Below, piece after piece: positions 1 to 64,000 of a stretch of 64,000 bases of DNA. The translations under genes were made by a program, and so were the position numbers. Below the pieces are notes generated by a model, which was given only the letters and a program-made list of their open reading frames with translations, searched no databases and had not been told where the DNA came from. Each line of letters opens with the position of its first letter. The first letter of the stretch is position 1. Origin of the DNA: Macrostomum lignano (Eukaryota); the NCBI GenBank assembly GCA_002269645.1, contig NIVC01001512.1:211368-275367 (forward strand), given 5' to 3'.

Positions 1-332
1 TTGGTTTCTTCGGATTTCACTGATCCTTAGTGAAAGTCAAATAAGGACCTAAGGTCGAGCTTTAATAGCTTCCTCCTCCTCCCACACACCTGGTTATAGG
101 TGAGGTGGAGAGATGGCAGTTCTGCCACCAGTTCCGGTGTTTCTCCCCTGAGTCAGGGAGTCTATTAGACACAAGCCTTCTGGAGAGGAACCCCCCAGCT
201 TAAGATGTGTCCATCGTTTTTTTTTTACACTAAAAAGATAGGAAGAAGACAGCGCGAGCCTTTCTGTCAAAATATTGAATAACCTTAACGAAACTTAAAT
301 AACATTAGCTTTGAAAACTCAAAATGTGCTTG

Positions 333-558
333 TGGCGCTAAAGTGAGTGGCTGCGGCGCTAAAATGAGTGGCTGCGGCGCTAAAATGAGTGACTGCGGCG
401 CTAAAATGAGTGACTGCGGCGCTAAAATGAGTCCATGCGACGCTAAAATGAGTGACTGCGGCGCTAAAATGAGTGACTGCGGCGCTAAAATGAGTGACTG
501 CGGCGCTAAAATGAGTGACTGCGGCGCTAAAATGAGTGACTGCGGCGCTAAAATGAGC
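333..558. repeat. 21-bp minisatellite (GCTAAAATGAGTGACTGCGGC)n, ~11 copies
   Basis: Tandem copies read directly; produces the spurious MSDCGAK and LILAPQS ORFs. Confidence 0.95.
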
Positions 559-1109
559 TTCAAAAGAGTTAATTCAACGATTTTTCAAAACCGGAGCTGC
601 TTTTCTATGCGCGTCAAGAAATCCTCCTCCTTTGAGTTTCCTACTCGTAATTTTTTTGGAATCCGTAGAAGAATTCTTGCTACTTCGTATCTCTTAACTG
701 GTGGCTTATATCTCTACGTTCAATTAGAGATTTTTATGAAATAGTAAGGTTTCGTGAGATCCAAGTTGAAAACTTAACTTAAAAATTGTGAAGTCTAAAT
801 TTTGGCTTAAGCAAGAAAGAATCGTATTTAATCTCAAATCTGTACTGAAAAAATGTGTTTAGTCTAGAGATTTTACGTCTAAAACAAATTGAGTTGAGCG
901 TTACTTGTAAAACGCGATTTCTGTTACTCTTTTCTCGTCTCTCTTTATCCAAATTCAAGGCCAATGAAAATTTTTCTTTTGGCAACAGTTTTGCCTATCC
1001 AGATTCTACATTCATGTACTTTCTGGTCTGGGCGACGGCTTCCTTATCCAGATTCTAGGTCTAAGGAATTCATGCTTTAGGCAGGATTTAAGGGTCTACG
1101 AGTATGATT

Positions 1110-1494
1110 CATCCAGATTCTAGGTCTGTAACTCCAATATTAGTGTTGGTTTCCCCATCCAGATTCTAGGTCTGGAACTCCAATATTAGTGTTGGTTTCC
1201 CCATCCAGATTCTAGGTCTGGAACTCCAATATTAGTGTTGGTTTCCCTATCCAGATTCTAGGTCTGGAACTCCAATATTAATGTTGGTTTCCCTATCCAG
1301 ATTCTAGGTCTGGAACTCCAATATTAGTGTTGGTTTCCCTATCCAGATTCTAGGTCTGGAACTCCAATATTAGTGTTGGTTTCCCTATCCAGATTCTAGG
1401 TCTGGAACTCCAATATTAATGTTGGTTTCCCTATCCAGATTCTCGGTCTGGAACTCCAATATTAATGTTGGTTTCCCTATCCAGATTCTCGGTC
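1110..1494. repeat. 46-bp minisatellite (ATCCAGATTCTAGGTCTGGAACTCCAATATTAGTGTTGGTTTCCCT)n
   Basis: Unit starts at 1157, 1203, 1249 and onward; partial precursor copies near 997 and 1047. Confidence 0.95.
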
Positions 1495-3249
1495 AGGAGC
1501 TCCATGCTTTTAATTGGCAGAATCCAACAACAGAGCGGCATTTGAGCCGGAACGCATAATTTCTTTAAACCAACCTTTCTGTCCCAGTTTTGAAATTTTA
1601 CTAAAGCTGCGGAATGACGGCTCTGGCCTCCAAGGCGAGGGAAAGGGCCATAAAGCCATCAATTTTTTTTCTGTTGCACATCTTGGGATTTTCAAGCAGA
1701 TTTTCCTAACTCGCGCAGGGATTGTTTTAACAATCCTGACTAGGCGCTGCAACTCAGTTGCTAGGATTCTTCTATGAGGTTGAATTTTGGCCTCCAAGTG
1801 CGGATTTTTTCAAAAGAACAAACCAACTGTGCTTGTGTCGTAAAATGTAAAAGTACAACTACAGTGACTGCGGCATACGTCAGTTTCATTCTGTCGGATT
1901 AGATAATAAACTTTTATGGCATATGGCTAGTATGGTGTCTATAGCGTCTGTATTGCTGCGCCAGATTGCACTAATAAATATTTCATAGCTTAATTGCTTG
2001 AAAGGCAAGTTTTTGGTCGAAGTCAAATGCAAGCTGTGTAGAGCAGAAATAAAATTGTCTGCTAAGGAAATTTTCTACTTTAATTAATTTAGGGTGGACC
2101 TGGGAAAACCTGGAGATTAAATCAGCTAGCTCATTGTAACATTACATTGATTAGCAGCTTCTATGGAGCATATTTTGCACTGATTTCTATAATTCTGTCT
2201 TGAAATTTGTGCATAAATACACAGCACATCTCAAAGTTCATTTTCTATATCGCATGCCTTTCTTTGTCACTCTCTGTATGAGCATGTACAACATGTCTGT
2301 GGCTATCTATGAGATATTCATGCTTGTATTGGTTAGAGGCAATTTTTCCTAACCTAAATGCACCTGGAAAACGGTCATATTGAACCTGGAAAGATCAAAC
2401 CTGGAATCTAGAAATGAATAATTCAAAGCTACATTGGCGACTGGCGTACATTGGCAAAGAAAGCGACAGACGGGCTGATTAATGCATCACCATGATCATT
2501 ATCAGATAATAAAAGCAGCTTCTCAAACACAGGTAGCCATCTAACGCTAAAATTTACTCAAGTGTAGAAGCGCAGGCAATAACCGACGCGTTAATTACTG
2601 TTAGCACTCACGGCCTCATCAAATTTTGTCTGCTAAATAATGGCTTTTTACTTGAGCTCTGAAGACTGAATTGGTTGCTGTGGAAATGATATTGATATTT
2701 TAGGATATTTTGCGTTTTTTTTATAAAAACGGCTTATCACTGCCTCCTATCCTGCGGAATGACTGGGTCTGTCGAGTATGAGTTTGTAAGGCTGCTAGCA
2801 CAAATATGAATAGATATAAGCCGAAATGCTGCTCGGATAAAAACAAAGCTAACAAATGCGTGCGTCTGATGGCCCATCTGGCATGCTTAATCTGTAAAAG
2901 TGCACCCCATGCAGTCGCTCCCCTGGGATCGGAGTAGGGGGTTGGGTTCGACACTAGAAAATGTCTGCTGTGAGCCCGAGGCAGAAAGCATCTCGCCAAA
3001 TCCAGCCAGATGCTGGCGCGACTGTTGTGAGCAGTGCGGCCATTGGCAATCACTCATTTGGCTTCCCGACTCCCCGATATATATATTGGCCTAAAAATGC
3101 GCTATTGTTATTGATAGCGGTGGGGATGCTCAGACGGTTAGCCAGACATGCCGAGCTGATAGACACGCGTGGGCGTAAAAACAACAGAGTACTCTCAGTG
3201 AAATAGACAGCTAAAAATGCCAGGCAGACATGCAAATAGATTACTAGTA

Positions 3250-3258
3250 CGGACAGAC

Positions 3259-3296
<38 letters not shown>

Positions 3297-3331
3297 TAGA
3301 CAGACAGATAGACAAGACAGACAGACAGAAG

Positions 3332-3362
<31 letters not shown>

Positions 3363-3464
3363 CAGACAGACAGTTAAATAAAGACAGACAGACAGACAGA
3401 CAGACAGGCAGGCTGACAGACAGACAAATAGACAAGACAGACAGACAGACAGTTAAATAGAGGC

Positions 3465-3517
<53 letters not shown>

Positions 3518-3563
3518 GTTAAATAGAGACAGACAAACAGACAGCCAGACAGACAGACAGACA

Positions 3564-3594
<31 letters not shown>

Positions 3595-3641
3595 TAAACA
3601 GAGACAGACAGACAGACAGACAAAAAGCAGACAGGCAGACA
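3250..3641. repeat. (ACAG)n microsatellite
   Basis: Visible tetranucleotide run. Confidence 0.95.
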
Positions 3642-3741
3642 GTAGTTTCAGGATCTGGTATCTAGATCGTAGCCGCCGGACAAATATCAGCTGACTCGGC
3701 ATTAAAAGTACAACAGAAAATCCTTCCATTCCTTCGCGCAG

Positions 3742-5463
3742 CTACTCGCCCCTAGAGATGCAGCCGCGGCTCGACTTTCTTAACTCCGATGATGCGCCCT
3801 CCCTGATGCCCCAGCTGACTGCGGCGCCCGCAGCCAGCGAAGCCGCTAGCACCGGCATTGCACCCTGGGTTCGGCAGGCGTTCGCTTCAGAGTCGGCCAG
3901 CTATCCACTCACTCTGCTGTACGTCTGGGAGCAGGTGCGTGTCCGAGACGCCAAATTGCCGCCATTTTTCCATGACGCTTTTTCGTTTTACCTACGCATT
4001 GTTAATAATTAGCGTTAGCAGATGTTTTTCGTTTGCTAAATGATCAAATTACATTATAAGTAGGAGAAGAAATCGCACCTGCAAAGAATGATCCACTCCG
4101 AGAGTCATCATTAATCTACCCTGAGACTCACCAATAATCCACTCTGAGAATCACCATTAATCCACTCTGAGAATCACCCTTAATCCACTCTGAGAATCAC
4201 CCTTAATCCACTCTGAGAATCATCCTTAATCCACTCTGAGAATCACCCTTAATCCACTCTGACAATCACCCTTAATCCACTCTGAGACTCACCAATAATC
4301 CACTCTGAGAATCACCATTAATCCACTCTGAAAATCACCCTTAATCCACTCTGAGAATCACCCTTAATCCACTCTGAGAATCATCCTTAATCCACTCTGA
4401 GAATCACCCTTAATCCACTCTAAGAATCACCCTTAATCCACTCTGAGAATCACCATTAATCCACTCTGAGAATCACCATTAATCCACTCTGAGAATCATC
4501 CTTAATCCACTCTGAGAATCACCCTTAATCCACTCTAAGAATCACCCTTAATCCACTTTAAGAATCACCCTTAATCCACTCTGAAAATCATCCTTAATCC
4601 ACTTTGAGAGTCACCATTAATCCACTCTGAGAATCACCCTTAATCCACTTTAAGAATCACCATTAATCCACTCTAAGAATCGCCCCTCCTTAACTAGCAT
4701 TAGAATCGCAGAGCCGTAAAACTAGCCCTTTTGAATGGCCCCTACTCAACAGCTTAAGCCGCCGATAAAGCCGCACCCAATCGATTATGAAATTCCGCAG
4801 GTTCGACCCCCGCCCGGCACAGAGCCCCTGGCCAGCCGGTCCTGTCTAACCATTCAGCTTGCGAGATGGCCTCGCAGTGTGCCAATTACCCGCGCCAACT
4901 GGGAGCTATTGTTGCACCGGCTGCCTAAGCTCAAGCTGCTTCGCATTATTCTGTTGCTTCTAGAAGCAGACAAAGAAGAGGAAAACTCTTCGGACGAGCC
5001 GGAGTCAGACGGCATCATCAACGTCTGCGACGATTGCGCCGCTTTCGGCGCTCGCATCGAACTGCGGCGACTTCGTCTTGTCGGCGGCGAAGCTACAGCC
5101 CAAGCTGACGCCGCCGTTGACGAGCCCGACGCTGTCTGTTTGTTTAATTTACGCCGGCCGCTGGCTCTGCCGCCGGCCGCTTCTACGCCGCTGCCGCCGC
5201 TGCTGCTCCGGTCAAGCGGCGCGCCTCTGCTGGCCACGTTCGAATCCGCCAGACTCTGTCGCGATCTGCCTCGCCTGCTGGCTCCGCTGATGCCGCTGGT
5301 TAAAGCTTCGTCTGGCGGGCCCGACGGTCGAACTAGGACTCGCTGGCCTAGCGGAGTGAACCCCGCCTTCTCCGGTCTGCCTCGCCGACTGCCGATTGAA
5401 GCGGACGGTGATCCGGCCTGCTGTCACACCAACTGGTGCCTGAGCGTGCTGTGGGCTGACTAA
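3742..5463 (+). CDS. 3' exons of an MSS51/ZMYND15/17-like protein (MSS51 C-terminal domain); exons 3742-3934 and 4801-5463; 5' exons not identified
   Basis: Canonical splice sites (cgcgcag|C at 3741/3742, CAG|gtgcgt at 3934, ttccgcag|GTT at 4800/4801) join in phase 0. Motifs SYPLTLLY, LTIQL, WELLLHRLPKLKLLRIILL, LLATFES, GVNPAFSGLP and a C-terminal N fit the MSS51-family pattern (SxPLT..., LxIH, WEELLHLLP..L.I..IGPE, T.y, NPF.S). Confidence 0.55.
4120..4682. repeat. 23-bp minisatellite (GAGAATCACCCTTAATCCACTCT)n, intronic
   Basis: Tandem copies read directly. Confidence 0.95.
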
Positions 5464-5529
5464 GCGGGTCTTTGCTGCCCGATTTGTAATTGGGGTCGGT
5501 TGGATTAGGAATATTAAATCGACATCAAT

Positions 5530-6670
5530 TGGTTATTAGTGAATATCGACATATTATATTGGTGAATATCGACATGTTATTAGTGAGTATCGACAGGTTA
5601 TTGGTAAATATCGGCAGATTATATTGGTGAATATCGACATGTTATTAGTGAGTATCGACAGGTTATTGGTAAATATCGACAGATTATATTGGTGAATATC
5701 GACATGTTATTTGTGAGTATCGACAGGTTATTGGTAAATATCGACAGATTATATTGGTGAATATCGACATGTTATTAGTGAATATCGACATGTTATTAGT
5801 GAGTATCGACATGTTATTAGTGAGTATCGACAGGTTATTGGTGAATATCGACAGATTATTGGTGAATATCGACATGTTATTAGTGAGTATCGACAGGTTA
5901 TTGGTAAATATCGGCAGATTATATTGGTGAATATCGACATGTTATTAGTGAGTATCGACAGGTTATTGGTAAATATCGACAGATTATATTGGTGAATATC
6001 GACATGTTATTAGTGAGTATCGACAGGTTATTGGTAAATATCGACAGATTATATTGGTGAATATCGACATGTTATTAGTGAGTATCGACAGGTTATTGGT
6101 AAATATCGACAGATTATATTGGTGAATATCGACATGTTATTTGTGAGTATCGACAGGTTATTGGTAAATATCGACAGATTATATTGGTGAATATCGACAT
6201 GTTATTTGTGAGTATCGACAGGTTATTGGTAAATATCGACAGATTATATTGGTGAATATCGACATGTTATTTGTGAGTATCGACAGGTTATTGGTAAATA
6301 TCGACAGATTATATTGGTGAATATCGACATGTTATTAGTGAATATCGACATGTTATTAGTGAGTATCGACATGTTATTAGTGAGTATCGACAGGTTATTG
6401 GTGAATATCGACAGATTATTGGTGAATATCGACATGTTATTAGTGAATATCGACATGTTATTAGTGAATATCGACATGTTATTAGTGAGTATCGACAGGT
6501 TATTGGTGAATATCGACAGATTATTGGTGAATATCGACAGATTATATTGGTGAATATCGACATGTTATTAGTGAATATCGACATGTTATTAGTGAGTATC
6601 GACAGGTTATTGGTGAATATCGACAGATTATTGGTGAATATCGACATGCTATTAGTGAATATCGACATGT
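5530..6670. repeat. ~21-bp minisatellite (GTGAATATCGACATGTTATTA and variants) with higher-order structure
   Basis: Tandem copies read directly. Confidence 0.95.
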
Positions 6671-7069
6671 TGTTAGTTATTAGAAAACGTTATTGCAAAA
6701 TATCGATACACTATCTCAGTGATGTTAATGTTATGCATACGGCAGCAATTAATATCATCGATTTGATTTACAATGGAATTCGCTAGATTTACTAGATTGG
6801 GCGTCGGTTTGAGATGCGTTCTGCATTGCTATGCATTGTTACTCAATTTTCATGTTGTTGACATTTCTAACTGCGAAAGCTATTCACTGTTTTTTTCTAA
6901 ACGCGTATAACTCTAAAAAATTGTATCCAAGTACACTATAAAAATGTGTGTAATAATGTATAGAACTTGTTTCACTCCAGAGTTTTTAACCCATGCGGAG
7001 GTTTTGCTTAACCATCTCACCATTTGTGATAAATATTTATTGCACCTGTATCACTTGCACTTTAAACTG

Positions 7070-7640
7070 TGAATCATCCCCGATTTCCGCCCCCTGAGAA
7101 TCATCCCCTAATTTCCGCCCCTGAGAATCATCCCCAATTTCCGCCCCCTGAGAATCATCCCCAATTTCCGCCCCTGAGAATCACCCCCGATTTCCGCCCC
7201 CTGAGAATCATCCATCCCAATTTCCGCCCCCTGAGAATCATCCCCAATTTCCGCCCCCTGAGAATCATCCCCAATTTCCGCCCCCTGAGAATCATCTCCA
7301 ATTTCCGCCCCCCTGAGAATTATTCCCAATTTCCGCCCCCTGAGAATCATCCCCAATTTTCGCCCCCTGAGAATCATCCCCAATTTCCGCGCGCTGAGAA
7401 TCATCCCCAATTTCCTCCCCGTGAGAATCATCCCCAATTTCCTCCCCGTGAGAATCATCCCCAATTTCCGCGCGCTGAGAATCATCCCCAATTTCCGCCC
7501 GCTGAGAATCATCCCCAATTTCCGCGCCCTGAGAATCATCCCCAATTTCCTCCCCGTGAGAATCATCCCCAATTTTCGCCCCCTGAGAATCATCCCCAAT
7601 TTCCGCCCCCTGAGAATCATCCCCAATTTCCGCCCCTGAG
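7070..7640. repeat. 26-27-bp minisatellite (GAGAATCATCCCCAATTTCCGCCCCCT)n
   Basis: Tandem copies read directly. Confidence 0.95.
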
Positions 7641-8179
7641 AAAAATCACATGAAGAATTGTTAACAATGGGTTGCACTTTTAAATGCCATTGCATTCTTG
7701 CAAGGCAAATTCATCGTCTAAGTGTCACTGTGTTTCGTGTTAATTTAAACTTTAGCGTCGAACGCTATCAAAGCAGTTTTTTGTCTGTATAAATAATATG
7801 TTGTTTTATGCTACTTAAAGTAGATGGCAGCACTTTTTCTTTTTTTCTGCACGCGAGAAGTATTTATAATTCGTCACAATACAGTAAAAATTTTAAGTGG
7901 CAATTTTCCTTGCTGTTTTTATTCAATAAGTACAGCTGAGCATTAATATGACATGGCTGAGTGCCAACTTTAAAAGAAAAACGTTACATTAGGACTCGTC
8001 TGTGTTCACACTCAAGACTAAAAAAATACTTCAGATTTCTAAATCGTTTCTGCAACTAATCTCTTTTTTTCTGCTTGAATCTTTCTAGTAAAGCACTTTT
8101 TTCTCTCCCGAAGAATGAAATTTTCTTCAGTGTCTCTTATTTACCAAGCGCACCCTTTCTCCCTTGAAATCTGATTTTA

Positions 8180-9175
8180 GGAATCGCTCTTAATCTCCCT
8201 TGAGAATCGCTCTCATTCTCCCTTGAGAATCGCTCTCATTCTCCCTTGAGAATCGCTCTCATTCTCCCTTGAGAATCGCTCTCAATCTCCCTTGAGAATC
8301 GCTCTCATTCTCCCTTGAGAATCGCTCTCAATCTCCATTGAGAATCGCTCTCATTCTCCCTTGAGAATCGCTCTCATTCTCCCTTGAGAATCGCTCTCAT
8401 TCTCCCTTGAGAATCGCTCTCAATCTCCCTTGAGAATCGCTCTCAATCTCCATTGAGAATCGCTCTCATTCTCCCTTGAGAATCGCTCTCAATCTCCATT
8501 GAGAATCGCTCTCATTCTCCCTTGAGAATCGCTCTCAATCTCCCTTGAGAATCGCTCTCAATCTCCCTTGAGAATCGCTCTCATTCTCCCTTGAGAATCG
8601 CTCTCAATCTCCCTTGAGAATCGCTCTCAATCTCCATTGAGAATCGCTCTCATTCTCCCTTGAGAATCGCTCTCAATCTCCCTTGAGAATCGCTCTCAAT
8701 CTCCCTTGAGAATCGCTCTCATTCTCCCTTGAGAATCGCTCTCAATCTCCCTTGAGAATCGCTCTCATTCTCCCTTGAGAATCGCTCTCAATCTCCCTTG
8801 AGAATCGCTCTCATTCTCCCTTGAGAATCGCTCTCATTCTCCCTTGAGAATCGCTCTCAATCTCCCTTGAGAATCGCTCTTATTCTCCCTTGAGAGTCGC
8901 TCTCATTCTCCCTTGAGAATCGCTAGAATTCTCCCTTGAGAATCGCTCTCATTCTCCCTTGAGAATCGCTCTCAATCTCCCTTGAGAATCGCTCTCATTC
9001 TCCCTTGAGAATCGCTCTCATTCTCCCTTGAGAATCGCTCTCAATCTCCCTTGAGAATCGCTCTCATTCTCCCTTGAGAATCGCTCTCAATCTCCCTTGA
9101 GAATCGCTCTCAATCTCCCTTGAGAATCGCTCTCAATCTCCCTTGAGAATCGCTCTCATTCTCCCTTGAGAATCG
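8180..9175. repeat. 23-bp minisatellite (GAGAATCGCTCTCAWTCTCCCTT)n
   Basis: About 43 tandem copies. Confidence 0.95.
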
Positions 9176-9764
9176 CGCTCAGAGCAGTTCAGACATGTCG
9201 CCGCACAATAATTTATGGCTTGTGTTATACATGGATTCTATTCGCGTTCAACATTATTCCAGACTGAGTTACATAAGCCGCAATCACAGATAATTCTCTG
9301 CATGCATATTTCCTACCTGCAATCTGCAATCAATTAAATGTCTGTGTTTTTATTTCTGTTTCAGCTTTTATTGATTTTGACTTGTTTATTCGGTTTTTTA
9401 AAAGTACACACGAGTACATGGTATGTGCACACACGGTTTCTGTTTAGCTGTGAAAATTCTCTTCCTGAAACTGCGTTAGCGCCGTCTGCAGCAAATTATT
9501 TGTCTTTTCAGTCTCTTTTGTGTTGACCAGCTGTTTTTTGGTTTGAGAATTTGTTATATCATGATGAATTGCCTACCTCTAGTGAGCAACTCTACTCGCT
9601 TTGTATTATATAAGTTCTGAATGTACTTATGTGACTGTCTCAAGCAACTAGCATCCGTTGCAGCAGCTGCCTCAAATAGCTATTTTTATGTATATTAATC
9701 ATTTTTCATTGTTAAGCTAAAAGCTAACATTTACGTGGGTTCGGTTTAGCAGTCCATGGTAAGG

Positions 9765-10145
9765 CATGGGCATGATGGGTTAGCAGTCCATGGTAAGGCA
9801 TGGGCATGATGGGTTAGCAGTCCATGGTAAGGCATGGGCATGATGGGTTAGCAGTCCATGGTAAGGCATGGGCATGATGGGTTAGCAGTCCATGATAATG
9901 CATGGTCATGATGGGTTAGCAGTCCATGGTAAGGCATGGGCATGATGGGTTAGCAGTCCATGGTAATGCATGGTCATGATGGGTTAGCAGTCCATGGTAA
10001 GGCATGGGCATGATGGGTTAGCAGTCCATGGTAAGGCATGGGCATGATGGGTTAGCAGTCCATGGTAAGGCATGGTGATGATGGGTTAGCAGTCCATGGT
10101 AAGGCATGGTCATGATGGGTTAGCAGTCCATGGTAATGCATGGGC
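9765..10145. repeat. 34-bp minisatellite (GGGTTAGCAGTCCATGGTAAGGCATGGGCATGAT)n
   Basis: Tandem copies read directly. Confidence 0.95.
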
Positions 10146-10863
10146 ATTGTATGCATGACAAATATTGCTTTGTTATCTCTGCTAAAGCATAGCTATTGTA
10201 CTCTGACTCATTACTGCCTAGCAGGTCTTCTATCTATAGCTGGTATTTTATGGCTAGCAGACAATTTGCAAACCAATTTGTCATCCAATCCAAAGCTAGT
10301 TTACCCGTTTTTATTCCCATTTGTATTCTCGCCATACTCAAACTACATGTTAAGGGTTGCTTTTAAATTTCCTTATAAAAGCAATTTGCTTTGATCTGTT
10401 AATGCCGCTCAATGCAAACTCTTTTACAATGCGGGTTTTATTGATTTCTGTGTGTTCTTTTTATGCTTCAATTTTTGCAGCTGTATGATAATGCCTAAAA
10501 TATTGTATACGCACATAGAATACATTGTTGTTCGGCAAAGTTTTTTTAAGTTTTGCTGTGCTGTAGCTGTTAAATTCTTAGTTTTTGCTAAGTCTTAGTT
10601 GAGCTAATCAGCTACTTGTAGTAATAAGAACATTATTCTGTTATTCCTTAAGTGGGGAGTTATCGCTCTTTAAAAGGTGTGAAAAATTATTAATTATTAA
10701 AAATTATCATAATAATCTTCTTTCTGCTTAAGTTACTTATCCTAGACTGTTTCTATCTTTTTGAAAGTTATCTTGTCACCAAGATACCAACAGACTGCAA
10801 TCAAATAAAGAATTTCAAACCCAGTTAAGTACGAACATAACAATGGGCGTGTGTATGAGTGCT

Positions 10864-12405
10864 TGTCTCGTGTCCTTCCCTGCCTCCCTCTCGTGTCCTT
10901 CCCCTACCTCTCTCTCGTGTCCTTCCCTGCCTCTCTCTCGTGTCCTTTCCCTGCCTCCCTCTCTCGTGTCCTTCCCTGCCTCTCTCTCGTGTCCTTTCCC
11001 TGCCTCCCTCTCGTGTCCTTCCCTGCCTCTCTCTCGTGTCCTTCCCCTGCCTCCCTCTCTCGTGTCCTTCCCTGCCTCTCTCTCGTGTCCTTTCCCTGCC
11101 TCCCTCTCGTGTCCTTCCCTGCCTCTCTCTCGTGTCCTTTCCCTGCCTCCCTCTCGTGTCCTTCCCTGCCTCTCTCTCGTGTCCTTTCCCTGCCTCCCTC
11201 TCTCGTGTCCTTCCCTGCCTCTCTCTCGTGTCCTTTCCCTATCTCTCTCTCGTGTCCTTCCCTGCCTCCATCTCTCGTGTCCTTCCCCTATCTCTCTCTC
11301 GTGTCCTTCCCCTACCTCTCTCTCGTGTCCTTCCCCTGCCTCTCTCTCTCGTGTCCTTCCCCTACCTCCCTCTCGTGTCCTTCCCTGCCTCCCTTTCGTG
11401 TCCTCCCCTGCCTCCCTCTCGTGTCCTTCCCTGCCTCTCTCTCGTGTCCTTCCCTGCCTCTCTCTCGTGTCCTCCCCTGCCTCCCTCTCGTGTCCTCCCC
11501 TGCCTCGCTCTCGTGTCCTTCCCTTGCCTCCCTCTCGTGTCCTCCCCTGCCTCCCTCTCGTGTCCTTCCCTGCCCTTCTCGTGTCCTCCCCTGCCTCCCT
11601 CTCGTGTCCTTCTCTTGCCTCCCTCTCGTGTCCTTTCCCTGCCTCCCTCTCGTGTCCTCCCCTGCCTCCCTCTCGTGTCCTTCCCTTGCCTCCCTCTCGT
11701 GTCCTTCCCTTGCCTCCCTCTCGTGTCCTCCCCTGCCTCCCTCTCGTGTCCTTCCCTTGCCTCCCTCTCGTGTCCTTCCCTTGCCTCCCTCTCGTGTCCT
11801 CCCCTGCCTCCCTCTCGTGTCCTTCCCTTGCCTCCCTCTCGTGTCCTTCCCTGCCCCTCTCGTGTCCTTCCCTGCCCCTCTCGTGTCCTTTCCCTGCCCC
11901 TCTCGTGTCCTTCCCTTGCCTCCCTCTCGTGTCCTTCCCTGCCTCTCTCTCGTGTCCTTCCCTGCCCCTCTCGTGTCCTTCCCTGCCCCTCTCGTGTCCT
12001 TTCCCTGCCCCTCTCGTGTCCTTTCCCTGCCCCTCTCGTGTCCTTCCCTGCCCCTCTCGTGTCCTTTCCCTGCCCCTCTCGTGTCCTTCCCCTGCCTCCC
12101 TCTCGTGTCCTTCCCCTGCCTCCCTCTCGTGTCCTTCCCTGCCTCTCTCTCGTGTCCTTCCCCTGCCTCCCTCTCGTGTCCTTCCCTGCCCCTCTCGTGT
12201 CCTTCCCTGCCCCTCTCGTGTCCTTCCCCTGCCTCCCTCTCGTGTCCTTCCCTGCCCCTCTCGTGTTCTTCCCTGCCCCTCTCGTGTCCTTTCCCTGCCC
12301 CTCTCGTGTCCTTCCCTTGCCTCCCTCTCGTGTCCTTCCCCTGCCTCCCTCTCGTGTCCTTCCCCTGCCTCCCTCTCGTGTCCTTCCCCTGCCCCTCTCG
12401 TGTCC
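10864..12405. repeat. Pyrimidine-rich ~22-24-bp minisatellite (CTCGTGTCCTTCCCTGCCTCCCT)n
   Basis: Tandem copies; stop-free in three frames, so it produces spurious 500+ aa ORFs. Confidence 0.95.
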
Positions 12406-12746
12406 GCGCTTGCATATGTTCAGGAGTCAGCAGAATGGGCAGTATTGCCGTCAGTGCTGGCTGTGGTAGGATTTCGCCGAAGGCGTTGCACCAGAGTTGC
12501 CCGTAGCCCTCATGCGAATAGTTCATACGTATTTTATTGCAAACTGACCAACAATTTTTGTTTTCAATATCGACTTTCAACCGAGTAGATATTCAACATA
12601 TAGAAGAAGTAAGAAACGCTGCTTCGATAGTTCTATTTACGATATTCGATGAACGCATTCTTTACTTGCTACTCATCAGTAGACGCTGTCGAACATTCCA
12701 ATTAAATTCATGTCTGTAGCCCGGCATCGTGCGCTGTTCGCCAGCC

Positions 12747-14318
12747 ATGGTCAAATCCAGGAAAAGAAAGCAACAAACAGCAAACAGCAGCAGCGATCTG
12801 GCGGACTCGGAGCAGCCTGCGGCAAAGCGCCTAGCTAAAGAGCAGCAGCAGGCGGATAGCAACAATAACGAGGACAGCAGCAACAGCAGCAGTAATTTGC
12901 CTAGCAACCAGACTGAAGCAGCAGCAGCTTCCGGCGATATCGAAGACGACACCTGTCCGATCTGCGTGTCCATCCTGACCAAACCGGTCCGACTGCCCTG
13001 CGGTCACGTGCTCTGCCTGGAATGCCTGCAGACGTCCACAGCGAGCTGGTCGGCGCTGGTCTGCCCGATGTGCCGGAAACGCATCGGCGTCTGGCTTCGG
13101 CGCCGAGCCAAGGACCCGGAAGCTCTGGTCGACGCCAAGCTGTGGTCGGCTGTGCAAAATCGGCACCCGAATTATTGTCGGGCCCGACTGGCCGGCATGT
13201 CCGCGCACGAGGCCGAGGCGTCCATAGCGGCTGCCGTCGGCCTGCGCCCGTCCGGCGTCGGAGACGGAGCCGGCAGCGGCGACGGCAACGATATTGACGA
13301 AAATTGGGAAGTGGAGCTGCTGCCACCGCCGCCAGCTCCGCCGCGCCAGATTGCGGCGCCGGGAGAGCTAAGAACTGAGTGGCAAGCCGCTTTAGACGAA
13401 CACGATCGCGAGCTGCTGGCCGAGCGGGCTGCGGAGGAGGCCGCCTCCGGCGCTCTCATTCGTCGGCTGCAGTCGGAGGAGCGTCTGGCTAAGCGGCGCA
13501 CTTGGCTGGACGATTTCCTTGCCAAAGGCGGTGTTGCTAGCGGTAATAGAGCTGGAAACGGAGCTGACAATCAAAATTTAGCATTCAGTCAAGCCGGAAG
13601 TTTAACTGGAGCCCGAAATGGAACCGGAAGTACCAATAGTTCAAGCGGATTCAACGCTGGAACCGGAAGTGTAACCGGAACCGGAAGTATCAATAAAACC
13701 GGAAGTGTAACCGGAGCCGGAAGTATCAATAAAACCGGAAGTGTAACCGGAGCCGGAAGTATCAATAAAACCGGAAGTGTAACCGGAACCGGAAGTATCA
13801 ATAAAACCGAACTCCTAAGCGTCACAGTGAGCGAGGATGAACCGGAGGACGACAGGACACTGATGGAGAACCGAGCCGGAAGTCGCAGCCTAATAGAGAC
13901 CGGAAGTTTCAGCGCCAACAAACTTTGGCCACCGCAGCCGCGTAGTTCGCCTCAGCCGCAGTCCCGGCCGAAGCCGCAGCCGGCTCTAATCCGACGCAAA
14001 AGTTCGTCGGACGCGCCGTCGTCTAAACGAAGGTCGGCAACGACGCCGACGCCAGGCAGGAGTCGCCAAGCGGTTGCCGCGACGGCCTCCTCCAGCCAGC
14101 CGAAGCCAGCGTCCCCGTTCGCCATCGCAGCCGCTGTCGCTGCCGCTAAAAAGGCCGCCAGCGAAGCCGCTGCTGCCACCGCATTCAGCGAAGACTTGCC
14201 GATGGGCGCCGACTCCGACGTGAGTCAGGAAGAGGCCGATCGTCGTTTGGCTTTGCGACTTCAGCGTCAGTTCGATTTGGAGAGCGGAGTGTCTGCTGGT
14301 GGTCGGCTGGCTAATTAA
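12747..14318 (+). CDS. RNF168: RNF168-like RING E3 ubiquitin ligase (DNA-damage H2A ubiquitylation), single ORF, 523 aa
   Basis: C3HC4 RING CPICVSILTKPVRLPCGHVLCLECL...CPMCRKRIGVW, then LVDAKLWSAVQNRHPNYCRARL. UMI/MIU1-like PGELRTEW...EEAASGALIRRL and MIU2-like QEEADRRLALRLQRQFD. ATG in gccATGg context at 12747. Confidence 0.85.
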   Translation: MVKSRKRKQQTANSSSDLADSEQPAAKRLAKEQQQADSNNNEDSSNSSSNLPSNQTEAAAASGDIEDDTCPICVSILTKPVRLPCGHVLCLECLQTSTASWSALVCPMCRKRIGVWLRRRAKDPEALVDAKLWSAVQNRHPNYCRARLAGMSAHEAEASIAAAVGLRPSGVGDGAGSGDGNDIDENWEVELLPPPPAPPRQIAAPGELRTEWQAALDEHDRELLAERAAEEAASGALIRRLQSEERLAKRRTWLDDFLAKGGVASGNRAGNGADNQNLAFSQAGSLTGARNGTGSTNSSSGFNAGTGSVTGTGSINKTGSVTGAGSINKTGSVTGAGSINKTGSVTGTGSINKTELLSVTVSEDEPEDDRTLMENRAGSRSLIETGSFSANKLWPPQPRSSPQPQSRPKPQPALIRRKSSSDAPSSKRRSATTPTPGRSRQAVAATASSSQPKPASPFAIAAAVAAAKKAASEAAAATAFSEDLPMGADSDVSQEEADRRLALRLQRQFDLESGVSAGGRLAN

Positions 14319-14569
14319 TATTGGCCTCGGTTGGTTTTATATTCTGCTAAAGGCATTCAAGCCGTTCCTATTATGGTTATGAGTTGTAACATACGAGCCT
14401 CGCATAGCAAATTTAGAAGTGACGATTTTATTCATCTTGTTGCAATTTTTCCAGATAAATATTTCCTGGATTGGGAAGAAATTAATGACTTCGGATTTCT
14501 TCAAAGGGAACTAATCAGGTGGAGATTTCCTAGAAAGCGATTCAATCTATTTCGGTTTCTTAGAAAGCG

Positions 14570-15300
14570 ACTAAATATATTTGGATTCCTCGAGATGCGA
14601 ATTTAGAAGCTGTGATTTCCTAGAAACCAAGTTAACGAGTTTGCATTTCTTAGAAAGCGATTGAATTTGTTGTGATTTCCTAGAAACCGTATGGACGAGT
14701 TGTATTTCCTAGAAAGCGATTGAATTTGTCGTGATTTCCTAGAAACCGTATGGACGATTTGCATTTCTTAGAAAGCGATTGAATTTGTCGTGATTTCCTA
14801 GAAACCGTATGGACGAGTTGTATTTCTTAGAAAGCGATTGAATTTGTTGTGATTTCCTAGAAAACGTTTTGACGAGTTGCCTTTCTTAGAAAGCGATTGA
14901 ATTTGTCGTGATTTCCTAGAAACCGTATGGACGATTTGCATTTCTTAGAAACGCGTGAATTGGTTGTGATTTCCTAGAAACCGTATGGACGATTTGCATT
15001 TCTTAGAAACGCGTGAATTTGTTGTGATTTTCTAGAAACCGTATGGACAAGTTGCATTTCTAAGAAAGTGATTGAATTTGTTGTGATTTCCTAGAAACCG
15101 TATGGACGAGTTGTATTTCTTAGAAAGCGATTGAATTTGTAATTTTCTAGAAACCGTATGGACGAGTTGCATTTCTAAGAAAGCGATTGAATTTGTTGTG
15201 ATTTCCTAGAAACCGTATGGACAAGTTGCCTTACTTAGAGAGCGAGTGAATTGGTTTTGATTTCCTAGAAACCATATTGACGAGTTTGCATTCTTAGAAA
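14570..15300. repeat. ~59-bp minisatellite built from two TTTC(C/T)TAGAAA sub-repeats
   Basis: Units start at 14675, 14734 and onward. Confidence 0.9.
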
Positions 15301-16110
15301 GTCAATTGAAATTATGCATTAATAATTCCTCAAAAGCCATCGAATATAATGACAATTTCCTAGACAGCAAACGAAGTTAGGTAGTTTTTTTCATCTTGGA
15401 AGTGTCAAATAGGGATCTCTTGTAGTGCAAATATATGCATTTTTAGTTTTTAAAAGTGCATTTGCGTGTTTTTGGAAAGCGCATTTAAGTTTTTTTCTGG
15501 ATATCAATTTGGTTCAAAGTCCCGATCGGTGTATTTTTTGTACTATTATTTGTTCTCAACTACAGGTATAATACAAGTTTGTTATTTCGTAGTCTTTGTG
15601 TTGTCATTTACTTTCAATAGCAATATTTTGTAATTTGTACTGACAAAGCTACATTGCTCAGCTGCTCAGCTTCTGCTCAAAATCGGATCTATTTGATCTT
15701 TTTTTTCGAGTTCATTTTATTTATAATCATTGCCCGCTTCTGCCCAGATCTCTCGCCAAGTTATTGTGCCTAAAATATGAGCTTTAATCTTTATATATTA
15801 ACTAGTGACTCGATTCAATTCTATATATATTTACTACTACATAATACTAACAGTAGTATAAAAACTGATAAACAGGCAGTCTGCCTGGCGAACCTAACCC
15901 GTGCAGAGCAAGAAGACAAGCTACATGTACTTTAGTCAGGACTGTCTTGTCCGATCACTATCGTTTGAATTGTTGTTAGCTGTAATACACTGTTTATGGC
16001 TAGGAGTTTTTGCTTCAGTAACTCCTTTATTTCTACTGTTCTCACTGAGCGCGGCCGTTGCTGTGCTGTACAACTGTTTGACACTTTCGTTTGTTAGTCA
16101 GTTTTACTCG

Positions 16111-17022
16111 AGTAGATCCCCAGTTGCTGGGCCAGCCTCCCAGATCCCCAGTTGCTGAGCCAGCCTCCCAGATCCTCAGTTGCTGGGCCAGCCTCCCAGA
16201 TCCTCAGTTGCTGGGCCAGCCTCCCAGATCCTCAGTTGCTGGGCCAGCCTCCCAGATCCTCAGTTGCTGGGCCAGCCTCCCAGATCCTCAGTTGCTGGGC
16301 CAGCCTCCCAGATCCTCAGTTGCTGGGCCAGCCTCCCAGATCCCCAGTTGCTGGGCCAGCCTCCCAGATCCCCAGTTGCTGGGCCAGCCTCCCAGATCCC
16401 CAGTTGCTGAGCCAGCCTCTCAGATCCTCAGTTGCTGGGCCAGCCTCCCAGATCCTCAGTTGCTGGGCCAGCCTCCCAGATCCTCAGTTGCTGGGCCAGC
16501 CTCCCAGATCCTCAGTTGCTGGGCCAGCCTCCCAGATCCTCAGTTGCTGGGCCAGCCTCCCAGAGTGTCAGTTGCTGGGCCAGCCTCCCAGAGTGTCAGT
16601 TGCTGGGCCAGCCTCCCAGATCCTCAGTTGCTGGGCGAGCCTCCCAGATCCTCAGTTGCTAGGCCAGCCTCCCAGATCCTCAGTTGCTGGGCGAGCCTCC
16701 CAGATCCTCAGTTGCTGGGCCGCCTCCCAGATCCTCAGTTGCTGGGCCAGCCTCCCAGAGTGTCAGTTGCTGGGCCAGCCTCCCAGATCCTCAGTTGCTG
16801 GGCCAGCCTCCCAGATCCTCAGTTGCTGGGCCAGCCTCCCAGATCCTCAGTTGCTAGGCCAGCCTCCCAGATCCTCAGTTGCTGGTCCAGCCTCTCAGAT
16901 CCTCAGTTGCTAGGCCAGCCTCCCAGATCCTCAGTTGCTAGGCCAGCCTCTCAGATCCTCAGTTGCTGGGCCAGCCTCCCAGATCCTCAGTTGCTAGGCC
17001 AGCCTCCCAGATCCTCAGTTGC
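16111..17022. repeat. 28-bp minisatellite (CAGATCCTCAGTTGCTGGGCCAGCCTCC)n
   Basis: Tandem copies read directly. Confidence 0.95.
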
Positions 17023-17399
17023 TGCCACTGACACCCTTTCATTTCCTTAACCCTGGTGATTTTCGCACAAGCATGCCGAGTAATTTGATATGCATTGAAT
17101 AGTTGCCAGCTAGCATAGAGGCTCATACTGCAACCGTTTAAGTAAACCAGTTTGTTGGGGCAGAAGCAGCTGTATTTTATCAGGTTGTAGGAGTTCGCTT
17201 GAAGCACCGGATGCTCGGCAACTACAATACATGTGGCCATGTAGGATTTACACTCGACTTCAAAACCGATTCAATAAGTAAACTAAAAAATGTTTTACAG
17301 TCTGGCTTCTTCTGTGAAGAACTCTCCAGATTTCTGCAACACAGCTGATCTGTCACGACTGCTCTAGTGCGCTCATTTAATTTCTAAAATATTAGGATT

Positions 17400-18490
17400 G
17401 GAAGTTGCTGAGATTCTATGGCTCAGTGGAGAGTTGCTGAGATGCTATGACTCAATGGGGAGATTATGCGATGCTAATGGCTCAATGGGAAGATGCTGAG
17501 ATGCTATGGCTCAATGGGGAGTTGCTGAGATGCTATGGCTCAATGGGAAGATGCTGAGATGCTATGACTCAATGGGAAGATGCTGAGATGCTATGGCCCA
17601 GTGGGGAGATTCTGGGATGCCAAGGCTCAATGGGGAGTTGCTGAGATGCTATGGCTCAATGGGAAGATGCTGAGATGCTATGGCCCAGTGGGGAGATTCT
17701 GGGATGCCAAGGCTCAATGGGGAGTTGCTGAGATGCTATGGCTCAATGGGGAGATGCTGAGATGCTATGGCTCAATGGGGAGATGATGAGATGCTATGGC
17801 TCAATGGGGAGATGATGAGATCCTATGGCTCAATGGGAAGATGCTGGGATGCCAAGGCTCAATGGGGAGATGCTGGGATGCCAAGGCTCAATGGGGAGAT
17901 GATGAGATGCCAAGGCTCAATGGAGAGATGATGAGATCCTATGGCTCAATGGGAAGATGCTGGAATGCCAAGGCTCAATGGGGAGATGATGAGATGCTAT
18001 GGCTCAATGGGGAGATGATGAGATGCTATGGCTCAATGGGGAGATGATGAGATGCTATGGCTCAATGGGGAGATGATAAGATGCCAAGGCTCAACGGGGA
18101 GATGATGAGATTCTATGGCTCAATGGGGAGATGCTGGGATGCTATGGCTCAATGAGGAGATGCTGAGATGCTATGGCTCAATGGGAAGATGCTGAGATGC
18201 TATGGCCCAGTGGGGAGATTCTGGGATGCCAAGGCTCAATGGGGAGTTGCTGAGATGCTATGGCTCAATGGGGAGATGCTGAGATGCTATGGCTCAATGG
18301 GGAGTTGCTGAGATGCTATGGCTCAATGGGGAGATGATGAGATGCTATGGCTCAATGAGGAGATGCTGGGATGCCAAGGCTCAATGGGGAGATGCTGGGA
18401 TGCCAAGGCTCAATGGGGAGATGCTGGGATGCCAAGGCTCAATGGGGAGATGCTGGGATGCCAAGGCTCAATGGGGAGTTGGTGAGATGC
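17400..18490. repeat. ~29-bp minisatellite (ATGCTGAGATGCTATGGCTCAATGGGGAG)n
   Basis: Tandem copies read directly. Confidence 0.95.
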
Positions 18491-19076
18491 CAATTGGAGC
18501 TGTTGAGCTGTTTGAGGTACCAATGCCGAAAAGACTTCAATGCTGATATGTTAAGCCCCAGAACCTATGATACCAGGGCTACTGATTTTTGTCTTAAACA
18601 AATTTATCTTCAAGGAAATAAAATTTCACAAGCTTTCTATGATTTTTTTCCTTATTATGCCTTCCCAAGCCCGCGGCACTAGATTGCCAGTTTGGTCTTA
18701 AAAGAGATGCATGTAAAATACTTAAAAGTTCGCTAAATTCAGTTCGAACGGTCATTGCTGGGTGGGACGTTTGGATCAGTTTGGCTACACAACCGGAACA
18801 GCTCAGTTACTGTAGTAATATTCATATTTGATTTTTCTGTAAGTTCATACAAACTTCTTTTTAGTGCGCGCGCATCTGAGCCTCCAATTCTTGGCTGTTG
18901 TGATGTGCTTTAAAGGTCACCAGTACTATCTCTAGCTTTGATTATATTGCTAGTTAGAACATTTTTTTCAAAACCTGGTTGTCTGATCAACAAGCAACCT
19001 TTAAATATTAATCTGTTTTAGTAGTTGCCTTTAGTGTCTTTCTTAGTGTCTGTCTTAGTGTCTATTTTGGTTTCTG

Positions 19077-19509
19077 CCAGTGGCGCCAGCACCATGGGCG
19101 CCAGCACCAGGGACGCCAGCACCAGGGGCGCCAGCACCAGTGGCACCAGCACCAGGGGCGCCAGCACCAGGGGCGCCAGCACCAGGGACGCCAGCACCAG
19201 GGGCTTTAGCACCAGGGGCGCCAGCACCAGGGGCTTTAGCACCAGGGGCTTTAGCACCAGGGGCTTTAGCACCAGGGGCGCCAGCACCAGGGACGCCAGC
19301 ACCAGGGACGCCAGCACCAGGGGCGCCAGCACCAGGGGCTTTAGCACCAGGGGCTTTAGCACCAGGGGCTTTAGCACCAGGGGCTTTAGCACCAGGGGCT
19401 TTAGCACCAGGGACGCCAGCACCAGGGGCTTTAGCACCAGGGGCTTTAGCACCAGGGGCTTTAGCACCAGGGGCGCCAGCACCAGGGACGCCAGCACCAG
19501 GGGCGCCAG
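19077..19509. repeat. 15-bp minisatellite (GCACCAGGGGCGCCA / GCACCAGGGGCTTTA)n, left half, split by the large LTR element
   Basis: The same array resumes at 36374-36541. Confidence 0.95.
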
Positions 19510-20162
19510 TGAAATATTTTAAAATATATTTTCTTGTTCTTCTTCTGGTCTCTCACTTCTATGGCTCTTGTTCTACTTCAAATATCAATGTGAGAGCCAA
19601 ATAACTGAGGCGGCGGATTCAACTGACTTTTCCTGATGATGCAAACACTTGATGTTAACTTACAGACCGTTGTATTTGATGGTCACAATCTCGAGATGTT
19701 ATCTTACAAAATATAATGTCTAAGGTGGAATTCCAAATAAGAAGCTCGTTCGATTTAAGTCACAAGGTGTTTCTAGTTGTTCGGGTGAACCGAAGGTTCA
19801 GTCTATTGTGAAACGTGGATTGGGTGTTGGTTTGGCTTTAGTAAGTCGACTTATAAGTTTTGGTGTTTGGGTTGAGACCCTAACTGTGTCAATCAAAATA
19901 GTCAAACGAGGTAAGCTAGGAGAATGGCGAAGGAGAGGCAAGGGCGAGGAGAGGCGGAGCGAGCAAAAGGCGAGCTTCTTGCTTGGTTAACATGAGCTTT
20001 TATAGTACTTTTCAGTCTTGATCGCATTGGATGGTACATAACTGCTTTTCATTGGTTGAGGTTGGGGTCGTGTCCTCAGCTTTTGCTATTTGGAGCGCAT
20101 TCATTGGTTAAAATACATTCAATCTGGATGGGAGCTTTCTAGAGCCAAAATGTATCACTTCA
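19510..20162 (-). repeat. 3' LTR of the large element (653 bp)
   Basis: TG...CA ends; matches 35721-36373; minus-strand TATAAAA at 19998-20004 preceded by three CCAAT boxes. Confidence 0.95.
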
Positions 20163-20177
20163 TTCGCTCTATTTTTC
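20163..20177 (-). other. Polypurine tract (GAAAAATAGAGCGAA) of the large element
   Basis: Purine-rich run abutting the 3' LTR on the minus strand; imperfect. Confidence 0.6.
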
Positions 20178-20804
20178 GGGGAAGCGAGGCCCTCCGAGCG
20201 CATAAAAACAGAAAAAGTATAGTAGGGGGTTAAAATTGATAAAATTGCAGAAAAAGATAACGCATTGTAGTGAACGAGAAAAGTTGTCGCAGAAAAAATA
20301 GTGCGCAGTGAATAATGTTAGCAAAAATGTTTGAGTAAAAGGGAACCAATTTAAGCAAGGTAACATAGGTTAAAGTACAACATCAGTTTAAATAGCGAAA
20401 GAAGGGATAGCGCAGAGGGCCTTTAGTTAGGCGAAGCTAAACTAGCTAAGCAAGGATGGAATAAAACGCAGCGAGGGTAACCAAAAAATCGATAAAATGG
20501 GTGTACAGAGCAAAATGGAGGTTTAGCGACGCAAGCTTAAAGTGAAAACGCGGTGAGTTAAAAGGAGGGTAATAAAAATCATTGTACAGCGAAAGTTGGG
20601 GGGGGGGTTAGCGAGGAACCGCTCAGCTAATAAATCATGTACAAAGTAGAGGTTAAAATTTTAACTGGGGAAACGAAAAAGATAAAAATTCTAGGAAAAA
20701 GTGTACAGTCCAAAGGGGGTATATAACACAAAGCTTTAAAATGGAGCAAGGCGAGTTAAGCGATTTTTGACTGACGGTTAATAATCAAGTAAATTCGATT
20801 CATC

Positions 20805-21065
20805 ATGAGCACAAGGAAGAACTTGCGGTTTTTGCTAGGCGACTTAGCAAAGCGGTCCCAAGATGATTGGGACCTTGGCGACAGGCGGTGGGCGATCACG
20901 CTCGTCCTTCTCGCTGTGCTGGGAGTGCTGGTGCTGCTGCTGCTGCTGTGCCAATGTTGCCGTTGCTGTCGTTGTTGTCGGCGCAACTGCTGCAGGTCGG
21001 GCGCGCCTGGAGCGTCGACTGCGGTAGCAGATGTGGAGGCGCCGCCAGCGGAGTCGGTGGTGTAA
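20805..21065 (+). CDS. 86-aa single-pass membrane protein with a juxtamembrane Cys/Arg cluster, antisense accessory ORF of the element
   Basis: ATG start, TATATAA at 20720-20726, TM WAITLVLLAVLGVLVLLLLL followed by CQCCRCCRCCRRNCC; GC-rich island in AT-rich flanks. Confidence 0.5.
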   Translation: MSTRKNLRFLLGDLAKRSQDDWDLGDRRWAITLVLLAVLGVLVLLLLLCQCCRCCRCCRRNCCRSGAPGASTAVADVEAPPAESVV

Positions 21066-21622
21066 GAGCCGAGCTGCTTTGCTGGTTCGTCCGGCCTTCT
21101 GAACGCAACAACGGCCCTTTTCAGGGCCACCACTTGATGTGATGCCGAAGTTGTCAGATAAGCAGACTGTGCAGTCATGAAGGAACAAACGTTGTTGAGC
21201 CGTATGCTTTAGTGCTAGTTGGTTGACTTAGGTGAAAGCAGCGCCAGGGACAGAGCGATTTGCAGAGACCAGGCATAGTGTAGGGCGATGGCTGCGTAGA
21301 TCAAGGTTGTGGCTTGAATCCGGTTGAAGCAGCGCCAGAGACAGCAATTGGCAGTGACCAGGCACAGAGCAGCAGTCGTGTAGGTCAGGGTTGGGCAGGG
21401 TTGAGCAGGGTTGAGCAGGGTTGAGCAGGGTTGAGCAGGCTAGCGCGTGATGACTTTTGAAAAAGCAGTTGACAGAATAACAGAGAAAAATAGCGTAAGC
21501 TTTACACAAGTGAGCGCAAAAGAGCGGAGGAGTAATAGGCAGAAGAACGGAAAATATTTTTTTTTAGTATTTTTGAACAATTTTTGTAGTGTTTCAGCGC
21601 TCAATATTGAAGAAAAAGCGGA

Positions 21623-22579
21623 TTAAAATAGTGAGCGATGATGGTGAATCAAGTCATAAAAAAGAGCGTATGCCAGTCGAGCAAAATTAATATTAGGATC
21701 AGAAGGCGGAGAATGTTGAATACGCTTGATGGAGAAGGTATGAAGAGTGGCGTACTCTGGCAAGGTGTTAGGATAGCCAACAAGAGCATTTCGTATACGG
21801 TGAATATCGTATAAATATCGACGAAGGGGAGGACAAGAGAAAGGAAAAATAGTATGGGCAACTACCGAGCGAGAATAAAAATCGATAATTATAAAAGCAA
21901 AGCTTCTTGAACGCGTTGAGAGAATGAAAACAGCGTGGGTAAAGAAAAAATTGTGCGGATACAAACGATTGAGCGTGCGTATCATAGCTTTCTTAGTAGC
22001 ACGAGGAGAAAATGGAGGAAAAATTTGATAAACATAAGGGGCGAGAGAATCGAAGGAGGTTAAATAATTTTGGAGCGTAGAAGTTAACTGTTGCGCCGAA
22101 AGATTAGCAGCATCATGGCGGAATTGTTGCCATGGGTAGCGTAGAGAGGAAAGCAACAGAGGCCAAGTGTCTTGGTTAAAGCGCATGCATGGTTGAGGGA
22201 GAGTAGAAGCAGAGAGTTGAAAGAAATCGTCGATAGACATATTAGGAGAGAAAAGAAAATGTATGATTGGTACAAAGCTGCGGTTGAGAACGTCAGTCAT
22301 AGTGGGAGAAAAGTTCTGTATACGTGGTCGTGAGTGAGTACGACGCAGCACACCAAATAGACTAATTCGTAGAACGCGGAGCATCTTAGGATAAAAGCGA
22401 TGGCAGCGGATAACATAAAAACGAGAGAAGAAAGCGGAGGCCATGCGTAGCCGTTGGGGTTCACCAATAGTTTCAGAATAAAATATTGCTTCAGTGAACC
22501 AAGCAACAACGGTTGCGAGGCAAATAAGATCATGATTTAACTGTGGTCGAATATCCATCGGTTGCGGAAATGGATCCAT
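21623..22579 (-). CDS. 318-aa unknown accessory ORF 3' of integrase
   Basis: Long, non-repetitive, uninterrupted ORF from ATG 22579. Strong splice acceptor ttttctcttttccctctttacattgcAG at 22641-22642, about 60 nt upstream. Confidence 0.7.
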   Translation of the reverse strand: MDPFPQPMDIRPQLNHDLICLATVVAWFTEAIFYSETIGEPQRLRMASAFFSRFYVIRCHRFYPKMLRVLRISLFGVLRRTHSRPRIQNFSPTMTDVLNRSFVPIIHFLFSPNMSIDDFFQLSASTLPQPCMRFNQDTWPLLLSSLRYPWQQFRHDAANLSAQQLTSTLQNYLTSFDSLAPYVYQIFPPFSPRATKKAMIRTLNRLYPHNFFFTHAVFILSTRSRSFAFIIIDFYSRSVVAHTIFPFSCPPLRRYLYDIHRIRNALVGYPNTLPEYATLHTFSIKRIQHSPPSDPNINFARLAYALFYDLIHHHRSLF

Positions 22580-22880
22580 AAGAGAAAGGAAAAAGGAGAA
22601 AAGCAATAGATACACAAAATATTGTTTTAGCGTGTGAGCTCTGCAATGTAAAGAGGGAAAAGAGAAAATTTTTTGTAGCTTTTGTTGATAAAACGGAAAA
22701 TAAAAGTTCATTGTGTCAGTTCGTCAATACTCGTAGTCACGTAAAGAGTCGCAATGCAGGGAGAGAGAGCAAAAGCTAGAAAAGAAGGAAAGAAAAAAGG
22801 AAGAGAAAGAAAGGAAGAGAAAGCAATATTGTCAGTCAAGGAAAAGAAAGGAGAAAAGAAATTTAGAAGATTTTTATCAT

Positions 22881-25800
22881 TCACGACTTCTTGTTCTTCG
22901 ATCTTAGGTTGTAGCCGTGCGTCTGTGGCTGACCTGGTGGCTCATCAGTGGACGTGGTTTGCAGCGCGATGGACTTGCTCAATTGCGGCCGATGGTTGTG
23001 GTGGACCTGAATGTCATCAGTTGTGAACTCAGGTAGGTGACTAGGTCCAGCGCTGAGTCCATCTCCAGGCCATGGTTTCAGCTTGGAGGCATGTACCACG
23101 ATTGGTCGTTCGCTTGGCCGGTTGACATCAGAAATCAGTGCGTTCTGATCGGAGAGCCATGCTAGTAGACGCATTGGGCCACGATAAGGATTGGAGAATT
23201 TTGTCTCCTTCGTTGCTGAGACATCCAAATAGCATCGTGCACCGGGCGTATGTAGCGGCTGTTGGTCTTCTTATCAGAGTTTTCAGCGCGCTGTTCAGCT
23301 GAGTTGTGCAGAAGTTCCTTGGCGACTTCTCTGGCAAGCAGAATAGCTGAACAGGTCAAATTGACTGGTTTAATAACGTCCATGTATGCAGTTGTCTGGT
23401 GTTCCATGATCCGTGCGTTGGGTGGCAGAAAGTCTCGAGCGAAGAACAAGTAGAATGGTGATTCGTTCATCGTTGAGTGAGTGGCGGTATTGATTGCTAG
23501 TGTCACCGCGGGTAGGAAGTCAATCCAGAGATCTGGTTTGTCATGGACAAAGGCCGTAAGAGTTTGCTTCAGTGTCTTGTGTGCGCGTTCGACGAAGTTG
23601 CTGGATGGTTGGTACACCGAGGTGTAGATCAGGTGTATTCCAAGGGCACCCATAAACTCTCGAAATTCTTGCGAGATGAATTGGGGTCCGTTATCTGAGA
23701 TGATGTGTGCTGGTAGTCCTGCGAAGGCGAACACGCGGTTGAAGAGACTGTTGCAGATGGTTGCAGAAGTTGTCTCAGTTAGCGGGATTGTGAACAGGAA
23801 TTTGCTAACGCCGCATTGGGCTGTGAGTATGTACTTGTAGACGTCGCGGCCGTGTGAAGCTGGTGGCAGTGGACCTACAAGGTCGATAGCCAAATGAGAG
23901 AAAACCTCGTTGAATTTGACGGCTTTGTGCAGCGGTCGCAGTCGAGGTGCTGTTTTCGCTTTGTGGCAGATTTCGCAGTTGTTAATGAAATTGAAGACGT
24001 CTTGCCGTAGTGTAGGCCAGTAGTAGAAATGACTGATTTTGTCTGCTGTCTTTTGGTGACCTAGATGACCACCAAGGGCTGTCGAGTGGTTACTTGTCAA
24101 AAGAGCTTCACGGTAGCGTGTTGGTATCACGAGGCGGCTTCGTCCTTCGTCATCTTCAAAGTATAGAGTGTTTCCGTCCAGGAAATAACGTGCCAGGTGT
24201 CGGCGAACATATTGTTGGTCTTTCTTGGACAGCTCGTGAGTGGGTGATTTTTCCGATAGAAGTGCTTTGATTGTTGACAGTAATGGGTCTTGATCAATGG
24301 CATCCTGCAGTCCGTTGAATGTTGACAGCGATTGTATCTGACAGACTTTGGGGATGCGTGAAAGGCAGTCCGCTACTACATTTGATTTGCCTTTCACATA
24401 GTTGAGAGTGAAGTTGTAATCTTGTAGCGCTAGAATCCACTTCTGAAGTCGTTTTGAAATTGGCTGCTTGTCACTGAATAGACTCTTGAGTGGCTGGTGA
24501 TCAGTGAAGACGTGGAACTGTTGATAAGAAGCGTAGAGGAACACGTGTAGCTTCTTTATTGCCCAATAGATGGCGTATGCTTCGCGTTCGATCGGTGGAT
24601 AGCGTTGTTCAATTGAGCTTAACGTCTTAGAGATGTAGGCAACCGGGCGTTGGTGGTTGCTGTCGTCTAGCTGTGAGAGTACTGCTCCAATGGCGGTATC
24701 CGAGGCATTAGTGTGAAGGAAGTACGGTTTTCGCGGATTTGGATGAACCAGTAGTATATCCGTAGAGAGAAGTTGTTTCAGCTTTTCAAAGGCTGTTTGC
24801 GCAGCGTTTGTCCAGACGAATTTGTTGGGTTTTGAAGTGTTTTTGATAATACTCAGAAGTGGTTGTACTACTCGTGAGTAGCCAGCAATGTGCGTTCGGT
24901 AGAAATTTGCAAGTCCAAGGAAAGATTGTAGTTGTTTTAACCGTTTGAGGCACAGGGAAGGTCTTGATTTTCTCGATGAGGCTGGGTGCGGGTCTAATGC
25001 CTTGAGCAGAAACCACAAATCCAAGATATTGTACCTCTGTTTTAGCAAAGATGCATTTTCGTAGTGAAATTCGCAATCCATGATGTCGTAACTTTTGGAA
25101 GAAGCGTTCGATTTCTTTGAGCATGCCGGTGAAGTCTTCGGCGATGAGCATGACGTCATCCAAGTAGGCAATCTGATTTGGAGAGTCAGCTGTTAACAAT
25201 GCTACAAGACGGCACATTAAGCTAGGACTGGACTTGAGTCCTTGTGGTAGTCGATTGAATTCCCAAAGTAGGCCGTTGGGTGCAATGAACGCAGTGTATT
25301 TTGTGCTTTCTGGATCGATCCGAACTTGGTAGAAAGCATCTGCTAGGTCACAGAGTGTGTACAGTTTAGCGTTCTTCAATCGATGTAGCAAATCCGGAAT
25401 CTTCGGAGGTCGGATGCTAGGAGCACGAATTAGCTTGTTCAGTTTTCGGTAATCCGTCACGAGTCTTAGTTGTCGGCGACCTTGAGCGTCGAGCGTCTTC
25501 TTTTCCACGAGAAGACATGGACTCGAGTATTCAGATTCACTCGGACTGATGATTCCCTTTTGACGGAAGTTTTCGATAAGTTCGTCAAACCGTTCTTGTA
25601 GTCCATGAGCGATTGGATAGGGTCTGGACGTGACTGGCTCAGAGTGTGGGTGTAGATGCAGGTGAGCCGTGTATTGGGTAGAGCAACCCATGTCGGTTGG
25701 CAGTAGTGCCAAGACGTCGCGGTACTTGTTCATTAGAGTACTAATTGTTCACTCTGCTCGGTTGAGAGGTGCTGGTTGGCTTGCTTGAGTTGAGTACGGA

Positions 25801-26530
25801 TCATGTCAGTCGTTGGTGTTTCTTGCTGCAGCGTGCGTAGATTGTTGATTTGAGCTGCTGGTCGTACGATGTTGTAGTCAGACATGTTAGCCAGATTTCC
25901 AATGACTTGTTGAGGATGCAAGGTTTGCGTTGTCAGCGACGGGTTGGCAATTTCCACAGTGATAGTTTGTCCGTCCGGGTTGACAGAAACAAGGCAAGTT
26001 GGTATCATCAACTGGTGTTTCTGGATCGTGTGGTCCTTAGGGACGAACAGGACAGGAATCGTTGGCTCATGTCGAGAAGAGAGTTTCAGCGTGACTTGGT
26101 GCGTTGTCTGTGGTGGTAACTCTAGCTTGTTTTGCATCACCGCAGAGGTTTCTTGCAACTGTTGGATGGAGTTGAGCATCGCAAATTGCTCATTGCCAAG
26201 CTTAGCTGTCGCTTTCGAGTAGTCGAATTGTAGTGGTATTCCCAGTGACTTAAAGGTTTCTACTCCTAAGAGTAAATCATAGTCAGCGTCGGGGGTGTCG
26301 AGCACAAAGGCCGATATCTTGTGGTTGCGTCCATCGATTTCGAGATCAAAAGTGGCCTTTTTGTTGAGGTTTAGTTGTTGTCCTCCCGCACAAATGGCGT
26401 TCATGTTGGTGTCTTGTAGTGGTACTCGAAGCTTCTTGGCGAATGCCGGTGAGATGCAGGAGATCGAGGCGCCGCTGTCAATGAGGGCGGTGCATCTGTG
26501 TCGAGTATGCGGTGCGTTGCGGCACCACAG
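22881..26530 (-). CDS. pol: pol region: aspartic protease, RT, RNase H, integrase with GPY/F-like tail; interrupted by 1-nt frameshifts at ~25733, ~24935 and ~23235
   Basis: LIDSGAS (26468-26479), RLVTDYRKLN, DLADAFYQ, LPQGLKSSP, YLDD (25155-25166), RH SQ..RPVAY/TDHQPL/VADCLSR, HHCC zinc finger, IDLVGP..SDNGPQF..ERAHKTLK, NPYRGPMR..VHASKLK. Confidence 0.95.
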
Positions 26531-26829
26531 GTTGATCATAGTTGCTGTTGTTAGATGCTTCAAAACAAAGGCGTATGAGTAGTTTGCTGGCCATTTTGGA
26601 ACTTTAGGTTCTGGCGGTGGTCTCCGTGGTGGCGGAAGGGTGGCACGAAGTTCAATCGTTTCGATGGGTGCCGAGGGTGTTGGCGCTTGTCTCGGTGGTA
26701 TCAGTTGCTGTTGTTGGGAGTAGTCGTTTCGTGATTCCACTCGAGTTGGAGTTCGTTGTTGCCGCAGCACTTGTATAGTGTGCGTTCTGCCGTAACGGAT
26801 GGTGCTGGCAACGCATAGTCGGCCAAGAT

Positions 26830-29445
26830 TGCACACGAAGATAATAACGGCAATGTAGACAATAACAGCTGCTGTTAATACGAACTTTTCTTGATAGTTT
26901 GCGACTAGTCGATCCCAGTTGAATATCGACGAAGACCATAGGTTGAGGAGAGCTAGTTTTGAGTCCAGGAATGCACTGTCAGCATGTGCTGTTCTATGTC
27001 GTGTTCGATTCGGAAGTTTGAAAACCGTAATCAGAAAATCACGAGTTTGCATGAACTGGTGCATTAGGTCGGTCACCGTTATCGGACTACGAAGTGAAGT
27101 ATAATTGATATCTCCCATAGGTTTGGAGATGCTTTCGGAGACTGAAGTTTGCAAATCGGACAACCGATAGTTTTCATCGGATCTGACATTAGCGGTTGTG
27201 GGTTCAAATCTCGAAAAATTTAGTGTGGTCTTGAATAGCATCGATTGTTTAGGCAGGTAGTAGTATGGGAAGGCGTCGCATGAGATTAGAGCTGGAGTAG
27301 CTGTGGAGGCAATACGAGTCGTTGTATCCAAAAATCCAAGAACAGTATAATTTTGTAGGCGGAATTCCAGTGGGGGGCGCGTGAAGCATTGGTTCGTCTT
27401 GTACTTTGGTTGGACAAAGCGAAATTTGTGTAGAGGTTTGCACTGGTAGACGAAGAGGTATCCAGCAATGGATCTAGCTCGCAGGAAAGGATCATTTAAT
27501 AAGAGTCGAGCAGCAAGCGTTGGTTGTGTGTAGTATAGCTGTCGGTTGTACTTGAGATTAGTTGCGTACATCATGCATTGAGTAGTTGCAGCTGTCTGTA
27601 CTTGGAGAAGGTCTTTTCGAGCTTTACTAGCAGCTCCTTGTAGTTGTCCAGCAAGAAGTTCAGCGGATGCGAACGTTGATGAAAGTTGCGCAGTAGAGTT
27701 GCCTGAAGGGGCTGCGATGGTTTTGTCATCTGTGCTTCGCTTGTTGCGTGGTAGTAGTAGGAGATCCGGTTGACCACCTTGTGGTTCGTGATATGGAACT
27801 GCTAGATTCGTATGAATAGAAGCCAGTTGTGGATCTGTTGTTGTCGCTGGTGAGTTTGTCGTGAAGGTTGAGGTTGCAGACTTTGCTGGTGCACTGGTTG
27901 TGCTGCTAGAGGTTGAGGTTGTTGGCGGTAAAGTGGTGGTGGTACGAGGTTGTGTCGTCACTTTTGTTGTCGTCGTAGTTGGACCTGCTGTTGTTGTTGC
28001 TGCTGAGGTTGTAGCAGTTGTGGTTGTTGAAGTTGTCGGTGTTACGGTTGTGGTAGGTATTGTTGTCGTTGTAGTCGGTGGCATTGTCGTCGTAGCTGGT
28101 GGTGTTGTCATTGTAGTCGGTGGTGTTGTCGTTGTCAAAATTGTAGTTGTTGGTGTTGATTTTGTAGTAGTTAGTATCGTAGTTGTTGGCGTCATTGTTG
28201 TAGAAGTGCTTGACGTCGGTGGATGATCAGGTCGTTCTTGTCGTAAAGGTTGCGGCGGTAGGAATTGTCGTGACTGAGTTGTCGTAGTGAAAGGATGTTG
28301 AGTCGTCGATTGCTGAACGGGTAATATTGTTGGTGGCGTTGGTAGTATCGTTGGTGGTGAACGACGTTTTTGTCTCGAAGAAGTGGTTTCTTCGCTAGTT
28401 TGAGGTTTTGGAGTAGCTTCTTCTAATGGGCTTCGTAAGGTGGCGAGAAATTCTGCTTCTTTGTTGTCGAGGATGTCTACGTATAGACCTTGCGTTGAAA
28501 GGTACAACGTCTTACGGACGCCAGTGCAGGTGAGAGTGTGAGTCGACGGCACTGGGTTGAAGGTTAGTCCCAATGTTTGATCATTAGTTAAGAACAAGCC
28601 GGAGTTTAAGTTGCCTTCAAGAGTACGAAATGGTTTTAAAGGACAATCAGCGAGTGGTGGAGGTGTCCAAATAAGATTTAGATGTCTTGGTCCTTTCACG
28701 TCAATTTGGTAGATTGCTTCAGTTTCCAAAGGATCCCAGGGGATGTTAGTATCGGCAAAGGTAGGTTGAAAGCTCGCATTTCTTGTGCAGTTGTTTTAAT
28801 TGTACAAAATTTGTCGGCGAGTTTGCAGTTGTCATTGGGAAGGACAAAGATTCCATTTTTTGATCTGCTGTTGAGTAGGCTGGGATTCCGGTGATCACTG
28901 TTGTTACTATTTGTTCTGAATGGAACCAGGAGTGCAACGCACAGCATTTTGCGTGTTGAATGTCGATTGCAGGCGTTGGATAGACTGAGTTGACGCAGTC
29001 TTTAACACTAATGATCCATCAGGCGATAGCTTTGTTCGTGCCCAGTTTTCACAATCAGCTTGAGTGACTGGTTGCGGTTCCAACTCTACCAGGGCGGATG
29101 TCCAGGTTCTTATCACCGCCTTATCACATCTGATAGTGATTTTCTCGCGGAAACAGACAGTCATAACCAGAGAACTGGTTTCCACGTTCGTTGTGTAAAG
29201 TTCCAGTTTCAACGGGAGTGTCGGCGTCGTTTGGTGTTTGAGCTGTTCACAACGGATCTCATGTGGTATCGTGAAAATTCGTGGGATCTGGTTGTACGGA
29301 CAGACCATTGGTGTGTCAATGAAGCCCTCGTGAGATTGTCTCTCGATCGATGGTGGAGTTGACGTCGTTATCGGCGTAGCGTTGGCTAGTGCGAAGAGTG
29401 AAGTTGCTAGGCACAGGAGAAAAAGTGCCAGTAGTGATCGGCGAA
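26830..29445 (-). CDS. env: Envelope-like glycoprotein (class III, gB/chuvirus-G-like) embedded in the polyprotein; ~3 frameshifts at 28780-28945
   Basis: Internal signal peptide RRSLLALFLLCLATSLFALANA, Cys-patterned ectodomain (PMVCP..IPHEIRC, LELYTTN, VCFREK, ADCENW, NCKLADKFC, LIWTP..C, LLAGQLQ, QPTLAARLLL, YQCK, CFTRP, GFLDTTTRI..SC), furin sites RQKRR and RNKR, TM FVLTAAVIVYIAVIIFVC. Confidence 0.75.
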
Positions 29446-29449
29446 TTCC

Positions 29450-31285
29450 AACGGAAGCTTTCACGGTTTTCTCGCGGTTGTTGTTGCTGGTCGGTGGAGT
29501 GTAGGTGTCAGTCATTCTTTCAACCGTACAAAGGCGGATAGAGTTGATAGTCGCAGAAGCAGTAGTCGGTTTTTTGAGTAAGGATTTCAGCTGCTTAGCG
29601 TCTCCAGAGTAGCGAATTTCGTTTCCAAAAGTCGGTGGGCGTTCATCAACTGTAGCAATGTGCATCAGTTGGGCAGACTCGGGAGCGTCGTGAGTCGTCC
29701 ATCCAATCTGCGGCTGTTGATTCCATCCTGGGTGGGACGTTTCAGGGTCCTGAGCAGTGATGGCGCGTATCGGTGGATATTGTTGTTGCGCAAATCTCGG
29801 AGGTTGTCGTTGATTGTTGGCGCCGTTGTATCGAGGCGGATAGCGTTGCTGAGGCCGGTTTCCATAGTCTTGACGGGGTGGAAATCGTGATTGTTGTGTC
29901 GCCGGTGGACCGTAGCCTTGTGTACGTTGGGCTCGTAGTCGGCACTGGTTAATAGAGTGTCCTGGTTTTCGGCAATAGTTACAGGTCAATCGTGGCGGTC
30001 CCTGCTGGTAACGATTCGCGGGGCATCAGAGCCGTATTGGCTGTGTTCCTTCGATCGCTTGAGTTAGGTCGGAAGGGACGAGGTTGTTGTCATTCCTTCG
30101 ACGACAGTCGGCGGCATAGTGTCCAGGTCGACCGCAATGATAACAAGTGGGCTTCTGTTGCATATTAGCGATAGGTGGCTTGGTTTGTGTTTGCAGGGAG
30201 GCAACCACCTGCTGATTGGCTTCCTTCGTCGTTTTTTCTAAGGTAGTTAGACGCTCTGTGAGAGCTTTCAAGTCAGTGCCATCAGAGTCCATGGTGGAGT
30301 CGCGGATTTGTTCGGCGCGGATGGCCTTGTTGATTAGCGTACTTTCCGTGGTGATATTTTGCTTCAAGAGTTCTCGTTTGATGTAGGGTAGAGCATTGTT
30401 GATAGTCGTAGCCATCAGGGTAGCAAGGAAGTCTCGGTTGCGCTGGTCGATGACAGCTTGGTTCGCGGGTGGTGTTTCCGGACCGGCACCTTCCGGAAAT
30501 TCTTCCGGTATTTCCGGCATAGCTGACCTGAGCTTTCGACGAATATCGGTGAAATAAGACAGGAACGGTTCGCCGTACTGTTGTTTCCGGGTTGTTGCAT
30601 TATGCAGCGTTAGAGCCGAGCCAATGGTTACTTCCCGAAGGCGTTGAGACAGTGCCTCAATGGTGGCTGGATAAGAGGCTTGGACTGCGGCAGAGAGGCG
30701 ACTATATTCGAGTTTAAGAAGGTCATTCAGTAGTCGCGGGAAGAGCCGAATCTTTGCGTTCTCCGATAGTCCAAAGGAGCGTGTGATCAAGTCGAACTCT
30801 TCAGTGAAGGAACGGAAGTCATGCATTTGGTCGATTCCTTTCAGGGATTGACGAATTTCAGCAAGAGCAGTAGCTGAGACGGGATGGTTTGATTGCAATT
30901 GCAGACTGCGGTTCATAACATCAGTAAGTTCACGGACAGCATTTGTCGCTGCAGCATCAACATGGGGAGCGCCGTCCTGATCAGCCATATCTAGAGTAGA
31001 TTCTTCAGCAATATCGTTTGGGGCTTGTTGAACTGTTTCGTCCGCGTCTGTTAGGATGGAACTGGGTGCTGGTGAGTGTGCACGGTTGTGTTCAAAATGA
31101 TCCGCGAGAGGGTTATTAAACTCAACGTTATCTGGTATAAACAGGTTAGGTACTGGTGAACTATTTCGTGGGAGCTGTTCACCTATTTGGCGGTCAGAAG
31201 TTTCTAAATTTTGTTCAGGGGGTCTGTTAATATTTGAGCTTTGAAAAACTGGTCCGGAACGTAAATCTCGGACAGGTGTGGTCAT
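29450..31285 (-). CDS. gag: gag with two CCHC zinc knuckles; an in-frame TGA at 30026-30028 separates the knuckles
   Basis: ATG at 31285, retrotransposon capsid-like core (FRSFTEEF...KIRLFPRLL...RKQQYGEPFLSYFTDI), CYHCGRPGHYAADC and CNYCRKPGHSINQC. Confidence 0.85.
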
Positions 31286-31495
31286 TAACAAGAATTCAAT
31301 CAATAATTTCAAGGCAACAATAGCACAAAAGTGTAACTAATAGCAAAGTAGAGTGTCAAATTCAAAGTGAGCAAACGGCAATGGCTTTCAGGGTTGCGGT
31401 TGGCGGACTGGCTGGAGAAGGGAGAAAAAGAGAGACTGTGTAATTTTTTTTTAACTGTAATCTGCGACGAGCTTTGAAAATCGAAGTAATTTTGA

Positions 31496-31735
31496 ATTGA
31501 ACTGCCTTTTGATTGGTTCTGAAACTTTGAATTTTGAAATTTTGAACTCGGAAATCTTGAATTGAACTGCCGTTTGATCGGTTCTGAAACTTTGAATTTT
31601 GAAATTTTGAACTCGGAAATTTTGAATTGAACTGCCGTTTGATCGGTTCTGAAACTTTGAATTTTGAAATTTTGAACTCGGAAATTTTGAATTGAACTGC
31701 CGTTTGATCGGTTCTGAAACTTTGAAACTGAATTT
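31496..31735. repeat. 65-bp tandem repeat (~3.7 copies) in the element leader
   Basis: ATTGAACTGC at 31496, 31561, 31626 and 31691. Confidence 0.9.
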
Positions 31736-32453
31736 GATAAAGGAGCTCCTGAATGTTGGACTAGACGGACATCAGTGGTGGCCAATAAAAATCGAATTTG
31801 TATCATTGAAATCGGCAGTTTTCTTTTTCTTGAAGTCGGCAGTTTATTCTTTTGAAGTCGGCAGTTTTCTTCTGAGAATTTGTTCTGGCTTTTTGAATTT
31901 CGAATTTGAATTTTGAACTATCTGACGAGTTTCAGCTAGGGGGTTGATTTCATAATTTTAAGCAAACGTAGAGTAATGTTTTTGTAGTTTTGTAAATTTG
32001 CTATTTTTTAATTTTTGAAAATTTTATAATTTTTATTGATCGGACTGATCATTTTGTAACTTTAACATGATAAGAGCAGTACGGGTTGTACGAAATGAAC
32101 TATAAGCAATGGTATTGTTTTTTGTGTTTTCAAGTTTTATTATTTTTTGCGATCTAATGATCATTTTGAGTTTGTCGCAGGCTACGAAAATACTATGTGA
32201 ATAGTCTAGCATAGATGAAGCGAAGAAGAGTAAATGGAGACGTGCGTTTTTTTGAGGTTTTAAATTTTTTGTATTTTTTTGTCGATCAAATGATCATTTT
32301 CAAAGTAGGGTGTACACCATGCAGTTTAAAGTAACAGAAAGTGAATTGGAAATGAGACTATGATCAAAAGACAATGAGAGAGTATAGTATATTTACAGGG
32401 CCCAAGGGGGGCTGATGCTGAGGCGATAGAAATTGCGGCTTATGGGGGGGGAA

Positions 32454-33263
32454 TCAATCAGGACGACCACCGCATGCGGAGGCGAGGAGTTTGGGGCAAG
32501 GAGAGTCGCTAACGTCGAAACAGGGGTCGTCGGTGAAGTCGGGGTGGCCAACTATATGTTCCCGGTGGAACCGAGGGAGGGTGAGGAAATGAGCTTCAAT
32601 GGCCTGACCTCTAGAACTGCCGCGATGGCGCGTCCAGGTCGACCAGAAGTGGTAGCGAAGTTGGTAAGAGGCAAGGTGGAACAGGCTTAAGGGTGAGTCG
32701 GAAACGGGGGGAACAAAGCTCTGGAGCAATAGTTCGTGGCGTTCACACTCCTCGTCATCAATTTTGCGACAGTATATTCGGCGGAGATCTTTGTAGCGAA
32801 GAGGAACGCCGGTATGAAAATCAACGCAACGCAGAGCGCGGAAGAGTAGCTCGAAGTTCTGGCATCGGAGGGCTATATCGACGATTGCGGACTTAAAAGC
32901 TCCTTGCAGGGGCGGCAGATGGAAGCCTTCGAGATGGAATAGCATATTGTCTATCTGCCCCGGGATGTGGCATTGGAGGCAGTCATAAATGTGGGTCAGG
33001 TAGGAATCAGTAATGGCGAGGACAAACTTGGTTACGGGACCAGGGCGTCCATTACAACTGAAGAGATCGTGAAACAGGGAATCCGGGATTGCGGGCTTGA
33101 CGGTTTGAGGAAGCGGAAAGGGCGAGAGATAGGAGGGGCAATAGTAAATGAAACTGCGGCGATGTTGGCAATAATACGTCTGACACTGGCAATCAAATAG
33201 TGGGACATCATCAGGGGCAGTAAGGGATGCGGCTTCAGCGTAGATACGTGCGAAAGTAGTCAT
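32454..33263 (-). CDS. 269-aa unknown Cys/His-rich accessory ORF upstream of gag
   Basis: ATG at 33263, uninterrupted and non-repetitive; BC-box-like PLSLFHLASYQL at 32658-32693. Confidence 0.7.
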   Translation of the reverse strand: MTTFARIYAEAASLTAPDDVPLFDCQCQTYYCQHRRSFIYYCPSYLSPFPLPQTVKPAIPDSLFHDLFSCNGRPGPVTKFVLAITDSYLTHIYDCLQCHIPGQIDNMLFHLEGFHLPPLQGAFKSAIVDIALRCQNFELLFRALRCVDFHTGVPLRYKDLRRIYCRKIDDEECERHELLLQSFVPPVSDSPLSLFHLASYQLRYHFWSTWTRHRGSSRGQAIEAHFLTLPRFHREHIVGHPDFTDDPCFDVSDSPCPKLLASACGGRPD

Positions 33264-33655
33264 GTTGAAATTATAATGAGTGAATTAAAGCACTTTAATT
33301 TAATTTACAGTGTTACCAAGTTGCTGGAACGGTAGAGACTGGATGTGAAGAGTGTCGTTCTTGCAGTTGGCTTCGGTAGTACTGGAGAGGAGATTAACTC
33401 AAGAGTGCAGGATTCTGTCAATCTATAGTGCTGCAAAAGTGCTAGTATAATAGTGCTGTTGATGGCGAATTCTGAAGGGAGTTGGGAACAGAGTTTGCGG
33501 CGTCCTCATTGGTTGGTTAGGGGGATTCCAAGCCATGCCTGGGAGACGGGGCGGTTATATTGGTGAAACTGAAGGGGGACGGGTAAGGCTTGCTACTCCT
33601 TCGCGACTCCGCTACTTCAAACACTCCCGGACGACGATTGCTCGACTTATTCATT

Positions 33656-33937
33656 ATGGCTATGCAAGCTCAACTCGAAAGGACGAGGAAGACGGCGGAT
33701 CAATGGTGGTGGCTCTGTCGGCGGTTGTGGGAACTCGAATTGCTGCTGGAGGACGGTTGGCCCCGCGACACGAAGCGGGGTGCTCGGCGGGGTTTGCGAC
33801 TCCTGTCAGCGTTCAGGCGGCTAGTCACACCCGTCCGTAAGTGGTGTGAGCGCCGCCTCGAATGGTGGCAGGAGCTCCAGCATGTGGAAGAAGAGATTGT
33901 CGCAGGACGCCGTTGGGGTAATTTTATCTTAGTTTAA
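33656..33937 (+). CDS. 93-aa Trp/Arg/Leu-rich helical ORF, antisense within the element leader
   Basis: ATG at 33656, weak TATA-like TTATAT at 33555-33560 with an upstream ATTGG; amphipathic-looking sequence. Confidence 0.35.
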   Translation: MAMQAQLERTRKTADQWWWLCRRLWELELLLEDGWPRDTKRGARRGLRLLSAFRRLVTPVRKWCERRLEWWQELQHVEEEIVAGRRWGNFILV

Positions 33938-35705
33938 TGTAATTGAAGGGGCTAACCGACTGAAGGTAGGGGTAATCTTGAATTTAATTTTTTTGTAATT
34001 TTGTATAGTTTTTGTAGATATGCTAACGACAATTGAATTGCTTATTAGTGTACATATATTTATATTGTTATTGTTGCGATTACCCTTTTGTACGTGTGAA
34101 TGTTTTTGTAAAAAAATACATAACTAACCTGTTTAACTATTTGAATTGATAAAGGCTGCTCAGGTTAGAGGGGGGGCTATGGGTAGGGCTCAATCTTGAC
34201 AAAGCAAAGGATGGATAGCGTAAAAAGTAGTTTTCGTAAAAACGGGAACAAGATGGTTAACAAAATAAGTAGGGCAAAAGCTGTATGGGGCACTAAGCAT
34301 CTATTGCCTTTGGCAATAGGGAGATGAGAGAAAAGTAGAAGTTGTTTGGATCTTAATCCATCATACAAAAACGAGAAATGGCTAGGAGAAGAAAAAATTC
34401 CTGGGGAAATTGTTTATCAGAGATCGTGAAAAGGTCGCTGAACCGGAGGGTGAGTGGCAGGATGGAGCTGGCCTGGACAGTTTGATTAAGGAAAAGATTT
34501 TTTGTGGGAGATAAAGTTGAGTGATGGTTTTAATCAAGAAAAGAGGTCTCTCTGGGAGGTCAAGTAGGCACACAAAGTCTGATTTGGGCAGTTTGTTTAA
34601 GATTAATATTTATTGGAGGGAACTGGAGTTGATTAAACACGCAAGAAATTCCCAGCATCCCGAATGATCCATAGAAGGCAACTGCCAGAATCAGCAATCC
34701 GAAAAAAAACTTGGGTCGATAAGGATTTGATGGATGGGGCTCGTGGGGTTTGCAAACAGTGAGTTTGGAGTGTTTAATCAAGAAAAATAATGAAAGGCTA
34801 GGCAAGCGGTCTACGAAAATCAGAAAAGTTTTCCGGATGAAGCACGCAGGTTCGGCAAACAATTGGTTGGGACTTTAATCAAGGAAAATGATGAATGGTC
34901 AGGCAAGCAGCCTGTCGGATAAGCGAAAAAAATTTTTTTTTTGTTGACAGCAAGAAATTGGTGGCTCCAGAGTTTGATTAATATTTGCTGAAGTGACTTT
35001 GTTTGAATAGCTCGTCAGGTTTTTTGCGTTTTCGTTCTTTCTTTCGGGCGCTTAACGGCGCAGAGAATCTGAGATAAGCCAGTTTTCTAGATGTGGCCAC
35101 ACACTGGGAAAAACCGAGAAGGAAAACGAATGGCTCAGTCGCTTTGGAGAGTTTCAAATATATATGAAGAAATCCAGAGCAGACTTTGCTATTCTGTGGA
35201 AAAGCAGTGAAGGAAGAGGCGTCCAACATTAAATAAACTTGAACAATTGATGATGCCGCGGTCTTTGAAAAATCGAAGCTTTGAAGCTTGAACAATTGAG
35301 GATCCGAATAACTGAATTGAATTTCTGCATTGAAGCTCTGAGGCTTGAGAATAAGAACTCGATATCAGACGTTCGTCGACGTTTCTTGAATTGAATTGAA
35401 GTTGAAATTGAAATTGTTCCGGAACGATAATGTATTGACTTTCATGGATCCTTTGAATTTGAAACAACTTGAATCAGGTCTCAGTGCACTGGACAAAACT
35501 TAGAACCGATTTGAATTCTGAATTTGAATTTGAGAGCTCGTGATTTACGATTCATTCGTCGAATATGTATTATTGACAGTCTCGAATGCTCAAAGGGGAG
35601 GGGGGGAGCCAGTCCAACCGTTCACACCCATCAGCCACGCCTATAGCTGTCTACCCCATGCAGGGCATAGCGGCTATTGTGGTGAAAAGCATCGGAGGAA
35701 AAGTA

Positions 35706-35719
35706 CGGTCAGGGAACCA
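35706..35719 (-). other. Primer-binding site complementary to the tRNA-Glu 3' end (TGGTTCCCTGACCG)
   Basis: The plus strand reads CGGTCAGGGAACCA, the 3' end of animal tRNA-Glu(CTC), one base from the 5' LTR. Confidence 0.85.
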
Positions 35720-35720
35720 G

Positions 35721-36373
35721 TGAAATATTTTAAAATATATTTTCTTGTTCTTCTTCTGGTCTCTCACTTCTATGGCTCTTGTTCTACTTCAAATATCAAT
35801 GTGAGAGCCAAATAACTGAGGCGGCGGATTCAACTGACTTTTCCTGATGATGCAAACACTTGATGTTAACTTACAGACCGTTGTATTTGATGGTCACAAT
35901 CTCGAGATGTTATCTTACAAAATATAATGTCTAAGGTGGAATTCCAAATAAGAAGCTCGTTCGATTTAAGTCACAAGGTGTTTCTAGTTGTTCGGGTGAA
36001 CCGAAGGTTCAGTCTATTGTGAAACGTGGATTGGGTGTTGGTTTGGCTTTAGTAAGTCGACTTATAAGTTTTGGTGTTTGGGTTGAGACCCTAACTGTGT
36101 CAATCAAAATAGTCAAACGAGGTAAGCTAGGAGAATGGCGAAGGAGAGGCAAGGGCGAGGAGAGGCGGAGCGAGCAAAAGGCGAGCTTCTTGCTTGGTTA
36201 ACATGAGCTTTTATAGTACTTTTCAGTCTTGATCGCATTGGATGGTACATAACTGCTTTTCATTGGTTGAGGTTGGGGTCGTGTCCTCAGCTTTTGCTAT
36301 TTGGAGCGCATTCATTGGTTAAAATACATTCAATCTGGATGGGAGCTTTCTAGAGCCAAAATGTATCACTTCA
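35721..36373 (-). repeat. 5' LTR of the large element (653 bp)
   Basis: Matches 19510-20162; minus-strand TATAAAA at 36209-36215. Confidence 0.95.
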
Positions 36374-36541
36374 CCAGCACCAGGGGCGCCAGCACCAGGG
36401 GCTTTAGCACCAGGGGCTTTAGCACCAGGGGCGCCAGCACCAGGGACGCCAGCACCAGGGGCTTTAGCACCAGGGGCTTTAGCACCAGGGGCGCCAGCAC
36501 CAGGGACGCCAGCACCAGGGACGCCAGCACCAGGGGCGCCA
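36374..36541. repeat. 15-bp minisatellite, right half
   Basis: Continuation of the 19077-19509 array. Confidence 0.95.
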
Positions 36542-38545
36542 ACATCAGTAGCGCCAGATTGCTTCCCTTGATTTGAATTTGACTATAGAAAAAATCAGGC
36601 CAAACAATTGGAATAGTGATGCAATTTTCACACTTGCGCGAGTCAGAGCGTTCAAAATCAGTGATGCAAATTGGAATCAAGAAATTTTTATATCCATGAA
36701 GCTGGCCACGCCTTCACCACTGCTCTGCCCATCAGCATCAGATCATTAGCTTTGCTGGGTGCGGATGAGAATTTGAAGAGCGATTCCAGAAGCGACCAAG
36801 CCCGAGCACCGGTGTGCCAGGAATGAAATTTTCTTGTCCGCCCCCGGCCTTCATCAGTAGCCGCGGTTCGTCTGCAAGAGTTGGGGGAAAGGAGGAGAGC
36901 CTGACAGTCTCTGGAGGGACTTCTTTTGACATGATCAAAACACAGAGCAGAGCGCTATCAGATGAGTTTGGGAGATGGGTCTTTGATAGAAGCTACTTTG
37001 CTGGCCGACAGGACTGCCTAAACAAGTCGAAAGGCAGTCGGCTGCCTCCCAGTCTGACAAAGCTTAATGTCCATATATAGCACAGATACTAGAGTAACTA
37101 GATGGGCCACCCAGCACATTTGCATGTAAGCTACTTTCAGTTCAGTAGTATGTTAAACAGAAGCATTTTAATGTACTTTTAAAGCCAAGGCTCATTTATT
37201 AGCTCTTACCAGCCAGCTTAAACTCTTCAACCGCGCATTTCCACACTACACCCCCCCGCCCCGCCCAATTTTTATTGCCTTTCTCGGAATTAAGCCTAAA
37301 GCGGCCATGTACATTTCAGTGGACTGGCTAATGTACATTATGGCTGAACCAATTAGCAAGCTGTTTACGTCTGCAAGCTTGGGCTTCTAAACTTATCAAA
37401 GTTATCTCAGCTGCCTTTATTTTTATAAAATAGCTTATGTATGCTTCTTTGCTACTGAACTGAAAGTAGAAAGCTGTTTACTAAGTGTAAATGCCTGAAT
37501 GGCCCATTTAGTTATTCTAGTATTAGTGATATAATAGCAAGAAAATAGAACCCAGCCTTAAGAAGTAAACTATTTTTACGATACAAATCCATTCAACTCG
37601 AGAGCAAAAGGCCACCTCTATTCCCCTTAGTTTCTATTCGGACTGATGCCATCAAAAGCCAAATAAAGGCATCATTTTTTTTGCGTGACCGATCGAATTT
37701 CGAACTCGTTCCTTTCAGGTTCATTAAAATTGATGCTCTAACAACTGCCTCTATTCCTATTGGGATCCTTCAAAGCAAAATAGCCTCAAGACAAAAGACA
37801 GGTTTGGCGAGAGCTGATGCCGAGAGAAAGGGAGAGAGGTGCACTGCATTGCCCAGACTCCCTAGCCACCGCGCCCCAACGGACTTCTTCGCGATCCGCC
37901 CACGCGGCCCTCTCAACGGCCTGAGTGCTCAGGGATAGCTGGCAAAAATACTGAAATGAGGAAGGAAGACAGAAGAGAGGAACGGGGGCAGGGGGCGAAT
38001 GCGACTGCGGACCGAATGAAGCCGGGCGATGGAAATCGAAGAGGAAAGAGAAAGCCCGGCCCCTCAGCTACCCCACCACCCCTGCAGAGAGAGTAGATGT
38101 AGACGGCAGAGGGGATCTCAAGACTGGGGGAGCAGAAATTCTGCGACAAATCGCGACGGGACACGGAGTCCCGGAGGGTGGGAAAAGGGAGGGGAGAGAA
38201 AAATGAAGACTGATTGGGATCTGAGACTGGCTATCCCTATCTAGCCATCCTGCCGCACCAGGCATCCTTCCATTTTTCTCAACACTCGCTTCATCTCCCA
38301 GCCACCCCCCCCCCGGGCACCCGGCAACCCCAGCCGCCTCCCCCAGCCTTGGTAGGCCACTCACTGGTCGAGCCGGGCCATAGCCAGTCCCAGCTGCTCA
38401 GATGGCGCCTGGCTTTGCCGATACAATCCCAGATTGCATTATTCCCAGGTTAAAAATAGTCCTGTCCTGCCACAAATCATTCCTTTCTCTTGACTACTTG
38501 GCTACTGATCTGATAATTTGGACTCTCGTTCGACTGTCTGAAGTC

Positions 38546-41500
38546 ATGCAGGCCTGGGCTGTTGTTGTCGTGATTGCGCTGAGCCTTGCCGCAGTCCTGC
38601 TGGCCGCCTACCTGGCCATGCGGCTGCTGTGCCCGCAGCGGCTGGCCGAGCTGTGCGCCATCGGCGAAGAGAAACTGTCGCTGACAAAGCTGATGGACAG
38701 CAGGACTAATTACTATGCCCCGGTGAGCAAAGCAAAAAACTGTACTTTTACTAAAGCATGTCTTCTTCTTTTACCGTCTTTCTTCTTCAAGCTTGTTTAA
38801 GACATTTGAGACAACTGAACGCAAATTCAGCACCCATAGCAACTATCGCTTCTTTCAAAGAGTAACCTGATATTTAAAGAGCATTACTCTGGGTGCATGC
38901 GCTGCTCATACTCGGGACCGGTGCATGGAAGTTAATTAATTATGCCAGCTGTCTGCTTTAATATTGGCTGGACTCTCTTCCAGTAGGAAGCTCGGTTGGC
39001 CACTTCTCAACTCAATGCAGTTGAGCATAGGATACGAAGAATCGGATCTGACAGGCACACACTCACTCACTCACACACACGGGGACGCACAGAGCAAGTT
39101 GCACTTTTTACCGTCACGCCAGTTCATTCTTTCAAGCATCAGCACGGGCTCGCTGAAAATAGCCGCCCTTTGGCTTGCATGCAACGCTTCGGAACTCAAC
39201 TGCCACTCCCCGCCCACGCCAATTTTGTAAAAAAAGAGAAACCTTTTCATCTTCGTTATTAAGCAGATCGGGTCCTATATTTAGCCTTCGGCACCTGACT
39301 TCCCATCCGAATATTTTCCTGCATCGAACAGTTCACCTTCCTTTGAGCATTAACGCGCCCTGACAGGTGCAAAAGCAGCTCGTCAGTCTTCAAAAAATTC
39401 CGGTTTTTTCTATTCCTTCTCCTCGGCTCACCTTCTTCCATCCTCAGCTTTGTCTGACTCAACCTGACTACTCAAACTTAATTAATCCTTGACGCACGGC
39501 ACTCCCCTTCCAATTTCTCATTTTCCGTTAGGGAGGATAAGCTCCGGTGTCTCAAGTCCAGGCGTCTCTAGAGACTCAGTCCTAGCAGTCCGTCGTGGCC
39601 CTCGGGCTCCAGCCCTAGCCCTAGGCGTGAAGGCCGAAAATCAGGGCTGGAGCAGATGTAGGCGACGCGAACAGGGAAGATATGGAAGTCTCTTTTAATC
39701 AGGAAATGGTCTCTTTCCGGCAGTTTTTTATTTTCTCTCTCCGCTCCATATTCTCGCGAGCCAGCACACCAGCTGGCCATCGGAGAAGCCGTTTCTAAGA
39801 ATCTAGACCCAGATAGTCAAGATAGGGATTCCCGAATCGAAGCCACATCACCACACTGAGTCTTGCGCGGCGTCTGGGATGATTTTTCCTATGTTTCCCT
39901 CGGATGGTGGGGAAAAAAGCAGACAGGCATAGATACATTTTTTGGTCTTCCAAACATTGCTTTTAGTGGCCCCCCGGCTGTCCCCAGGGTATAGATGGAG
40001 AGCTGTATAGATCAGGATAGAGCAATGGACATCCTGCCCCAGTCCTCACATCTCCCCAGCACTATCTTATGCTGTCTGTTTTCCACTCAGGACTTGACCG
40101 CGCCATCTGTCTCTGTAGTTTTGTTCGAAATCAAAGGTAATTGTGTATTGAGGGTTCCTGTTGACTATTTCAAAAGTTTTCTCCGTGCTATTTCTATATC
40201 TTGTATAGTTTATATACTGATTGCCAGGTATGAATAGGGTGTGCACGGAGGGGGAGATTCTGTCTCCGGCGCTTGTTTGCCCTCAGCAAACACTCTACGA
40301 GCCATATGAGGCCGTGCATGGTTGCTGGGATTATTCCCCCCCCCCAGCCCACTTGACTGAGACTCAGCTCTCCGCCCCCAGGTCAATCTGGAAGTGCTCC
40401 ACTTAGGAATTGGTTTCTGTGCACTTCAATCCACTCTACTCTGGGTGTATAGCTAGATGCAATATATTTAATAGCTTTATTATCACTGCATTTAGTAGAA
40501 GCTAAGTGTAATTTTGATAAGGCTTCCAGTGCGATTATCACGATTTTGTTTCATCAAAAATTGCAGCAACACCCGGAGGCAGGCCAGGTGAACCGAGCCA
40601 GCTGCGAGTACAAGGACGAGCCTGGCGACAGCGGAGGCGATTCGGCCGCCAGGCACGGCCGGGCCAGTCCCGGTGACACCACCGGTGAGAGGCTCGAGTG
40701 TGGAGCTGTTTGTCTCTGGTTGGCTGGGTGGTGCTTATGACATGTAGCATCTGCTCGCTAAGGATTAGAAAAAGTGGGTAAGGGAATAGAAAAACTAGGC
40801 AGTGTACACTGAGGGATAGAAAAACTAGGCAGTGTACACTGAGGGATAGAAAAACTAGGCAGTGTACACTGAGGAATAAGAAAAACTGGGCAGTGTACTG
40901 TACATTGTGGGGTAGGAAAACTGGGCAGTGTACTGTACATTGTGGGGTAAGGACAACTGGACAGTGTTACACTGATGGATAGGACACCTGGACAGTATTA
41001 CATTGAGGGATAGGAAAACTGAGCAGTGTACAATGAGGGATAGGAAAACTGAGCAGTGTACAATGAGGGATAGGAAAACTGAGCAGTGTACAATGAGGGA
41101 TAGGAAAAATGAGCAGTGTACAATGAGGGATAGGAAAACTGAGCAGTGTACAATGAGGGATAGGAAAAATGAGCAGTGTACAATGAGGGATAGGAAAACT
41201 GAGCAGTGTACAATGAGGGATAGGAAAACTGAGCAGTGTACAATGAGGGATAGGAAAACTGAGCAGTGTACAATGAGGGATAGGAAAACTGAGCAGTGTA
41301 CAATGAGGGATAGGAAAACTGAGCAGTGTACAATGAGGGATAAGAAAACTGAGCAGTGTACAGTGAGGGATAGGAAAACTGAGAGGTGTACAATGAGGGA
41401 TAGGAAAACTGAGCAGTGTACAGTGAGGGATAGGAAAACTGAGAGGTGTACAATGAGGGATAGGAAAACTGAGCAGTGTACAATGAGGGATAGGAAAACT

Positions 41501-44500
41501 GAGCAGTGTACAATGAGGGATAGGAAAACTGAGCAGTGTACAATGAGGGATAGGAAAACTGAGCAGTGTACAGTGAGGGATAGGAAAACTGAGAGGTGTA
41601 CAATGAGGGATAGGAAAACTGAGCAGTGTACAATGAGGGATAGGAAAACTGAGCAGTGTACAGTGAGGGATAGGAAAACTGAGAGGTGTACAGTGAGGGA
41701 TAGGAAAACTGAGAGGTGTACAATGAGGGATAGGAAAACTAAACAGCGTGTACAGAATGTTGCAGGGCTGTTGAGTCGTCATCAAACAAAACTAAGCCGC
41801 CACCTGAGCAGGTTCCGAGTACGAGCCCGGACACAACCTGGTTCGGGCCGGGTCCGCCGAGTCGCTGGCCTCGGACACGTCCGTCATGGACCTGCAGCCG
41901 GACGTATCGCCTGTTGGCCAGGTCGAAGTCGGTCTGGAATACGACCGCGACGCCTCCGAGCTCGTGGTGTCGCTAATCCAGGCCAGGGACCTGCCCGGCG
42001 GCGTCGGCGGCGGCGAGTCAGAGCCACCGGATCTCTGCGCCGTCCTGTCGCTCCTGCCGGACGCCGCCGCCGGCAGCGGAGCGCAGACCAAGCTGGTTCG
42101 GCGCGGCCAGAACCCGGTGGTGTTCAAGGAGCGCTTCTTGTACAGCCTGGAGCCGCATCAGCTGGCGCAGAAGACTGTCCGAGTCCGCCTGCTGGCCGGC
42201 CAGAAGCAGCTGGGCGAGACGGAGGTTCGACTGGCCGACGTGGACCTGCAGCGACCGCTGCGGCTGTGGCTGAACCTGCGCGAGCCCGACCAGGTGAGGC
42301 TCTTGAGTAGACGGACGGTAACTTATTATGAATACTATAACCGAGCACGCGCGCGCTCACACGGGGTGTACAGTGTCCCTGACTTCCAAATTGTCAGGCT
42401 TGGCCATTGTAGACTTTTTACCTTGAGGTTTGGCGCTCACAAACTATTGTGGCCGGCCGCACGCGGAATCGAACCCGTGTCGCTGACCCCGGTTCGTTTC
42501 TTAGAAACTGTCGTGCCGTGAATTTGGCATACAAAAAAAACTCAAGGTTTATTTTAACTAGCAAGTAGCTTATTAAATAATGACACGAGCAGGGACTGAG
42601 AGAACACCGAAATAAAGTCACGTGATGATAAATAACTACGTACAAGTACATGGCGGCTTAGGGGATGGCCAGTCAGAGCGAAGGGAGAGGAAAGAATGGT
42701 GTGCACGTACGATGCACGAACATAGCATACGTTAGTTAGTTAGTTAGCCAGTGCCTAGAGCTCAGCGCTCTGGCACCACAGAAACTTTTTACGCTGGCTA
42801 TTTACGTTTCTTAGAAACATTTTACGCTGGCTATTTGCGTTTCTTAGAAACGAAGAGATAAGCTGCTTCATCATTCCCAGGATTCAACAACCAACTCGCT
42901 CAAACAAATTAAACCATTGCAGAAGCCGTCCGACCACGGCGAGCTGATGTTTTCGCTCAGCTACCTGCCCACCGCCGAGAGACTGACTGTGGTCATCGTC
43001 AAGGCCAAAAACCTCAAGTGGCCCAAGCCCGACCAAACTGTTGGAGGTGAGGCTACCGGCCAGTTGCTCTGCCGTAGGCTAAAAACAATCAATCTGTTCA
43101 CAACTGAGAGCTAGAGAGCTTTTTCTGTCTAGGATTTTATTTATTTGTTACTATTAATCCCTTCATCCGATTATCTCACAGTCTTAGAATCCTATCCTCG
43201 TTCAAAATCAATCTACAAGGTTACTTTCATTAGAGAACATTCTCATCATTAAATTTTTTGCAGAAAAAATCTGCTTTTTTTCGACAGACATCCTGCGGAA
43301 TGGTGAATGAGAGTCTACGAATCCCACCCTCTGAATCCCACCCTCTGAATCCCACCCTCTGAATCCCACCCTCTGAATCCCACCCTCTGAATCCCACCCT
43401 CTGAATCCCACCCTCTGAATCCCACCCTCTGAATCCCACCCTATGAATCCCACCCTCTGAATCCCACCCTCTGAATCCCACCCTCTGAATCCCACCCTCT
43501 GAATCCCACCCTCTGAATCCCACCCTCTGAATCCCACCCTCTGAATCCCACCCTCTGAATCCCACCCTCTGAATCCCACCCTCTGAATCCCACCCTATGA
43601 ATCCCACCCTATGAATCCCACCCTATGAATCCCACCCTCTGAATCCCACCCTATGAATCCCACCCTCTGAATCCCACCCTCTGAATCCCACCCTCTGAAT
43701 CCCACCCTCTGAATCCCACCCTATGAATCCCACCCTATGAATCCCACCCTATGAATCCCACCCTATGAATCCCACCCTCTGAATCCCACCCTATGAATCC
43801 CACCCTATGAATCCCACCCTCTGAATCCCACCCTCTGAATCCCACCCTCTGAATCCCACCCTATGAATCCCACCCTCTGAATCCCACCTGTAGAAAAGTT
43901 AATGCCGCGATATGGTGCTAGGCAGGCATGAAGAAACAACTCAAGGGCCGCTTGCACTTAGCAGGGCCGGCTTATATTTGGCTATGACTAATTGCGTAAT
44001 ACGAGCTAAATCAATTATTGAAGTGAGTGGTTGGCTGTACGTACTTGTACGGGGCAGTGATAGCGCTGGACCAAGTGAGCGAGGGAGAGAGAGAGGGAGG
44101 CAGATGTACACTGCCCCACATTTCTCCCCAAACGGAAAAGAAACGCAGTTTCTGCTTGAACGACAAAAGTGAAATTCGAAAAATTGCAATGCCGAAGTAA
44201 GTACGAGCGAAAAAAAGCTGTGGATAGTAAAAATGCAGCAAACACAGTATTACAAAATGCGCGAATATTAGTCTTGGGACGCGTTGAGACAAAAAAAGAT
44301 ATTCGTAATGGGGACATTAAAACAAAAATATTGAACTGACTACGAATTCGCAAAAAAAACGATTGGCAGCGGCGACAGTTAATGATATTAGACAGTCAGT
44401 TCCTTTTAAATCACAGTTTGTAGTTAATCACTGCGTCTCGCGCTCTTCTCGGGTGTCTGCGCATTGCGATTGACTCGCCGTCGTCTGCTTCAGCGGGACC

Positions 44501-47500
44501 CGCGCTGGCTGGCGGCTGGCCGGCCGCTGCTTCAGGCGGATGCAGCGGCTGTGAAACCGGCCGGATGTGCACCAGGTGACGCATGCACGACTGTCCTTGC
44601 CGTTGCAGAGTGAATGTGTCGCCTTTGACGGACTCGACCACCCAGGGTTCCAGTTCGAACGGGGTGTGCAGCTTGGACTTGTTCTGCCGTCGAAGGACTC
44701 GGTCACCCGGCCGGATGCTGTGCTGTCGAACCCGCTTGGTCTTGTCGAAGCCGGCCTTCATGTTGTCGTTGTAGCGGTTGTGCCGGTTCTTGATGTCACT
44801 GGTAGACCAGCTGGCTCGCCGTGATGGTCTGACCGATGGAATGACGTCGTTAACTCTGCGACCCATCAGAAGTTCAGCCGGCGCTTTGCCTGTGGCTCTG
44901 TGCGGCGTCACCCGGAATGCGAGGAGCCACTCATCCAGCGCCTCTTTCCAGCAGCGACCTTCAGCGATAGCGGCTCTGACAACTTTGTTCACTGAGCGAT
45001 TGACGCGTTCGGTGGCACCGTTGGCTTCAGGATGCAGCGGGCAGATGAGGCGGTGTTTGACGCCGTACGAGGTCAGGAAAGTGCGGAACTCGTGCGAGCT
45101 GAAAGGCGGCCCGTTGTCTGTGATCAGCTCCAGCGGGACCCCGTGGCGGGCGAAGAGCTGTCGTATGTGAGGAATAACTGTTGCTGCTGATGTTGAGCTG
45201 ACGTAGTTAATTTCAGGATATTTAGAAAACAGGTCCGTCGTGACGAGAAGCATCTGTCCTTGGATGGGCCCATAGAAGTCCATTCCTAGCAGGAGCCAGG
45301 CCCCATCCGGGATCTTTGTAGGCCTCAGCGGCGCATGGTAGGTAGCGTGGGATGTGGCCTGACATGGCAGACAAGCTTTAACGAATGCCTCGCAGTCGGC
45401 TCGAACCCCTGGCCACCACACCTTGGTCTGCAGCCGCTGGAGTGTCCGCTCGGCGCTGAGGTGTCCAGTGTGTGCCAGTGCTAAGACCTGCCGCCGCAGC
45501 GATGAAGGCACGACGATCAAGTCACCGCGGAGTAGAACTCCGTCGCTTTCTGATAGCTCGTGCTCGATTCCTTTGAAGGTTCGCTGTGTACTGCTGTGCT
45601 GGTTCCAATGCTGCGTCTTGATGCCGGTGATGGCGGCCTGGATGTCCATGTCGCTTCCGGTAGCTTTTTTGAAGTCTTCTAGAGATAGACCGCGGGGGAC
45701 AGCACTTTTGACAACTGCGTTGATGTAGGCGGCGTCCAGAGTTTCACCGATAGCACGAGACAGATCTGTTGGCATCGGCTGTCGGCTTAGAAGGTCCGAC
45801 GGGTTCGATGCGCCGGGCCGGTATTCGAGCTTGAACTGAAGATGTTGGATGCGGAGCGCCATTCGCTCAATTCTCGGCGGCGGCCGTGAACCCGGCTTAA
45901 AAAGCGGGATCAGAGGCTTGTGATCTGTGACGATGGTAAAATTCGAATTGCCAGCCAAGTAGAAGTCGAACTTAAGGCAGCCGAATTTTACGGCCAAAGC
46001 CTCGCGCTCTATTTGTGAGTAGCGCTGCTCAACTGGAGTCAGAGTTCGACTGGCGTAGGCGACGGGCCTGACGGTGCCATTCGGTTGCTTCTGGCTGAGA
46101 ATTGCGCCCAGTCCGATTGGTGAAGCATCGACGACAAGTTCTGTGGACCGATTGCAATCAAAGAAGGCCAGCGTTTCTGGCTTGCTGATAGCGCTTTTCA
46201 ACGCGTTGAAGGCCTCTGCATGCTGAGTCGTCCATTCCCAGCGCTTGCACTTCTTGGTTAGCTCGCGCAGTGGGGCTGTCAGGTCGGCGAAGCTCGGGAT
46301 GAACTTCGACAAATAATTCGCCAGTCCCAGGAAGGACCGAGTCTCTGATGCGTTGGTTGGTGGTCGAAAATCCTGGACTGCTTGGATTTTCTCAACTGGC
46401 GCCGAAATGCCCTTGGCCGATAATGTAACGCCGAGGAAGCTGATGGAACTTTTGGCGAACTTGCATTTTTCCGGGTTGACCGTGAGTCCACTATCTGAGA
46501 GCCTAGTGAGGCAGTCATCAAGGCGCTGATTGTGCTGCTGCATACTGTCCGCATATATGATGACGTCATCATGGATCCACCGGACTCCGGGGAGGCCGCT
46601 GAGCACTCCTGACATGATCCGCTGCAAGATTTCAGAGGCACTTGTAAACCCCATGCTCAGTCGCTTTAGCCGCATCAATCCGATGGGGGTGCTGAATGTG
46701 AACAAGTGTCGGCTTTCTTCATCCACCGGTATTTGGTAGAATGCTTTGCAGATGTCCAGCTCGCTGAATAGGGTTGCTCCGGCCATCTCTTCTGTGACCT
46801 CGTCCAAGGTGGGTATGGCTTGCTTTTCCGGGATCACAAATTTGTTGAGGTCTCGAAGGTCTTGGCATATTCTGACGCCTCCAGACGACTTCGGTACAAC
46901 GACCATGCGAGACACCCACGGTGTGGGACCGGTTACCGGCTCGATGACGTCCAAGTCCAGTAAGCCCTGCAGCTCTTTTTCCACTGCTGTCTTTAGGTGG
47001 ACCGGAACTCGGGCTGGTGGATGGCAGACCGGGATGGCATCTTCTTGGAGTCGCACTGATACCTCGACGCCTTTGACGCAGCCGAGCCCTGTGAAGACAT
47101 TCTTGTGCTTCTGCAAGACTGTCCTCAGTTGTGGATCATTCGGAAGGTTTGCTTCGACAGCGCTGACGTCGGCGAGCTGCTTCGGCCGGCGAATTTCGAG
47201 CAAACCGAGTTCAAAGGCGGCCTGGCGCCCGAGTAATGTGGCACCCCGCCCTTCCATCACGTAGAACGGCGTCTTGCAGCAGTTCTTGCCCACGGTGATT
47301 ACAAGATGCGACATTCCTTTGATGTTGAGCGGGGCAGATGCGCCGTACGCCTTGATGACGCGGTTGGTATGGAGAAGTTGCACTCCGTGGAGCTTCTTGA
47401 ATGTCTCATCGCTCATGATGTTGCAACTGGCCCCGCTGTCTACCATCATATCTAGAGGCTCACCTCCAACCAGGACTCGCACTGTCACATCTTCTGGGTA

Positions 47501-50500
47501 CTGCACCCGGTCAGCGGGCAGAGTGAAGACGTCCTCAGTAATGCTCTCGTCGGTGTAGAGAATTTGTGCTTCTTCAGTTGAAACAGAGTTCACTTTCGAA
47601 TATCGAGCCGCGCCTGCGTTGCCCCGACGGCACGCCTTTGCCAAATGGTTCGGTTTTCCGCAGTTGCTGCAAGTTTTGCCTCTAGCAGCTTCACAGTTGC
47701 TGTGGCCGGATTCGCCGCATCTGTAGCAGGTGAGGGATTGACTTGTTGATTGTGGTGGGCGGTCCAAATGACTTCTTCTGTTTGGCTGCTGTTGCCGATG
47801 CCGTTGCCGTTGCGTGGTGCCTTGCTGGCTGATAGCAGCGACGGTCGAGTCCTTCGATTGCTCGATTGCGGTTGCTTGCGCTTCTGAAGCTTCGTGGGCT
47901 CTCGCACACTTGAGAGCGTTGCTGAGCGAAATGTCAGATTCTCGCAGTAGTTGGCGACGAAGTGCGTCAGAGAGGCAGGTGGCGACCAACTGATCACGAA
48001 TGATGGAATCTCGAAGTTCTCCGAAGTCGCAGGTGTCAGCGGATGCTTTCATCCGAGCGTACCAGTTGTCTATGGTCTCTCCCAGCTGTTGTGTGCACTG
48101 CCGAAACTGATACCGTGCGAAGACCAGGTTTTTTCGGTCGTTGAAATAGTTGGTCAGTTCGGCCAGAAGCCTCTCCAGCGATTCTTTCGTGTCTTCGTGA
48201 TTGGCCTGCACTTCTCTGATGATCTCGGCTAGCTCTCTGCCCCCCGTGTAGGAGAGCAGCTTGCACTTTTGTTTTTCTTCTGAGATTCCAGACGCAGCGA
48301 TGAAGTCATCGAATCTGCTTGACCAGGCCGCCCACTGCTTGCTTGAGTTTTGAGAGTCACTGGATGGGTTGAATGGCTCGGGCGGTGGCAGAGAAATAAA
48401 GTTTGCCATGGCGCTTGTTTGTCCGATCCTGCTTGCGACGCCAATGTAGAAAAGTTAATGCCGCGATATGGTGCTAGGCAGGCATGAAGAAACAACTCAA
48501 GGGCCGCTTGCACTTAGCAGGGCCGGCTTATATTTGGCTATGACTAATTGCGTAATACGAGCTAAATCAATTATTGAAGTGAGTGGTTGGCTGTACGTAC
48601 TTGTACGGGGCAGTGATAGCGCTGGACCAAGTGAGCGAGGGAGAGAGAGAGGGAGGCAGATGTACACTGCCCCACACCACCCTCTGAATCCCACCCTCTG
48701 AATCCCACCCTCTGAATCGCACCCTCTGAATCCCAGCCCCTGAATCCCACCCCCTGAATCCCACTCCCTGAATCCCACCCCCTGAATCCCACCCCTGAAT
48801 CCCACTCTCTGAATCCCACCCCCAGAATCCCATCCTCTGAGAATCCCATTCTCTGAGAATCCCATCCTCTTAGAGGGATCCCATCCTCTTAGAGGAATCC
48901 CATCCTCTTAGAGGAATCCCATCCTCTGAAAATCCCATCGTCTTAGAGGAATCCCATCATTTGAGACTCCCATTCTCTTCGTAGGATACCATCATGCAAA
49001 GCTGCAAAGTACAAAGCTTGAAAAAAAGCAATTTGAACACTCATCAGTCAGGCAACATTATAAAGGCTGACAGACTGACAGACGGGCACGCCAGCCCAGT
49101 CGGGAGACCCTCAGATGGGGCCAGTAGAGATGATGGATGATTTTAGCTGTGCTCAGCGGCAGGCCCAAGTGAAGTACATTGCGACTTACAGACGATGCGG
49201 ATTAGCAGAGGCAAACACAAGTGAAGATCGGTATGGGCATTTTTCATAATCGCTTCAGTTCAGCAGGTCAGGCGCACAGCTCAACAGTCTCCAAAAAGCC
49301 GGGTCGCTCATTTTCCTTTTAGAAGAAGCGAAGAGAAAAAAGAGGAAAGAGTAGGAGAGATCGATTTGCTGCTTTACAGGGGCTGCAGGAAAGTGGTGAA
49401 GTGAAATCCGCCATAGTAAAATTGATTGCAAGGCAGGGGAAAAAGAAATCTGAGAGTTGCTGGGAAATCCAAGACTGCTCATTGCTCCGGGACCGAGTTG
49501 AGTCGGACGGAAGTTGCTAAAAATGTTCCGCGCAGACTCTCCGCAGCTGGCGGCCGGGCCAGTTTTATGCCTACGGGGCGGCTGTGGGGGAATTTCATGC
49601 CTGCTCCGATCCTTAATAATTTTCTTTTCGCTGCGCGATCTTTTTTCTCACGCGCTTATAGGAAGTCATTCGCCTCCGGCAAAATCCCTCGGTTATTTTT
49701 CTTTCCAAGCCTCCTCACTTTCCTCACGAGACTTCAATTGGAAACTTGTCCTTTCATGTAATGATCGCTGTGCAACCCTGTGCCACGCAATTCTCGCAGA
49801 CGTACTAGTGAAGGTGCACCTGATTCAGAACGGCAAACGCCTGGCCAAGAAGAAGACATCCGTGAAGAAGAACGAGAGCCAGCCAACCTACAATGAGGCC
49901 ATGATATTCAACGTGTCCCAGACTAGTCTGTCTGTAGGTTTGCAATTCGGTTATAAAGTTTTTGTGTTCAATGTACATTGGCTGGCGTACATGCCGAGGC
50001 TGAGTAAAACTCTAACTGAATCTCCTGCGCGCACATTGAAACAAAAACGGAGTGGAGTGGGCGTTCTAGGGACTGGGCCCGTTCTATAAAGCCATCGTAA
50101 GATGAGATCGTTCTTAGCTCCCATCTCCGTAGTGTAAAAGTTCCGACGTACGATCGAACTTACGCTACGACTGCTTTATAGTACGACCCCTAAGTCTATT
50201 ATAGCCTAGCTAATTTCCGTTCCCTCTTCTCTCATTGGCTGGCCGTGGCTGACTAACTGTAAAATCTCTTTACCCTTGAACACCCACCCCACTCCGCCGT
50301 TGGTTTTAATGTACATGCAGTTGTTAGTCAGTCCATACCCTCATTTTCTTGCCCAGCTAATTCTCCCATTGGCCGGCGTGCAAGCCGGTTGAGAATTGAA
50401 ACTTCTCTACCCTTGAACCTTCACACCCCCTCAGGCTGTGCAGCTGCGCATAACCGTAGCCGAGATTCGCCATGACGGTCGCCTAGCTAGCATTGGTCAC

Positions 50501-50608
50501 GTGATTATTGGCTCGCAGACTGGCGGAACGGAGCTAACTCACTGGCAGCAGATGGTCACTTCGCTGCGCAAGCCAGTGGCCATGTGGCATCATCTGCGCA
50601 AGAAGTGA
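38546..50608 (+). CDS. SYT12: Synaptotagmin-12 orthologue; exons 38546-38722, 40567(or 40588)-40684, 41812-42293, 42923-43046, 49800-49933, 50435-50608
   Basis: N-terminal [17 protein letters not shown]2[19 protein letters not shown]2[65 protein letters not shown]. All GT-AG junctions are phase-compatible. Confidence 0.9.
40790..41755. repeat. 30-bp minisatellite (GAGGGATAGGAAAACTGAGCAGTGTACAAT)n, intronic
   Basis: Tandem copies read directly. Confidence 0.95.
43313..43888. repeat. 14-bp minisatellite (GAATCCCACCCTCT)n, left half; resumes at 48677 to ~48960
   Basis: Tandem copies split by the Mag-like element. Confidence 0.95.
43889..48676 (-). mobile_element. 4,788-bp intact Ty3/Gypsy (Mag-like) LTR retrotransposon in Syt12 intron 4
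   Basis: 232-bp LTRs 43889-44120 and 48445-48676 (TGT...ACA, identical by eye), 5-bp TSD CCACC, PBS TGGCGTCGCAAGCAGGAT (48426-48443, tRNA-Ser-like), PPT GGGGAGAAA (44121-44129). Confidence 0.95.
44411..48409 (-). CDS. gag-pol: Single gag-pol polyprotein, 1332 aa
   Basis: Gag with CYRCGESGH and [14 protein letters not shown], protease VDSGAS, RT (WIHDD), RH VDAS/TDHKPL, integrase MDFYGP..TDNGPPF..ERVNR; no disabling stops. Confidence 0.95.
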   Translation of the reverse strand: MANFISLPPPEPFNPSSDSQNSSKQWAAWSSRFDDFIAASGISEEKQKCKLLSYTGGRELAEIIREVQANHEDTKESLERLLAELTNYFNDRKNLVFARYQFRQCTQQLGETIDNWYARMKASADTCDFGELRDSIIRDQLVATCLSDALRRQLLRESDISLSNALKCARAHEASEAQATAIEQSKDSTVAAISQQGTTQRQRHRQQQPNRRSHLDRPPQSTSQSLTCYRCGESGHSNCEAARGKTCSNCGKPNHLAKACRRGNAGAARYSKVNSVSTEEAQILYTDESITEDVFTLPADRVQYPEDVTVRVLVGGEPLDMMVDSGASCNIMSDETFKKLHGVQLLHTNRVIKAYGASAPLNIKGMSHLVITVGKNCCKTPFYVMEGRGATLLGRQAAFELGLLEIRRPKQLADVSAVEANLPNDPQLRTVLQKHKNVFTGLGCVKGVEVSVRLQEDAIPVCHPPARVPVHLKTAVEKELQGLLDLDVIEPVTGPTPWVSRMVVVPKSSGGVRICQDLRDLNKFVIPEKQAIPTLDEVTEEMAGATLFSELDICKAFYQIPVDEESRHLFTFSTPIGLMRLKRLSMGFTSASEILQRIMSGVLSGLPGVRWIHDDVIIYADSMQQHNQRLDDCLTRLSDSGLTVNPEKCKFAKSSISFLGVTLSAKGISAPVEKIQAVQDFRPPTNASETRSFLGLANYLSKFIPSFADLTAPLRELTKKCKRWEWTTQHAEAFNALKSAISKPETLAFFDCNRSTELVVDASPIGLGAILSQKQPNGTVRPVAYASRTLTPVEQRYSQIEREALAVKFGCLKFDFYLAGNSNFTIVTDHKPLIPLFKPGSRPPPRIERMALRIQHLQFKLEYRPGASNPSDLLSRQPMPTDLSRAIGETLDAAYINAVVKSAVPRGLSLEDFKKATGSDMDIQAAITGIKTQHWNQHSSTQRTFKGIEHELSESDGVLLRGDLIVVPSSLRRQVLALAHTGHLSAERTLQRLQTKVWWPGVRADCEAFVKACLPCQATSHATYHAPLRPTKIPDGAWLLLGMDFYGPIQGQMLLVTTDLFSKYPEINYVSSTSAATVIPHIRQLFARHGVPLELITDNGPPFSSHEFRTFLTSYGVKHRLICPLHPEANGATERVNRSVNKVVRAAIAEGRCWKEALDEWLLAFRVTPHRATGKAPAELLMGRRVNDVIPSVRPSRRASWSTSDIKNRHNRYNDNMKAGFDKTKRVRQHSIRPGDRVLRRQNKSKLHTPFELEPWVVESVKGDTFTLQRQGQSCMRHLVHIRPVSQPLHPPEAAAGQPPASAGPAEADDGESIAMRRHPRRARDAVINYKL
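50075..50190. mobile_element. Possible ~116-bp MITE
   Basis: Imperfect terminal inverted repeats GGGCCCGTTCTATAAAGC / GCTTTATAGTACGACCCC; no clear TSD. Confidence 0.4.
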
Positions 50609-51704
50609 AGATCCCTAGTATGAAGACGACTGGTAGCTATGCAAGATTATACGCTCGACCGATTTTGATAGCACTCTGAGCAGACCTGAAGAATATTAAG
50701 GAATCTAAGAGCAAGATTAAATGTCAGAAACGTGAAGCAACTATAGTAAGAGTACAAGAACGAGCTGTGAACAATTTTGTCAGAACATTAGTCGTGTTTC
50801 CTGAAAAAATTGTCGTTACATATATTTCGTAACACTATAAGATAACTCTTGATATGCTTCTGTGTTCTTTCTATGCCAGTAGTGACGCTTATTTTTGTTT
50901 CTTGTGAGCACAAAATCCAATGAGCTTGCGAAAACGATAACAGGAAGAGTGACAACTTCTAATTACGAATTTGTGAAGCCCAGCTAACCTAAATTAGTCT
51001 TAATTATTTTTATCATAGTTCCGAAAATCCCGTTGTTTTTTTTGTTTCTTAGAATATGGCAGATAGAATTTTTTAATTCGCTTTCCAGAATATCAATGAT
51101 GCATATTTTGTTTTATATTGGATCTATAGTTATACTACACTCTACTAAACTATTTTCTAGTTTTGTTAAACTTGTCCTTGTGTTTGTTAATCTGTTAATC
51201 TATTTATCAATGCATTCATCCACATCTACCTGTTTAAGTCTGTGTTCGTGTGCATTTATATTTATACTCATAGAATATTATATAATTTATTCGGCGTTTA
51301 TTATATTTTAACATATCCCTATAATGTAGGAACTAGAAAATCGATATATTTATATATATACTCTATTCAGATGTTCAGATGTCGTGCTTCAAATTACGGA
51401 CACGTGCACTTGTGTTTCGATCAAAGTTTAAAAAACAGAGCGTCATTGTCATACATGCGTTTAAGTGTTCAAAACAGCAAATATAAACTTTCGATTGTGT
51501 GGTGTCAAATCGTGGCCTTTTCTGCTTTTAGAATCATTTCATTACAGTCGTGTGTACCGCACTAGGTGTGGGATGGGTTAGGGCTGAGTTATTGAAATCA
51601 TTAGTGTAACAATATATCCATAGGAATAAAAAAAAACTATCTACGAGCGATACCAGATACCAGAGTGCTTCGTTTTGTTACACATAGTGACGCTGTGCTG
51701 CGCT

Positions 51705-52205
51705 GGCGGGACGCGCTGTGCTTGGGAGGGTTGGGGTGACGCTGTGCTTGGGAGGGTTGGGGTGACGCTGTGCTTGGGAGGGTTGGGGTGACGCTGTGCT
51801 TGGGGGGTTGGGGTGACGCTGTGGTTGGGGGGGGGTTGGGGTGACGTTGTGCTTGGGGGAGTTGGGGTGACGCTGTGCTTGGGGGGGGGTTGGGGTGACG
51901 CTGGGCTTGGGGAGGGTTGTGGGTGACGCTGTGGTTGGGGGGGGGTTGGGGGTGACGCTGTGCTTGGGGGAGGGGTTGGGGGTGACGCTGTGCTTGGGGG
52001 TGACGCCGTTCTTGGGGGTTGGGGGTGACGCTGTGCTTGAGGAGGGGGGGGTTGGGGTGACGCTGTGCTTGGGGGTTGGGGGTGACGCTGTGCTTGGGGG
52101 TTGGGGGTGACGCTGTGCTTGGGGTTGTTGGGTGACGCTGTGGTTGGGGGGGGGTGACGCTGTGCTTGGGGGGGGGTGGGAGGTGACGCTGTGCTTGGGG
52201 GGAGC
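51705..52205. repeat. G-rich minisatellite (GGGTTGGGGTGACGCTGTGCTTGGGG)n
   Basis: Tandem copies with variable G-runs. Confidence 0.9.
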
Positions 52206-52744
52206 CTGTACTGGGGGTGCTTCTGTGATGGAGGGATGACATTGTGCTGTGAAGGGGCGAAACTGTGCTGTTAATGCAATTTGAAAGCATCAATTCGCTT
52301 CATTTTTCATTTCACATGGAATTATGAGTAAGTACTAAACCCATACTAAAGGAAAAATTAAATAAACTGAACAATCAAAAGGTTGTATCGCAGATCGGAG
52401 TGTTTCGGGTAATTTTGCTAAATAAGCAATGACAGACGGGCTCATCAATCAATCAATTAAAACTAAAGGAAAACAAAAATTGATATAAAGACAGCGCACA
52501 CGCACACACAGTAAGCGGTTTATTTTGTTAACAAATACGATACAACTGTTGTTACTTATTGTATGCAGCTTGAAGTTGAATCATCAATTAAATTAATCTG
52601 ATAGACAGTAAGTCTGACGTGTCTGGAAACTAATAGCAGCAAAATGGCTTTACAGAACTGATAAAACGCTGCAGTATTGTATTAATTAGACGCAATAATT
52701 GGGACTTTCAGTAGCAGGGGTAAATATTTTCAGTCTTACCAGAT

Positions 52745-54035
52745 TATTGACAACCGGAAGTTATCAACTATCAGATTATCGATAACCGGAAGCTATCAAC
52801 TATCAGAGTATTGACAACCGGAAGTTATCAACAATCAGATTATCGATAACCGGAAGCTATCAACTATCAGAGTATTGACAACCGGAAGTTATCAACTATC
52901 AGATTATCGATAACCGGAAGCTATCAACTATCAGAGTATTGACAACCGGAAGTTATCAACTATCAGATTATCGATAACCGGAAGCTATCAACTATCAGAG
53001 TATTGACAACCGGAAGTTATCAACTATCAGATTATCGATAACCGGAAGCTATCAACTATCAGAGTATTGACAACCGGAAGTTATCAACTATCAGATTATC
53101 GATAACCGGAAGCTATCAACTATCAGAGTATTGACAACCGGAAGTTATCAACTATCAGATTATCGATAACCGGAAGCTATCAACTATCAGAGTATTGACA
53201 ACCGGAAGTTATCAACAATCAGATTATCGATAACCGGAAGCTATCAACTATCAGAGTATTGACAACCGGAAGTTATCAACTATCAGATTATCGATAACCG
53301 GAAGCTATCAACTATCAGAGTATTGACAATCGGAAGCTATTAACTACCAGTGACAATCGGAAGTTATCAACTACCATACAGTTACAACCGGAAGCTATTA
53401 ACTATCAGACAGTAACAACCGGAAGCTATTGGCTACCAGACAGTGAAAACCGGAAGCTATTGACTACCAGACAGTGACAACCAGAAGCTATTAACTATCG
53501 GACAGTGAAAACCGGAAGCTATTGACTACCAGACAGTGACAACTATAAGCCATTAACTATCAGACAGTGACAACCGGAAGTTATAACGTCCCAGATTATT
53601 GGCAACCGGAAGCTATCAACTAAGCTATCAAATATCAGAGTATTGACAACTGGAAGCTATCAACTATCAGATTATACGCTCGTACACAACCGGAAGCTAT
53701 TAACTACCATACAGTTACAACCGGAAGCTATTGACTTCCAGCCAGTGACAACCGGAAGTTATCGTTATCACCCGATTTGATGACTCATCAGATTATTGAC
53801 AACCGGAAGCTATTAACTACCAGACAGTGACCGGAAGTTATCACCTAGCAGATTATTGACAACCGGAAGTTATCACCTACCAGATTATTGACAACCGGAA
53901 GTTATCACCTACCAGATTATTGAAAACCGGAAGTTATCACCTACCAGATTATTGACAACCGGAAGTTATCACCTACCAGATTATTGACAACCGGAAGTTA
54001 TCACCTACCAGATTATTGACAAACGGAAGCTATCA
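52745..54035. repeat. 32-bp (64-bp dimer) minisatellite with an ACCGGAAG core, degenerating 3'
   Basis: CAACCGGAAGTTATC at 52751, 52815 and onward. Confidence 0.95.
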
Positions 54036-54879
54036 ATCCCAATCTATAGACAAAGGTAATAGAAAGCCAGTGAACTGTTGATCACGTTAAGGTTGAGTCC
54101 TACAACTTAGTGAGTGAATAAACAAATATCTGATACTGCAGATCAATGTTGACAAGCAGTAAAAAAACAAGCAAAGAAACATAAAAAAGCAGAGTTCATC
54201 AACTCAACAGGAGATGATGGAAGTTAAAAAAAACACGATATCATGGAACAACATCGTTATCGTTTGTTTAAAAAAAGAAGCGGACAGAATCGAAAATTTG
54301 AAGCAACAGAAAATCAACAGCAGCGGAAAATTAAGTAATTCTTTATTTTATTCTAATATTATATGATTTTTACGCAATATATATATATATATATATCGTA
54401 ATGCATTATTTCTAAATCGGTGCAAACACAACACAGTGAGATTAGCGGTATATAAAAACAAAAAATGGTGTGCATTTTACAATCAGATCGACACCTATTA
54501 ATAGAGAAAAACGAGATAACTAATAAATAGGACTAAAAAATGAAAACAGCTAAATGAACTGACGTAAATCAAGAGACAGACAAATTTTTATTAAGTCAAT
54601 TTCAATGTCTTGCAAGCAACAAGCCTAGAGATGAGCAACTGTCCATCAATGAGTCATTATTGATAGTACCAGTCACGAAACAGTAACAATATCAGACAGA
54701 GCAAAGGGACTCAAAAAAAGTTTTTTATTCATGGTAAGGGAGCCTACTGATAAGAGAAATATATAAGGAGGCTGGGGTGGGGAGATGAAGATTGACGGTG
54801 ATATGGAGGGTGAGAAGGTTGTGCTGGACCTGGAGGCAGGGTGAGATAGTAGGGTGAGAGGAAGGGAACGTGAAATAAG

Positions 54880-55515
54880 AGATGCGATGGGAGTGTGACA
54901 TGGAGGGTGAGATGGAGGGTGAGATGAAGGGTGAGATAGTTAGTCATGGGTGAGATGGGGGCAGGATGAAATTTAGGTGAGATGGAAGGAGGATGAGATC
55001 GAGGGTGAGATGGAGGGTGAGATGGAAGGAGAGTGAGATAGAGGGTGAGATGGAAGGAGAGTGAGATAGAGGGTGAGATGGAAGGAGAGTGAGATAGAGG
55101 GTGAGATGGAAGGAGAGTGAGATAGAGGGTGAGATGGAAGGAGAGTGAGATAGAGGGTGAGATGGAAGGAGAGTGAGATAGAGGGTGAGATGGAAGGAGG
55201 GTGAGATAGAGGGTGAGATGGAAGGAGAGTGAGATAGAGGGTGAGATGGAAGGAGAGTGAGATAGAGGGTGAGATGGAAGGAGAGTGAGATAGAGGGTGA
55301 GATGGAAGGAGGGTGAGATAGAGGGTGAGATGGGGGCAGGGTGAGATGGAGGGTGAGATGGAAGGAGGATGAGATCGAGGGTGAGATGGAAGGAGGGTGA
55401 GATAGAGGGTGAGATGGGGGCAGGGTGAGATGGAGGGTGAGGTGGAAGGAGAGTGAGATAGAGGGCGAGATGGAAGGAGGGTGGATGGGGGTAGGGTGAA
55501 ATGGAGGGTGAGATG
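54880..55515. repeat. 28-bp purine-rich minisatellite (GAGGGTGAGATGGAAGGAGAGTGAGATA)n
   Basis: Tandem copies read directly. Confidence 0.95.
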
Positions 55516-55805
55516 GAGAAGGTAAAACGCGGAGGGTTGAGACTACGGAAGAATGAGAGAAAGAGATGGATAGAGATGGGTGCATCAGGAAGGAATTAGC
55601 AGAGAAACTAGCTAGCAGTATTGCAAACCAGTGAGCAAACTTCTCAGCCAATGCGCAACAACCAGATGTTTATATAGGTGAAAAAAGCAGAATTTCAATT
55701 CGACGTGACAACCAACAAGCGGAGAGTATTAATGAAGTTTAAGCGGCCCACAAATGACGCACTTATAATCATGGTGACTAGAATGTGACTGAGCGGGCCA
55801 GAGAG

Positions 55806-58800
55806 TCACTGCAGGTGAATAGTCTGTACACCAGCCATGATTCGATTCCACAGGTCCTTCTTGCATTTCGGATGATTTTTAATGCTAGTTAGCAACTGCT
55901 GCCACTGCTGATTGGGATCGATTGGCGGGAAGTCTTCTTTAGCCCGATGGGCGCGCAGGATGTAGGAGACCAGATCGTCCCATTCGTTGGTGGTCAGGTG
56001 GTTTAGCCGGTAATCGATGTACGAGTGGTATCTGCAACAGGCGGGGGAGTGACAGAGTGTTCTTTATGCGATGGCGTTTGACGGCGATTCTGAGTGGGCT
56101 TGAGGGCGATTCTGAGTGGGCTTGAGGGCGATTCTGAATGGGCTTGAGGGCGATTCTGAATGGGGTTTGAGGGCGATTCTGGATGGGGTTTGAGAGCGAT
56201 TCTGGATGGGTTTGAGGGCGATTCTGAATGGGTTTGAGGGCGATTCTGGATGGGGTTTGAGGGCGATTCTGGGTGGGGTTTGAGGGCGATTCTGAATGGG
56301 TTTGAGGGCGATTCTGGATGGGGTTTGAGGGCGATTCTGGATGGGGTTTGAGGGCGATTCTGAATGGGGCTTGAAGGCGATTCTGGATGGGGTTTGAAGG
56401 CGATTCTGAATGGGTTTGAGGGCGATTCTGAATGGGGCTTAAAGGCGATTCTGGGTGGGTTTGAGGGCGATTCTGGGTGGGGTTTGAGGACGATTCTGGG
56501 TGGGGTTTGAGGACGATTCTGGGTGGGTTTGAGGGCGATTCTGGTGGGGTTTGAGGGCGATTCTGGGTGGGGTTTGAGGGCGATTCTGAATGGGGTCGAG
56601 GGCGATTCTGGATGGGTTTGAGGGCGATTCTGGGTGGGGTTTGAGGGCGATTCTGGGTGGGTTTGAGGGCGATTCTGAATGGGGTTTGAGGACGATTCTG
56701 GATGGGGTCGAGGGCGATTCTCAATGCAATCAGCCACTTACAGCTTGTGCAGCCGGTTAGTCAGCTTCACAATCTCAGACTGAGTAGAATGAGACGCCGG
56801 AGACGCTTGGGAATAAAGCGACACCTGGCGAATAATCTGCTCGAGCACGTCCGGCTTGTGGATGCAGCCAAGCACCAGGGTGCAATAATCCACTACAGCT
56901 TTATAGTCTAACCGCACAGCCACAGACAGGGCCCATTGCACCTCGCCGCCGTATTGATTGTTAGGCCCGAATCTGGAGTTATCCCGACTGCTACTACTGA
57001 ACAATTGCGCATCGTTTCGACTAGTTGGCGGCTGATAGAATGCTTTCATTGCGCGCAGGGCGCAGTTGAATGCATTCTCTAAATATTGGCGAGTCTTGGT
57101 TGAAGCTTGCGGAGGTGTTGGTTGCTGCTGCTGCTGCTGTTGTTGTTGCTGTTGGTGAGTAGCGAAACGAGCTACAACCTGATGATGCTGCTGCTGTTGG
57201 TAATGCTGATGCTGCTGATGGTGATGACCGTGCGGAGATGGCACGAAAGGGCCAATGAGACCTGCAGGAGTCCAGTGCTGCTGCTGCTGTTGCGACTGAC
57301 TCGAAGTCTGAGGCGGCGGCGGTGGCGGCGGCGTATTGGCGTAAAAGTGCGGCGGCGGCGGCGGCGGACGGGCAGGAGAATAGAACGCAGGCGGGGGCGG
57401 CGGATGGGAAGTCATGTGACCGAAGTGTGAAGCCGGGTAGCAACCAGGAGGCGGCGGGTAGAGAGGGCCGGGCATTGGAGCGAACTGCGCCGCAGACTGA
57501 GGCGGAAGCGGCTGCGGAGGCTGCTGCGGAGGCGCCTGCGGAGGCGGCCAAAAGACGGAGGCGGCAGCGGCCGCTTGCGAAGTGATGATTGGAGCATCTG
57601 GCGGCATCCGAGCCGCTGACGGAACAGTCGATCGTTGAACTGGCTGGCTGGCCGGCGGCGCGGAGGACTCGTACAGTTCGTACCACTGCTTGGCGACCTG
57701 GGTGAGGGAGTAGGAGCGGCATTATCTTGGGTATAGTCTGCTGCTACTAGGGGAACCGAGTGTGACGATGGGTCTGATGTGACAATATAGTCCTTCAGGG
57801 TGACAATATAGTCCTTCAAGGTGACAATATGGTCCTTCAGGGTGACAATATGGTCCTTCAGGGTGACGATAAGGTCCTTCAGAGCGACAATAAGGTCCTT
57901 CAGGGTGACAATATAGTCCTTCAGGGTGACGATAAGGTCCTTCAGAGCGACAATAAGGTCCTTCAGGGTGACAATATAGTCCTTCAGGGTGACAATATGG
58001 TCCTTCAGGGTGACAATATAGTCCTTCAGGGTGACAACTGACAATATGGTCCTTCAGGACGACAACAAGGTCCTTCAGGGCGACAATAAGGTCCTTCAGG
58101 GCGACAATATGGTCCTTCAGGGTGACAATATGCTCGTTCAAGGAGACTAAATGGTCCTTCAGGGCGCCGATATAAGCCTTCAGGGGTGTCAATGTAGGTC
58201 TCTTGGTAGTGAAAACACAATTAAAATTAGATTAAATCTATTATAAACACAATGTTGAAGACAAGTCAGACCTGGAACAGCACAGTAGGATGCACTCCGC
58301 CTGCCATTTTCTTAGCGGACGCGTCAACCGCGTAGAGTCCCTTCTCCAGCACCTCCAGACTCTGATCCTTGCACTGGTCTAGGCAGCGGCGGATCTCCTG
58401 CGGATTTAGCGTGTGCGCCTCGTGCAGACAGTCGAGGCACAGTTGGGCGGCCACCGCGCAGATGCCCTGGTCCCGGTTGCGGGCCACCTTGTCGGCTGGA
58501 TGAGATGACGAATATTGACGATGAGATGACAAACGTGCTAGTAATGGAATTTACATGTATTTGATTACACCTGCCCTAATTAGTCCAGATGTGCAACCGA
58601 CAGCTCAGCCGCAGCTATTGCGCGGCGCATCTGAAGGCTGCGTACGGCTATTCAGTCCAAGGACTGGGGGGTCGCCACACTCACCCTCAATTACCCCAGT
58701 AATGCTGGCACCCATTTTACAGCTGGGTGAACTGAAGCAATGCTTAAGGACACAATTTTTTCCGAGTGGGTCGGGAATCGAACCCCCGACCTTTCAGTCG

Positions 58801-59805
58801 TGCTTGACGCGTTAACCACTAGGCTTCAACCCCATAGGTTAGGAATGATTTTAAAGTCTGGTGGCGATCTTCTAAGGTTAGGGAAGAATACTACCAAGAG
58901 CTTAGTGGCGATTTTCATGAGCTCAGGGGCGATACTCATGATATAAGGGCGAGTCTCAAAGCCTTAGAGGTGACTCAAGCTTAGTGGCAGTTCTTTTATC
59001 ATTATCTTTTAACGATTATCATAGTTTTCAGTTCAATATTGTGAATTTCATGATTTAGAATTGTCAAAACACAGTTCGTACATACATATAGATTATCTAA
59101 GGACAATATGTACTTGTAAAACGCTAGAAGAAAGTGAAACTAACCAATAACGGCCACCTCAGGCGGTGTCAGGTGCTGTCTCCAGGTGACAAGCAGTATT
59201 GATAGAGCAGCTGTGCCAACTTCAGTCACCACATTCTGTATCCAGCTGACATGAGAAGAATAGGTCCTACTCTGCCAGGTGCTGTTAACGCAGTTGTACA
59301 GGCCCAGGGCGTACAGTCCGACCTGAAAGGCGGCCAACTGCAGGTAGCGATGCGGCCCATTGTTGCCCCAGTCGGGTCCTGCTGGAACACTGGCGCTGAT
59401 GCAGCGCTGCCGCCGGCTTTGTGCTGCAAAGTTTTCGCCAATTCGAACATGTGATGCGCCAGCGCCTCCGTTGGCTTGTTGGACTCGGCCGCGGCGGCTA
59501 CCGCGGCTGCGACTGCCGACGCTGACGTGAGCTGAGCTGACGGCGGCAACTGGCCGACAGTGTAGGGAGAGGACGACTTGGGAACTGGCGGCTGCGGCGG
59601 CGGCTGCTGATACTGGGGCCTGTGGCATTTTGATGAATTGAATTTTTGTACCATTTATACTACTAACTCCAAGTAGCTTGACAGTAACAATGTATCTAAT
59701 TCTTGTTCTTGCAATGATGGCCGATGGGGGAATTACTTGTAAAAAGCTTCAGTCAACAGTGTTTGTTTAATAACTTATTCAAATTCGCTATTCTAAAGAT
59801 AGATT

Positions 59806-59862
<57 letters not shown>

Positions 59863-59864
59863 GC

Positions 59865-59907
<43 letters not shown>

Positions 59908-62900
59908 TAAAGCTGTCGATAAAGATAACTATAGAAGTAAACACTGCCTAATAATAATACCTGTTGTTAGTTGCCCGAAGCTGCCCGCTGCCATATTGAT
60001 GCTTCTGCTGTTGCTGCTGCTGCTGGGCCTGCTGCTGCGACTGCTGCTGAGTCTGACGCAACGACAAGCTGTCAGAATCGGAGCTCTGACAATCCGAGTC
60101 AACGCGCTGCACAGTCTTGTGTTGTTGCTGCTGCTGCTGCTGCGGCTGCCTGCCGCCTACAGCTCCACCGCTAGTCGTGCATCTCCTATGCATAGTCGGA
60201 CTATTATCCGACGAAGTGGTCTCCGGGGCGGAGCTGTCCAGTGTGCAGCGGCCGCGCGGCGGCACCGTGGCTTTGAAACGCATGCAGCGCAGCTTTGTGT
60301 CCATCTGGAATGAGCAGAGAGTTGCGCGATTTGCTTTGTCAGAAGCTTCGTCACTCCCTCCGTCCTCTCCCTTCACCCACTCTGCCCTCGCCCGTCACTC
60401 CCTCCGTCCTCTCCCTTCACCCACTCTGCCCTCGCCCGTCACTCCCTCCGTCCTCTCCCTTCACCCACTCTGCCCTCGCCCGTCACTCCCTCTGTCCTCT
60501 CCCTTCACCCACTCTGCCATCGCCCGTCACTCCCTCCGTCCTCTCCCTTCACCCACTCTGCCCTCGCCCGTCACTCCCTCCGTCCTCTCCCTTCACCCAC
60601 TCTGCCCTCGCCCGTCACTCCCTCTGTCCTCTCCCTTCACCCACTCTGCCCTCGCCCGTCACTCCCTCTGTCCTCTCCCTTCACCCACTCTGCCCTCGCC
60701 CGTCACTCCCTCTGTCCTCTCCCTTCACCCACTCTGCCCTCGCCCGTCACTCCCTCCGTCCTCTCCCTTCACCCACTCTGCCCTCGCCCGTCACTCCCTC
60801 CGTCCTCTCCCTTCACCCACTCTGCCCTCGCCCGTCACTCCCTCCGTCCTCTCCCTTCACCCACTCTGCCCTCGCCCGTCACTCACTCTGTCCTCTCCCG
60901 TCACTCCCTCTGTCCTCTCCCGTCACTCCCTCTGCCCTCGCCCGTCACTCACTCTGTCCTCTCCCGTCACTCACTCTGTCCTCTCCCGACACTCCCTCTG
61001 TCCTCTCCCGTCACTCCCTCTGTCCTCTCCCGTCACTCCCTCTGCCCTCGCCCGTCACTCACTCTGTCCTCTCCCGTCACTCTCTCCTATCCTCTCCCAT
61101 CACTTCTTCTGTACCTCTTCCCTCTTCCGTAACATCTTTTTTCCATTTCCAATCCTCTCTCTCTATCAACGCCCATCACTCGCCTCTGAATCGTCGTCCA
61201 GAGCGCTGCTGCTGTCAGCTCCCTCATCAGCAGCCTGGCCTGCACTGCTGCTATTGACTGAGCGCCGATAATACGAAGCAGCCGCGGCAGAGCCGGCAGA
61301 CGAAGTCACCAAAGTCGAAGCCGCGTCGACAGGTCCGGCAGACGCGGACGAAGCAGCCGCCTGACCGCCGGGTTCAACAGAAGACGACGCCGTCTGAGCC
61401 GCAGCAGCCGCTGCCGCAGCTTGTTGCTGCTGCTGTTGTTGCTGCTGCTGCTGCTGCTGCAACTGATATTGCAACAACTGTTGCTGTTGCAATTGCTGCT
61501 GCTGTTGCTGCTGCTGGTCCCTTTCAGCCCAGGCGAGCAGCTGCGAATGCGAACAGCTCAGGCACATATTGAGCGGCGGCGCCCGAAAATTTGGATTCAC
61601 CGACCTGTCTAATAGCCGGTCAAGGACGTCGGACAATCGGCCGAGATCGTCCTTGTAGGCGCAGATTAGCATAGTGGCCAGATCGTCTTTCTGTCTGCGC
61701 TGGCCTTCAACCAGCAGCGGGTGCTCGTGCTCGGACACTCTTGGCCGCATGGACAGGGCGGCCAGTGCGGTGCGGAAGCCCAGCTGTTCGTCATCGGACG
61801 GGCCATAGCGCAACACCTCGAAGATGTACTGAGCCAGCACGATGGCAAGGTGGTGCGCGGCTCCGGCTTGGTGACGCCAGTAGCCAAGTCGATGATAGAG
61901 CGGGCTCTGGCGCGGAGAGATTCCCTGTGCGCGAAATTTTAAAGCCATTTTAGATTAGTAGATAAGATTACCAGATATAGCATATTGTTATTATGCAGTC
62001 CTAACTATCAACAATCGTCAGTAGGTAACCCAGCATAGGGCGGATATGAAATAGATGAACGATGGTGGGAAGACAGAGATGAAAATATGGGCATTGGAAT
62101 AAGATGAGAGGACGGATATGAGAGTATAGGGATTGGGAAGATGGAGACTGGACGGTGGGGATGGGAAGGCGGAGATGGGATGATGGGGATGGGAAGATGG
62201 GAATGTGAATATTGGAATGGGAAGATGGGATGGGAAGATGGGGATGGGAAGATGGGGATGGGAAAATTAGAATGGGAAGATGGAATGGGAAGATGGGATG
62301 GGAAGATGGGGATGGGAAGATGGGGATGGGAAAATTAGAATGGGAAGATGGGGATGGGAAGATGGGATGGGAAGATGGGGATGGGAAGATGGGGATGGGA
62401 AAATTAGAATGGGAAGATGGGGATGGGAAGATGGGATGGGAAGATGGGGATGGGAAGATTGGAATGGGAAGATGGGGATGGGAAGATGGGAATCGGCAGT
62501 GGGAATATGGGGATGAGAAGATTGGGATGGGAAGATGGGAATCGGCGGTGGGTATATGGGGATGAGAAGATTGGGATGGGAAGATGGGGATCGGCGGTAG
62601 GATTGTGGGGATGGGAAGATGGGAATCGGCAGTGGGAATATGGGGATGGGAAGATGGGGATGGGAAGAAAGTGGGACAAGAAAGGAGAAATGGGAAAAAA
62701 TGAAGAAAGTGGAAGCGGCCTCCTCCAATCGTAATGAGATCAGGTGAAGCAAGAAACCACATCGCAAATAATAACAAACTAACCTAAACGCAGAGTGCGG
62801 CCTTGTCGATTTGAGCAGCTGATAGAGCTCGTGCTCCTGGTTAAGCAGTTTAACTTCCAGAGCCCGAATTCGAGACGGCGCCCTGGGCAGTGACAGCACG

Positions 62901-63425
62901 TGTACGCACAGGCGGAATCGCAAACCGTCTGGGCTCGTCTGGCAGTAGGTTGCTCAGAAAAATAGCCTGCCCAATCATGCCAGAGTATAGCTGGGCTACG
63001 TCAGTAGTGGCTTGCTGATCAGACCAAGCCACGCTGTGCTGCTGCTGTTTGCTTCTTGGCTTTGCCGCCGCCTTTGCCCTGCTTTTGCATTTTTCCGCCA
63101 CCATTGGCGCCGGCATTATTAGCATCGAATCTGACTAGCAGAGCAGCGGAACTGGTGCGCAATACTCGATCATATTCGGCGGCAACACTATCCGATAACA
63201 GTTTGTTGGCTAAGCAGCGAGCCAATTGGCCAGCTTCCCTGGCGTAGCCGTGAGCGTGCAGGGCTTCGCAACGATTGAACAGCAGATTGTGCTGCAGCAG
63301 TAGCTCTGGGGTGGATCTTTGCTGCTGCTGCTGCCTGCCAGCCGTTGACGCCACCTTCTGGCTGTTGACGGCGACTTCTTCGTTTAACTGACCGACTGGG
63401 TCAATCGAGGAGCTCAGTGCAGAAT
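55806..63425 (-). CDS. ZSWIM8: ZSWIM8 (Dora/EBAX-1) orthologue, 3' part; exons ~63425-62784, 61924-~61180, ~60333-59961, 59619-59145, 58495-58272, 57697-56742, 56031-55806; 5' exons lie outside the window; ~5 apparent 1-nt frameshifts
   Basis: CEALHAHGY, ALEVKL, LGFRTALAAL..EHEHPLLVEGQRRQKDDLA..YKDD, DSSAPETT, HHMFELAK..AGG, FQVGLYALGL..SRTYSSHVSWI, HLTPPEV, AHTLNPQEI, YIDYRLNHLT..KKDLW. Confidence 0.9.
56078..56722. repeat. 23-bp minisatellite (minus-strand unit CAGAATCGCCCTCAAACCCCATT), intronic
   Basis: Tandem copies read directly. Confidence 0.95.
57778..58165. repeat. 21-bp minisatellite (GGTCCTTCAGGGTGACAATAT)n, intronic
   Basis: Tandem copies read directly. Confidence 0.95.
58560..58832 (-). 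mobile_element. tRNA-derived SINE in a ZSWIM8 intron
   Basis: Minus strand has A-box TAGTGGTTAA and B-box GGTTCGATTCC, followed by TGTGTCCTTAAGCA...CACCCAGCTGTAAAATGGGT, typical of CORE/V-type SINE bodies. Confidence 0.7.
59803..59903. repeat. (AGAT)n(AGAC)n microsatellite
   Basis: Visible directly. Confidence 0.95.
60345..61082. repeat. 44-bp pyrimidine-rich minisatellite, intronic in ZSWIM8
   Basis: (CCCGTCACTCCCTCCGTCCTCTCCCTTCACCCACTCTGCCCTCG)n. Confidence 0.95.
62135..62670. repeat. GGGATGGGAAGATG-based minisatellite, intronic
   Basis: Tandem copies read directly. Confidence 0.9.
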
Positions 63426-64000
63426 CTGAAATAAATTAGTATAATAGAATAGTAATGCTAATCATAACAGGTGAGCTCGCTGACTCCCTTGCTAAGACGG
63501 GCAGTTCCAGCTCGCTCCTTGGCCCCGTGCCTCTCTGCCCCCTCGCCGCAGTCATTAACCGTCAGATTAACGACTGGGCGGATATCCGGCATTCGACTGC
63601 CGCCAATCCCGAGCGGCAGTGGCCCAATCCGTCCCTTAAGTTGCGGAGAATGCTTTTGAACCCCAAAATTGAAAGATAACCGCCGCGCTCTCATTGCTTT
63701 GCCAGGCACTGCTTACTCCGAGGCATACATGAGCAACTGCTGGCCGACTTAACCGATCCGGCCACCGTAAATTGTGGTGGACCAGGGGGTAAGTCGCAAA
63801 AATGCACACCAAAATACTAATTAGATGACGAAGGCATTTAGCCCTAATAATACAGTCATAGTTACTTCTGCCGTTTACCTCGGAGTCGATGTGTCGATTT
63901 TTCTTCAGGATTTCTTTCGCAGGTAAGTCGCATTTTTGGTCAAAAAGTAAGTCGCATGGCCAGTGTAAATCAGGGGGGTTGCGCATGTATGCTCGAGGCG

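What the first reader, a model, noticed from the sequence alone, without database searches (positions are those of the whole stretch)
22881..31285. Gypsy retroelement with gag-ENV-pol order: envelope inserted between nucleocapsid and protease
Seen: on the minus strand the capsid and two CCHC knuckles run in frame into a signal peptide and glycoprotein ectodomain (ORF 28907-29989). The rest of the glycoprotein, its TM anchor and the DSGA protease share one 998-aa ORF (25733-28729), followed by RT-RH-IN. Established: retroviruses, errantiviruses and env-bearing BEL/Pao elements (Tas, Cer7, Atlas, Anakin) place env after integrase. Inference: this is a distinct architecture in which env is part of a ~2,800-aa polyprotein, an independent env capture and a candidate infectious endogenous virus lineage. 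I know of no described example, but I could not run a search.
Basis: partly seen in the sequence, partly recalled or inferred. Interest (0 to 1): 0.93.

Follow-up and report, generated by a model that had tools for sequence, protein, structure and literature searches.

The report
Flatworm retroelement with mid-polyprotein envelope
This is a real, recently inserted virus-like jumping gene with its envelope gene in the middle of one long protein; that layout is already published for nematodes, bryozoans and flatworms, so what is new is only this family and a few small extra genes it carries.

Summary
The element is real: 16,864 bp, identical 653-bp LTRs, 4-bp target duplication, tRNA-Glu primer site. 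Order is gag, env, PR-RT-RH-IN. The env folds like herpesvirus gB and nyamivirus G. It is no nested insertion, and a chimera is very unlikely: 21 of 21 places holding gag, env and RT keep this order. Natural copies read through every junction; sister copies have one 2,859-codon frame.

The layout is not new. PMC13524379 describes GAG-ENV-POL Ty3/gypsy errantiviruses with gB-type env in nematodes, bryozoans and flatworms, citing Sacco 2022 (not held). Nematode polyproteins of this order share the env, which argues against an independent capture. This family differs from the published Macrostomum element in LTR and primer site.

What remains of interest: a mucin-like insert between two furin motifs, two orphan ORFs (one weakly SOCS-box-like), and an antisense 86-aa membrane gene under purifying selection (dN/dS 0.07-0.13). 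Verdict: new member of a known kind.

The parts
35721..36373 (-). 5' LTR, 653 bp, TG...CA, TATAAAA at LTR position 159
   Evidence: 0 mismatches to the 3' LTR
35706..35719 (-). primer-binding site, 14 nt complementary to the 3' end of tRNA-Glu
33656..33937 (+). antisense ORF, 93 aa, gene status unproven
   Evidence: 30 matches in the genome, several with stops; no Pfam hit; selection not tested
32454..33263 (-). upstream extra ORF, 269 aa, SOCS-box-like C-terminus (weak lead)
   Evidence: in family copies; dN/dS 0.31-0.58 in 4 pairs; Atlas 0.93 with low recognition; Pfam none; model pLDDT 38
31488..31726 (.). 65-bp tandem repeat, 3.7 copies, in the leader before gag
30026..31285 (-). gag: capsid-like region and first zinc knuckle, ending at an in-frame stop in this copy
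   Evidence: capsid identity inferred from position, no Pfam capsid hit
28907..30025 (-). second knuckle, linker, internal signal segment (29434-29378) and start of env ectodomain
26825..28795 (-). rest of gB-type env: furin motifs at 28375 and 27748 flanking a Thr/Ser/Pro-rich mucin-like stretch (28297-27802); TM 26881-26825
25733..26824 (-). env cytoplasmic tail and aspartic protease (LIDSG at 26485), same frame as env
22881..25748 (-). RT (YLDD at 25166), RNase H and integrase, in three frames in this copy
21623..22711 (-). downstream extra ORF, 362 aa, orphan
   Evidence: in family copies; dN/dS 0.27 and 0.46; no Pfam or Atlas hit
20805..21065 (+). antisense 86-aa single-pass membrane protein gene: TM 31-49, then a Cys- and Arg-rich stretch
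19510..20162 (-). 3' LTR, 653 bp; target duplication CCAG at 19506-19509 and 36374-36377 inside a 15-bp tandem array

Best explanation
A young insertion of a multi-copy Ty3/gypsy errantivirus of the described GAG-ENV-POL type, in a flatworm (Macrostomum, inferred from the label of the sister polyprotein). Shown: one reading frame makes Gag-Env-Pol, and env has a gB-type class III fold. Inferred mechanism: Gag is made in the cytosol; the internal hydrophobic segment sends the ectodomain into the ER and signal peptidase frees Gag; the TM segment stops transfer and returns PR-RT-RH-IN to the cytosol, tethered to the env tail until the protease cuts it free. Furin-type cuts on both sides of the mucin-like stretch could release it. 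The tether would bring Pol to the budding membrane, so enveloped particles could carry the element between cells of one worm, as Drosophila gypsy does. The breaks in the window copy are probably assembly errors, less probably new mutations.
For: LTRs, duplication, primer site. Same order and spacing in 21 of 21 places with all three matches; 4 more places lack a part. Unbroken natural frames: L034 gag to protease, 2,086 codons; L033 env to RNase H, 1,753; L031 and L032 protease to integrase. Sister copies of 2,859, 2,859, 2,859 and 2,866 codons. Foldseek: HSV-1 gB E 1.8e-14, nyamivirus G E 1.4e-19. Env dN/dS 0.10 and 0.17. 73 of 152 proteins examined join env to a knuckle or a protease in one chain. 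PMC13524379 states the order and env type for flatworms. An independent insertion (C362; other flanks, identical LTR) differs from the window by 41 substitutions and 22 indels, 21 of one base, over 8,445 bp.
Against: No copy of the window's own family was seen with the whole frame open; only four were fetched. TM-scores to gB are low (0.30 by query, 0.34-0.41 by target; sequence identity about 9%), with 309 of 851 residues under pLDDT 50. Signal peptide and TM rest on hydropathy alone. Processing, particles and infectivity are untested. The breaks were not checked against reads.
Confidence: 0.9

Rival explanations
1. Env is a nested insertion or a chimeric assembly, not part of the element.
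For: The window copy is broken in several places, two near the env start. The assembly shows many one-base indels.
Against: 21 of 21 complete places share the order. Copies have different host flanks. The longest word shared by the two env borders is 9 nt. The only RT match without env lies at a contig end. The order recurs in unrelated datasets.
Confidence: 0.01
2. An independent env capture in this lineage, unrelated to the nematode GAG-ENV-POL elements.
For: In the quick RT tree the local families (support 94, unstarred) and the nematode-labelled proteins (98) form separate groups, with 4 label changes. PMC13524379 says these elements are not monophyletic by POL.
Against: A profile of four local env families finds the nematode envs (P0035 E 4.9e-24, P0069 E 3.7e-19) at the same place in the polyprotein. 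The tree does not rule out one origin (forced changes 1) and its careful search did not finish. The paper reads the pattern as rearrangement within old gB lineages.
Confidence: 0.12
3. Env is kept but no longer drives spread between cells; the element moves inside the cell and env acts only as a membrane tether.
For: No particle or expression data exist here. A long low-complexity insert splits the ectodomain.
Against: Purifying selection on the ectodomain, nine nearly invariant cysteine or aromatic columns among 72 aligned rows, and retention in at least four families.
Confidence: 0.2

Closest known systems
GAG-ENV-POL HSV/gB-type errantiviruses of Nematoda, Bryozoa and Platyhelminthes (Chary and Hayashi, PMC13524379; Sacco et al. 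2022, seen only as a citation)
   Same: Ty3/gypsy pol, env between gag and pol, gB-type ectodomain between a signal segment and a TM, multi-copy, flatworm host.
   Different: 16.9 kb long (the paper set aside LTR pairs over 14 kb apart); mucin-like insert between two furin motifs; extra sense and antisense ORFs. The main text has 0 occurrences of polyprotein, single ORF, accessory, antisense or mucin.
Platyhelminthes_Rhabditophora_Mlig_errantivirus_2 (supplementary file 1 of PMC13524379)
   Same: Same order and env type; same host species by inference. Its primer site and LTR length fit the third family found here (L027/L028).
   Different: LTR 864 versus 653 bp; different primer site. The third family is 43% identical in RT to the window's element, lacks the mucin insert and carries RING-like ORFs instead.
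Env-bearing BEL/Pao elements (Tas, Cer7, Atlas, Anakin; layout recalled, Atlas and Anakin papers seen as search listings only)
   Same: LTR retroelements with a captured RNA-virus-type glycoprotein; Atlas is recalled as a single polyprotein.
   Different: Env follows integrase; pol is BEL/Pao; Atlas env is phlebovirus-like (listing).
sORF2/FAST-like proteins of MDG1-group elements (PMC11952523, passages)
   Same: 63-107 aa, ectodomain of about 30 residues, one TM, basic stretch after it.
   Different: Those are sense-strand, mostly myristoylated, and occur in elements without env; this ORF is antisense, has no Gly2, has nine cysteines and sits beside a full env.

Membership tests
Ty3/gypsy LTR retroelements (Metaviridae) | LTRs with TG...CA ends, target-site duplication and tRNA primer site | tested here: met
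Ty3/gypsy LTR retroelements (Metaviridae) | pol order PR-RT-RH-IN | tested here: met
Ty3/gypsy LTR retroelements (Metaviridae) | RT nearer to Ty3 than to retroviral or caulimoviral RT | tested here: met
   Ty3-G Gag-Pol E 2.5e-33, next entry 5.6e-25, MMLV about 1e-17, HIV about 1e-11; no BEL/Pao RT could be recognised among the rows shown
Ty3/gypsy LTR retroelements (Metaviridae) | classification by GyDB profiles and named clade | not testable with these tools
   no GyDB or Repbase library on hand
GAG-ENV-POL gB-type errantiviruses | env lies between gag and pol | tested here: met
   21 of 21 complete places
GAG-ENV-POL gB-type errantiviruses | HSV/gB-type class III ectodomain | tested here: met
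   Foldseek gB E 1.8e-14; PF24664 E 8.2e-4 for this family, 5.4e-8 and over the cut-off for the fourth family
GAG-ENV-POL gB-type errantiviruses | ectodomain flanked by signal segment and TM | tested here: met
   hydropathy only
GAG-ENV-POL gB-type errantiviruses | placement among the published elements in the POL tree | not tested
   published sequences were not in hand; own tree is quick and without those references
Mlig_errantivirus_2 (published element) | 864-bp LTR and its listed primer site | tested here: not met
   653-bp LTR and tRNA-Glu site
Env-bearing BEL/Pao elements | env after integrase | tested here: not met
sORF2/FAST-like proteins (for the 86-aa ORF) | short, one TM, about 30-residue ectodomain, basic stretch after the TM | tested here: met
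   TM 31-49; 5 Arg/Lys in residues 50-66
sORF2/FAST-like proteins (for the 86-aa ORF) | N-terminal myristoylation glycine and sense orientation | tested here: not met
   Ser at position 2; antisense
sORF2/FAST-like proteins (for the 86-aa ORF) | cell-cell fusion activity | not testable with these tools
   needs a bench assay
SOCS-box (ASB-like) proteins (for the 269-aa ORF) | C-terminal SOCS box | tested here: inconclusive
   Atlas 0.93, 10 of 10 best hits share the family, but recognition 1532 is under 2300; Pfam has no SOCS hit at E 10; model unusable

The most novel reading that the evidence does not exclude
This family is a 'complex' errantivirus with accessory genes, as lentiviruses are among retroviruses: an antisense, probably palmitoylated small membrane protein (a FAST-like fusion helper or a Vpu-like antagonist) and a captured SOCS-box adaptor that recruits a host cullin ligase against a defence factor. 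A related family carries RING-like ORFs, which would point to repeated capture of ubiquitin-ligase parts by these elements.
Probability: 0.3. Interest if true: 0.65.

Novelty: new member of a known kind. Interest (0 to 1): 0.3.

Why it matters
The headline layout is published, so the finding mostly adds a young family to a known group. It does give clear evidence that Gag, Env and Pol form one chain that must cross the membrane twice, and it does so in a laboratory flatworm where expression and particles can be looked for. If the extra ORFs are accessory genes, they offer a handle on how invertebrate errantiviruses counter host defence.

Tried and rejected
Pfam gave nothing for env in the window's ORFs at E 0.1; weak hits came only from cut pieces. 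A PDB sequence search reached gB only at E 0.06 or worse. The first exact tRNA pattern and the Rfam tRNA search did not yield the primer tRNA; a looser pattern did. The 269-aa ORF had no homologue among 475 candidates and its model has pLDDT 38, so no fold search was run. The 362-aa ORF had no Atlas hit. The careful RT tree did not finish; the quick tree used all 25 env-first rows but only 31 of 96 env-less rows. The RT pair window/L034 runs across a frame break and was dropped; sister-family dS was saturated. A sense-strand reading of the 86-aa ORF region was considered: it shares third positions and scores pN/pS 0.38 against 0.29, but carries a stop in L035 where the antisense frame is open. 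Sacco 2022 is not held. Earlier scan findings: none.
Full report
OBSERVATION. The region lies inside a complete LTR element on the minus strand, 19510-36373 (16,864 bp). The two 653-bp LTRs have 0 mismatches and TG...CA ends, with a CCAG duplication inside a 15-bp tandem array. One base after the 5' LTR come 14 bases complementary to the 3' end of tRNA-Glu genes of this genome. Pfam finds two zinc knuckles (E 4.2e-6 and 0.031), an aspartic protease, RT, RNase H and integrase in that order, and nothing in the segment between the second knuckle and the protease. That segment opens with a hydrophobic stretch (29434-29378) and closes with another (26881-26825).

IS ENV PART OF THE ELEMENT? I searched the genome with RT, the env C-part and gag and hand-picked the rows of the window's own family by identity, leaving out the more distant families. 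They fall at 25 places. 21 have all three parts, and 21 of 21 run gag, env, RT with like spacing. Of the other four, two end at contig edges and two show gag without env or RT. In four fetched copies, natural open frames cross every junction: gag to protease in L034 (2,086 codons by direct translation; one search lists 2,263 for that place), env to RNase H in L033 (1,753), protease to integrase in L031 and L032. None of the four is open throughout. A sister family (RT about 75% identical) has single frames of 2,859 or 2,866 codons that hold gag, env and RT at four places. More distant families show frames of 2,538, about 2,500 and 2,458 codons with env before RT; two were checked domain by domain. 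Copies have different host flanks. A nested insertion is excluded and a chimeric assembly is very unlikely. The copy on C362 is a separate insertion whose 3' LTR is identical to the window's; its body differs by 41 substitutions and 22 indels, 21 of them single-base.

WHAT THE ENV IS. The natural ectodomain of L034 (851 residues, 72-row alignment) gave a model with mean pLDDT 67 and a disordered middle. Foldseek ranks herpesvirus gB first in the PDB (5v2s, E 1.8e-14; all 30 rows shown are gB) and nyamivirus, entomopoxvirus, rhabdo-like, chu-like and gB proteins in BFVD (best E 1.4e-19). TM-scores are only 0.3-0.4. Pfam PF24664 hits the C-part of 4 of 4 families, over the cut-off in one. So this is a class III, gB-type fusogen. 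This family and its sister carry a Thr/Ser/Pro-rich insert of about 160-190 residues at the place where the two other families have a single furin motif; in this family a furin motif stands on each side. Env dN/dS between copies is 0.10 and 0.17.

HOW WIDESPREAD. A profile of the four envs finds 387 representatives at E 0.001 or better; 150 were listed. Of 152 proteins then in hand, 73 have env in one chain after a knuckle or before a protease (three are P0001, P0002 and P0004, the first from this genome), 75 show env alone, 2 have env after protease or integrase only, and 2 show other patterns. Of 20 looked up, three carry eukaryote names, all nematodes (Globodera rostochiensis, Caenorhabditis tropicalis, Panagrolaimus superbus); one carries a bacterial bin label, probably contamination. 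The sister polyprotein P0002 is labelled Macrostomum lignano, from which I infer the host. The nearest solved RT is that of Ty3. In a quick tree, the local families group with three other env-first proteins (two inside, P0053 just outside), apart from the nematode group; one origin is not ruled out.

MECHANISM. Shown: one frame, two hydrophobic segments around a gB-type ectodomain, protease in frame behind it. Inferred from general membrane-protein biology: Gag stays cytosolic, the first segment acts as an internal signal and is cut by signal peptidase, the second stops transfer, and Pol hangs on the env tail until the protease frees it. This gives Gag, Env and Pol in equal amounts unless splicing or decay intervenes. 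Transfer from soma to germ line by enveloped particles is inferred from Drosophila gypsy as summarised in PMC13524379.

WHAT IS KNOWN. PMC13524379 (seen: abstract, passages, section 5 part 1 of 2, section 14, searches in supplements; figures not visible) states that errantiviruses of Nematoda, Bryozoa and Platyhelminthes carry only gB-type env, arranged GAG-ENV-POL, and credits Sacco et al. 2022 for the nematode case. Its supplementary file 1 lists nine flatworm elements, one from Macrostomum lignano. That element has an 864-bp LTR and a primer site that match the third family here, not the window's. Sacco 2022 is not held, so whether it already reports a single frame is unknown to me; the eLife main text has no occurrence of polyprotein, single ORF or fused. 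PMC12801592 (passages) surveys 137 LTR families of this worm, and the passages shown do not discuss env; its supplements, which I did not open, may hold this family. A search for flatworm, retrotransposon, envelope and gag-env-pol together found 0 papers.

WHAT IS LEFT OVER. Between the LTRs lie ORFs outside the polyprotein. (a) An antisense 86-codon ORF at 20805-21065 encodes one TM followed by a Cys- and Arg-rich stretch. 16 of 20 genome matches, the window included, cover at least 84 codons without a stop. Against six diverged copies dN/dS is 0.07-0.13 with dS up to 2.6 (all pairs share the window copy, so they are not independent). Indels are multiples of three and third positions change most. 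Five of six copies keep the ATG start; L038 lacks it. It resembles sORF2/FAST proteins in size and layout but fails their glycine and orientation criteria (PMC11952523, passages). (b) A 269-codon ORF before gag has Atlas hits to SOCS-box clusters (0.93, low recognition) and, by eye, a BC-box-like and a Cul5-box-like motif (motifs recalled); Pfam and folding do not confirm it. (c) A 362-codon orphan follows integrase. The sister family showed no comparable ORF of 120 codons or more inside its LTRs, while the third family has two RING-like ORFs below the Pfam cut-off. Searches for such accessory genes showed no description for these elements; one search listed antisense ORFs in plant Retand elements (listing only).

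VERDICT. A real and well-supported element whose headline feature is already in print. New member of a known kind; interest 0.3. The accessory-gene reading has probability 0.3 and would deserve 0.65.

Noticed in passing
L027:2527-3195 and L027:1824-2456 (minus strand): The third GAG-ENV-POL family carries two ORFs of 222 and 210 aa after integrase, each with RING-like cysteine clusters (best E 2.1e-4 and 2.5e-4, below cut-off).
   Followed up: partly
L029:2796-3578 (minus strand): The fourth family has a 260-aa orphan ORF after integrase, 1,038-bp LTRs and a primer site like the window's tRNA-Glu site.
   Followed up: partly
G000:C1861:79732-88595; G000:C87; G000:C2121: Derivatives with accessory ORFs, some also with gag, but no env or RT match of this family nearby; probably internally deleted, non-autonomous copies.
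   Followed up: no
L038 (G000:C2121:53600-54020): The antisense membrane ORF is followed directly by sequence like the window's other antisense ORF (33656-33937), although the two lie 13 kb apart in the window.
   Followed up: no
G000:C1753:202221-209380: The 93-aa antisense ORF recurs at about 3.4-kb spacing, mostly with stops, as if in a tandem array.
   Followed up: no
window 19077-19509 and 36374-36557: The element inserted into a 15-bp minisatellite; sister copies on C247 and C270 also sit beside tandem arrays. The window holds dozens of arrays, so no preference is shown.
   Followed up: no
P0154, P0155, P0053: Close env-first relatives (RT region 57-59% identical for the first two) from other datasets, two labelled as bacterial bins; likely animal DNA in those bins.
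   Followed up: partly
L024:7008-7679 and L024:8901-9755: An integrase-like fragment of another element and a membrane-transporter-like host exon (recalled likeness to sodium-phosphate cotransporters) beside the sister copy.
   Followed up: no
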